Shown here piece by piece: positions 1 through 64,000 of a DNA stretch of 64,000 nucleotides. This DNA is from Ginglymostoma cirratum (Eukaryota), in NCBI GenBank assembly GCA_024137785.1, contig JAHRHZ010000022.1:31972511-32036510 (forward strand), read 5' to 3'. Made by a program: the position numbers and the translations under genes. The number at the start of each line of letters is the position of its first letter. Position 1 is the stretch's first letter. The notes beneath the pieces are model-generated. The model was not told where the DNA came from. It did no database searches and worked only from the letters and a program-made list of their open reading frames with translations.

Positions 1-150
1 CATTTCGGGCCTAGACCCTTCTTCTGAAGAAGGGTCTGGGCCCGAAACGTCAGCCTTCCTGCTCCTCTGATGCTGCTTGGCCTGCTGTGTTCATCCCGCT
101 CTACACCTTGTTATCTCAGATTCTTCAGCATCTACAGTTCCTACTATCTC
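1..150 (+). mobile_element. Penelope-like terminal-repeat (pLTR) fragment in fold-back configuration, cut by window edge
   Basis: Matches the terminal repeat of the GIY-YIG-bearing element at 40964-41690; bases 1-24 are the near-perfect inverse of 26-49. Confidence 0.85.
24..51 (+). ncRNA. Minimal type I hammerhead ribozyme motif (PLE-type)
   Basis: CTGAAGA-A-GGGT(ctgg)GCCC-GAAA-CGTC: core CUGANGA, 4-bp stem II, GAAA, palindromic ACGU stem III, GUC cleavage triplet. Confidence 0.75.
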
Positions 151-761
151 TAGGATAGAAATCTGTTTCTATTGCATCCTGCAGGTCTCCTTGATATTAT
201 TTCCCTCTGTAACTGAGGATCAAGTTTGTAATTAAAGCTTTTCTTGATATGAAGATTTAGGCATGTAATACTTGGCTATTGGCATACTTTGGGCACAATC
301 TAAACTGACAGAAGAGTTTCGTTCCCCTATTATCAATGCTATCAAGATGTCAATGAAATAGATTAAAATATCTTCAGCACCGTTTTGCATACTGGTTTCA
401 GTAAGCTTTCTTTTTCTCTTTGCCACCTTCTGCAGATGATTCTGCTGTTGCTTATTGGCCTTAAATTTTTTTTTCCACATGGTTGGATTGCAGCTCATGC
501 AAAATACTGCAGGGGGACCTGCCCAAAGATGTGTCCTGTTAATCCATGTTAGAATTTTTTCGATACTTTACCAGTATTGCATCAGATGACCTCTGCCGCC
601 ATTCTTGAAGCACACGCCTTTGGCTCAATTTTAGGTGCCTTATTTCAAACGAATGTCCCGGATATTACTACGGTCAATGGAATCAAAAATTAATAAGCAC
701 TCTATTGCAAACTTATGACATTGGAGAAACAAACATCATCTTAGAATTGTAGCACAAAGTT

Positions 762-1105
762 GGGGAGGCGATGGCCTAGTGGTATTATTGCTGGACTGTT
801 AATCCAGAGACTCAGATAATGTTCTGGGGACCTGGGTTCGAATCCTGCCATGGCAGATGGTGCAATTTGAATTCAATAAATATCTGGAACGATGACCATG
901 GATCCATTGTCAACTGTTGGACAAACCCATCTGGTTCACTAATATCCTTTAAGGAAGGAAACTGCCTTCCCTACCTGGTCTGGCCTTCATGTGGCTCCAG
1001 GTCCACAGCAGCATGGTTGACTCTGAACTGCCTTCAGGGCCATTAGGGATGAGCAATAAATGCTGCCAAGCCAGCAATGCCCTCATCCTGTGAATAAATG
1101 AGAAA
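762..1105 (+). mobile_element. tRNA-derived SINE, near full length
   Basis: A box TGGCCTAGTGG 772-782, B box GGTTCGAATCC 835-845, A-rich tail; body recurs inverted at 10150-10472 and 48748-49030. Confidence 0.85.
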
Positions 1106-2110
1106 ACAACACTGCTGCATTGGAGAGGTCATTTATAGTCTATATACAAAGGCAGTTTCATCCTATTCTATCTTAACAGAATCAAGCAGACACTGCGATT
1201 GTAAGTATATGCAAAAATTACAGACTCTCCCCTTGCAAGATGCCACTGAGGGCGCATATACATTGGCTTACATTTTCTTCAACTTTTCACAACCGTTTTT
1301 ATGAACAGAAAGGCATTCCACTCCCTCAATGTGCAGTTGGTATGACTACCATAAGCAGAGAATTACTCAGAGGTGTGCTTGTTATCCTGGCAGTAGTTAT
1401 GATTCCTTTACTCTGTGGCTGTCCTCAATGCCCTTGTATTTGAACTAACATGACAAGTTAAATGGGCAGCAAAGGTTATCCACTCACAACTTAGCTTATG
1501 ACTTTGGTCAGGAACCTACACAGCATGTGTACAGCAAGCCTACAATGACAGTCAAGCTGTCACAAAGAACATTATAGAGCATGCTGTCAGCATCCTCAAA
1601 CATTTTGTCTGCCCTCTCAACCTCTCTGGAGATGTCCTGTTGCATTTAGCTGAGCAGTTATCAGTGGTAATACACGATGTGCTGTATAGCCTGACCATAA
1701 TTGAGGGAACAGCACTTTACCACCATCTATCTGACACAATGCAGGGGAGCAGGAACATTAAGAAGAGGAGGAGGAAGATGTAGATAAAGAACTGCACCAG
1801 GAAGTGGAATTAAAGGAAATGAAAGGAGAGTTACAACATAGACTGTCCCTTTCACTGCAGGCTCTAAGATTAAGTAATTAGTGAATGAATCACGCTGATA
1901 ACCTAAACAACACCCATTCACCGATCGTTCCATGCTTTTAGCTTTCCACGATCATTGACTTTGTTCCAACATAAAACTAAAACCACCACAAAATGTAGCT
2001 TTGAACCTAAATTCATGCATTTGGTCTTGACATGAAGTATGTAAAAATAAGCCAGTCATCTTTGTGCATTTCCTTCATGCACATGTTCTGAGTGCTTTTG
2101 TGTCCCATAG

Positions 2111-2438
2111 TGACTCTGCAAGTTACTTGCCCATTGGCCGTAGCATGGCAGGTGGAAGGATGTTGGCCTCCAATTCAGCAGAGAACATTAGAGGGCAGTC
2201 TCGAACCTCTCTGGGCAGTGGAGACCCTGCTTCGGACTGTATACATCAGCCTGAGGCGCAGCAGTTCAGATTGGACGGCCAACACACACCAGTAAAGTGG
2301 AACAGCAGGAGCGGGAGTAGGAGTATTATCGTCCCGACAGAGGACAGTAGGATCATTGTCACTCTGTCAGGGCTGTACCTCAGCACTGTCACTGATATGT
2401 TTGATGGCCTGCAGGAAAACAATGGAAACCCCTTTTAA
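2111..2438 (+). CDS. Candidate coding (terminal?) exon of an unidentified gene, DSASYLPIGRSM...QENNGNPF*
   Basis: Acceptor cttttgtgtcccatAG ends 2110; frame open to TAA 2436-2438; ATTAAA at 2451; raised GC and several retained CpGs; no repeat similarity recognised. Strand is ambiguous (see findings). Confidence 0.35.
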
Positions 2439-2784
2439 AAAGTGACTGAGATTAAAAGTCAGTGTCATTTTTGAGCATCAATTGTGTTATTTTGACAAGA
2501 AGCCCAAATCAGAATCCCAGAAGGATAAAACTGAGCAGGAGGATCATGCAATATACATTAACTATTTGATTGAAAGTATTGCAGCAGCAATTCCTGTCTC
2601 AGTGGTGAGCAACATCTCAAGTCCATCACCATACATTATATATATATACCGGTGAAGGCATAAACATGGAGCCAAGAATCAGTGCCTGAAACAAAGGTTA
2701 GATCCTTAAAATATTCAACTAATAATCACAGCTGTTTGTCATCCACTTTGAAAAATTGGCCAACTTGAAAAAATGTGCTGATTA

Positions 2785-3060
2785 CAACAACAAAAACAGC
2801 AACTTGTATTGATATAACACACAGTAAAATATCCCAAACTACTTTCAGGAGAATTAAAAAAAGATTGAGATTGAGTCACATAAGGAAAACTAAGGTCAGG
2901 CGTCCAACATATTGTGCAAAAACTTCATTTTTAAGAAACATCGTAAAGAAGGGAAGAGAAGTAAAGACAGAATGATTTATGGGGGAGATTTCAGGGCCCA
3001 GCATAGTCATCATTAATGGTATGATAAGAATAGGGGTCCAAGAGGCTGGAACCAGATCAG
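2785..3060 (-). mobile_element. Old L2-like LINE 3' fragment
   Basis: Resembles decayed L2 3' end; similar to 4620-5200. Confidence 0.45.
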
Positions 3061-3829
3061 CTCAATGGCCTTGGACAGCTGCATGTGGACTAACCATTGG
3101 CTCTCAAGGGAAACTGTCATCAAAGGTTGAGCTTGTTAAAATCTAATGACCTGAATGTGAAGCTCAGAGGGACATGCATCACTGCAGTTGCAAGAGACCA
3201 ATGCCCACTGGACTCTTTCCAGTCACCACCTGATCACCCCTCCATTTCCTGGTCACTCCCCTCTCGACAGAATAGCCTCCCCCCTCTCCTTCCTTGGACA
3301 TTCTGGAAGGTGGCTGTCAGCAATATAGTGGCCCAAAATTCATTTTCAATTTGGCAATAAGCCGCCAGCAGGTTACAAGCATGGCTAACAATAGCTGTGC
3401 CATAAAACTTCCCATTCCAACACAGAGATTACACACAGTAAAGAGCCTGCTTCCTCCATCTCCACCACCAGCTAAGTTTTTTCTTAAATGTAGGTTTTGC
3501 GTGTTGTCTCCAATGGTCCCTTTAAGATGACTGCTTAGCCACATGCAGACTATATTTCGCTGGAAGTAGCAGACTCCTGTTAGAGGTTGTGGTCAGATTG
3601 CAAACTTTTTTGTCAGGAGATCTTAAGTAGATGTTAAGTCCCTTTAATTCCGAATGAAAAGGATCTCGTGCCCATTTCACATGCTGACCTTGACACTTTT
3701 AATCTGCCTTTATGAAAATGACAGGAGATGCCATTGTAGTTGGCAGGAAAAGTAGCGTTCTCCGCTCAAATATGCGTATGATCATGTGACTGGCGGTGCC
3801 ACGCATGCCATAATCTGCAGGAAAGAATT

Positions 3830-4075
3830 GCTTGTCATTTTCTATAAAAATGGTAAGGGTGTGGAATTTACTACCACAGGTTGAAAAGAATTGCATAGAT
3901 GCAATTAAAGGGGTAAACATGCACGTATGGGGGAGAAGGGAGGGGATGTATATAATGGTAGATTTGGATGAGAAATGATCGGAAGAGGCTCTAGTGGCAC
4001 ATAAATCCCAGAAGGGTTTGGTTGCGCTCAATAGACTGTCCTATGCCATTCATCCTGTGGAGTCCTGTGTAATCC
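3830..4075 (+). mobile_element. CR1/HER1 LINE 3' fragment
   Basis: GGTAAGGGTGTGGAATTTACTACCACAGG (VWN.LP motif region), followed by a CR1-type 3' UTR. Confidence 0.6.
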
Positions 4076-4619
4076 TAATGCATGACAGTCAGGATACTCA
4101 GCATTAGTTTGCCAGTTTGTGCCAGCTCACCCTTATTAAACAGTACCATGTTGTCCCTTTCTTTTAACTAATCTCAAAATTCATTATATCCTTTTGGAGG
4201 TGTACAATGTTCTTCAACTAACATTGGTGGAATTGGTGGAAGTCGCTGTTTTCAATTGTAATTTTCACGTGTGTGATTTACTGATTGCTTTATTAAGGAG
4301 GCAAAATGAACTTTGAGTATGAAAGGTAAGTTATCCATTAAGGTATACCTACTTAATTACTTCTGAAAAGCTTGTCATTGTACACGAATTTGTTAATATA
4401 TCTTGTAAAACCAAAGGATACATAATTATCATGGGGCTCAATGAGTCATTCTTCACAATCTATCTCCAAATGAAGTCCCTCAAAATCACTCCTCTGAATA
4501 AATCAACCACATGTTACATTTCAAAATGAGTTGTATTATATATTATGGAAGAAACATTATGTTCAACTGCACAAGGTTTGCCTTAAAGTAGGAGAGCTTT
4601 GGTAATCCCGTTTCCTGTA

Positions 4620-5200
4620 TTTCCTGCATTTACAATAAGAGCAGCCTGTATTTATATGGCACCTTTTCATAGAAAACATTGTAATAATGTGATTGAACAA
4701 CAGTAGACACTGATGTAAAGCAGTACATGTGATGAAGGGTGTTCCAAAACTAAGTGAAAACTAGATTGTATAGAAATTCTTTAAGAAGAGGGAGATGGAG
4801 CACTTTGGGGAAGACATTTGGAATGTAGATAAATGAGGACACAGCAGTGGGTAGCTGAATGGAGACAGATGCAGAACTAGGTTGGAAAAGAATTTTTAGC
4901 TCATTGGGTAGCTGGTGGAGTTGCATAAATAGGAAGGTGTGAGATCATAAATGGTTTTAAACAGGGGAATGAGAATTATAAATTTGAGATATCTGTGGAC
5001 CAGGAAAGATTATGTCAATGTTAGGAACCAATCAGTGATTGATGAGGGGATTTGGTCCAAGTTAGTGAGGACCAGAAGTTTAGATGTTGAAGGGAGGAGG
5101 ATTAGATGCAGATCAAGAACACGTGAGAATATTTGAGTGTGGAAATGACAATGGCATAAGTGAGAGTTCCAGAGTGATTACTGTTACAGAGGATGTCATC
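4620..5200 (-). mobile_element. Old L2-like LINE fragment
   Basis: Purine-rich + strand typical of antisense L2; tail-like cctgtatttatatggcacctttt. Confidence 0.5.
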
Positions 5201-5779
5201 TGGCAATTTGACTCAGACCATGTAATGTACAACTATTTATAGTTTTCACACATCACTTGCTGCACACTTACTGGCATTTCTGTTTAATAACCAGAATGCT
5301 CTTTCATATAGAAAATTTAATTTATCCTTTAATTTTATGACGCTTTGCAATGTGTTGCGCTCTTCATTGCATAGTTTGATTTCTTCTGCATCTCATGATA
5401 ATAAATCTGGAATTAAAAGTTTGGCTTGGTAATGGTGAGCATGAAATTATTAGTGTTGTGTAGTAGTTATCATATTTGTTTCAGATGTGCAACAACCTTT
5501 GCTCAAAACTAAGCAGAAACAGTTTCGAGGGTCAAATGACACAAATGATAGTTTTTATATCACTGCAACCAGGATTTGTGTGCAAATCTTACTTGCTCCT
5601 GATGTACACCATAACATGTCTGAACAGGTTAATTAAAAGTAGCTAAAAGTTACTTTTGACCACCAGTGAATATTTAGCAGTAACAATCACCATGCTATGT
5701 CATCAAATATATGGTTACAACTCATTTGACAAGGTGGAACTGTTTCAAGGATTTTTTTTGTAGCGAGACAAATGATATT

Positions 5780-6080
5780 AGACTGAAAATTCCTGCCAAT
5801 TCAAAGATCTTCCATTAATTGCAGTCTGGGGAACCTCAGCAGGGCACCATAAGAGAACCATAGAATCAACATCAGCAATGTCGGCATTTCCACATTGTAT
5901 TGCACACATATAGACTCCTGAAGTTGCTGTCAGTTTCAGCAGAGTCATACGATCAAGCTTCAGCTAGCTCAGCTTTTGTGCACACATAATTGCCCTTCTT
6001 TAAGTGTAAAATGCTAGTCTTGGACCCACGATGGTGAATGTTGACAATTTCGCTGTCATTCCCACTGCGGAATCTGGGCC
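5780..6080. mobile_element. Degenerate MITE, probably Harbinger-derived
   Basis: Ends agactgaaaattcc ... ggaatctgggcc resemble the terminal motifs of other Harbinger relics in the window. Confidence 0.35.
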
Positions 6081-8949
6081 AATTTCTCTGATAAGTTGAC
6101 GTACAATTAATTTTATCCGTGACATATTGTTGCACTTGCCATCTCCTTTGCTCTCCTTTCCTATCACAAATGTGTGTTCATTTTTCCATTAGAAATGTTA
6201 CCTGGTTTTATATTCTCCACAGCTAGGTTCATAAATTTTTGACTGCAACGTGTAATGCTAAATGGCTCGGTCATTACGTTAAAGGATCATCATTGAATGT
6301 CCATTATGATTGCTGCAAGCTTCCTGTTGGTGTTTATGAAATTGCATTCTCAGGAAACACACGCTGCCATGATCGTTAGCAGTATTTTGTTACTCTGAAA
6401 AGTAGGCATTCAAAAAAATGTAAAGTGGAAATTCAAATCCTAAGTTTCTTTGCAGTTATGATATGCGTGATTTCTAATTGTCGTCTAATTTTACATGAAG
6501 ATTGAAATTCTTTCGAGAACAGGTTGCTGAGAATGCATTTATTAAATTTGTGGATTGGCATACAGCCACAGTATAAGTACACTTGCTTTATTACCATCCG
6601 TTCTTACTGGCTGAGAGCTATTTAAATGGATTTTCTCACTTCTAATGTATCTCATTATAATTGCCAACATCACCATCTGTCATACACCAACATGTTGGGG
6701 AAACTAACGGTAATGTTTTCATTAATCTTTCTTTTATATCTCCCCTAACTGTTTCTCAGCGCAAGTGCAAAACTACCAATCCTTTGAGTGTGCATTTATT
6801 CTGCAAAAAGGTGTTCTGTCTCTGCAGTCAAAAAAGAAAAGGCAAATCTCAGGAAACAGAGATTTTTATTTAGGAAAATTATACCATTACCTTATTCACT
6901 TCTAACAAATAAATATTATAATTTATAGCTTTGGATCCTTTACACTTGTGCATTAGTACAATCATGAACAAAAAGTCCTTGCTTTTTAGGCAGAGCAGCT
7001 GCTAGCATATGTGAATGCTTGAATCATGGCACTTTTTAATTGACCTTTCTGAGGTATTGGCTTGGTCAAATATCAAGTGAAAAAGTAATGGCTATCCTGG
7101 AATGTACTTTTGATTGCAGATTAGTGCCCAATATCTAATTGGTCAAATTGATAATTGATCCCCCATTTAGAAATTGCTGTGGAAGTTGATGCCCACAATG
7201 ATTGATTGGTAACTTTTCAGACACAGAGACGTAAAGCACAGTTCTTGATTTGAAATGAAAGAGAAAGTTCTCAAATATTTTAAATGCACCCAATAGGTTG
7301 ATTGCTGTTCAACTTTTCTCTAATAAAATGCTTTTAATTTGAGTTTGTAGTATATTTTATGAATTGAGTTCTTTCAGAAATTCACTTTGGCTGCTTGCAT
7401 GCACAGGCTGATTTTCTGCAGACTAAGTTGCTATTCCATGTGAAGTGTCAGTAGTCATTCAAAAGATCTGACACAAAAACCACACTCACAAAACCTGTAT
7501 GGTTGAGTAAAGATATTTTTAAACAATGATGAATTGTTTGTGTGTCCTATTGTCATTTTTCAGATTAATCTCTAATTCATTATTGGAGCTTTCAATCATC
7601 TTTTATTGTCCTTCACGTGCCTACTTTGTTCTGTTGTTGTAGACTTATCTTTACACATCCTCTTTTGATGGAGAAGGAGAAGGACACAAGCTCAATTCTG
7701 CTTGAGTTGTCAAGATTGCCCATGCTTAACTGGCATTGTCATTGCAGGTTGAGGTAGTTTAGTGGTGAAATAATTCCAAATTTCTGTGCATTTTAATTAA
7801 TTTGCTGGTTCATTTATTTTGATCTAGATCATTATTTAAACCAGTACCTGTCCAGATTGATCCTGCCCCTTTCTGAGAATCACTTCATGTTTTTCTCCAC
7901 CACGTCACTGAGTGGACTCATGACACAAGAATAAATGAACAGTGTAAACTCTTAGGCAAGAGGTATAAAAGTCTAACCAAAGTTAGTGACATGTAACGTC
8001 ATTATACGGTGCATGAATAAATCATAAATGTTGAAAATCATGATGATAAATGTTTCACATCCCCTCTGGAAACATAAATCTGTCCTCATCGCATCACTCT
8101 TTTAAAGAACAATTATTGTAACCATGCCAGGTACAGGACTGTGAAGTTCCATCACATGTGACTGGCTTTCACACAAGAGGACTGCTCAATCACTTGTGTA
8201 TTTATCACAGCTTAAGTTGTCTCTAACTGCAGACTTGTTGATAAAATTGGATTCAAAGACATAATGAAGCTTCTTCAACAGAATATCACTGGAAGTGCAA
8301 TTAATTTGAAAACGAATTTTGTGCTTGCCTTTAGAGAACCTTGAAGTTTCATTTTATAAAATCTTCTCCATTTAAGGGCACCACTATCGTACATCCTGAT
8401 CACCTTCCACCTGATCACATTGCTCACAATTGCCCCTTCCTAGTTGCACCTCTTAGAATGACACTGCCATGCATTTCAATCATCACCCCATCCCAATTTT
8501 CTTTCACCCTGGCAGGTCTCCTTTAAGACGTGAATGAGGGATACATCCAGTCACACCAATAATGTAATATTCAATGTTCCGTCTTCAGTCAGTGTTGATT
8601 TGCTGTCTACAAATTGCTGAATATTTGCCTCAAGCCCACTTCTTCAGGTTCAGAAGTCGTTCTTCCCGCTTTTGATCATGAGTAAACTTCCGGCACGCTC
8701 ATTGTGTACTTACGAGGTGGTTTTGAGAGTAAAGGCAATTTCCATTTTAACCTGCACAAAATATTATTCAGGTTTCCAGACATAATGATAATGATAAAAT
8801 AAAAATAAAAAAGCTTACAATGTGCGGCAAACAAAAATAATAGCCCTAAGTTTACTTAGGATCAATATCAACAATTGACATATTATTGGAATGGGGAGGA
8901 AGGCAGGACACTGATTAGCTGAGAAAGGTTTGTCCTGCTTTTTGTATAA

Positions 8950-10140
8950 AGAGCATATCTGAACAATTTTCCACATTGCCAGGTAGAGGCCACTACACTT
9001 GGCTCGGGATGCAGCCGGTTCTGGTGTACAAGTCAACCATTTCTTGATACCACGGAGTGAATAGAATTGACTGAAAGCTGGCATTTGTGATTCTGGAGAC
9101 CACCAAAGAAGGCTAAGACAGGCCATCTACTCAGCATTTCTGCCAAAGATTGTTGCTTCAAATTTGTCTTTTTCACTGAAGTGTTAGTCTCCACCGTCAT
9201 TGAGAGTAGGGTATTCCTACAGTGAATTGTTTAATTGTCTATCACTCTCCACATCTGGATGTGGTGGGAACTGCAGAGCTTAGATCTGATCCCTTGATTA
9301 TGCATTCACTCAACACTATTAATCTCTTGCTGACTATGGTGTTTGGTAAGTAAGCCACTCTGTGTTGTTGCTTCACCAAGTTGGAACTAAAATAACTCCA
9401 TGGAAGTCATTATCCCATCACCAAATCACCCTTTAGTTACATGTGGAGAGTCCTTGATACTGATCCAGCTCCCTCAGAGCCAGCTTTCAGTGTGAACAGA
9501 ACCTCCGACACTCCTGTTTTTATCTGTCAGACAGGGCTCTCTGATCGGACCAAATTAACAGCCCCAATCAGGGAGCTCATATTCTATGTGGGCCACCTGA
9601 CTGACCTCATCACAATTACTACAGCAACCTGATTTTTAAGTATGCTAGGTGCTGCTCTTGGTCTGCATTTCTGTGATCTTCATTGAACTGGGGTTGATCC
9701 TCTGGCTTGATGGCGATAATGGAGTGGGGAGTGGGATGTAGTGGTCCATGAAGTTGTAGATTGTGTTTGAGTCCAATTCTGTTGCTGATGATGGCCCACA
9801 TCACCTCACTGATGCCCAGTCTTGAACTGATAGACCTTTTCAAAGTTTATGCCATTGAGAACAGTGATAGTAACAAACAATGCAGTGGAGGGTATCCTCA
9901 ATGTGAAGATGGGACATTGCCTCCCCCAGGATTGTGCAGTGGTCCCTCTTACTGATACTGTCATGGACAGTTGCATCTGTGGCAGGCAGACTGCTGAGGA
10001 TGGGGTGAAGTATATTTTCCACACTTACTAGTCCTTGCAGATTTGGGAATCATGTGAAATTGGCATGAACTTTGCAGGGTTGACAGGGCTATGTTGCCAT
10101 TGTCATTTCTGGTGCTTAAGTCGATGCCTAGCTCATCTGG
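8950..10140 (-). mobile_element. CR1-group non-LTR LINE fragment interrupted by a solo LTR
   Basis: 9100-9380 is the reverse complement of sequence at 55870-56130 (same LINE family); continues after 9623. Confidence 0.7.
9385..9623. mobile_element. Solo LTR-like insertion (~240 bp)
   Basis: Discrete block splitting the LINE (…caccaagttgg | gcaacctgattttt…), ends in …ACTACA as expected for a TG…CA LTR. Confidence 0.5.
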
Positions 10141-10149
10141 TATCATTGC

Positions 10150-10472
10150 TTTTTTGTAACGTTTTAGCAGTTTGGTACATCTGAATAGCTTGCTAGACCA
10201 TTTCAGAGGGTAGTTAGGAGTCAACCACATTTCTGGAAGTGACACCAGGTAAGGATGGCAGTTTCCTTTCCTTAAAGGGCAATCATCAACTGATGGGTTT
10301 TAATGGCAATTCACAGTGATTTCATGGCCATTGTTGAACTTTTAATTCCAATTTTACTTAAAGTTCAAACTCTTCTATCTGCTGTAGTGGGATCCACACA
10401 CAGGCCCCCACAAAATTGCCTGGAATTCTTGATTATTAGTCCAGTGGCAAAGCCCGAAACCATTGCCTCCCC
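10150..10472 (-). mobile_element. tRNA-derived SINE, same family as 762-1105
   Basis: gagtcaaccacat, ggtaaggatggcagtttcctt and cattgcctcccc are reverse complements of the 762-1105 copy. Confidence 0.8.
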
Positions 10473-10584
10473 TTACTAACCAATATTTTTAATATTAGTT
10501 TATAAATTAATTTAATAACCGTGCATTTTAATCAGTCAGTAAATAGGTGTATGAAACATTTGCCACCTTGTCACAATCCAAAGT

Positions 10585-10735
10585 TTTTTGTATTTGGATA
10601 AGTATATGAATAGGAAAGGTTTGGATGGATCTGGGCCAAGAGCAGGCAGTTTAGCTTGGGATTATGTTCAGCACGGACTGGTTGGACCAAAAGATCCGTT
10701 TCCATGCTGTATGACTCTATGACTTTATGACTGTG
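10585..10735 (+). mobile_element. CR1/HER1 LINE 3' terminus
   Basis: Ends gtttccatgctgtatgactctatgactttatgact, the CR1 octamer-repeat tail. Confidence 0.8.
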
Positions 10736-11789
10736 TAAGACAAGGAATCTGAGTTTGAAAAAGGCACACACTCTCGATATGCAGTATGAATAGCCTGCTG
10801 GATTTTCTTTCAAGTAACAAGTCATTTAGACGCTACGCTCGTCAAGTTGCAAACCAGCTTTCATGAGTGAATCCAGAGTGGCTATTTTAATTCTGAGCAT
10901 CATCGGGGATTTTAACTTGGGGAGTAAAATAGCAAATAATGGTTGGACTTGTCTAAAAGTGGATTCCTGTCTTTTAGCCAAGCAAAATCCAAACTTCCTG
11001 TGTTAACTGCTTGGTCAAAACTGAAGTCAATCTCATGTGGTGTAAACCTACTTGATGGAATCATACAATAGCTCATCACTGAAGGTGCTGTTCAGCTCCC
11101 TCCATATGTGCACATGTATTTTTGACGTATTAGGTGCTACTTTTGGGGGCAGGATAGTAGGAAGACACACTGACCAGGCACTCCGCGAAAGTGAGGCAAA
11201 CTGAGATTGTTTATTTTGAACTTTCCAAAGTTTTACTTGTATAAAAGTAACCCCTTACATTATGATTAAAAATGTAATCTTACATCTTGCCCAGCGTAAC
11301 TTTCTGCTGACTTCATTGCATCATATTTATGACTTCTTGGCAGCAAATGTATTTCCAGAACAGTTCAGTACGTTTCTGTTTTTCCTTTCCTGACATGAAT
11401 TCTGTTGTACTTGCCAAATGTGTAAAGATTTCAATCTCAATTTTGGGTAAACACACTGGGAAAAGGCAGAGATCCCCACACTTTTCCACACCGACTGGGA
11501 CTAATTGTGAAGAGCATTCTAATCTGTTTTGTGGCCTGACTTTCAGAATGAAGATTTATGGCTTTGTGTGAACTTGTATGGTAGAGAGCAGTCTTTAAGT
11601 GTTACTTATGGTTAGTGTTGTGTTGTAAGAAAAGAGTTGTCACATAAATATATTTGATCTAGATTAAATGTACAACATTCAGTCAATGCTGTTTAGATGC
11701 TGGATTTCCCTTTGCTATGATCAGAAAACACGTTGAGGTATCACTATGCTACATGATAGTGGATTATTATGTTCAGTCCCGAATAGTTA

Positions 11790-12305
11790 CACTGAAATAA
11801 AATCAAATGCTGGAAATACAGCAGTGCCACAAGTTTCTCAAAATAAGACAGGTGAATACATCATTACAGATATCACAGATACTGATGGATACGCCAAATA
11901 TTTCCAGGGTTTTCTGGCTTTATTTCAGATTTCTGTCATTTATAAAAACTTGCAGTTAAAACAGGAAATGCTGCAAACCCTTAGCATGTCATTTGCAGCA
12001 TCTGAGGATAGAAGTGATAAATTAGCTATTCATTCAATTCACTTCATCTGAAACAGAAAATGTTACAAGTGAAAAGCATATCAGATGGAAGGGGGAAGGA
12101 AAAGCATGGATGTAAGAAAACAAAAGGATGAGCTGTAAGGCGTATGGCTTGAAAATCAGAGAATTTTAATTGGCAGAATTGGTTCCAGCATGGAACACAA
12201 GAGAAATAAGCAACACATGCAAAAACCAGAGAACAATTAGAAAAACTGAATTAAGTTGCCTTTTTAAAATTCCACAGTTCCAGCATCTGCAGTATCTTGC
12301 TTTAG
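11790..12305. repeat. Old, decayed PLE terminal-repeat remnants in both orientations
   Basis: aaatgctggaaat, gcagcatctg and ttccagcatctgcagtatcttgc match pLTR motifs seen at 53960-54158. Confidence 0.45.
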
Positions 12306-13254
12306 TTAAGCTGGTGATAGGCAGCGTGATAATGTGAAGTCAGGAGAACAGAAAAAGGCGAGTTATTACCAGGGGCATCTTGGCATAAAAGGATTGAGAT
12401 TTCTCATTAATGAATTTGATTACAAATGAAGACTTTCCTTTTGAAAACCTTCCTCACTGATACGTCCAGGAGATGCTGAAGATGTTAATTTTTGTTTTTT
12501 AGGTATTAATTTATTTATCACACTAAAAATCATTAACTATGCCTCATTGACTAATTCACATGTCAGCTTATTGTAGCGCTGCTCATGATTGCAAAACGGT
12601 GAGAGTGAACTGATCAGGAGCCCATGCACGATGATCAATATCCTGACCACTTTAGCTTACACAGGCATGACTGCAGCATCCCACTGACAACATCACTTGA
12701 GAAAATGACTGATATCTACCAAAGAATGCCAATCTGCTGCAGGGCAAGTTGCGTTTTTACTTTCTCTTTGTACTTGCCCCACAAATGACCTGGAACCATG
12801 TAGGCACTTAAGCCAGAGGAATTGATTGGATTGTCTGATATTCATTGTAACTGATCAATTCAGCATTTCTTTCTGACTTGGGCTTTCATCATTCATCAGA
12901 AAGATAGAAATGTGAAGCCCCTCACATCAGCCAGACTCAAAATGAATTAAGCAGCAAAATCATATGTGCACGATAATGAGCTTGTCAGGTTGTGTTTGTT
13001 TGTTTTTAAAATCCACAGTTATTCCCATTGCTTGGTTTTGCTTTCTGCCAAAATACCTCCACTTAAACTTAACCAACGATAAGAATAGAGGCACATGTAT
13101 TCATTCATTGTTGCATAAGTTTGTGTATTCTAAGCTTTTTAGTAGATACAACAGATTTCCCAATTATGACTAAGCAACAGCCAATATTCAAATATCTTCA
13201 AGGGTCAGTGTATGCACCTTCATATTATGACAAGAATATTATAGATATATATCA

Positions 13255-13360
13255 TTAACCTTTCCAGACATGTTATGACACACCTTGTAGGAGCAGGGCA
13301 GACTTGAATTCATGCCTTTTGACTGAGAAGTAGTGATATTATCGCAGTGTCACAAGGTGC
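13255..13360 (-). mobile_element. Short (~110 bp) tRNA-like SINE
   Basis: Reverse complement resembles copies at 5560-5640, 13830-13925 and 26465-26575 (tail …ctgaacaggttgattaaaa). Confidence 0.5.
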
Positions 13361-13829
13361 CTAATAAAGGTATAACAGATATTTTATCATCATCCTCACC
13401 CTCCCTTGATCCTGTCTTTTCTCCCTGGTCACGCCTCCCATTTTCCTGGAATCACCTTCTCACTCTCTTTGCCACCTTTCATTCTTTGCTTCCATTTGCC
13501 CTGAACCTATCTTAACACCACCACCAGTGTGCAATTGCCAGATGGTGGAAGCTTCTTCCATCGTGAAGAGCCTGGGAATGCCCAACAAGTGTCTGTGACT
13601 TACTGGTCTCGTGGGAAAGAGGCCTGAAGCTCCATACACTACCGACACTGTTATTCCTGTTAGACTGTTGGTGCTAATATAAGCAAGCAATAATTCCCTC
13701 AGTGTTTTACAAAGTGTTTCTGCAATTGGACTGTGCAGTGCCCATGAAAACATTACATTTTCCTAAATTTACCACTAGTCCCAGACAGCCGCGATCTGTT
13801 CAGGTGTCAGACATCCACTACTTTAGTCT

Positions 13830-13925
13830 AGAGGTCTGTACCACTGAGCCCCGGGAGGCCCAGGTTCAAGTCCTCCCCGCTCTGAATGTGTGTGACAACA
13901 CTGCTGAACAGGTTGATTAAAAAGA
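13830..13925 (+). mobile_element. Short tRNA-like SINE
   Basis: B box GGTTCAAGTCC, tail ctgaacaggttgattaaaa. Confidence 0.55.
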
Positions 13926-14966
13926 TATCCACTTCTTTTGTCTACATCACAAATTGAGTTTCCTCACAATCCAGTTCTTCTTAAAAAAACTCCGCTAACT
14001 TTTGGTGATCTGTATACTCTTAAAATCCTGTTCCTGCAAGCCTATTTGTAAGCTGAGAGGTTTCTGTGAGTTGGCAGCAAAATGTGGCTCCTGTGATTTA
14101 CCTAGCAATAGAGGAAAATTGAACTTCCAATAGTGAGGGCATATTTTTGTTTTTAACCCCTGGAGTCTGTGGATGTAATGTGCTTCTGAGCCATTAGAGG
14201 TCTCCTATGTAATGTCCTCTGCTATCTTCAGGAAGTGTGTTCTCGTTCATGAATCTCTTCAGCCTGCACAGTACTCCCGCAGAGAGATTGCTCGATCATT
14301 AATAACATCTCTGTAAAAATTCTGTTTGAAATAGATCAGAGCACATTAAAACTTACGAAAAAAGTAGTAATGATAAAAAAGGTACATATGTAACGGCAGG
14401 AGAACCTTCACATAATACCACTGTGTACTGGTTAAGGAAGGACATAAATTAATGAACTAAAGATTCTGGGGAAACAAGTGTCAAATTCTGAAATGCTACT
14501 TTTTAAAAGTTGTTTCACTGAAAAACTCAGTTTGCCAGTGAATGCAAGTTCAAAAGAGACAGTGGGGAAGTGAAGAAATTGTGTTGGTGTCTTTTCAAAT
14601 CAAGTAAGGCAGCTGGCTGTTGCATTGGGAAATCCAAATAGAGCTGATCATGCTCATCAAATAGTTCTGTTGAGTTTAATGGAAATCAGCAATATGTTTT
14701 TGTGATTTTTTTTTCTGCTGGACCACATCATTCCTGTGAAGTTGAATACTTTTGTCAAGACCAGATAAACACGCCAATAAAGAGAAAAACTACGCTATTT
14801 TTAATCTATGCTACAATCGGCTGCTGGTGGTTTATATAATTCCTTTCACTTATCACATGATCAATGTTTAGCATGGGAGTCTCTTCCCAATACATACTGC
14901 AGTGTGTTGGGCTAGATTTGCTTTTGCGTGCTTAGCATTTTCGCCCATGTAGATTCAGTTACTTTT

Positions 14967-15707
14967 TAAAACAGGAACAAAAACCGCTGGAGAAACTCAG
15001 CAGTTTTGGCAGCATCTGTGGAGAAAAAGTAGAGTTAATGTTTTGAGTGCATGAACCTTCTTTGGAACTGACAGTAGCTCGGAAAAGATGGCATAAATGC
15101 TAAAGACAGGGGTGGGATGGGGGTGGTATAGTGATGGAAAAAGTGAGTGTATAGGCAGAGATAAAGTCCAGAGAGAGAGAATCATATTTAGGCAGGGAAA
15201 GGGATGGATGATAGTCTGCCAGAGAGAAAGAAAAGCTAGGGACCGTTAGTTGGATGTTCTGGAAGTAGCCAAATGTGATGATAGGGGCTGGGGTGTGGGT
15301 ATGGGACATGGAAGGGAGTGTTCAGGTCCTACAATTATTGAACTCAATATTGAGTCCTGAATGCTGCAGGATCCCTAAGCAGAAAATGAGGTGCTGATCT
15401 TCCAGCTTGTGCTGAGCTTTGCTGGAACACTGCTGCAAGTCCAAGACCGAGCTGTTGGCCAGGGAACAGGGTGGTGTGCTGAAATAGCAGGCAACTGGAT
15501 GTTTAGGGTCATTTTTACAGACAGAACATTGGTGTTTCACAAAGTGGTTGTACACTCTGAGTTTCATCTCCCCAGTATAGAGGAGACCACATTATGCAGT
15601 AGACTAGATTGACTGAAAGCACTACTTCACTTGCAAGGTGTGTCTGGAGCCTTGGTTAGTGAAGAGGGAGGAGGAAAACAGATAGGAGTTGCACCTTCTG
15701 CAATTGC
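14967..15707 (-). mobile_element. Penelope-like element 3' part: GIY-YIG endonuclease remnant plus pLTR with decayed hammerhead
   Basis: Minus translation NLVYCI…LLYTGE…HPVACYF…LIFCLGILQHSGLNIEF is a PLE GIY-YIG domain; decayed hammerhead core near 15030-15070. Confidence 0.85.
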
Positions 15708-16266
15708 ACTACAAACCCACTGACACCTCCAGTTATCTTTACTATACATTTTCACACCTTGTTTCCTGTAAAGACTCCATTCCATTCTCCCATTTTCTGC
15801 AACTTTATCACATCTGTTCTGATGGTACCACCTTCCGCAGGCAGGTCTGAGAAATGTCTAGCTTTTTACTTAATCAAGAATTCTCCGTCAATGTGGTTGA
15901 TAGGGCTGTTAGCTGTGGCCAAATCATGTCCTGCACTTCTGCCTTCACCCTTTTTCTTCCCTCCCAGAACAGCAATAGGGTCCCTCTTGTCCTCACCTAC
16001 CATGCCATCAGCATTCACATCCAAAGGATCATTATCCACCATTTCTGCCACCTCCAGTGGGATGCCACAACCAGACGTCTTCCCGTTTCCTGCCTTGTCA
16101 GCCTTCCCCAGGGGTTGTTTGCTCCGGAACACACTGGTTCTCTCATCCTTCACTCCCAACACTTCCACATACCCCAGAGTACCTTCATGAAGCCACAGGA
16201 GGCATAACACCTGCCCATTTACCTCCTCCTTCTTCACTATCCAAGGTTCCAGACCTTCCAGGTGAA
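15708..16266 (+). mobile_element. Penelope-like element RT-thumb/linker fragment, inverted relative to the adjacent piece
   Basis: YKPTDTSSYL…KDSIPFSHFLQL..ICSD and RVPLVLTYH motifs typical of PLE RT C-terminus. Confidence 0.8.
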
Positions 16267-18726
16267 TCTTTTTGCATATTTCCTCCCTCCTCCCAGTTGA
16301 TCTCTGAGGAGGAGTCAGAACTGGCTAGACATTGTTGCCTGCCTGAAATTGTACCAGTTCAACCCATGGATGATAGGGGGACACCTATACTTTGCAAGCC
16401 CTTTGGTATAGTGACCTTAAAGGCACCCCTACAACTTCTCAGAAGTGTATAACTTTCAAATAAATTGATATGTTAATGTTTGCACAAGAATGATGTGGTA
16501 CAGAAATACATCAATAGTGAACTGAGATTATTCAGCCTTGTGATGCTGATGATATGAATGGCTGTTAGATTTTGTTGCATCAGTTCCTTTGCATTTCTCA
16601 ACTTCCTGCTTATGAATGAGTCTAAGCGCTTTCCTAACTAATGAGAAAGTATTCCCTTAAGAGCCAACTATCAAATGGGGAAGCCGCTAGTCTGAACACT
16701 ATATAAGTAGTCTGTCCTAATTCATGATGGCATTGCTGGAGGTCACCATTCCCCATTTCCCATTGAGCAATGTGAGCAGACTGTCACGGGAATTTGAGAT
16801 CGAGAGCCAGAAGTGTATTAGCTGTGTGGGCCTTACTTTCAATGGGATGCAGTTGTTGGTTGGAGACACAGGCTTTATGATTGGTATTAATCCTTCCAAT
16901 CTTACTTTTGCTTCTGACACGAACCCATCAGCTGGACAAAAGGCATAAATTACACCAAACTGAGCAGCCCCCAGTTCTACCCATCTCAATTTACTTGCTG
17001 CATCATGAGCATCTTCTGAAGCCCAGAGGATTTGGACATTGATTCATGCAATTCATTTCCGGACATCTACGACAAGTATGTCTTCCCTTCTCCATAATCA
17101 AAGCTTTCTGAATTCTTCCTCCTGAATAAAACAAGATAACTTCATCAAATGGGGCGAGTTGACCAAAATTAGAGACCTCCACCTATTTCATATCTCTACT
17201 ATCAGAGTCAAAAATCAAGACCTGATCACTTGGCTGACAGAAATTCATTGTGCAGTTTGTTCTCATTCCCGACATAATATTTATGTGTAATCTATTTAGC
17301 ACTAATATTTCATCATTCTTGGCTGAGACCAGTGCGGGGCTGTTACTAGGTTATTTTAGAAAAGAAACAGTGCGATTGGAAATTCAGATGTGTCAGGGAT
17401 GGATAGATGCATTCCGACATATTGGATGGAGAAAGCCCCAGAAAAACAGTCTCACAGTGTTTAGATATTCCGTTCACCAGTCTGAAGTTCAAATTATTAT
17501 TGTGATTTCACAATTACAGTGTCAATTTGTTACTCCTGCTTAACTGAAGTCATCACTTCGTAGTCTTCCATACATGCTTGGAAAACATATGCCAAGTTTC
17601 TGGGTACATCTGCCCAAGTCATAAACTGGAATTAAGAAACAGCAAAACCTGGTTCATTATATCTCAAGTGTATCTCAATATTGTCATTTTAGAATGGCTT
17701 AAACAAGGAACAATGGTTGCTTTCATTTGTAAATTTTCTGAACCCAAACAACTTCATGCCTACAGTTTTGATATTGCACATTTTAAGTATTGCCCAAATT
17801 AAATAATTGTTTGGCATTTGTGCCTTAAATTATGGTCAGTATGAAGCAGCACAAAATAAAATTCAGTTCTATACTTAAAAGTGCAACAATGATCATGGTA
17901 AGCTTAATGTAACGTATGATTAATTTGACAGGATGTTTTATGTCCAAATCAAGGCTGTTGAGAAATGAGAGGGAGTACAAGGGTTGAGGAGGATCAGTAA
18001 TGTCCATCCTAGCTGCTTGGGCAAGCAAGTGCTACAGATACATCTAGAGTACTACGGGCTCCCACTAACCCATGCGAATAAGGTACCTTCCCAACCAACA
18101 GCCCACATACACTCTTACAGCTTCAGCAGTAAGGGATAGCAGCTAATATCCCCTCTAAGATCTATGCATACAGAGCCATGCAGCAATCCACAGCATGTTG
18201 CACTGAGCAAAAAACAGGCCACTCATCACCACCATTACCTTTAGTGTCTGCAAACAGGGGGCAGCAGCAAAAGCTGCAGGTGCACAAGGAAGAAACATTC
18301 AAGGGAACATTGGCATCAAATGTGCCCAACTTATTTGAAATCAACCAATTTCCTTTGCAATATGTTGTGTCATAGTGATAATGCCCAAAGTAAGTAAGTT
18401 TAAAATAGTCTCTATTCTTGTTCAAAAACTACTACCTTTGAGTATTCAATTGCCAGGTTTTTCTATTGAGTTTTCTTTAAACTCGTGTGATGAATTTTAT
18501 TAGAAGTGTTTGAAAAGGCAAAGCAATAAATAGTTTATTGAAAATAAGCTTCATTTGTGATTTCATTGCTGCAAAATTCTGCTCTTTATCGTAGGGCTAT
18601 GTATAATCATTTGTTCTGATCAGCTTTCTGAAATTCCTATAGCAAATGCTAGTAGGAAGTAAACAGCAATGTCAATGGGCTGTTTTTGTTTTCTTTTCTT
18701 GTTGTTATTCCTCTCCAAAACATGTA

Positions 18727-19997
18727 TGGGCAAAATTTTATGGGATACAGTGAGATTTGTGGCAGAATTGTAGAAGAAGTCCAATAAGGCCAACCCCAAC
18801 ATTGGGAGCATCTTGCACTTTTTTTTCATGCTTTGGCCAAGTGGCAAGATGAGTTGCCAATAATGGGGAATTATTAGTTGTTAAATGCCTTGTTAATGAC
18901 CAACTTGCCTCATTAATATTCAGCTTGCTATTTTACCAAATGTGCCAAACAAGCTAGACATCGAGAAATCGCAACATGGAGATCAGAGCGATTCCTGGTG
19001 ACATTGATTCTCCTACAGCTCTAAATGACCTCCATGTTGCTCAGTGAGCATTAACATCTGAGAGTTTGCTCCTTGGGCACCATCCATGCACGCTTTGTCC
19101 ATGGAATTGGCACTGAAAATGTGCCAGTCTCTAAGATCCGTTTTGGCATGTTTCTGATCCATTTACCGCACAATTCACCACCTTCTAATTTGGCTCTTTC
19201 TTCTCTGTTGGAGGCTGTTGCCTTCTGGAGTAAGAGAGAGGTGGGTATTAAGGGAGGTAAAAGTGTGTGGCACAGCTGTTACTTTTGGTGCAGGTTGGGA
19301 GGTGTCTAGAGTGAGTGAGTAGGCAGCGCAGAGGGTAGGCAGAGTTAGTAGTGTTGGGGTTGAGTTGGTAAGAGTGAGTGAGGAAAGATGTTGCAGGTGA
19401 TAGTGAGAGCATGAGCCTTGGTGGAAGGTTGTTGTAGAAGCAGAAAATGAATGAGTGTGATGTATCAGATTGTAAATGTCACTATCTTCACTGATTGAGT
19501 GGAAAACAATGATGTTCTTTTTTCCAACATTGCTGGCATTCTTCCAGATGGCTGAGATGGCTCTAACCTAAGTGAAAAACCTCAGACAAGGCTGACATGG
19601 TCTGGTGCTGTGGCTTCCACTGTTGGGGAAAAGAATGTTCCACCTGTGGACCACTCTGTCCACCAGTATCCTACCCACAAAACAAGGTACTAATTTCCCC
19701 CTGCAATGCCATGCACATTTCTATGTCTGGAACTATTCAAGGCAGCTCCCAACTCTCAGTGTTGTCCTGGAGCACCTTGGGCATTTAAAAATGGTATTAG
19801 AGCAATGGACGTTGCTTAATTCTAGGATATTCAGGCAGCAATGTGTTGTTCTGGGAATGTGTGGTAAGATAGGTCAGATCATATGTAAGGGACATCATAG
19901 GATGTGTGATGGGTAGTTAATGAGGCAAGTAAGGTACAGCAAGAAAACTTATGAGGCCTTCCGGTGTAACTTGCACTCCACCAAAAATTTCATACCA
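18727..19997 (-). mobile_element. Decayed non-autonomous PIF/Harbinger element with Myb/SANT ORF relic
   Basis: 19360-19800 parallels 24540-24970 (Myb/SANT relic); ends gggcaaaattt / aaaatttcatacc are weak TIR-like motifs. Confidence 0.5.
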
Positions 19998-20234
19998 CAA
20001 TTCTTTTTGCTCATTGATATAATAGTCAAAGTTTGAGTATATTGTTGAGGACTAAATAGAAAATTCAACCAAAGTGTTACGTTTCTGTTCCTGGTACCTT
20101 GTGATAAGTGGAAGAGATTTTCTTTTTTCTTATAACTGTCGTGGTCCAACTTCAAATGAGCTTATACAACATAAACTAAATTATTAGGTGGACAGGTCTA
20201 TAACTCAAATTTTCACACAGTAACACTAGGATAG

Positions 20235-20350
20235 AGGAATAATATAGACATGGGAAACACAGTTGATGTAATTTATCTAGATTTCCAAAAGGCCTCTGAT
20301 AAGTTGTCACATAATAGACAAGTGAATAAGGTCTGCATATGTGGAGTTAG
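20235..20350 (+). mobile_element. CR1 reverse transcriptase fragment
   Basis: GNTVDVIYLDFQKASDKLSH matches the CR1 VD.IYLDF.KAFDKV.H motif. Confidence 0.8.
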
Positions 20351-20823
20351 TAGTGGAATGCTATGTGAACCTGAGCTCTGTATGAAAAGACAAAAATCTC
20401 TGGAAAGTCATACATGCACTGGGTATGCATTTTGGAAAGTGCATAAGGACGAGTATTGGGTTTTCCTGAGCTCTCATGGAAACCTAGCCCATAACCTGTA
20501 CAATGAGAAGCATTTTTTCCATCACAGATCAAGTGCATCACATCTTTAAACTCTTGCACACCTCACATACATCGTGTATTCATTGGGTGAGAAATAGAAA
20601 CTGACTCAATGCTGATTTGACTCAATATCCAATTGACCAAGTGCAGAGCAATTAAAAAGCAATTCCCTTCACATGCAATAAACTTTCTAGTTAATAATGA
20701 GCAAGTGCACAAAAACACTCAATAATATTTCTGAACTAGTTCCTAATATATCATATGCTCTTTGTATTCCAGAATTTGCTCCTTCACTCAATTCAGCGGA
20801 AAGAGTAACGTTCAGAACTTTTT

Positions 20824-20954
20824 GAGATAGCAAGAACTGCAGATGCTGGAGTCAGAGATAACAAAGTGTTGAGCATCAGAGGAACACAGCAGGCCAGTCC
20901 TGTTCCTCTGAGGCTGCCTGTCCTGCTGTGTTCCTCCAGCTCTACACTTTGTTA
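20824..20954. mobile_element. Fold-back PLE pLTR mini-insertion
   Basis: Minus arm 20824-20897, plus arm 20898-20954; flanked by ttcagaacttt (20811) and ttcagagcttt (20955), a probable TSD. Confidence 0.8.
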
Positions 20955-21589
20955 TTCAGAGCTTTCTGTCTTCTAGGTAATTGGTCCCATGTGCAGCGGG
21001 CAGTTTATCAGGGAATCAGGGGTCTGTTGCCTGTGTTCAGATATCTTAATAGGAGGAAAATTGCAGGCAAAGCATCAGATTTTCTAATAAAACTCCAACT
21101 ATGTGAGAACCCTGTGGAACACTCAAACAGTACTTCCAACACAACAAACAAAATGCCAGTACAATTCTGCCATTTGTCATATAATATTAGAAACAATGGC
21201 AAGAAGGTTCAGCTGCTTAGACCTGATGTCCAGGCCTTGGCTTGAGCTAGAAATTTGACAAACGTCTTAAATGCTGATAAACTCAATTTATGTCTATCTG
21301 TCAAGAGACGGTTGGTACCATGGAAAATCACCTTGATCTGTGGAACATTAATACCCAAAACTCTTCTTCAAATGACACAACCACTTGATTACAAGGTAGA
21401 AAAAAACAGTGTCCCAAACACTGATGACAAACTCCTTGGAAGAGAGCTACATTATGGGACTTTGAAACCTCATCATATGAACTGAAAGCCGGAGAATATT
21501 CTTATAACTTGTTTTAGCTGACAACTGACCAAAAGAATACATTATACAATGGCATTTTGAGGAAGGGGTATCTAAAATCAAAGTTTATT

Positions 21590-22555
21590 TTCTTCTAGAT
21601 GGTAGTAGTCTCAGGTTTGGCAGGTGCTGACTTCTGAGTTGGTCAGATAGTACACACTGGTACTATGGACCATCTGTAATGGAGGGAGTGAATCTGGTGC
21701 CAAACAAATGGGCTGCTTTGTTCTGGATGGCGTCAAGCTCTTGAGTGTTGTTGGAGCTACACCCATCCAGGCAAGTGGGGAATACTCCATTGTCGTCCTG
21801 ACTTATATCTTGTAAATGGTAAACAAGCTTTGGGGAGTCGGGAGGAGAGTTATTTACTGCAGGATTCTTAGACTTTGACCTGCTCTTGTAGCCACAGTAT
21901 TAATATGGCTCGTCCACTTCAGTTTCTGGTCATTAGTAGCAGGGGATTGAGTATCAATAACACTATTGAATGTCAAGCAGTGATTGTTAGATTCTCTCTG
22001 GTTTAAGGTGGTCATATTCTGGCACTTGTGTGGTGACAATGTTACTTCCCACCTGTCAGCCAGGTCTTTCTGCTTTTGGACACAGGCTGTGTCAGTGCTT
22101 CAGGAGATGAAAATGGTCCTGCACATTGTGAAAATATTGGTAAACCTCCATGCTCCTTACCTTATGATGGAGGGAAGGTCATGATGAAGTGGTTAATTCC
22201 TGGAGATATGTCCACGTGCTGAGATGACAGACCTCCACAACCATCGTCCTTTGCCCATGACTCCATTCAGTGAAGGGATTTCCCCTGATGTAGTCTCCTT
22301 TTACTGAGTCAAATTTGGCCTTTGTTCGACCTCTCACCTCTGCTCTGGAGTTCAGCTCTCATATCCAAGCTTGAACCAAGGCTGGAATGTGCTTGGGAGC
22401 TGAGTGGCCCTGGTGGAACCCAAACTGAGTATCAATGAGTAGGTTATTGCTGAGCAGATGCTGCATGATAACACTTTTGATGACTACTTTCATCATTTTG
22501 CTGATGATTGATGGTTGGCTGATGGGCAGTAATAGACCAGGTTGGCTTTGGACCT
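21590..22555 (-). mobile_element. CR1-group non-LTR LINE RT fragment
   Basis: Minus translation DQKLKWTSHINTVATRAGQSLRIL; same family as 55860-56485. Confidence 0.75.
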
Positions 22556-22557
22556 AA

Positions 22558-23840
22558 AATCATAAGGAAGTAGGCCATTTGTCCCATCAAATCTGCTGTG
22601 TCACTCAATGAGATCATTGATGGTCTGATAATCCTCAAGTTCATTTCCTGCCTTTTCCCATATTATCTGATTCCCTCACAGATTCAAAATCTGTCTGTCT
22701 CAGCCTTGAATTTACTAATGACTCAGCCTCCACAGCCCTTTTTGATTCAGCCCTTTCCACAGATTCACTACCGTCTGAAAGAAGAAATTTCTCCTAATGT
22801 CTGTCTTAAATGGGTAACCCCTTACTCTGAAATTTTTCCCTCCGGTCCTAGACTCTCCCACAAGAGGATACAACTTCTCCACTTCTATCTTATCAAGTCA
22901 TCTTTTTTGTTTCAATAAGGTCACCTCTCAATCTTCAAAGCACCGATGAGTACAAACCCAATCTACTCAACCTCTCCTCATTAGACAATCTGTACATACC
23001 CAGGGTCAACTGCGTGAACCTTCTCTGGACTGTGTCCAATGCTAGTATATTGTTTTTTAAATAAGGGACCAAAACTGTTCACGATATTCCATGTGTGGTT
23101 TGATTAGTACTTTGAATAGTTTTAGCACAACCCTACTATTTTTGTACTCCTTTCCCTTTGAAATAAATGATAGTAGTCCATTTGCCTTCCCAATTACCTG
23201 CTGACCTTGGATTAGCTCTTTGAGATTCATGCACGAGGAGACACAAATCCTACTGTACTTCAGCTTTTGTGGCCTTTCCACATATAAATAATATCCAGCT
23301 CTTCTTTTCTTCCTGCCAAAATACATAGAATATAATGTGGGGAAAATGTGAGGCTATCTGTCAAAATTTTTCTCACTTGCTTTCCCTGACTATATCCTTC
23401 TGTATAACCCTTGTGTCATCATCACTACCAACATTCCCATCAATTTTTGTGTCATCCACAAACTTGTTGGTAGTGCATTCACTCCCATCACCCCAAGTCA
23501 TTAATATACATACTGTAAATAATTGTGGCCCCAGCACCAATCCCTGTGGCACTCCACTAGTTACAGGTTGCCAACCTGAAATGCCCTCTTCATCCCATCT
23601 CTTTGTCTTCTATTAGTGAACTAATCCTCTATCCATGCTAAGATACTACCTACAACACCATGTGCTCTTACCTTATTAAGTAACATCAATTGCAAATCCA
23701 AATTCATAGTATTTACTGGTTCTCCTTTATCTATCTTACTTGTTACCTCCTCAAAGAATTCTAATAAATTTGTGATGCAGATTTCCCCTTCGTGAAGCTA
23801 CACTGATTCTACTTGGTTAAATCATGCATTTCTAAATTAT
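22558..23840 (-). mobile_element. CR1 LINE, 3' 1.3 kb, abutting the previous LINE
   Basis: QVIGKANGLLSFISKG…LIKPHMEYREQFWS; 3' tail at ~22560. Confidence 0.85.
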
Positions 23841-23899
23841 TTGCTATTCAATCCTTCAGAGTAAATTAAAATTTGCTTTCTTAACGTCACTTGCTTAAC

Positions 23900-25170
23900 G
23901 TCTAGCCTTGCTCTGCCTTGCCTTTTAGAACTTTTTCCCCTCAGCCAGAGCTAATAATCCTACACTTCTTCTGTCTTGATATGCCTTTTACTGTAGCCAC
24001 AAAGCCAGGAAACTTGTCACAGTTGTAGCAGTCATTAGTCAAGGGGTTGGACATGTTGCTGTGTGACACTGTGCTGAGTCAACTCTTGGATCGTGTGCCA
24101 GCTGTGTATGTGGCAAACGTGTATGAAGCAAACATGCTTCAAGCAAAAAGCCATATTTTAAAGTCTCACAGGAGTAGTCCTCGCTCAAGTCAAGGGAGAC
24201 GCCATTCTGTCAGGGGTTCTGGTACAGTACATCAAGGGCAGTTTCTGATATCAGTCCAGTGGTTAGGGTATGGTCAGTTAGCCACTCAGGGCAGTCAAGG
24301 ACAGGATCCTCGACTCTTGGAGGGTGAAGAGCTCAATGTTGAACACCCCACTTCCAGTCTTGTCACTTTCTGCCCTGTTTTGGGTTATTTTATCCTGGAA
24401 TGAAAGAAAAGGAGGGCTGGTGTGTGAGGAAAGTGGTGGCAAAGTTGTTAATGCTGGCACAGGTGTGATAAAGGTGGCGAAGTGTCTGCACTGAGTGAGT
24501 GAGAGACCTTACAGGGTTAGTGTTGTGTGGGGATTGGGTGGGTAAAAGTGAGTGAGGAAAGATGTTGCATGCAATGGCGAGAGTGGTAGAGTATGAGCCT
24601 TGATGGGAGATGGGTGCAGTAGTAGAGTGCAGAAAGAAGGTGGTAGCATTCATTGCGGTGGGTCATTGATCTTCTTCCTACAATACTGGAGGATCCTTCC
24701 AGATGGCTAAGACTGCATTGATCTGGATGGCAGCCTCATTCTAGGTTGGTAGGATCGAGTGTAGTAGCCTACTGTGCTGATCTTGTGGGGACAAGAAGTC
24801 ATGCCTCTGCACCACCCTATCCAGACAGAACTTGAGGTCCCTGCCTGCAAAGGAGGGCATGAATTTCCCCTTCTCTGCCATGTGCAGGCCAATTGTCACA
24901 AACTGTGCAGGGCAGCTCCAGATAGCCACTGCTTGACCAGGTGCACAATGGGCTTTTAAAGATGGTGCTTGCAACAAGGAGATGCAATACCCTGGTGGTA
25001 GTGGTGGTGAGTACGTGCACTTGTAGTGAGTGAGAGAATCGGGCTCGGATTGGATGAGAGAGGAACCATAGGGTTAATGTGGTGGGTTTAGGACAATAAT
25101 GCAAGAAAACCCAATAAGTCTTGTAGAGTGAAACACTCCGTGAAATTTGACAAAAATTACACTTTACCAA
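23900..25170 (-). mobile_element. Decayed PIF/Harbinger element, Myb/SANT ORF relic
   Basis: MAEKGKFMPSFAGRDLKFCLDRVVQRHDFLSPQD resembles the N-terminus of Harbinger Myb/SANT proteins. Confidence 0.55.
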
Positions 25171-26119
25171 AATATGATGAGATTCATCCTTATTTCTTTT
25201 ACTGGCAATAAGATGTACTATAATTTGCTTTGGGTAAATTATTTGGTGGATTGCTTTGGTACACTTGCAGTTTTGCAGCAATGAATGAAATATTACATTC
25301 TACTGGGACCCCAGTAAAAATCCAAAACTGCTCCCAAGGTCCCTGACTGTCAGTGAGCAATGCCACAGGAGATATTAGATTACTGGCGGTAGCTACACAG
25401 TACCAATTCAAACTATACCCCTGTGGGGCAGTGAACTGCCAGCAAGAGGCTTGAATAGTTTCTGAAAATTGTCAGAACCCTTCAGATTGAATAGCTGCTT
25501 TAGCCTAAATCTTATTAACTCTCTATCAAACATTGCCAATGGTGGGGTTAAAATTGCTGTCCATTATTTATGCACAAATGTCACAGCAATTTCAGGTAAA
25601 AGCAGATGTGCAGTTGTGTGGTCATCAAAACAAATTGCTTTCCCAAATGTTCTGCTCTGTTATTCACTTTGTGAAAGTGACATTTTGCTGACTGTCTCCC
25701 CCTTCATATCTGTGAAATGACATTTGTTTCCTGCACAGTAGATATGAACTAAATTCACCATATTTATCTTTACATTTTCTCTGTGTTTCTTGCTGTCTTA
25801 ATCCAACCTTACTTTCTATCCACTTTACATTCTTTCAGACTATTTTATGCGAAATTGAATTGAGACATTCTATTTTCACACGTTCGAACTAAGAACTTGC
25901 ATTGCTAATTTCACAATTCTTGGGATAGCTGAATGAGATACCAAGTTTCTTGCCTGGTTCCTGCAGATCACAGATGCCCTGTAGAGGCCACTGCACCATC
26001 TCTATCTCACACTCCTGGCAATTTCCATTGCAAGATAGCATTTAGATTAAATGGAAAACGGCAATTCTAACTAACTGCAGATGTCAATTGTTCACCGACC
26101 ACTACAGCATTTGGGTAAT

Positions 26120-26320
26120 ATCCAGTGCAGAATGTCTTCTCTTTCAGTAGTCTGTCTGAAGACAGGTCTGACGCATTGTGTCACGATCTCCACCATGGTT
26201 AGGCTAAAGAAATCCACCCTAACAAATCCACCCCAGTTGGAGCAGGGATTGAACTATATTCTGTTAGCACGATTCTGATCCATACTGGCCATTCAGCCAA
26301 CTGAACCAGCTAGTACCCAA
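26120..26320 (-). mobile_element. Old tRNA-derived SINE
   Basis: gggattgaac (inverse B box) and cagccaactga (inverse A-box region). Confidence 0.45.
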
Positions 26321-26589
26321 GTCTGAGTTGATGTGACAATATACACCCTAACATGTATATTGTAACTTGGAGCTATGGATAGGTTCTTTCCATCACATGG
26401 CTGATCAGGAATCTCTCTTGCTTTTACCATTGGCACATTTTTGAAGGATTTGTAAGTTAGCAATCTGTTTTACTATGTTATGAATGTACTTTCCTCGCTC
26501 AACAAGCTCTAGAGTTGGACTTGAACCGAAAGCTTCAGGTCAGAGGCAGGAATGTTACTCACCGCATCACGAGATTTGTAGACTGCCAT

Positions 26590-27185
26590 GCAAACATTTG
26601 AATTAGGTGCAGAAGTAGATAGGGCTAGTAGCCCTTTTAGCCTCCTTGTTAGTCAATAAGATCACAGTCAATCTGTTTCAAAATCCGTATTCTCATCCAC
26701 TCCTTGATTCTCCTGCCTAACAAAAATCTACTTACCTCCAGCTGAAAATAAATTCACCAACTTCACTCTAAAAACATTCGGTGACCCCGCCTCCACCTAT
26801 TTCTGAGGCAGAGAATTCCAAGGTTGCATAACTAGCATTAGAAAATGTTACAAATACTTTGACACTAAAATATACATGTGGTAGAATACTAAGGACTACC
26901 TATCTGTTGTCCTAATGAATCAAATATTTAAAAAACCAAATACAAATGGCAAAATAAATTAAGAACAAAGAAACAGGAGGAGAAGATTGCATAATGAGCA
27001 GAATCACCCAGTGGTTGATTTTGACCTCAACTCTATTTTTTCACCCCAAATTACCCTGAAAGAATCTATTTCAGCCTTAAAACTATTCCATTATGGAGCA
27101 TCCAAAAACCTCAGCACTCAAGAATTCCAAAATTTCACAATGCTTCAAGTGAGGAAATTACTCCTTGTTGCGGTTCTAAATGGCA
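26590..27185 (-). mobile_element. Two decayed CR1 3' fragments
   Basis: ggcagagaattccaagg and caagaattccaaaatttcac…gaggaaatt are CR1 3' motifs in antisense. Confidence 0.55.
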
Positions 27186-27489
27186 GAAGTTATATTTGTT
27201 TGGGAATGCGAACACACCCTTTTCCCTCTGGAACACCAACCTTTGCTGTTCCTAATTGTCAGCTAGTGGACAAGCAACCTCCCACCATCCTGTTTCAATT
27301 ATTGGCTGCTGCACTATTTATATTCCAATTTGTCCTGAATTTTCTGCCGTTGTCAAAATTGTGCTTATCACTGCTTGCTTTGACGCTGATCTTCCTATCC
27401 TCCATGCTCATCCATTAGTTCTACTGATAGCCCATGTCCTGAACTATCCAAGAGCAACCCCACAGAAAATCTTGCAATGAAAAAAGAAT

Positions 27490-27890
27490 TGCTTTACCAA
27501 GTGCCATATTACATCTGTAAGATGTTCCAGGGCAATTCGCATAACAGTCAATGACACAATTTTTATTTAAGTTGATGTGAAAATCAGTTTAAGTGAAACA
27601 ACAGCTACAAGCAACACAATGAAATTAATCTGATTTTATAATGTTGTTTTGTGGCAGGGATGTTGACCAGGTGATGAGGAGAATGTCTTAGACTTTGCAC
27701 AATGTTCTAGGATGTTTTATGTCTCTCCAGGCAGACAGATGAGGTCTCAGTTAGCACCTTACCCAAATGATGGCACTTCCTGCTAACTTACAATTTAACT
27801 TACTTACCTGAATCCTGGACTGAGACTTGAATACCCCAAACGTCCAAAGAGAGATGAGGACGTTGCCTGCTGAGTGAAGCTGAGTAACTG
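27490..27890 (-). mobile_element. Deu-domain SINE (SacSINE/AmnSINE-like), decayed
   Basis: Antisense of the Deu core (ggaggtgccatc…aactgagacc…ctgcc…taaaacatcc…ttctcc…cctggtcaac). Confidence 0.55.
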
Positions 27891-28499
27891 GTTTGTTTAA
27901 AAATCATTGCACTCGTAGAAACAAAATGTGATTGGTGAAAGCGAAGCACATTCACTAGAACAACTGGGAGACCCACACTGGTGACAATGTAAAATATACT
28001 CACTTTCTCATAGCGTATCATCCATTTTGATTACCAGAGGAAGAAAGCGAAGCTATTACAAATTGCAAATGGTAATATGCCAGACATGTAGCCTGTCTCC
28101 ATGTCAGAACAGTTTTTAAGTTATGATGCTTCAGTTGGCTATTTGTAGTTTTAGCAAAAACTGATTATAGTTTGTAATTAAAAGAATAAGCTGCATTGTT
28201 ATTATAATTTATAGGACTTCAGGAGATGGTATTTTTGTAAGCTGATAGCTTTTGGAGGTAATTGAAAATTACCTTTAATACAGTAAACTCAAAATATTTT
28301 TTAACCTGTTTATGTAACAAGCATACCTATCATTAGCAGTACATCTGTCACCAAAAATGAATTGTGTTTTGTAACTTGTAAGTAACACACGGTACCCCTT
28401 TTATTGGGAGGTGGTTAGCTTTAAGTGTCACTTAATTAACTGTATGCATCTCAATATAGCCTCTCAATCCCATTTTATCATTACTTCTTTTGATAAGTA

Positions 28500-29200
28500 T
28501 TGTTAAAGGCCTTTACCAGCAAGTGCCTATCCATTTGCCACCTGTCCTGGCACCGTGACTGATTCCTCAATTTAGAAAATGCATTTTAATTATTCAGGAA
28601 AGTGTTACCTCGTATGACCAGCCCGAATATGCATAAGTGAATGTACGTTTCCAAGTCAACTCACAGGCAACAGCATCAGCATCAGTAGCAATAGCACAGT
28701 CATGTCACTAGATGGCTGTAGAAAAGTACCTTGAACGCTTTGGTGTTGGTGTAATAAGATTGGGGAAGACCTTGACCCGACTGCTTTCTGGCTTTATCTG
28801 GTGTACAGTCAGAGAGATAAAGGGAAAGCTGTGTGCAGTACATGCTCTATACTTTGGTGCAGTAGCTTCCTTGTGTTGAGTTTGAATGTTGTGGGACTTG
28901 TCAGCAGGTGACAGTGTCCGTTGCAAACATGGTAATAGTTTGAATGCCAGAGCCATTCCACCACTTGAACTGACCTGTGTGCCTCTATCCCTGCCTGAGT
29001 CCTGAGCACCCTTCTTTTTTTTCCCTGCAGAGGGGGCTTCTAATCCCAGAGCTGCAATTAGGCTGACACTCTGATTGTGGTGTCACCCTGTTCACTTCTG
29101 CCTGCACCAGGATAGTGGGCTGCTTCAGTACACAGACTTCCTCATTAAAGAGACACGCCAAGGATTGTACCCATATAAGCTTGGCATTCAAGAGGAAAAA
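28500..29200 (+). promoter_or_regulatory. Candidate promoter of the 29457 exon
   Basis: Repeat-free; E-boxes at 28539 and 28905; TATA/CArG-like CCATATAAGC at 29171-29180. Confidence 0.4.
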
Positions 29201-29456
29201 AAGATAGCAAGAGAGAAATTGAGTACGAGTGGGAAAAGAGAAAGGAAAAAACAGCCTGAAGCAAGTTTCTTCACACGGACGAGAGCTAGTGTGCGTCTAT
29301 CCAAGAAATAAGAAGAGGATTGCAGGAAAAAAAAAAGACTGTACGGAGTGACAGAAAACAGAAGAACTGTATTCTCTCTGCTCAGTTTGTAGCAGCAATT
29401 CTTAACCAGGAGAGGAGTCTTTACCGCACAGCTGGAGCCTTAATTCCGTATTCAAA

Positions 29457-29474
29457 ATGATGATGTATTTGTGG
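29457..29474 (+). CDS. Candidate first coding micro-segment MMMYLW of an unidentified gene; 5' UTR upstream
   Basis: No ATG in 28947-29456; caaaATG has A at -3; donor TGG|GTAGGT at 29475; possible upstream acceptor (T)n ccctgcAG at 29030. Confidence 0.5.
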
Positions 29475-32400
29475 GTAGGTAGTATCTCTTTCCATTACCT
29501 TTCTGATGGGAATGTATTTTATGTGCTTTGGCCACGTTAATGTTAAATATATTTAAGAAAGAAATATGACCAAACAAGATTTGCACGGCATCTGTTTGCT
29601 AAAGTACATTGTGATTTTTGAAATAAATTTGCGATTTGTGCGTAGTAAGTTCTGTAACCAGCCGAATCAATACACAACCTTCATTAAAAAGTTATAAGTG
29701 TACAGTGAGTTAACAGGCTGCTGACTGGCCACTGTAACGTGTTCTGTGTTGTTACAGCAGTAGTTGTAGAATCCAGACGTGTTCTTTTCCTGTTTTAACT
29801 CGGCTAAATGACACCTGCTGCCCTAGAATGGGTGGAGGTTGAAGCAGATTAGCTTTTGTTCTTTGACCTGTGTTGTTAACCAGAATTCTTTAACAATTGC
29901 AATGACCTTTGCTACTGAAAATTTAGATGATGTAAAGTCATGTGGAAAATGGCTTAAATTAAACAGCATAGGACCGAATTGTGTGAAATCAAAGTCAACA
30001 TGGGGAATGTAAGCACCTCATAGATTTTAATACATGGTTGCATGTCAATTAGAAGTCACGCTGTTTTGTCTAATACTATGCTAATTTCATATCCTATTAG
30101 ATACCTTACTGTATAAACATATTAGAACAAATTCAACTGTGCAGCTGTAAACCTAGCTGCTCTTGGCACACAGCAGGTGGACTGAGGGTATGCCACCTAA
30201 TAATTAGCTATTAGTTGTAAAAGAAACTGCTGCAATGCCAATTAGTATTTAGCAGGCACTGATACCTATGGTTGTCTAGAGTACGCGCAGCAGAAATTCT
30301 ACAGCACAGAATGAGTTAGAATGAAAGCATTTGTATACTCATATAAAATGTTTCCGTCTGCTTGTTCCACCTGCTTGAGTTTTTTGTTGCAGCTTTACTT
30401 GAAGCATTGTTTGTTTGAACCGTCCTGAGAAGTTTAGGAATAAGGTTGAATATGCTGTATTTGTCTCCATTTACACTGAAGTACTCTCATTGGTTTATTT
30501 ACAATCAGCCTGCGGCCCTATCGCACACTCGTAGCCTCCATTTTTTATAGAGCAGTGTAGGGAAGGCATATTCACCACAATGTTTCCAGTGTGTTTTGCA
30601 TTCACCTAGTTTTGAATTTATTAAAAGAAATTAAACAAATTAGTAACTTTAACATGTATCCTGCCTTTGTGCCATGAATGGATTCTGCACTGATTATACT
30701 TAAACTTGTTCAGTAAAAGACCATTAGAAACATTATGCATTGCAAAACACAGGAGATAAATTTAGAGCTAGTGGTACATATTCTATCTGTTCAGCCTAAA
30801 AGGAAATAAAAGATCTCTTAATTTATTATTCGAAGATGTGATAAAAAATTCTGCAGTGTTCAGAACATATAAGATAAACTCACTATTAGTCCCTAGCCGT
30901 CTGAACCACATTCTCGTGCACTCCTACTTCCCAAGGTTTTATTTTTAGTATTATTTTTGGATATTCTTTGTGTGATTCAAAGCCTTGTATTATGCTGGTA
31001 TTCCTGGTCAACCAACAGTCTTCAGTAATGTTCACTTCCAATCTCCCACAGGCGAATGCGAAAAGCATATCATGGTAAATAATTCACACTGAACCTGGTA
31101 ATTCTGCTGGTTATGACTCAGAAATGTTCTTATTTTGATATTACTAGGCACAATTCACAGACGTATTACCATTATAGGAAAAAATAAAAATGTAAGAAAG
31201 AGCTTATCTAAATTTAATCATTTTATGTTTAAAACATGCTTATCATGGTAGTTTATCATGTACAAAACACAGTGACTTTTTTTTTCTACTGGTTTTCAGA
31301 ACAACTGATCTCATTTTTTTCTGTTCTTGCATTTAATATCCACATTTTATCAAATAAAATTAGATAACTAATAATTTATCAATGAGAATAGGTCAATTTT
31401 ACCACAATGAGCAATATTTTTGATTCATCTGATTATACTTTCTACAACCCACTTATATTTGCTATTTGTGGCATTTATAAATGAATTTTTAATTGTTTTG
31501 TGGTCATTAAAAATTTGACCATCGTGAGTGCTGTGCCCAAAGGCAGGTGCTTGGCTCATTGTCTGCTAATACTTAATCCTGAACCGCTTTCATGGCAGTT
31601 TTTATCAGGGCTGGTTTGCCATTGCATTGCACACTCAGAGGCAGGGCCTAAGTCTACCACAGCTGGAATGGCAGATGACCTTGTGCTGTTGGTATTCTTC
31701 TGAATTACACACTAATCAATTGGCCAAGTAGATGAGAGCAATTTTTATTGCATTACATTTCAAACAGTGTGAAGTATACTCTAGTAAACAGGAATGAAGT
31801 CTTTATAAATAGCTAACGTAAGATTTGGTGAACATTCTTTTCTCTCAACATCATGAAAATCCCCTTTCAGAAAAAACATAGTGAAAATCAACAATGCAGA
31901 ATGCTTTTGAGAGGTTAAAGGATGTAAAATGGTAGATTGAGAGCTTTTAATTATTAAACATGGTCAATGTATCCACCTGAGTGGATATTGTCCTATAAGA
32001 ACGAATAACATTGGAACGCTAAATTCACTTATTTTTCAGCGTTGTATTCAGCAAGAGAAAAAAATGTTAAAATGGAGCACAAAAGGCTTTTTACCTGACT
32101 GCTTGTAGTCGCTCTAACATTCAAGAAAAATCCTACTTAGAAGAATATCCTAAATGCAGAATCGTTAGAAAACTGCTGTCTTACTAAAATAAATACTAGT
32201 TAAAATCGCATATTACAACATTGGTTTTGGGAAATCCATCGTTCTATTGCAAGCATAACGTTCAACCTCTCGTTCAGGTGACTATATATTTGTGTGCCTC
32301 TTACCCTCTGACATAAAGGTCCTGGTTTATTGTGAGATAAGGTATTTGTTGACACACACATTTTCTGGGAATTATTTCTTGTCTTCAAAGTACTTAGCTG

Positions 32401-34211
32401 TACATTCTGTGCTTTGCCAAAGGAAAGCTGGAGCATGTCAAGGATCACAGAGTGTGTCTTGAGCCGAGGTGTGTTAAAGTAATCCTGTACAACTAACTCC
32501 GGAGAAATAGGTACCTTATTCAAGTACAGTTCTGATCCGAGTGTGAAATTCAATGAACCAGTATTCCATTTGCTCCCATTGTATGGAAATTTTGCGCAAG
32601 GCACAATGCTAAGTAAAATACTGCAATGTATGAAGTGCTGAAGCAAACAGGAAATCTTACACAACCATTTGTGTTCTCATTTCTCAGCAGATTGAATATT
32701 GTCAGGTTAGCATTTAGCTGTTGTGTTTTGTGTGCTGCCAATGCATTTTTCTGATAATAGACTATTTTAATTTAAACTCAGTTTACAGGATGAGTGATTA
32801 AATGGATTGAACTTTGAATATTGCAATCTAGCCATTTACTTCTAAGCGTAATATTCAAATCTTGATCCAAGCTTAGCATTTATTGGTAAACTTGTTAAAC
32901 ACTTAACGGATACAGGTGCATTACAATATTTTTGCTTGACTGCTGAAATTAAATAATGTGATTATACTGTCAAGTGATATTTATCCTTCAGTCAAAGGTT
33001 ACAGTGCATGACTATAGCCTTTTTCCAATATCATTTTTCACCAAGAGCTTTGTCTCAGCATGTAAGCATTTAGGAGCTTTTAGTAAGTAAACTTTGATTT
33101 ATTGTCATTTAAAAGAAGAAATATCTGGCAGGAGATGCGCTGTCACTCATTCCCAGAAATTCTTTTACTCAATATTGTCCAATTATACACCATATTTTGC
33201 ATCAGCTCTTTGCATTTTCTTACACTGCACCAAGCATAATGATTCTGGTCTGGTGCTATCTTTGCCAAGCACTGGAAAAAGTAGGTCTGTATGGTGGATG
33301 GACGGCTGTGTAGCATCATTGAATCAAATAGGAAAGTACCTGTTCAATTCATGTCTTCTGAGATCTGCTCGCTCAAACCAGAATGTGGAGATGATCCTTC
33401 TATAATTTTGCACTCCAACATTCGACATCCATCTTGGTGTGTTCCTTCACACAACTGTTCTGTATTCTTTGTGACTTCTTCACCATTTGGACACTGATTT
33501 ATGACAAACAAATGGAAAAAAAAGCAGGATATTTTTAATAATTGCACAGTAAAGCATTTACTGCTGAATCTGAGGTACATCTGGCTCTGTCACTGTCTTG
33601 GAGTCTTCAGTTGTAACTGCTTGAAGACTTCAAATTGACAAAACCATTTCAGACTATTTGCTACTGATTCAGAATATTAATTATTGCAGTAATGATCTAA
33701 GTAGGGGATTTTCTCAACTGTACATTATCCACCATAGACTATTGCATTCTTTCAGATTTGGATGACTAGATAGGCTTTTCCTGTATCAACTTCATGGCTT
33801 TTGACTGTTACATGAACACAGATACAATTAAAATCATCAGTATTCAAGCTCTTATTTGGTGATCTTTCTTTCTGAATGATATTGTGAAACATGTTTAGGA
33901 GAGAAAATGTTATTTTAGCCAAAAAAAAAGACGAAACTGGCAAAACCTTCATCCACACAGTCACACAGCCTTCAGTGCCATGACAGCAAACCAGTGACAC
34001 TGCTCTCATGAACAGTAAGAGAGTAACTGGATCCATTGTAACTAAAACATATAGTTGGGAGTGTTTTATATGGTACGTCAGTTTGGTTCATGGGAGTTTT
34101 TCCAAATGTCACTAAAATTGCAACAGATAACCTCATCATCTTTCATGATAAGATCAGAATGTTTCTTCTTGAAGACCACTTTCCTTTCCTCAAATGATGA
34201 GGAGTATTATG

Positions 34212-34410
34212 GAATCAATAGAATCATTGAATCCCTTACAGAATCATAAAATCCCTACAGTGTGGAAACAGGCCATTCAACCCAACAAGTCCAAACTGCC
34301 CCTTCGAAGGCCATCCCACCCGGACTCACTCCCCAACCCCTACATTTCCACATGTCGATTCCTTATAGAATCATAGAATCCCTACAGTGTGGAAACAGGA
34401 CATTTGGCCC
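34212..34410 (-). mobile_element. Two tandem HE1/HER1 3' tails
   Basis: atagaatccctacagtgtggaaacaggcc-type tail twice, the reverse of the 60720-60757 tail. Confidence 0.8.
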
Positions 34411-35753
34411 AGGAATACAAAAACTATATAGAATTATGTTTACAAGATTAATATAATTTGAGATTCTGTTAGGATAAATGGAAGGAGACTACATGACATT
34501 TTCTGCCTGACAGTAGTAAAACATGGGTGGTTTGATTGTTAGAGATCAAAGGAAAGCTGAGATTGATTTACATGGAAGGATAAGGAAGTTATTTATGCAT
34601 GGAGGCAATGAGAACAATCTCTGATTTTTAGATGGTCAGGGTTTTTCAGATCAAGTTACAGTCTTCCCTGCAAATCAGTGAATCACAGACAGACAACAGG
34701 TTCTGTGCAGTCAGCTAAAGGAAGATGTTCCATGTCCTGTGAGTTTACCACAACCAAATCCAGGTCTCGCCAGTGTCCCCTACATTTGATGAACAAATTA
34801 AAAATAAAAGAGGCAGACAGTGTCTAGTTAAAGAAATGCACACTGCTGCCTTCCTTGGAACTTGAAAGACATTTCCTGGCATTGCTAAGGATAAAAGGAA
34901 TAATGAGAACAGGCTTTACTGATGGGGGTGGACTTAAATTTTTCTCTGAAAACTGAAGAACATGCCAATGAAATGAGAATGCAAAATCCATTGAAAACCG
35001 AGACCAACTGTGGACTACTTGCTAAAAGGATTGTAATTCAATGGCAAATGCTATGTGCTAAGCATGACAGGGAACAATTCCTTTCTTCAGGTTAAATGTA
35101 GGTTGCCTAAAGAAAACAGTGTTCACTCAATAAGAGTTTTTTTCAGTCAGTTGTTATAGTAAAAGTTTTTAAGACATAAAATCTGGTTGTGTAACTCTTT
35201 CAGGGAGTAACTGGAAGGTTGATTTCTTTTTAAAAGTTACTGATCTCAACAGAGATTGTCATAGGATTTGAGAGGTGGAAATGACCATCCAGATGCAAAC
35301 TGCTCCATATTATCCTGCAAGAGAGTAGAGAGTAAATCCGGAAAAGGCAAGCGGTTAAAGAAAGTATATCAAGTAGCTTGGGAGAGCTAAAATAAAAGAA
35401 GTAGCATTATCTAACTAATCCAAGTGGAGGGAAGAGTTTTAGAGTTGCGCATGAAAATAATTTCTGTTACAGTAGCTACTAAGCAATAGTGGCATGCAAC
35501 ATTTTAGTGCCTTCTTAACTAGAGTGCATTATGAAGATTTGCTGTACAGATGTCATATTAAAAGAGTGAAGAGTATGCTAACATCCAGGTTGACCTTCAT
35601 TAATTAACATAGCCAATACCAGATTAAGTGCATTTATATTCATTTGCCGTTTCTGAAAACATGCAGTGCAAATTTGGCTGCTACCTGTACATAGTCACTT
35701 TATTTCAGAAAAATGTAACTCATAGGTTGAGAAGCTGTTTGGACCATCCTAAT

Positions 35754-36482
35754 GATAGAACGAAGACAAAAGAACAATACAGCATAGTAACTGGCCCTTC
35801 AGCCCTCCAAGCCTGTGCCGACACATTTAGCCCTTCCATATTACAAACTGTCTTCATTTAAAGTATCCATATCCCTCTATTCCCTTCCTATTCATGTGTT
35901 CATCCAGGTGCTTCTTGAGTGCTGCTATTGGGTCTGCTTCCACCACCTCCTCTGGCAGCATTTTCCATGTACTCACCGTCCTTTATGTGGAAAAACCTGC
36001 CTCACTCATCTCATTTAAATGTCCTCCCTCGCACCTTGAACCTGTGTCCCCTAGTAATTGATCCCTCAATCCTGGGAAAAAGCTTTATACTTTCCACTCT
36101 GTCACTGCCATCCACAATCTTATAAACTTCTATCAACCTCCTGTATTCCAGTGAAAACAAACCCAGTCTATCCAACCTTTCTTCATCGCTAAAATCCCCT
36201 GAACCAGGCAACATCCTGGTAAACCTTTTTTGTACCCATTCCAAGGAATCCACATCCTTCTGGTAGAGTGGTGACCAGAACTGTATGCAATATTCCAAGT
36301 TGGCTTAATTAAAATTCTATAAAGCTGCAGCATTGCTTGTCTATCCTTATACTTAATGCCCATTCCAATGAAGGCAAGCATGCCATAAGCCTTTTTTACT
36401 ACCATATCTACTTGTGCAGCCACCTTCAGTGATTTGTGGACCTGCACACTCAGATCTCTCTGCATATCAATACTCCTCAGGG
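35754..36482 (-). mobile_element. CR1/HER1 LINE 3' 730 bp, frameshifted ORF2 end
   Basis: QRDLSVQVHKSLKVAAQVDMVVKKAYGMLAFI and EYCIQFWSPLYQKDVDSLEWVQKRFTRMLPG. Confidence 0.92.
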
Positions 36483-39400
36483 CTCTACTCCTAATGATCT
36501 GGTAAAAGACGAATCAATGCAAGTAAACTTTTCTCGTCAATTTATTTCTTTATTCCTTCCTTTCTTTGCTTCCATCCTCCTTCCTGCCCTCCCTCCCTGT
36601 AACAAATAAAATAAGCTAAACTTTCCTTTCTAGAGGCAGCCTCCACTGATTCACATAAGACCCGCTGACCACGAAGTGTTTAAGAATACTGACTGCAGTC
36701 ACTGTTTCATGCACCTCATTGCCTGTGCTGCTGAAGTATAGCAATGATATGTTGCTGTTTGTCGCAAAAACATATTTAAGCCTGTACGCAGACCGTGTTT
36801 CCTGACTGTAACTTGTCAAAAGCTGCAGAGGGACCCAGCCTCAAACAGATATTAGTTCCCCTATTTACATACATGGAGGAGCTTTTATCAATAAAGTAGA
36901 CAGTGTATTACTCAAACAGAATGATATACATACGTCATTCACCATATTGGATGTAAAAGCCAGTGAAGACAAAATGCCTAATTAGGAGGGACAATGCCGT
37001 CAACATTCTAGGCCATAAATTATACATGTTAACTCATAAGCCAAATATTATGCTGGTTTAAAAAAAAGCTGGAGATCATACAGAAATAAACTGTTATGAT
37101 GATCCAGTCCGATATTATGTTAAAATCACACCGATTACAAATTGAGCTCAATACCTCCTGGCTGTTTGAATTGTGCTGATAAATAAATCTAATATGTGGT
37201 CAGGTTAAAATAGGTTGTGCAACCTGATTAAAGCAGTTTCTTTTCTCTCTGCAACGATGGGTGCTTACTGCACCTACCCACACAAAATGTAGTAGTCTGC
37301 ATGTTTCCTATTTGCACATGTTTTTCGCAGTCCCTGTCGTGGAGAAATGTGAAGTGCTGACAATGTGAAATAAAAATGGAAAATCCTGGCACTTGCATCA
37401 CTTCCTAAATTAAAATCTAGGTAATACTTTGCAAAGATGGAAACTAGTAGTTAAGCGAGTCTTTTATACATGAACTGGGAAGCAGTTAAATGCTAAACTT
37501 TAATGATGAACTGAATAGTTTGAACTGTAAGTATCAGAATTATGAAATCATTGGATCCCTTTGACTTAATTTCAATACCCAAAACTTCCTGCAAGTCCTC
37601 AACTTTTCTCATTAAGAACCACATATAAAAAAATCAGAAAAATCCAGGGTGTCTGCCCATATAGGATCTCCTAGTACAATATTTGCTGCCTTTGTATTTA
37701 CAATAATTAGATAAAATTAATAATTGTAAGGACATATTGAAATTAGACATGGACATTTTGTAGTAAGATTAAAATTCATGAAAATGTATACCAGTTCAAT
37801 GAGAAGTTTATGTTCCAGTGAGGAATCAGACCGAAATTTGCAAATGCTGTCAGACCTGACATGCATTGTTCGCAATGTTTACATTTTTTTACATTTCCAA
37901 CATTAACTGTCTTCTTTTCATCCAGTTTGCACTGTATGTTTCCAGTACTCCGGCCTTAGATAAAAATGTTCTGCAGAAACAAGTGCACAGACAAAAACCT
38001 GAGCACTTGCAGAAAACACAGTACAGTCAATCCAGCACAGACTCTTGGTATTTAATGAGTTAAACCTGGTCTCACTAATGTTTCATTGTAGCTCCCAATT
38101 GATTCAATAGAATAACATTAATAATTATCTGTCATTCTTAGAAACTGTCTGTTGAACTCTGAACTATGGAAATCCCTTTTTTGATCCTTAATATATTGAA
38201 GAAAGAATGCTTTGGAAAAATTACATAAACAATAGTGGAAACCTTCTGATTCATACTAACATTGAAAGCCTTTACCGTGCTGCCTGCTTCATTTCACCAG
38301 AGCATCTGTTACATTTTACAATAGGTTTTAACTGTTGCTTGGATGTAAAAATAAATGAAATACACACACTGTCAGGACAATGCTTTTTCACAGATGGAGT
38401 CTTGTAAGAGAAACAGGAGTGACAATCAGAAAAGATTTCCGATGACATTAAAGAGGAAGAGTAAACACTGGCTCTGGTACCATCGAACCAGAATGATAAC
38501 TTCACCTGATTCACCAGAGGGTGTAATCATTGTTTTTTTCACACTGCTTTACTGACTAATTATGTAATTAGTAAATATTAAAGTATCACTTTGTGTTTAA
38601 TTTTTATTCCTTTTAATTGCATGGTAATCTCTGTGGTCTCTTTTCTGTGTGAGAAACCATTTGTCAATACCTACTACAACTGGTTTGTTGTTTTGTTTTG
38701 AACATGCTAATGTTCACATGTAGAGCATTTCCATTCTGAGTGCTGATGATAATCTTACAGTCCGTGAATTGTGATTATTGATTGACGTGAAAAATAAAAT
38801 GTTCAACTGAGGAAAATCTACCCCATAGTGGAGGGGATTTTGTGCGATTTTACTGTGTGCCATTTAGCACATGCATCTGAAATGATTTTGTATGCTATTC
38901 AATGAAAGTGCTAAGCTATTTATATTAAATAGTTTAAGATCTCTTTTCAAATGACAGGTGCCAATTGTTCAGCATTTCAACACAAATATCAATAGCAACG
39001 CCAGGTAGTACAGAGACCCTTTTGCTTAAAGAGTATTTCTTCACAAATTCAGCAACAGCAAGATGACTCCTGATCTGCATCAACATTAAACTTGCATTTT
39101 AATTCTAGCTTAAGGGCAGAGCGAATATCTGTAGAAGGTGTTGTCTGAGATCAGTTTAATTTGAAATCCTATGAACTGCAAGTCTCATGTGGAATCTGTT
39201 GGACTACTTTAACCTCACTTTAAATATTTAATGAAATGGGATTGTCTCCTTTCTCCGTTCTAAACAATTACGCTTTTAACTATTCGGAACAACTATGGTA
39301 ATGATTGAATGTTGGCTATGGACACAAGTCTCGATTTGGAAAAACCTTACCATTCCTGCCAGAGAAGGCCATCAACATACATAAATACACCGCTGCTATC

Positions 39401-40963
39401 TAAACTCCAGCTCCCATTCTCCGACCAGCTGCTGCAGTGTGATTTCACTCCAAAGGGAATGTTCAGAATAAGCAAAACATCACATCAAACCTACTGGAAA
39501 TTCTTTAATTTGTGCAAACAATCCCTATAAGGTACTTATACATGAGACCTGTCAGACTAGTGTTATGATGGAATGTCTATAAACACTGGAGTAATATCTC
39601 TGTATGTAATACCAAGAAATCTGTAAGAAAAACAATTACATATTTATCATCCAAAACAAATAGTGGGTCGGACAACTTCTGCTTGTGCTATCTGTTCAGG
39701 GAATATGAAATAAAGTAGAATGTGCTAACTTGCATTTTGTATTAGTGAAAAATTGTTGGTAAATGAGCCAGAAATTATACCAAATCAATAAATAGTTACC
39801 CAACCTGCTCCTTATCAGATCAATACAGGAGAACAAGTTCAGTCAAAGGGCAAATATGTTCCACGGGTTTTCTTTGTTTCTCATTCTGCCTTTACACACA
39901 ATAGTGGTTTGAAATCAACATTTGTTGATATAATATGAACACCTTTGTAGAGTAATACAGGTAGTGACCAATATTTATTATGGGGGTGGAGCAGGTGGAG
40001 GATTAACAGAGCTATTGACACACTCTCCAACACATGACAAGAACGATGTTAACTAGCATCTGGGTTTTCCAGTGAAGAATTAACAAGACCTTCAATACTT
40101 AAAAATCAAATTCTAATGAAGGAGGCATTCTTAATTTTGAATGAAAGGAGCAATTTCAAAGCAGTTCCCGAAAAAAATAATATGCAAGGTTACTTCTTGC
40201 AGAGAGGTTTGCATTGATCATTAATAGGGTGCAACAAACTGTGCGGTGACATCTTGAAATTCTTGGCACTGCATCAACTTCAAATATGCAGTACAAAGTC
40301 AATGTGAGTTACTGCTAATAGAAGGCCCTTTCTCTTTTTCACACTTTTTCTTTCATTTCCATTGCATAGGCAAAAATGGACAAAAACTCAAGGGCCTGGA
40401 TTTTTGCAACAGCTGAAAGGGTCTCCAACTTAGCCAAATGCCATCAAAGCCCTAATTCTGGAAATCCAAACCCTGGAAATGGTGCCCAATATTTTCACGA
40501 AGGGAGCAGGAATAGATATTAGATTGCACATCAATGATCCACAGAGAAAGCCGTCCAATGCAAAATACAGCTGTCTTCAGACTGATCCAATTTATATTAG
40601 TGGAACGCTGAAAAGTTAAGTGGTGAGGCTTAAGCCTTTAAAGGAAAAGTCTACTGCTGCTCAAGTTTTTAGAAGAGGCCGGGTCTCCTTTCAGATAGGT
40701 CCCAGGTACCCCTTTAAGAAGTTGTGCTTTGGAAAAATTATGGTACCCTTTTAGGAAATATAATGCGCAATCAGGAAGAAGACAGATGCAATCATGGAGA
40801 AATCCCCTTTGGGATTATTAAAAATGGAGAAGAATGCATATGATAAGTGAATAAACCCATTGTATCTGCCAAGTGGTATTCAATGCTCCTGCCTATTTTT
40901 ACCAAAAAAAGGTCAATGCTTGCCATTTCACTCTGTCTGTTGAAATAAACCTGAGTTTTTCGA

Positions 40964-41688
40964 AGAGATAGTAGGAACTGCAGATGCTGGAGAATCTGAG
41001 ATAACAAGGTGCAGAGCTGGATGAACACAGCAGGCCAAGCAGCATCAGAGGAGCAGGAAAGCTGAAGTTTCGGGCCGAGACCCTCCTTCAGAAATGGGGG
41101 AGGGGAAGGGGGTTCTGAAATAAATAGGGAGAGAGGAGGAGGTGGATAGAAGATAGATAGAGGAGAAGATAGATGGAGAGGAGACAGACCAGTCAAAGTG
41201 GCGGGGATGGAGCCAGTAAAGGTGAGTGTAGATGGGGAGGTAGGGAGGAGATCGGTCAGTCCAGGGAGGACGGACAGGTCAAATGGGCGGGATGAGGTTA
41301 GGAGGTAGGAGATGGGGGTCGGGCTTGACGTGGGAGGAGGGGATGGGTGGGAGGAAGGACAGATTAGGGAGGCAGGGATGAGCTGGGCAGGTTTTGGGAT
41401 GCGGTAGGGGGAGGGAAGATTTTGAAGCTTGTGAAGTCCACATTGATACCATTGGGCGGCAGGGTTCCCAAGCAAAATATGAGTTGCCGTTCCTGCAACC
41501 TTCGGGTAGCATTGTCGTGGCACTGCAGGAGGCCCAGGATGGACATGTTGTCTGTGGAATGGGAGGGGGAGTTGAAATGATTCGCGACTGGGAGGTGCAG
41601 TTGTTTCGTGTGAACCGAGCGGAGGTGTTCCTGCTCCTCTGATGCTGCTTGGCCTGCTGTCTTCATCCAGCTCTGCACCTTGTTATCT
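40964..41688 (-). mobile_element. Relatively young 5'-truncated Penelope-like element with inverted 5' pLTR
   Basis: EHLRSV…PVANHFNSPSH…LIFCLGTLPPNGIN (GIY-YIG C-terminus); pLTR 40964-41095 (-) and inverted pLTR 41628-41688 (+); TSD ctgagtttt at 40951 and 41687. Confidence 0.92.
41064..41091 (-). ncRNA. Hammerhead motif with core substitutions
   Basis: Minus strand CTGAAGG-A-GGGT(ctcg)GCCC-GAAA-CTTC; A9>G and stem III G>T. Confidence 0.55.
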
Positions 41689-41989
41689 GAGTTTTACTAA
41701 TATAAGATTAGTGCCACATGGTTACATTCCACAATCTATCATTATAACAGTGGGGTGCCAATTCGCATCTTGATTGATAGCTTCAAGCGGTTATAAAATT
41801 GGAAATATGAATATAATGGTTGCTTGGTATAAAGGACTATATTGAAATATAAAAGATGCAAATGAAATGTTTGCTTTTATTAGGGATTAGAAATGTTGAA
41901 GGAATTTAAATGTATTGAATGGATTTTCATAAATGAAGGTGTATTTAAAAATAATATCTGCAACAACTCCCTCGAACATTATTTTGTTT

Positions 41990-44650
41990 AATTTAGCATT
42001 GCTCCTAAGGTCTTCACATGGTGAACGCACAAAGTATTGGAATGAAGGATGTCAGGGCAAAAGAGTGAAGGGGTGGCAATGGAATAGTATGAGTTGGTAC
42101 TAAATATGTTATAGGAGCTAGAAGGGCAAGGTGGGTAGAGGTGCATGTATTGGTATATAGGACATAAAGGGCTATTGAGAATGGGTCGAGGTATGTAGGC
42201 TGGCATGGAGCAGGTTGGCAAGAGGATATGAGGATCTATGGAGGTGGGTATAGAGGGAGAAGCTGCCTTGGGGTTATGAGTTGAATTGATGGTGTGCATG
42301 ATATGGCATGAATTGGCAATGGATGGGTAATGGGGAATAGTATAAGAGTGCGGAGTGCAAAAAGCCCTTTTCTTGGTTTTCTTGGTTTTATTTTGCAGCT
42401 GTGATGAAGTCCCAAATGACCAAGGCAGGCCTCACACTTAGCTCATCTCGGTACCTGGCAGCCCCTGGGGCTGCCTCTGCAATGTTCCCAGCAGCAGCGT
42501 CTGTAACACCTATTAACACTCTATGAAATAGGAACCTGACTATCTGCAGTCATTTCATAGCCCATTCGCCAAGTTGGAACATTCTCCAACTCTGCATTGT
42601 TGACGCAGGGCTATGTATCCAGGCCTCCATCTCCAGTGACAATCCATTGCTACTACACTAGTTTGCAGTACTTTAATCACCTTGGATCCTTTTCCAAATT
42701 GAATTGTAGGAGTCTCCAATCTGCTGATTTTTGGCCCTCCACACAACTGATGTTAGGCCTCAATGATATTTAAATGGATTGTCAACTTCAATCCTTAAAG
42801 TCTTTGTTTATAATTTGCACAAAAAATGCTACAAATCCTCAGCGAGTCAGGCAGCGCCTGCTTTCACTGGTGCCAAGCTTGGATGTGGGAAGGGCATTTA
42901 AATAGGATGGGATAGTGTTGTATCTGAATCATGCTGCCTTCCTGCCTCCAAACCAATTCAATTCTGAGCAGCCAGACTCATGAACAGCCTTCCCATCCCA
43001 ACAGGTACTGAGGATCATAAGTACCCATTACAGACCACTTAAGGGCCTCATCCCACCCTCATAAAGATTAACCTAGCTGGACACTAGCCTGTTACCATGT
43101 GGTGACAGGTACCATGACAGGTGAAGCAGTGCAGGCTGTGTATCACCTCAGGTAGACAGAGCCCCTCAAACATAGGCAATCAGTGCCTAATCGAAGAACT
43201 GGACATCAAGAAGGGGTGGACAATAACTTTCCATCGCCCTGCACCCCAACCTCTTCGCATCAACCCCACCTTGCGATAACCCCTCCCCAGATTGCTTACC
43301 TATGCTTGGATCCTCTGCAATCATGGGACTCTGCAGAACCCTTTTGGCAGTGAGAGTGATCTGCTGAGCACAAGAACTTCTTGCGTCTGATTGGTTGGCC
43401 GAGTTGATCACCGTGGTGTTGAGCTTCAGCGTATGGAAATCTGTCTGAGCAGGATCAACAAGTTTAATGTCATCATCTGCAAGGTGATACAGGGCAGCCA
43501 TACATGCAGGGAGAAACAAAGTGAGGGGTTGTTTACTCCAGCTACCATGAGGGCACAGCCATTGCTGTCAGAAATCTGCAGGGCACCTCTGGAGGAGGTG
43601 GAAGAGGAGGAAGCAGAGGGCATGCAACCTAAATCTTTTGGAATCTTCTCAAACTCTGGCACATACACAGGCAATTTCCCTTTACCATCATGAATCCGTA
43701 ATTCCCCAGCATTCCATGAGCAATGACCCATATCATAAAGGCCAGAGTTAAACCTACCCATTAAATTCTTGCTCTAACAGTACTTTCAATTGCACAAGCA
43801 AAACTGAAGCGCTGTTGCATGTGCGTTTCCTTAGTGTCTGGGTTCCAGGTTCCTTTGCATGTCCTGCAGGACAGAGTGACCCCAGTGACCGCAGGTGGGT
43901 GGTAGAAGGCAGCTCAATTTGCCTGGGAGGGATTGGTGAGGCAGTGTGGGGTGGGTGGTAGAATTACATATGGCTTTCAGCAGCCCTGGGCCTTGAGGGT
44001 CCAGTTCTGGGCTGCACCACACAGCAATCAGCCAGAGGCCTTCCAACCTGGAAGCAGAATGCAGTTGATAGCTGAGGTAGAGGTGTTTATTCCCATCTGG
44101 GAAGTTGGCTCTCAGTCAGAATTAAATTGGGGAACCCTAAAAAGGATAGTGGAAATAGTTCTAGCACCTACCCCCACCAATTCCCATAGTTGGTAGGCAC
44201 CCCACTAGCACTGCAATGGGAGCTGAGACATCAATCACTAAGAAACTGCAGCACAACTGAGTCAGTAACTCTGTTACAGTGTCAGTCATCAGTCACTCAG
44301 TGTAAAGAATAGACTCCAACCTCTGCAGGGTGGCCTTTGGAAAATTGGATCTTGGCTTCTCCATATTTTGGAAAGTAAAAGAAATATGACTTGCAAGTCT
44401 ACCAATGCCCCAAATATCTAGGTGTGCTCCTTCATCAGTCCTCTCCTAAGTTTTACCTCACGGTCCTGATTTAATCTCCCATAACAGAATACATCTACAA
44501 ATTCCCCCACCCCCAGTGCTTTGGGACACAAATTATCCTTTCCCCAACCAGGCTGCAGACCACTCATTCCCATTTCTGGAAAACTGCTCAGACTGTGTAG
44601 AGTACACATCCCTTTCAACTTCCCTTCAAATATGCTGACGGCGGGAAACA
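41990..44650. mobile_element. Cluster of decayed Harbinger-like non-autonomous elements
   Basis: Elevated GC; terminal-type motif taaattcttgctc at 43761; composition like the 18727 and 23900 relics. Confidence 0.35.
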
Positions 44651-45060
44651 GCCGGGCGTTCATTTACCTTCAAAATGCCATCAGATCGCTCATTGAGGCA
44701 GTAAATTAACTAACCGATTCCTTGGATCTTATTATCCCAGTCATCCTGATTTTCACAAATGAAAATGATAATTTTAAATTGATGACTGCTTGTTACTGAA
44801 TTCCTCAAATGAGGGAAACCCTTCAATCACGATAAAACTTGCATACTTTTAACCCTTCTGTAAAATTTCCTTCCGGTCCACTCTGATCTACCCGAAAGAG
44901 TCTGAGTATCTTCAGTCTCTCCACAAAGCAAGTTTCCCAACTTGCCCATCTTTTATGTGAATCTCAACAGTTTTTACTTCCTGTGTACAGTAGGGCACCC
45001 AAAACCGTACGCAGAACATTAGTAGCTTGGCCAATATTTTATGGACATTTACTGGTGCTT
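44640..45060 (-). mobile_element. Old CR1 3' fragment
   Basis: tgtgaatctc…tagggcacccaaaaccgtacgcagaac matches antisense CR1 EY.VQFW region. Confidence 0.5.
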
Positions 45061-47059
45061 CATAGCTCATGAAACTTTAGACCGTCCATGTCAAAAAGAC
45101 ACGATAAATCAAAATAACAGTAAAATATTACTTAAATATTTGTTATTGAAATATTAAGTATTTGTGGCTGTAGTTAAATGACACTTTCTTTCAACATATG
45201 AGGCAATATGTTCCATATAGGAGCTGAATTTGTTGAAGACCAAATTTCCTCCAGTTTATTTCATGAAGGTTTGATTCTCTAAGTGCTTAATGTAAAGGCC
45301 ACATTTATTTAAGGATATAGCTCTGTCATTTACACAAATTTAATCTACGGAATAATTGTCCCAAATTGATCAATGCAAATAATGGATTAATTATTGTAAA
45401 TTGGTTAGCATAACAATTCATTAACTTTGAAGTCACTGTAAATGATTCTAACCTTATTATTGCTGTAAATGTCAGAAAATGTTTTACTAAATATTTGAAC
45501 AGTATCTCACTTAAATGTTACTGTCAAAAATATCTCTAATTTCTTAAAAGAACACAATATTCCAGTTTCTGAAGTAGCTTATCCCTATACCTATATCCTG
45601 AATCAGTATTAAAATTAGCAATTTAGAGTTTACTATAATATGTAGGTGACATTTTAAAAGGCAGCATTAATAATTGAAGAATCATAGAACAATGATTAAG
45701 GCCCAGTGTGCTAATATATTATTGGAAAAGTTATGTTGCAGAAGGTGGAAGTACATATTGTACTATTTGTACTGTACTGGACGCCCACAGGTAATTCTGG
45801 AAGGACTGTAAATTGTGTAGCTTTTTAAAAAGTTTGATTCAGTTCTGAAAATATTTTGACAAAGATTTCTGTTGTAGTTTTTCAGTTGCATTCTTAGGCA
45901 GAATGATTAAAGTTTAAAAACAGATTTCGAACATTGTTTGGAACAGATACTAAGACACACTGAAAGAATTGAAATGAATCTGCCGATAGAATGTCAGCAA
46001 GTTCTATTATGGAGTAGAAAATTCCAATTATTTTGATGCAATCATTTGATCTCAGGATCACGAACTGTTTAATGCTGAGATAATTTCAAAGAAAATTTAT
46101 GTTTTGACATGAATTAACCATGGAGTGTGAGAAGAAGATATTGTTGTGTCACATCTCTTGAACATGATTGAGTTACTCATTTGAATTCTGGACGATGGTG
46201 AATTTGAGAAGCATAGATTTTATTTTGGATATTAAGTAGGTAAACTGATAATAGTTGAAGTGCATTCAAGGAGTAGTTGTCTTCCACAGCATGGTACTAT
46301 AATAAGACTAAACCTATTGTGATTACTTTCTTTTCCGTTGTGAAAGTTGTTTCCGCAATAGCAATAATAAACATGAGAATGTGAAAAATGGATGGAATTA
46401 TGGCCATTTACTGAATGTGGCTGATTCTTTCCAAAATTTGTCTGTTTAAAAACCAGAGGATTATTGTTAGTTAATGGGATTCATAAGAGATTGGGCATGG
46501 ATTTCTAAACTTTGGGATTTAAAATTAATCTAGAGTGTTGGCCAGAAGGTAACCCCTGCCTGGTGATGCCAATGGCCAATTATTGTAAACATTTTTAACT
46601 GAGTTCCTGGAGAGCATGGAACCAAAGTGCAAGCTAGCTCCGACTGCATCAACTTGACGTTACAACAATAAACATGGATGGTATGAAAAATGGGAAATGA
46701 AGTACTATTATTAAAGGGTTACTTCCCTGAGTTTGGTTATAAAACATGTTGCCTTGTTCTTTCTCTAATATAAACATGCTCTGGATCTTGATTTTTATTT
46801 TATGTGTAAGGGATGAGGAAGTGCCCTCTATCCAAGAAACACTTACCAATCGCTCTGCGTGGATGTCCATCAGCCCCAGCATCATCTCAGTAAACTTGCC
46901 CTGCACCCACTCCAAACAATTTCTGTTGGCTCATTAGACAGTGAGCCCCAAACTCTGAATTTCAATTCCATACTCGGAGTAGTTGGCAATAGAAAAAACA
47001 TTCAGAATGCACTTCAAATAGATTGATAATCTGCCTGCTGTAGGATAGTCAGCTCACGG

Positions 47060-47160
47060 TACAGCTATTCCGGGAGATTTCTTTGTCCCTCTGTATATGA
47101 TGACATCATAGTTTGACCTTTGACCTGTTATTTCCAAACCCACGCACAATAAGGCCATCC
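47060..47160. promoter_or_regulatory. Candidate enhancer with a perfect nuclear-receptor DR1 element
   Basis: TGACCTTTGACCT 47114-47126 (AGGTCA-A-AGGTCA on minus); CRE-like TGACATCA 47101-47108. Confidence 0.45.
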
Positions 47161-48747
47161 TGTTTCATTCTAGTTTTATTTTAACGACGAAGACAATTAA
47201 GCTGGTTTTCTTCTGGACCAGTTTCATCTAAGAAACAGTCTTTCTTTTACCAAATTACCTCAGCTCAGTTCCCTGAGACTGAGTCAAGTCTCTCATGGAA
47301 AGCTTTCTAAATTTGGGTTTGAGGATTAATCAATGCATTTTATTCTAGCCCAGCAGGAAAAAGCAGTAAGCTGGAAGCAGGGGTACTTTCAGATATTTAC
47401 CCTTTGTTCCTTTAGTAACTTTACCTCTTGTCTGGATGAGCTTGCGTTGGTGCATTCATCTCTATTTCTCTTTGTCACCGTCTCTCTTGCTCTCTTAACT
47501 TGAGGTCGGGTCAATTCCATATCTCCAGGTTTGTTTGACACTTTCTGTCAGGAACGAGAGTGAGGCAGTGGATTAGCTTTGATCAAATTGAATGTTGTAT
47601 TAAGCTGGAAGGGATATATGATTTTCTCTTGTTCTACTATTCAATACACATCTTCTTAAGAAGGAAACTTACCACATGTTCCCAAGGGCAATTAGGGATA
47701 ACACATAAATGCTGGCCTTTCCAGTGATGCCAACATCCTGTCATTGAATGAATTGAGGAAAAAACAACCCGTACTTTAAGCCCTTGACTATATTAGCTAG
47801 TTCCCCTTAAAGGCACAGCTGGAGACCATACAAAAAGAGATAAAAGGCAATGAAAAGCTGGCATATTGTGAACTCAGAAGGCGATGGAGTGCTGCTGGGT
47901 GATGCACCCTCACTACTCAGCAACCCCCACCGTGGAAATACCTCTGAGCAATGGTACCTGGCAAAATTGGTAAGGCTCCAACCAGCAAGCTGCATCACAG
48001 TATTTGATTGATGTGTGATGGTCACCTGCTTTATCTTGTCGCTTGTCAAAGACAAACTGACTTTGTCCAGAAGGCCCCTCTATTCCAGCTTTCCATCTCT
48101 GAGAAAATTATCCACAGATTGAAGTAACCTAGGATTTAGGATGTACGTTTTCTACGAAGCAACATGGAGATTTATGTTTCTATAAAGGCATAAAATTGTT
48201 CTACCATTTCATATTTTGATCTATAAACTTTTCAATTATTTATAGGAAGGTACTTTAACAACATACAGATCAATACTCAATAAGTGCATTCAATATTTTG
48301 GAGAGATTTAACACTGTTTTGTTGATTAATATTTCACGGTAGGATTTAGGATTACAAATTTTGCAAACTTAGTCCATTGTGACTATGAGGTGCAACGAAA
48401 AGTGGAAAGTTAAATGATTGTTTTTTGTTGTAGCGAGGGGAATAGTTACTGTTCTGTGCAACTGAGAGCCTGAGTTCTGAAGGCTGTGTTGCCCAACCAC
48501 TGCCAAAATAAAAGTATCTCCTTAAATCAGCAGAGAAACGTGGATTTTGAGGTAAAGGAGCCAGTTGACATGGTACATGATATAGGGAGTAACTACATCA
48601 TTGAAAAGAGTAACAAAGAGGTTTTGCTGTGGGAGTATGAGCAATGAAGGACTAAATTAAAAACGAGAATCACAAAGGTAATAATCTTTGGATCTTCGAG
48701 CCATGAGTAAATTAACATTGAGTGGATATGATCAGCAAGTTGAATGT

Positions 48748-49029
48748 TTTTTTTCTCATTAAGTATTCAGGGCTGGCTAGGCCAGCATTTATTGCCCATC
48801 TCTAATTGCCCAGTAATAAGTCAACCACATTGCTGTGGGTCTGGAGTCTCAGGTAGGCCAGACCACGTAAGGGTGGCAGTTTCCTCCCCGAAAGGACATT
48901 AGTGAACCAGATGGGTTTTTCTGACAATTGGCAATTAATTCATGGTCATCATTAGGCTCTTAATTCCAGATATTTATTGAATTCAAATTCTACCATCTGC
49001 CATTACCGGAATTTGAATTCAATAAATAT
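48748..49029 (-). mobile_element. tRNA SINE (762 family), 5'-truncated, nested in CR1
   Basis: Antisense of the 850-1080 body and tail. Confidence 0.85.
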
Positions 49030-49518
49030 GTGGCTCAAACAATGCTATAGAAGAAATAGGTTTCAATTCATGGGCACCAGTAGATGTTCGGGAAGGGAAA
49101 GAGTGTCCTGTACAACTGTGACAGTCTTCACCTGAACTGTGACGAACAGGTAGCCTTGAAAACACTATAGTTTGTTGCAAAGAATTCTAAATGAAGTAGT
49201 GGGAGAAAGGATACATGATAGAGGAGATTAGGAAAGTTATAGTGAAAGTATAAGTCAACAGTGCAAGGTAATGATAAAAGCAATGGGAGCAAGAGCTTGA
49301 CAAGATTGGACAAAGTGTACTCACGTAAGGTGCACTAGCAAATAAGGTTTGAGATGAGAAACATGGTAAAGGAACAAAATTAAAGGCTCTTTATCCAAAT
49401 GCAGACATTTATAAGATTGATGAATTGATAACAAAAACAGAAATAAATAAGTATGTCATATTAGGAATTTTGGAGATGTGGTTACAAATTGACCATGACA
49501 GGGACGTGAATAATCAAG

Positions 49519-50084
49519 CAGCATCTGTGGAGGAGAAAACAGCGTTAACGCTTCGGGTCCGGTGNNNNNNNNNNNNNNNNNNNNNNNNNNNNNNNNNNNN
49601 NNNNNNNNNNNNNNNNNNNNNNNNNNNNNNNNNNNNNNNNNNNNNNNNNNNNNNNNNNNNNNNNNNNNNNNNNNNNNNNNNNNNNNNNNNNNNNNNNNNN
49701 NNNNNNNNNNNNNNNNNNNNNNNNNNNNNNNNNNNNNNNNNNNNNNNNNNNNNNNNNNNNNNNNNNNNNNNNNNNNNNNNNNNNNNNNNNNNNNNNNNNN
49801 NNNNNNNNNNNNNNNNNNNNNNNNNNNNNNNNNNNNNNNNNNNNNNNNNNNNNNNNNNNNNNNNNNNNNNNNNNNNNNNNNNNNNNNNNNNNNNNNNNNN
49901 NNNNNNNNNNNNNNNNNNNNNNNNNNNNNNNNNNNNNNNNNNNNNNNNNNNNNNNNNNNNNNNNCACCGGACCCGAAGCGTTAACGCTGTTTTCTCCTCC
50001 ACAGATGCTGCCAGACCTGCTGAGCTTTTCCAGCAACTTTGTTTTTGTTCCTGATTTACAGCACCCGCAGCTCTTTTGGTTTTT
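49519..50084. mobile_element. Fold-back PLE pLTR insertion spanning the assembly gap
   Basis: 49519-49564 is the exact reverse complement of 49965-50010; 15-bp TSD acgtgaataatcaag (49504) / acatgaataatcgag (50085). Confidence 0.85.
49565..49964. other. Assembly gap (400 N)
   Basis: Run of N. Confidence 1.
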
Positions 50085-50899
50085 ACATGAATAATCGAGG
50101 TATTTTGGCATTTCAGAAGAACAGGAAGAAATAGTAAGGATGCGAGGCAGCTCTATTTACAAAGGATAACAAAAGTGCAGTGAGAAACTACTTTAAGGGT
50201 TTGAAGGATCAAACTATAAAAACAGCTTTGGTAAATATGAGAAATAACAAAGGAAAACTGTCACCAATGGAACCAACTTATAGGGCTCTGAAAACAGCTA
50301 CATTGTAGAACAGAATATAAATCAAGAAAAAATGGGGGCTTACAAGGAAAGTTTTAAAATAATTGTGAGAGATTTTATTCTTCATGTAGATGGACAAATT
50401 AAATTGCCAAAAGTAGCCTAGAAGATGAAATCATATTGTATTCTAGACAATTCTTTATTAAGAACAGTACATTCTGTAATGTACCAAGGAGCAGGCTGTT
50501 TTAGATCCGCTAATGTGCAGTGGGACATTATTAACTGATGACCTCATAGTAACACATCTTCGAGACAAGACTGATCTGAATATGACAGAATTTTATTTTC
50601 TTTTTGACTGTGAGAAATCATTGTCTGAAACTGGTGTCTTAAATTTAAATAAAGGTAATTGCAAGTGTGTGAAGATAGAGTTAACTAAAGTAAATTGAGG
50701 AAATAGATTAAAAAATAATATGGTGGAGAACCAGCAACAGATATTAAAGAAACAATTTCATAATGCTGTACCAAGTTATATTGCATGGAGAAAGAAGATT
50801 CTTCGAGAAGGATGTATCAACCTTGTGGCTAACTAAGGAAGTTAAAGATGTCATCAGTTTGGAAGAAAGGCTATATAATCCTGTAAAAAATAGTGATGG

Positions 50900-50992
50900 C
50901 TGAAGAAGGGTCCAGACCCAAAACGTCGGCTTTCCTGCTCCTCTGATGCTGCTTGACTTGCTGAGTTCATCCAACTCCACACCTTGTTATCT
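50900..50992 (+). mobile_element. 93-bp PLE pLTR mini-insertion starting at the hammerhead core
   Basis: CTGAAGAAGGGTCCAGACCCAAAACGTC (G12>A); TSD gtgatgg (50893) / gtgatag (50993); interrupts CR1. Confidence 0.8.
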
Positions 50993-53229
50993 GTGATAGT
51001 TCAGAGACTGGGGAGCTTTTAGAACTGAATAAAGGATTTGTTTCTAAAAATGAGAAATTGGAGCATGAGAAAAAAAAGCAAGCAATATAAAAACAGACAC
51101 CGAAAGCATTGATAAAAAGGAATGAAAAAAGGAATAGAGTAGCTTCGAAAAGCAAGGCAAGGCTCTCAAAAATGTGATATCAGGAAATGGCAGAGATTTT
51201 GAACAAGTATATCTGTTTTTGCAGTACAAGATGCAAAAAACACCCAAGAAAAGCGGAAAAGCGGGGGACTAAAGGGGAAAAGGAATATAACGTGGTCATG
51301 ATTATTGGAGACGATGTACCAGGAGAATGAAGGAACTAAAGGCTGACACATCCCTTGGATCTTAGTGGCCTAAATCCTGAGGGTTTAAAGGAAATGCCCA
51401 CAGAGATAGTGAATACACTGTGACTTTTCAAAATTGCCTGGATTCTGGAAAAATCCTGGCAGATTGGTAAACTGCAAATGTTCGTTAAAACTATTCATGG
51501 AAGGAGGAAAAAAGAAAGTTGTAAACCGTTGGCCAATCAGTCATCATCGGTCATGGAAAAGTATTGGAATCCATTGTTAAGAAGGCAGCAGCAGATATTT
51601 AGAAAATTCTAATGCAATCAGGCAGAATAAACGTGGTTTTGAGAAAAGGAAATTGTGATTAACAATTCTTTTCTCTAGTACTTAGGGAATAAGTAAACAT
51701 GGTAGATAAAGGGGAAACAGTGGATGTAGTGTATCTGGATTTCCAAGAGGTGGGTAGAGAGTAATGGGAGAAAATCTAAGGCTGAATACTTTGACAGGGA
51801 AAGTAAAGAAACTATTCAAATGAAGAGAAATTGCAAAATGGTGCAGTGTAAAGAGATCTGGGTGTTGTACATGAATCGTAAACTTCCCAAATCAGACAAG
51901 CAGTTCAGAGAAGTTGCACTAGGCTGATTCTTGGGATGAGAGGTTTGTCTTCTGTGGAAAGCTTGAGCAAGTTGGACTTCTAGTTATTTAAGCCGAGGAG
52001 AGTAAGAGGTGATTGTATTGAATCATGTAAGATTCTGAGGTGATTAAACAGGATCAATGCTGAATGGATACTTCCTCTTATGAGGGGATCTAAGAGTAGG
52101 GGGCACATTTAAAAATAAAGGCTCTCCCATTTAATATAGCAATGAGGAGGAATTTCTTCACTCAGATGCTGGTTAGGCTTTAGAGTTCTCTTCCACCAAA
52201 ACAAACAGTGGTGGCTGAATCACTGAAATTATTCAAGGCTAAGTTTGATGGGTCTGTGATTGCTGAGGGAATTAAAGGTACAGCAGACCAACAAGAGCTG
52301 AAACACAGGAAAGTTTGAAGCTGCCACTCAGCTACATTACTTGGTCTTGCGACTTCCTGGTATATCCCATACACAGGCAGTGGCTGAGTTGATTTTAGTT
52401 GTGCTAAGTTGGCAGACAAACACCTTGGGCTGGCATGGGACTTCCCACTAGAAATGTTTTCTGAAGTTGAAGAGTACTTTGGTGGAATTGGTCCAGTGGA
52501 TCCAAGACTATCCGTTTGGTGTCTTCAGACTGGGTTATCTCTTCTTCACAATCACGATTGCTGCTCTGAGGAGGGGGAGCTTCTGACCTCAATGCAACCT
52601 CTATGACCCACTGGAGGTCACCGCTCACAATTTGGATATCCTTGGAGTGGACCTACCTGAAGTACCTTGAATATAAGAAGGTGGTTGTGAACCTTTGCAA
52701 TTGGAGTCCATCTATATCCAATATTGAACATATTTATACTCTAAAAGCTGTTTAGAAGGAAAATGGGAAAGCTATGGTCACCAGCAATAGCAATATTAGA
52801 CCTCAGGTGCCTTTTTGAGACTTTTTTGAGTTGAGTCAAATGCAAAGAAACACTATTTAAAGAAGGGACCTTTTTGTATTCTTGGCAATTGAGTCTAAAA
52901 TCAAATAAAGTATGGTAAATATTAAGAATATATACATACTTTAAAAAGGTTAATAAAGGAAATACATACTCTAGATATTATTATTATTGATGTGCTTACT
53001 GCTTCATTAAATTCCCCTTAAGAATTGCATTGAGGATATGGATCATTTGCAATAATAATTATACAGTGATCGATTGATTGTGTCTGACATTGTACTTGTC
53101 ATTTTCAAATGTGAAATCCATCTATTATGGATTGTCTGGAGAGTTTTTTTATGCATCATGCATACCAGGAACTCCGTAAGTGATTATTATTTACACGGTA
53201 AGCATTTTATAAGCAGATTTTTACTGACA

Positions 53230-53960
53230 TGATGCTCACTTAACCCTTCCCTCTCCAAGGTTTGTGCCATTGTCCATTTGCTTTAAAGCTGTTTTAAACC
53301 AGAGGCTATTAATTAGTGTAATAGGGTCCTTGTAAACAATTGCGCTATTTTCAACTTTCCTTTACTCTCCAAAGACCTTGAGTGTGCTGTTGCTTGCTAA
53401 ATCTTTACCCATCCTTCAAAGAACTGTGTGTTTGACTCCCTTCAATCAGGCTTACACACCTGTCACAGTTTTGAAACGAATGTCGTCAAAGTCACAAATA
53501 ACATCCTATGTGACTGAACAAGGTAAACTATCTCTCGTCTTCGTACTTGACCTTTCTTCAGCTTTTGAAATAGTTACCATGCTACTGTCCTCATACATCT
53601 TTCCTTTGTTTCCATTTAGATGGACTACATGTGTCTTCTTTCATGCTCTTCTATCCACTCATAGCCAGAGAAACACCTGCAAAAGCTTCTCTTTTGGTCT
53701 TGCACCATTATCTTTGGTGTCCAGTTCCATCTGTCATCTGCCCCTCAAAGACATCACAGGAAAACACAATTTCTACATGTATGCTGATGATACCCAACTC
53801 TACATCACCACCAATTCCTTCAACCTCTCTAATACATCTTCTACCACATCCAAAACTGGATTAATATTAATATTCTTCAATTAAATATTGGGAAGATGGA
53901 AGCCATTGTCTTTAGTCCATGTGACAAATTCTATTCCGAGCTCACAACTCTCTCCCTTTC
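53230..53960 (+). mobile_element. L2 LINE RT fragment
   Basis: LVFVLDLSSAFE and FYMYADDTQLY motifs. Confidence 0.85.
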
Positions 53961-54158
53961 AGCATCTGTGATGAGAGAAATAAAGTTAATATTTCAAGTC
54001 TAGTATTATTCTTCTTTAGAATAGGACAGAAGGGTCATACCAGACTGGAAACATTAACTCCATTTATCTCTCTACAGATGCTGCCAGACCTGCTGAGTTT
54101 CTCCAGCATTCTCTGTGTTTGTTTCAGATTTCCAGTATCTGCTGTATTTTGCCTTTAT
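53960..54158. mobile_element. Older fold-back PLE pLTR insertion with decayed hammerhead
   Basis: Minus arm 53960-54020 and plus arm 54025-54158 (…gaagggtcataccagactggaaacattaac…cagatgctgccagacc). Confidence 0.7.
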
Positions 54159-55859
54159 CAGTCTATTCCTTTCCCTGGCCCCAGATTGCTTTCTCTTACC
54201 TCAGATTATGCCCATTGTCTTTGGCTGTAACTCACAGAAAATATTCAGGTTTTGCATTGTATCTCTTCCATTTGGAGTATTTCTGTTCAATTCCTTGACA
54301 CTCTTTTAAGTACAGCATTCCATGGTCTCTCTCAAAGAATTTTCCCGATAGTCACTAAATTGCATTCTCTATCTTGTTTGCTTTTAAAACAGAAAAATCC
54401 ATCTTACTTAAAAGTTCAGTACATTCATAAATAATTTGCAGCCATGAAACATTGTTACAACAAAACTAGCCTCTTATCCAAAATCCAGACTTACGTCCTG
54501 TTTGCAAATCCAAAATAATTTCTGATGCTGAATTCAGACTAAACACTATCCTGTGTCCAGACTTGCAGTCTGATCATAAGCTAACCTTTATCTTGAATCC
54601 AGTCCCCTGTGATATGAACAAAACCTGAAATCTCCCTTTGTTTTTCCACAATTTGGGTGTTTTCTCCTGATTTAGTCTGTGTTTGTACTGTAATTGCAGC
54701 AAAATTATCACATGACACTATTACAGTTGGAGTGCAAATGCATCCTTCCTCAACAGTTACGATCTGTTCTTTCTAATTATTTTTAATACCTTGAAAATCC
54801 TTTTCTCAAAAGGATAGGGGAATACTATTAGTTCCATTGAAATGACTTCATGTTGCTCCAGTGATCTAAATATTTAACAGCAGCATAACCTAGATGTCAC
54901 TACATTGAACAAATTTGATTACACCCAAACATTCATTTTACTTCAGATATTTTAATGCTCAAATTTTATTTCATTGAGTGAAACCACAAGTTGTCTTTTA
55001 ATTCAGCTTTAATTGCTGCCAAACTGTTCCACAATGATGTACAATATTCAGAATTCATGTATTAAAAATAAACAATGCTGCATTGATTTAAAAAATACTC
55101 TTCTAACACCTACTAACAGCACATGACAAATCAATTTATCACATAGGAATTATAAAAATATTTGGCATTTTTTTACTTCACTGGGCATGACTGGCCAATT
55201 GTAACATAGAGCATGGCATTATTTCCCCATAGTACACTTGAAAATCGTAGCCCCACACAAAGCCCATCTCTAATCCACCTGTTTATGTGCCATATTCAGC
55301 TTCTGCCAACAGAGTTGTTTCTTGGAGGAAATTATACCAGCATCTTGTTTTTCAGAGACAAGACAATATTTAACATTCAATTGTACCTCAACCTGGATAG
55401 AAATCTTAGAAGTGATTTTTCTCTTTAACATAATTTTCTTCATTGATTTATAGCAGCATCAAAATGCATGCAACTTCTGCCAGCTTCTCGTAGTTTGTAG
55501 TGGGGGAAATTAGAAGCCTTATTCTAAGGAAATGTTAACTCATGGAAAAAACTGCAGCAGTTAGACAGAATCATCACCGTGACTTTGAAAATCTGGATGT
55601 TTGCTTTCTGCAGTTTAGGCCCCTAGACAAGATAATACTGCCCAACAAAAAGACTTGGGCCATAATCCAAAAATCCATATCAGTTCCTGTAGAATTTCTT
55701 TGTGAAAAGGGTTATGGTGAAATTTTGTAATGGAAACATAGTTCAACAGCATACACACAAGCATTAGTTTATTTTATGTATATTTATTTGAATTTACATA
55801 TAGTATTTTGGTATGTGCATATATGCTTAATGACACTGTAAGCATATCCGCAAATAAGG

Positions 55860-56485
55860 GGTCAAACCAATGAAGCTACAACACAAGACTGTTTGCAAGC
55901 CAAAAGGAAAAGTAACAGGGAATAGACAAGCCTCTGTGATCCCAAAACCAATAGAACAGATCGAAGCTCCTCAGTCCTGCCACATTGAATTGTGAAAGAT
56001 AGTAAACATTTAAAGAACAAACAAGAGTTGGAGGCACCACTAATATCCCCATCCACAACGAAGGGAGAGTCCAGCATATTCGTGCAAAAGACGTGGCTGA
56101 AGTATTTGCATCTATCTTTAGCCAAAAGTGCTTATGGATGATGCCTCTCAGCCTTCTCCTGAGGTCCCTGGCACCACGTGTGCCCATCTTCAGTCAATTT
56201 GATTTTCTCCACATGTTATCAAGAAATGGCTGATGGCACTGGATGCTGCCAAGGCTCTGGGCCCTAACAACATTCTGGCAATAGCGCTGAAGACTTTGTT
56301 CCAGAGCTAACTGTGTCTCTAGCCAAGCTGTTCCAGTATATCTACAACACTGGCATCTTCCCAGTAATGTGGAAAAATGCCCCAGGTGCATCCTGTCCAC
56401 AAAGCACAAATCCAAAACTCCACTTACAAGTTCATCAGCAAAGTAATGGTAGGAACCATTAACATTGTTATCAAGTGGCTCTTAC
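55860..56485 (+). mobile_element. CR1-group non-LTR LINE fragment
   Basis: ALDAAKALGPNNI…PELTVSLAKLFQYIYNTGIFPVMWK, the pre-RT region of CR1/Jockey-group ORF2. Confidence 0.8.
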
Positions 56486-57011
56486 AAAGTAATAACCTTG
56501 TCAATGGCCCAACTCACCTTTAATTCTTTTTCATTATTATTTTTAAATTTCCAGCAGTAATTAAAAGTAGAAGGAATAGACATTACTTTGTGAAAGTTAA
56601 TCTTCAGTACCAGAGAGGTTATTAAGAAGTTGTTATTTGCTTGAAGGGCACTTAAATAGGAATGGACAAATGGAATTTTTGTGGCACATTTAGTCAGGAT
56701 CCATGAAGTAAAGTATAAGGACTTAACACTGTTCAGGTCATTTGAATATTGAGCCAATGAATTTTCATCCCACTTTTGAAGGAACAGGTCGTCAGATGCA
56801 GAATATATCAGCTATTTTCATTTAGTTGTGCACATGCTGTCGCTAAAGCTTGCTTTCTAACTTGCACAGTGAGTGACATTAGCCTCAGTTTGTTTCTTTT
56901 ACAAGAAATCCAGCCTAAAATCTCAGTTAATGGAGGTAACTGCCCACCAAAATACTGTAACCTGTGAAGGTAACACAAAGTAGAATTTGGGCTTGCTCTC
57001 AATTTACAAAG

Positions 57012-57144
57012 CATTTCTGATGAAGGGTCTAGGCCCGAAACGTCAAGTTTTCCTGCTCCTATGACGCTGCTTGGCCTGCTGTGTTCATCCAGCTCCTCAC
57101 CTTGTTATCTCGGATTCTCCAGCATCTGCAGTACCCATTATCTC
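57012..57144 (+). mobile_element. 133-bp PLE pLTR mini-insertion with intact hammerhead
   Basis: Same family as 1-150 and 40964-41095; imperfect TSD aatttacaaag (57001) / attttacagag (57148). Confidence 0.85.
57017..57044 (+). ncRNA. Minimal type I hammerhead ribozyme, canonical core
   Basis: CTGATGA-A-GGGT(ctag)GCCC-GAAA-CGTC; predicted cleavage after C57044. Confidence 0.8.
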
Positions 57145-58859
57145 AGAATTTTACAGAGATGGATTTACTTATACTTAAGTGCTGGTTTATTCCTCTTATT
57201 TATCCTAGACTTGTTCTAAAGTTCAAATGGAATGAAATTTAGTCAACCAGCAGAATGCAGTCCCCACCTTTACCTAACAGACCCCAGAAGCGTACAATTC
57301 AATATTTAAGGTGGATTACAGAACAAAGAGTGGTATAGAAATGGAAAATTAAGTCTGACAAATTAAACTTTTGACAGCTTTGAATTACAGCTTAGCCATG
57401 TATATTTTATATTTTTGACTTCTGGCAACTAGCCTTCTGATAGTCTAGCTGAGCATAAGCAGAACTGCTATTACTCTGAGACATGCACCCAGAGACTGCT
57501 AAATTGATGGGTGAATTAGTGGTATATGGTCCTTCTACTGCACAAACACTTGCAAAGATATTGACGAAATTCCTGTTAAGATTTTACAGAAGCACAACAG
57601 GTTTGGAGTGGAAGATGTAAGTGAATGACATATTTACATCATGAGATGAACAAAATAAACTCTTTTCTGCCTGTTTACAAATCTTTACCATAGAGTAATC
57701 CCATTATAATGATTTTTAAAGTGCTAATTTGTCTCCCTGATTGTAAAAGAAAAAATGTTTTAAAAATATTTTGAATGACAGCAGCCAGGTAAAAATTGTG
57801 TCTTGGAAGCCCTTACATTTAATGCCATTGTAACACTATCTAATTTCAGGACAAAAAAGTTAGAGTTATTCAATTGAAGAAAAATCTTACTTTCTTACAT
57901 AATTGTCTTTTTTTAATCTGTAGGAATTCCCTTCAGGATAATTATAGGTTACTGTAGAATTATTTGCACCAAAAATAGCATTCTAAATTCTCAGGCCTGT
58001 GGAACAAGGGACAAGATTGTTTACTGCTTGTCTATTCAGAAAGATCACAGCCTTATACAATAAATTTTCCATGAAAAATATATTTAAAAATGATTTCTAA
58101 ATCAGTACAGCCAGTACTTGTCTTGAGGAATATGATGATGTTAACCTTATTAAATCCAGCCCATTGAACTACACTGTATCATCAGCTGAGGTTTTGACCT
58201 TTTGAGAGATGACTTTCTTCGCTGGGCCTTTCATATATTCTTTCTGCTATGAAATGAAATGCCGAAACAAAAGAGGAACAAACTTGCATTCATGTAGCAA
58301 ACTTCATAACATCAGGACATCCTAGAGTTTTTCAGTAGTTTTGAAGAGAGTTCTGGTTGTGTAGTTGCAAATTTAAATTTTTTTTTAAAAAATTGCCAAT
58401 TCCATTTATCACTCTGAATCTAACCTGATATTCCAAACAAATGTTTACTGGACAACACTGGATGCGAACATAGCAGATAATTCAATCAAAGTCTCTGCAA
58501 GATAATTGCTAAACAAGAAGAAAGTTTAGTCTTTTTATTAACTTCTAGATAGATCCATTAGTTAATTGATGCTGAGTTAAATGGACTGAATTTTCCCATT
58601 TTCAATTAAAATGCATTGGCAAGTGAGTTGCATAGTGTTTGGTCTGCCGTGATCGAAGGCAGATTCTCCTATTAATTATGCAATTGAGCTGTTGAGCATG
58701 TTTCTTGGGGAATCACATGGCCAGGGAAATGGATGTGTATGCTACCGGTGAGATCTACTGGCTTACAAGACTCTGGTGTATATTTAAAACCAAGTTATAA
58801 ACTGTAGGCTATGAGCTAATTTTCAAACAGCAGTGATCAGCCCCCGAAGATATTTCAGA

Positions 58860-59055
58860 AGAAAGGTATTTGACCTTCCAGGACAAAGGTCTGGAGGTGC
58901 TGGTGGAGAGGAAGAAGTTAATCCTTTTCGTTTTGACCAGCAAAAGAAACCTCTTCAACAGATCCAGCCAGTTTGGGCAGAATTTCTCAGTCCTCTGTCC
59001 TGCATAAAAAATAATGATGTCCAGCAACGCTACAAAAAGTTGACTGATCTGAGCT
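58860..59055 (+). pseudogene. Harbinger Myb/SANT DNA-binding ORF relic
   Basis: …QQIQPVWAEF…NDVQQRYKKLTDL fits the W.E.A…QC.KK.NDL trihelix pattern; element probably starts near 58582 (ggactgaatttt). Confidence 0.6.
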
Positions 59056-60433
59056 CTACAAGAATAAGTCCCACCAACGTGTCTCTGCTATTCGCATTCA
59101 CTTGGCACCCTTCACTCTGACTCTGCTGCTGCACACATATCTCTGTATTGCAGGCATTATGTTTGCAAAGGGCGCACATCCACCTCATCCCCACAAGTTA
59201 CTAACCCCTCCTGCCCTCTTCACTTCCTGTTCACTCTCTGGTGACACCTCAGCAATTCTTCTGCTCCTGCATGTTCACCAACTGTTTTTTTAATCCATTT
59301 CCATCATCCTTAATTCCTCCCTTTGTATCATTGCAGGAAAATAGCTCCATACCCCAGACTGCTGTCTCAATAGTGCCTCAACTGACCTACCTATAATCCC
59401 TGGACTGTTTGCACTTGATCTGTATGACTAACTATGGCCAACCCCCTGAAGAGATGTGCCATTTGATTAACTGTAGCAGTACCCTCTGACTGAAGTCATC
59501 CTTCACCCCATGAAAGAATCTTTCTCTTTGACTTTCACACATCACCATTTGATTGAAGTACATACTGTGTGTTTGCCATGTAGACTGTTGAGATATACAG
59601 GAGCTATGATGTCGTAGGGCAAACTACGCAGTGGACAAATCCGCCCTGTCTGTCTGATAGATTAATTGTTCTGTGTTCCCCAGTCACAAACCTTCTGCCT
59701 CCCCCTCTGAAATAGAAAGCAAACTAAAGTGTAGAGGCTGGTAGACTCAGTGCTACTGAGAAAGAAGCTTGGAGCAGACAGAGGCTGTCAACTTCCAAGT
59801 AGGTGCTTAAGTGAGTGAATGTAAAGAAAGGAAGGTAAGCGCTATAAGATGCTTGTATCCATGGCAGTGCAGAAGCATCCCATGAGGTATTTGGCTGTCC
59901 CTGGTAGAAGCATGCAAGTGATAGGTGCCTGTCAGCTTCAATGTAGTGTTGAAGGCCAGATGTGATTGTTTGTTTCGGTTTGAGAGCTAGCGTGATGCTG
60001 TGGTGAGGTTGGACATTTGTCGGTGTGGAGTTGCACAGATGAAGAGTTGAGGGGGATGGTGTATGGAGCATGCAGGGACGTTGTTGTGAAGAGACGGTGG
60101 CATGTTGGCTGGGACAGGCAGTCGGTGAGTGGCAGCCGCTGAGTATCTTCCCTGGTTTACCTGTTGGGGACTTACACCATCTCCTTTCTCTATAGAAGAG
60201 AACTGGAAATGTGAGATAAAGAGGATGAGTTGGAGCTTGAATGATATCCAATTTCATGGAAATAAGGCAGTTGCCTTTTGAGGGTGAGATTGTGAAATTT
60301 CCATTTAAATCTTGAGGTGAAAATCAAGAACTTTTTTCCTCGACGTCAAGAATCTGATCTTTTCATTCTTACCCTGTTTTGTCTGAACTCTCACCACACC
60401 AGGGAGAGGGATATCCCACCTCTTTGTGTTATA

Positions 60434-60757
60434 GGGGCAGCACGGTGGCTCAGTGGTTAGCACTGCTGCCTCACAGCACCAGGCACCCGGGTTTGATTCC
60501 AGCCCCGGGCGACTGTCTGTGTGGAGTTTGCACATTCTCCCTGTGTCTGCGTGGGTTTCCTCCGGGTGCTCCGGTTTCTTCCCACAGTCCAGATATGTGC
60601 AGGGTAGGTGGATTGGCCATGCTAAATTGCCCATAGGTGGGTTAGACATGGGAATTGCAGGGTTAGGGGAATGGGTCTGAGTGGGATGCTGTTCGGAGGG
60701 GAGGTGTGGACCTGTTGGGCCAAATGGCCTGTTTCCACCCTGTAGAGATTCTATGAT
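60434..60757 (+). mobile_element. HE1 SINE (V-SINE), full length
   Basis: tRNA head GGTGGCTCAGTGGTTAGCACTG…, V domain gtggagtttgcacattctcc…gggtttcctccgggtgctccggtttc, HER1 tail ctgtagagattctatgatt. Confidence 0.95.
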
Positions 60758-61079
60758 TTTATTCTCAAGTACATCATAAGGTACTGGGCATCCAGTCAGA
60801 TATAGAATAAGGAATGAGCAGTAAATTATTCCACTGGCATAGGGAATGGAAATGTAGCTTGTATATCATTAGCAGACAAGGCTTTTTGCTGAGTTTTTTT
60901 TTAAGGAAAAGGGATTTTTCACAGTGCTCTAACTGAGGGTATATTCTCTACACTTTAGAGGTTTTTAAAATTAAATTGGGATGGTTGGCAGTTTGAACTA
61001 CCTTTGATTGGACCTTCAGCCAGGATGATAATGATAAGCGCCCATCCAAACAACAGCCTGCCCTTGACAGATTCATGAC

Positions 61080-61910
61080 CAGACGAGACGGAAACAGAAA
61101 GCAGAGGAGATGGGGAGAATATAGCTCTCTGGAGGCACTATCTGTGACACATGGGTGTATAGACAGAGGGCGAATGTCCTTGATTTGTCAGAACAATGGG
61201 GCCTCAGGAGGCTGAGCTTGTCTGGTCAGACAGGCACAGTGGCCAATTCCACTGGTCATCGACTTCTCAACATTTGGATCCTTGCAGTGCTATGTACAAG
61301 ATAGGATCTTCCAGCTGGCAGCCCACAAATGGATATGACAGATGACTGATGGCTTATTTGCCAGTTATACGAACTTTGCCTGTGTTGATGCTAGTCACAA
61401 TGAGCAGAACTCAAACTGGCAGCCCTGTCTTGTTGCCCACAAATACACAAGACTATTAATTGCAGATACCTGATGATCCAATAACATTATGTAGATGGTA
61501 TGCAGTCACAAAAGGTAATTTCCAGGGAGCCGTCGCGGTGCTTTCACCCTGCATCAGCCTCCAGACCTGAAAGCAGTCTTAACGTTACTCAGAGGCAAGA
61601 GACAACCACTTCAAACTTATCTCAATAATGTCCGTCAGAAACCTGACCAAGACAATCCCAATGGTGCTATTGTGAATACCAATGACTAAGGTCTATGATC
61701 AGACAAGCCAATAGGATGCTGATGTGCTTCTAGTACCTTGACAGATTTGGAGGTGCCCTTCAGTATGTACCAGCCAGTGTCTTGAGGTGGTCCTGGCATG
61801 CTGCATCATTCACAACGTGGGGCAGTGGCACGGTTTGGACCTGGAAGAGAAACAAAGCACAAAGTGGAGATTATCATTGAATGATTCTTTGGAGGAGGAG
61901 GAATAGGACA
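61080..61910 (+). pseudogene. PIF/Harbinger (HARBI1-like) transposase relic
   Basis: FSTFGSLQ…; MCF*YLDRFGGALQYVP (61722) and VVLACCIIHN (~61785-61816), then acidic EEE tail; stops and frameshifts. Confidence 0.8.
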
Positions 61911-63639
61911 AGAAGTAAAGTGGTGAGGATAATGCAGCACAAGGTATTCATATTGCTGCCCAGGATACTCAGTTCACTTCGTCTGTACCAGGATACTAAT
62001 GTCAGAAGCACATGCAACAGCCACACCTCCAGGCTTGATACCCTCGAAGCATTTGGCACAAAGCAGTCTTGCAAATAACCAACTGGTGATCCCTTGTTCA
62101 GGTCGACAATGACCCAAATCAGTTCATACCTTTCCATTCATTCTGAAACAAGTGACACAAAAAGTGACATACCACACAGTAATCAAGAAGAGGTAGGATG
62201 AGAGTGTGTGATAAAAGAATTAAATTTATGTTCTCTTACCGAAATAGCAGCAGCTTAACAAAAAAATACACTTTTTATCACGTACCCCCATGTATACTCC
62301 TGTGCAGCTACAAAGCTTTTTACTTCATTTTCCTTTCAACTTCAGTATTATGCAACCCTCCCTAACTTGAGCAGATGTACAGTCAGCCTACTCAGATCCC
62401 TGCTTTAACTGTTTAGATGCGGTTGGCAAATAAGTTCTGTATTTTGAGGCCCATCACTTCCTTGTAGAAGTGGGCTCCACCTGCACCTTAGGGGCAGGCT
62501 CTACCATAGAGACAAGACACATATTATCTAACAGTTGGAGGTTGGAGAAAGTGTTTGCTTCGATCCATACCTCGTTTAGCCATCGTTGCTTTCACGGACA
62601 TCTATATTTCACTTCTATTTCACTGCCGGAGTGCATTTTGCTGCAGATCAGTGCAGTACCGTAGGTCATGGGTGTTTGTCATCCTGTTCAAGATGGTGAG
62701 TCTGTTGTTACCAGAGTATGCAGAGGGAGGCCAGGTCAAGATGGGATGGACTATTTGATTGCAACATTTAATATTCCATGGAGCTAGCCACTATGCCCAT
62801 GCAAGAAGACATCACCAAAAAGCCTTACAACATCAACTCATTCATACTTGAGGCAGATTCCTCGATCCTCTTTGTCCTTCATTATTAGGGTTGGAAGATC
62901 TATTGACGCATCTCACATTGTCTGCTGCACTTCAATGATTCTCCTTATTATTATGGTGCCTCAGATCCAGCTGAGCGGAGCCTGGACAGATTTGTGGTCA
63001 CTAATATGAAATGTCCACTGATGTGCCTGCCACTAGTATTAGAAATCCCAACTTTCAGAGCAACTAGCCTTGGTGCGTGGGGCGTCTGAAATGGTGCATG
63101 GATCCTTTGAAAGGAAGTAAGTAAAATGAAATAAAAAAGAAAAAATTGCAAGAAGAGGTTAAAAAAAAACAAAAAGGAAAGCAGACAGCTAAATGGCTAT
63201 GAACGAGCTCAGAAGACCCACTGCACTACCATCTTACCTTCAACCTTCTTGCCTTCAACTAAGCCCATTAGATACTGGAGTGATGGTTGTATGATTCCTC
63301 ATCATGCAACTACCATGCACTGGAACGCAGGCCTGGAAATTACATGTTAATGGGCTGGCTTAGTTAGCAAGACACCAATAGATGTACTGAACTAACTTCC
63401 ATGTCCTCCCATGATAACCCCTCATTCATCTCTAAGTAAATATAAGGGAAATCGAGAGCATTTGTTGGCTCGCATAACTGTTCATCTACTGATCTGGTTA
63501 TATTCTGTTTATTTTGTCCTGGTCCATTTCGCTCACCCTGATGAATACAAACATTCACAAAATTGAAAGGAAAGGCAGAATTAATTCCTTCCTTCCAAAG
63601 AGACCTTGGGTTTTATTTCATCTACGTTAAGTCTCACAG

Positions 63640-63850
63640 ATCTCACTCGGGAGAATTGGAAAAGAGCTGCAATGGCCCGATTAGGTGGGATTTGGGAGGA
63701 GCTGGAATCCTATTCCTAATCACTGCCTAGTAACTGCTTTTGAAAGTGCACATATGTGGATGTGAGATGAGGACAGATTGGACGTGACTATTACAGCTCT
63801 CAGTGAAACAGCCTGCTGACACACTCATCAAATTAAACACTCAATAAATT
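63640..63850 (+). mobile_element. Old SINE-like remnant
   Basis: Resembles ancient vertebrate SINE body; weak recall only. Confidence 0.3.
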
Positions 63851-64000
63851 TTGTTACTCTTCAGCTGAAATTGCTTTAATGGCTTTGCAAGCAATTGCCA
63901 ACTGCTCCTTCATATACTTTTGTGGAACTGTAGCTCTGTTATCTCGTTCTGAATGGAGATAATTAGGAACCTGTGGAGTCAGATTCCAATGAAGAATAAG

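Follow-up and report, generated by a model that had tools for sequence, protein, structure and literature searches.

Hammerhead motifs in the terminal repeats (pLTRs) of Penelope-like elements (PLEs), dispersed single motifs, and the truncation, tails and inverted partners of PLE copies have all been published. The copying mode of PLEs and the purpose of the hammerhead are still open questions. The minimal hammerhead was inactive in vitro as a monomer and little active as a dimer (PMC4209133), and one of nine frog hammerhead dimers cleaved (bioRxiv 10.64898/2026.07.22.740005). For the hammerhead of an anole PLE, cleavage required protein, and insertion in vitro did not depend on the ribozyme (PMC11167929). 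That the PLE tail is found on one end only has been described qualitatively (PMC3846280, PMC8557442), and the tail has been equated with two internal start sites of reverse transcription (PMC11167929). Thousands of exact copies of one such motif in the genome of Ginglymostoma cirratum provide a natural footprint bearing on both questions. They are analysed here from a 64-kb stretch of DNA, referred to as the window, and from copies elsewhere in the genome.

A solo terminal repeat with an intact hammerhead core

Numbering throughout takes the C of CTGATGA as +1, which is window position 57017. The forward strand at 57017..57044 reads CTGATGA-A-GGGT-CTAG-GCCC-GAAA-CG-TC, and both the sequence and a structural descriptor agree with an earlier note that this is an intact minimal type I hammerhead core. 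Its parts are CUGAUGA, an extra A, stem II GGGU/GCCC (57025-28/57033-36), GAAA, a palindromic CG and a GUC triplet, and a cut is predicted after C57044. The 5' strand of stem I, AUUU (57013..57016, forward strand), pairs with AAGU at 57045-57048, giving 4 bp of which one is U-G. A stem I of 4-5 bp is characteristic of metazoan PLE minimal hammerheads. In other copies stem I has 4 Watson-Crick bp (family B) or 3 or 2 bp (other family A subfamilies). The A of this AUUU is probably the transcription start of the parent element. The locus conforms to the metazoan PLE minimal hammerhead, CUGANGA..GAAA..UH with stem II, and carries the extra nucleotide between 9 and 10.1, the G10.1-C11.1 pair and the palindromic 15.2/16.2 positions. 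Families A and B have A, G-C and CG at these places, and a third family has T, G-C and CG.

With a relaxed minimal-hammerhead descriptor, two intact cores and no others were found in the window, at 24 and 57017, and the nearest intact same-strand core in the window lies 57 kb from 57017. An Rfam scan of the window returned no match to a hammerhead family at E<=5. The minimum-energy fold is not a hammerhead (z -0.75 for 44 nt, -0.89 for 133 nt and +1.18 for the copy at 19-62) and omits stem I, but these scores are uninformative because the ribozyme would be dimer- or protein-dependent.

The core lies in a solo pLTR of PLE family A at 57012..57144 (forward strand), which runs from -4 to the long 3' end at +128 and is 96% identical to the 5' repeat of a complete unit (L064, below). 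An optional PLE tail of 33 bp (57112..57144, forward strand) separates the short (+95) from the long (+128) 3' end; both ends finish in TTATCTC. The unit has its own target-site duplication (TSD), as had been claimed for several of the loci, in an imperfect form: the left copy is at 57001..57011 (forward strand) and the right copy at 57147-57158, with one mismatch and one indel.

Other copies in the window

The earlier note had counted about seven core-bearing loci. These are present, but intact cores occur at two only, and a coreless pair was overlooked. The second intact core (24-51) belongs to a family A copy with a long end at 22..151 (forward strand), which has an inverted arm at 1-28 and N to its left. 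It had been described as identical in form; it is intact by the descriptor, but reads CTGAAGA (N7=A), not CTGATGA, and its stem I has just 2 bp. The mutated core at 41064-41091 had been taken for a 90-150 bp non-coding unit. It actually terminates a 667-bp family A copy, truncated at its 5' end (40964..41630, reverse strand), that contains the ORF end, the 3' UTR, the core and a long end. The inverted short arm of this insertion lies at 41628..41688 (forward strand). The solo family A copy at 50900..50992 (forward strand) spans +1..+94 to a short end and has G12 mutated to A. The overlooked locus, 20824..20955, is an old head-to-head family A pair with a long arm of +56..+128 and a short arm of +35..+92.

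The second, GUU-type family (family B) is present in the window, as reported. Its stretches at 49540-49564 and 49965-49990 belong to one head-to-head pair (49518..50085) whose two parts, 49518-49564 and 49965-50085, lie around a 400-N gap, with a 9-bp duplication, TGAATAATC, outside. Self-comparison of the window also identified a decayed family B-like head-to-head pair at 53960..54145 and a decayed family B-like copy at 14967..15086 (reverse strand).

The host introns that the earlier note had named as the setting of these units are conjectural. No host Pfam family was matched by the 90 longest of the 231 window frames; they gave one reverse transcriptase (RT) fragment only, from another retroelement, at 53336-53881 (forward strand; RVT_1, E=2.8e-6). 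Other dispersed repeats seen by self-comparison of the window are at 850-1075, 48772-49003, 34231-34411, 60645-60762, 10244-10382, 19340-19444 and 24512-24626.

The parent Penelope-like element

The short repeats are the terminal repeat of a PLE of about 3.5 kb that encodes RT and a GIY-YIG endonuclease (EN). The 30 best genomic matches have a common 3' end and reach upstream by 1 nt to >1.4 kb. Longer copies encode GIY-YIG upstream (E=2.4e-6, above the Pfam cut-off). The RVT_1 match ahead of it is weak and below the Pfam cut-off, and the DKG and YIDD motifs were read directly. A 749-aa frame holds DKG, YIDD and a CX4CX2C linker, which in copy L046 reads CNRRKCYIC and fits CX2-5CxxC between RT and EN. 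Copy L064 is a whole unit, arranged core-ORF-3'UTR-core with cores at 2088 and 4842; it measures 2,754 bp and has an internal deletion of about 750 bp, so the full element is about 3.5 kb. The first fitting ATG is at about +170, past the tail.

A single ORF with RT (from the weak match and the motifs) followed by a C-terminal GIY-YIG is the arrangement of an EN+ PLE, and the optional 30-40 bp tail, inverted 5'-truncated partner and short TSD are also EN+ PLE traits. The identity proposed earlier, a minimal hammerhead in a PLE terminal repeat, is thus borne out by the layout of L064 and by RT plus GIY-YIG. Cys linkers of this type are a feature of Neptune and Nematis (PMC8557442), and the vertebrate PLEs reported in the available text of bioRxiv 10.64898/2026.07.22.740005 are Neptune and Poseidon only. 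Judged from sequence, the clade is most likely Neptune, with a linker that also fits Nematis. A PDB sequence search with the ORF gave no relevant match.

Copy number and ends

Exact matches to the 28-nt core number 34,689 in the 4.36-Gb genome (reversed control, 0), and this genome-wide motif search agrees with the very high copy number claimed before. Ends were examined in a sample of 27 blocks of 50 kb, taken at a fixed offset from 27 contigs, which came to 814 kb after 10 all-N blocks were dropped. The sample yielded 110 family A segments at 80% identity or more, of which 29 adjoining N gaps were excluded from the 5'-end count. The descriptor found 64 intact cores in the 814 kb, compared with 0-2 in each of 10 shuffles. 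Extrapolation gives about 590,000 family A segments genome-wide, which is probably an overestimate by up to two-fold. The sample also contains a third hammerhead-bearing family (the L172-L176 block and others; 5 matches in 814 kb) with stem I UGCA/UGCG, an extra U after A9 and a longer stem II (GUUA...UAAC).

The 3' ends of the 110 segments fall at +91..+101 (50) and +126..+128 (53), with 7 elsewhere, on a reference that ended at +128. The 5' ends are spread over a truncation series that reaches about -2,000 and has a single spike. Stops at -5..-1 account for 25 of the 48 copies at risk (0.104 per nt), compared with 2 of 23 at -30..-6 (0.0035 per nt), a drop of about 30-fold upstream of -5. 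There is a shoulder at 0..+19 (19/67), and one copy in 68 starts at the predicted cut (+27..+31). Among exact-core copies genome-wide, 32,080 continue with CCC, 5,360 have a foreign base at -4 (G 2,686, A 1,887, T 787) and 3,813 have one at -5. A or G replaces the element's base in 4,573 copies at -4 against 292 at -9, where the query core was three bases shorter, and inspection of two sets of 30 loci showed true stops, not point mutants, in 29 and 26. The ratio of stubs, as we call the copies that stop here, to long copies is 7:8 in the sample and 9,173:32,080 genome-wide; the sample is richer in stubs, and with this mismatch the stub share is uncertain, at roughly a quarter to a half of copies reaching the core edge. 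The length and TSD statistics uphold a discrete class of short copies, as opposed to smooth truncation, of ~100 and ~133 bp with its own TSDs.

Family B, in a set that takes in flanks of loci fetched for family A, behaves alike. Of its copies at risk, 26/41 end within -4..-1, where the stop falls on the A of TCAGTT; TATAAA lies 29 nt upstream of that A. The 3' ends of this family are also bimodal (37 at +91..+104 and 36 at +123..+135, n=90). In family A the stop is the A of CCCATTT, and TATTTATT starts 31 nt upstream. The two families have diverged upstream, yet their stops keep one position with respect to an initiator-like A and a TATA-like box, which resemble an initiator and a TATA element at their usual spacing. 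A TATA/Inr pair is present in a rotifer pLTR (PMC3846280).

Two artefacts were considered and rejected as causes of the stop. Splicing does not fit: family B has AG before the stop, but the acceptor-like AG of family A is ~20 nt further upstream and has no stop cluster. A mismatched reference does not fit either, as the DNA upstream of these stops is unique, inverted-arm or template-jump sequence and contains no second 3' UTR. Several longer family B copies (L032 1547-1754, blocks L092-L096 and L082-L086) end 122-127 nt upstream of the core against the reference, which is probably the reference copy's own truncation point.

The base at the stop junction

Genome-wide, 50% of copies have G immediately ahead of the stop (26% expected among non-C). 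A junction G is found in 10/15 sampled copies stopping at -4/-3, compared with 11/45 at other truncation points, in 6/9 family B copies starting at -3, and as the last extra base in 5/5 solo -3 copies with a clear TSD and extra bases (L215, L216, L217, L225 and L227). An extra G is a mark of capped full-length L1 insertions (PMC11702581). The excess of G is moderate: the proportion G/(G+A) is 59% at -4, against 51% at the -9 control (51 G, 49 A, counted by hand in the first 100 matches listed) and 42% by composition. For some to many of the junction Gs, the inverted arm or the TSD could have served as template, and T is the usual base ahead of a stop at -2 (7/10 in the -5/-2/-1 group). Given the control level, the templated Gs and the T at -2, the junction G does no more than suggest that the stop at -3 marks the capped 5' end of the parent RNA.

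At L205, L230, L243, L245 and L251, pieces of the PLE ORF are joined straight onto the -4/-3 stop, often via G, and the joints 2495->2083 and 2361->2083 in the RNA reads are similar. This suggests template jumping after run-off, possibly a route to partial tandems.

Head-to-head pairs

One long and one short end are joined in 34 of 36 head-to-head pair rows (p=2e-8, with three arms used twice). TSDs of at least 7 bp flank 21/36 pair rows, against 10/1,260 control pairings, and 15/39 solo copies, against 21/1,482 controls. The arms of a pair span the same stretch and are mostly of one subfamily, and either may extend further 5': a long-ended arm to -1,601 is paired with a short-ended arm to -1,998, and a long-ended arm to -293 with a short-ended arm to +16. 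Since single-arm snap-back cannot yield both cases, we infer two priming events. Inverted pairs would set the hammerhead motif against its own antisense.

Gaps of 400 N (49565-49964 in the window, L031, L032 and many other loci) are very often at the centres of head-to-head PLE pairs, and 12/36 pair rows contain N. These palindromes therefore seem to account for many of the assembly's gaps.

Stubs and long copies compared

Lineages were compared among 203 copies from all fetched DNA, with loci partly selected. The 85 stubs and 86 long copies are spread over all three subfamilies (33/13, 34/68 and 18/5), and their divergence is similar in each (0.009/0.014, 0.033/0.039 and 0.054/0.054). The oldest subfamily (18 vs 5) is skewed to short copies, in loci that were not randomly drawn. 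Long and short 3' ends are split alike (44 long and 41 short, vs 45 and 41). No stub-diagnostic base was found in any of the three subfamilies; the best of about 94 columns gave p=0.008 uncorrected and lies inside the stub-selection pattern. A lineage apart from the autonomous partner, as a SINE would have, is not seen in this comparison of 85 with 86 copies, which has limited power. Tandem arrays of the short unit are likewise missing among the 110 sampled segments and in the window, where the tandem hammerhead units of a non-LTR retrozyme would be looked for, apart from one loose same-strand neighbour pair (B97). With common subfamilies, similar divergence, no diagnostic base and no tandem arrays, the SINE- or retrozyme-like mobility that the earlier note had envisaged for the unit is not supported. 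Among the genome-wide matches, G000:C20:57081284-57081558 holds three same-strand core-bearing matches in 300 bp, a possible short tandem array and a candidate for dimer cleavage in cis.

Excess conservation of the core, also anticipated, is absent. Non-CpG core positions depart from the column majority in 15/793 cases, against 118/5,050 outside the core (p=0.52), and as the core is mutated no less than its surroundings, the copies decay neutrally. Sampled cores are intact in 32/61 and broken in 29/61, with the CpGs at G12 and in the CG palindrome frequent losses. Across the three families, stem I is AUUU/AAGU, AGUU/AACU or UGCA/UGCG and stem II is GGGU/GCCC, GGGU/ACCC or GUUA/UAAC. The stems covary and the core is kept between families, which indicates selection on the motif in active parents, not visibly in stubs.

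Self-cleavage of solo copies is, on their sequence, unlikely. The 29 broken cores, stem I of 2-4 bp and the published in vitro results make it unlikely that active cleavage sites are scattered through the genome. Two raw RNA runs, whose species may differ from that of the genome, were mapped to one parent copy. The two mate directions gave equal depth, each about 18,000 on the repeat and 110-510 on the ORF, and 92% of the mapped reads continue into other sequence, with host read-through dominating. The polyA run had no start or end peak over the repeat, and a library of this kind is not expected to show one. The reads reflect passive presence of the repeat in transcripts, not cleavage or a start site. 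Back-joints in the RNA reads could stem from rearranged genomic copies.

Origin of the stubs

We favour, at a probability of roughly 60%, a run-off origin, in which the stubs are cDNAs that began by internal priming close to the capped 5' end of parent PLE RNA left uncleaved. The parent would be transcribed from the A at -3, with a TATA-like box supplied by the 3' UTR of a copy upstream, so that the mRNA would open with the hammerhead. The priming sites at +95 and +128 would then occur twice in the RNA, close to its 5' end and again past the ORF. Use of the downstream pair would produce ordinary 5'-truncated long copies, and priming at the upstream pair, 100-130 nt from the RNA 5' end, would run off and leave stubs fixed at ~100 and ~133 bp. 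If both nicked target strands prime, one per site, long-plus-short inverted pairs within one TSD would result. Stubs made by run-off at the front end of the RNA are likely by-products of the parent, not a mobile element of their own. Having neither the upstream TATA-like box nor sequence 3' of the priming sites, most of them would likely be dead on arrival, and as lone minimal hammerheads they would likely not cleave themselves. That RNA 3' of the priming site is required is assumed by analogy with a Poseidon-clade element. Against dead-on-arrival stubs, the Penelope promoter of D. virilis is internal and TATA-less (PMC2377424), so stubs could be transcribed.

That promoter also favours a different origin, in which the stubs are an independent, non-autonomous SINE- or retrozyme-like element with an internal promoter, re-mobilised in trans by PLE protein. 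The discrete lengths with their own TSDs (15/39 solos) and the very high copy number would suit such an element, rotifer pLTRs suffice for mobilisation in trans (PMC3846280), and retrozymes are related to pLTRs (bioRxiv 10.64898/2026.07.22.740005). We nevertheless consider it quite improbable. Stubs and long copies use the same two 3' ends, the core shows no excess conservation, short-unit tandem arrays are missing from the 110 segments, and the three subfamilies lack a stub-specific base and have divergence like that of long copies, although a young stub lineage without new mutations would look alike. The stop could instead be a hot spot of RT stalling or cDNA snap-back, joined by microhomology (TTTCTGA/TCAGAAA, at the start of a C-rich tract), and the stubs a biased form of ordinary truncation from the downstream sites. 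Many stops are indeed at palindrome centres or have snap-back-like inserts, such as CAG before ATTT, a shoulder of stops lies at 0..+19, and self-priming has been proposed for PLE palindromes (PMC3846280). We hold this unlikely, since two families with differing upstream sequences stop at the same place relative to the initiator-like A and TATA-like box, the stop is shared by solo copies that have a clean TSD and lack an inverted arm, and the stop rate falls about 30-fold upstream of -5.

A cleaved or circular template, the cycle proposed in PMC4209133, would give the hammerhead a direct part, and the covariation of stems I and II around a kept core in three PLE families speaks for it. Copies should then start at +29, and the single such start among 68 largely refutes this origin, which we regard as very improbable. 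A circle, moreover, has no end to account for the stop at -3, the polyA run shows no RNA end peak at the site, and hammerhead mutants left insertion unchanged in vitro (PMC11167929).

Under the favoured run-off origin the hammerhead would stand at the capped tip of the mRNA, and there it might be a pairing signal more than a cutter: its self-complementary ACGU would join two RNAs for a dimeric RT-endonuclease, with the short site used on one strand and the long site on the other. We put this forward as a distinctly doubtful idea. Were it true, the long-plus-short pairs over the same stretch and the fixed-length stubs would be a genomic record of a two-template step.

Comparison with known systems

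The copies mark the likely start of the parent RNA and argue for uncleaved RNA as the in vivo template, as opposed to RNA that is circular or cut by the ribozyme, and the inverted insertions point to near-obligate use of both priming sites. For the in vitro model of 2024 this gives sharp predictions, namely a start at -3 and run-off cDNAs of 100 and 133 nt. Counts of 'genomic hammerheads' in such genomes would mostly be counts of likely inert stubs.

The motif is like the PLE minimal hammerheads of Cervera and De la Pena (2014, PMC4209133) in being type I, with an extra nucleotide after A9, G10.1-C11.1, a palindromic CG, no stem III and a short stem I. Those motifs too are mostly single and dispersed, and were tied by their authors to truncated PLEs. 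The stems here are short by comparison (stem II 4-5 bp, stem I 2-4 bp), and the 34,689 exact cores of one family exceed the about 4,000-9,000 motifs of the richest vertebrates in that survey. A fixed 5' stop at the motif edge is present here and is not mentioned in the results and discussion of PMC4209133. We found no description of such a stop, or of a run-off class, in the literature; subscription papers, Repbase entries and supplements may contain one.

EN+ PLEs (Arkhipova 2013, PMC3846280; Craig 2021, PMC8557442) share with the parent element RT plus C-terminal GIY-YIG, the Neptune/Nematis Cys linker, heavy 5' truncation, head-to-head inverted copies, a 30-40 bp tail on one end, TSDs of 8-10 bp, solo pLTRs and TATA/Inr-like motifs. 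The solo pLTRs here have TSDs and one sharp 5' end, whereas those of rotifers lack TSDs and were put down to recombination or deletion (PMC3846280). The tail asymmetry is near-obligate here (34/36 rows), unlike in the available descriptions of EN+ PLEs (PMC3846280, PMC8557442).

The Poseidon element PAc of Anolis carolinensis (Frangieh 2024, PMC11167929) is similar in that two internal RT start sites bracket its tail and both DNA strands are nicked and extended. Its substrate is uncleaved RNA and its hammerhead needs protein, which we count as a further likeness. PAc belongs to another clade, and its ORF starts inside the hammerhead, whereas here the first fitting ATG is ~170 nt in; the main text of PMC11167929 mentions no run-off product of the 5' repeat. 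Non-LTR retrozymes (bioRxiv 10.64898/2026.07.22.740005) resemble the stubs in their type I hammerhead, lack of coding sequence, relation to pLTRs and occurrence as dispersed monomers. Their defining trait is a tandem array in which every repeat carries a hammerhead, whereas the stubs described here are solo or head-to-head and have their subfamilies in common with coding copies.
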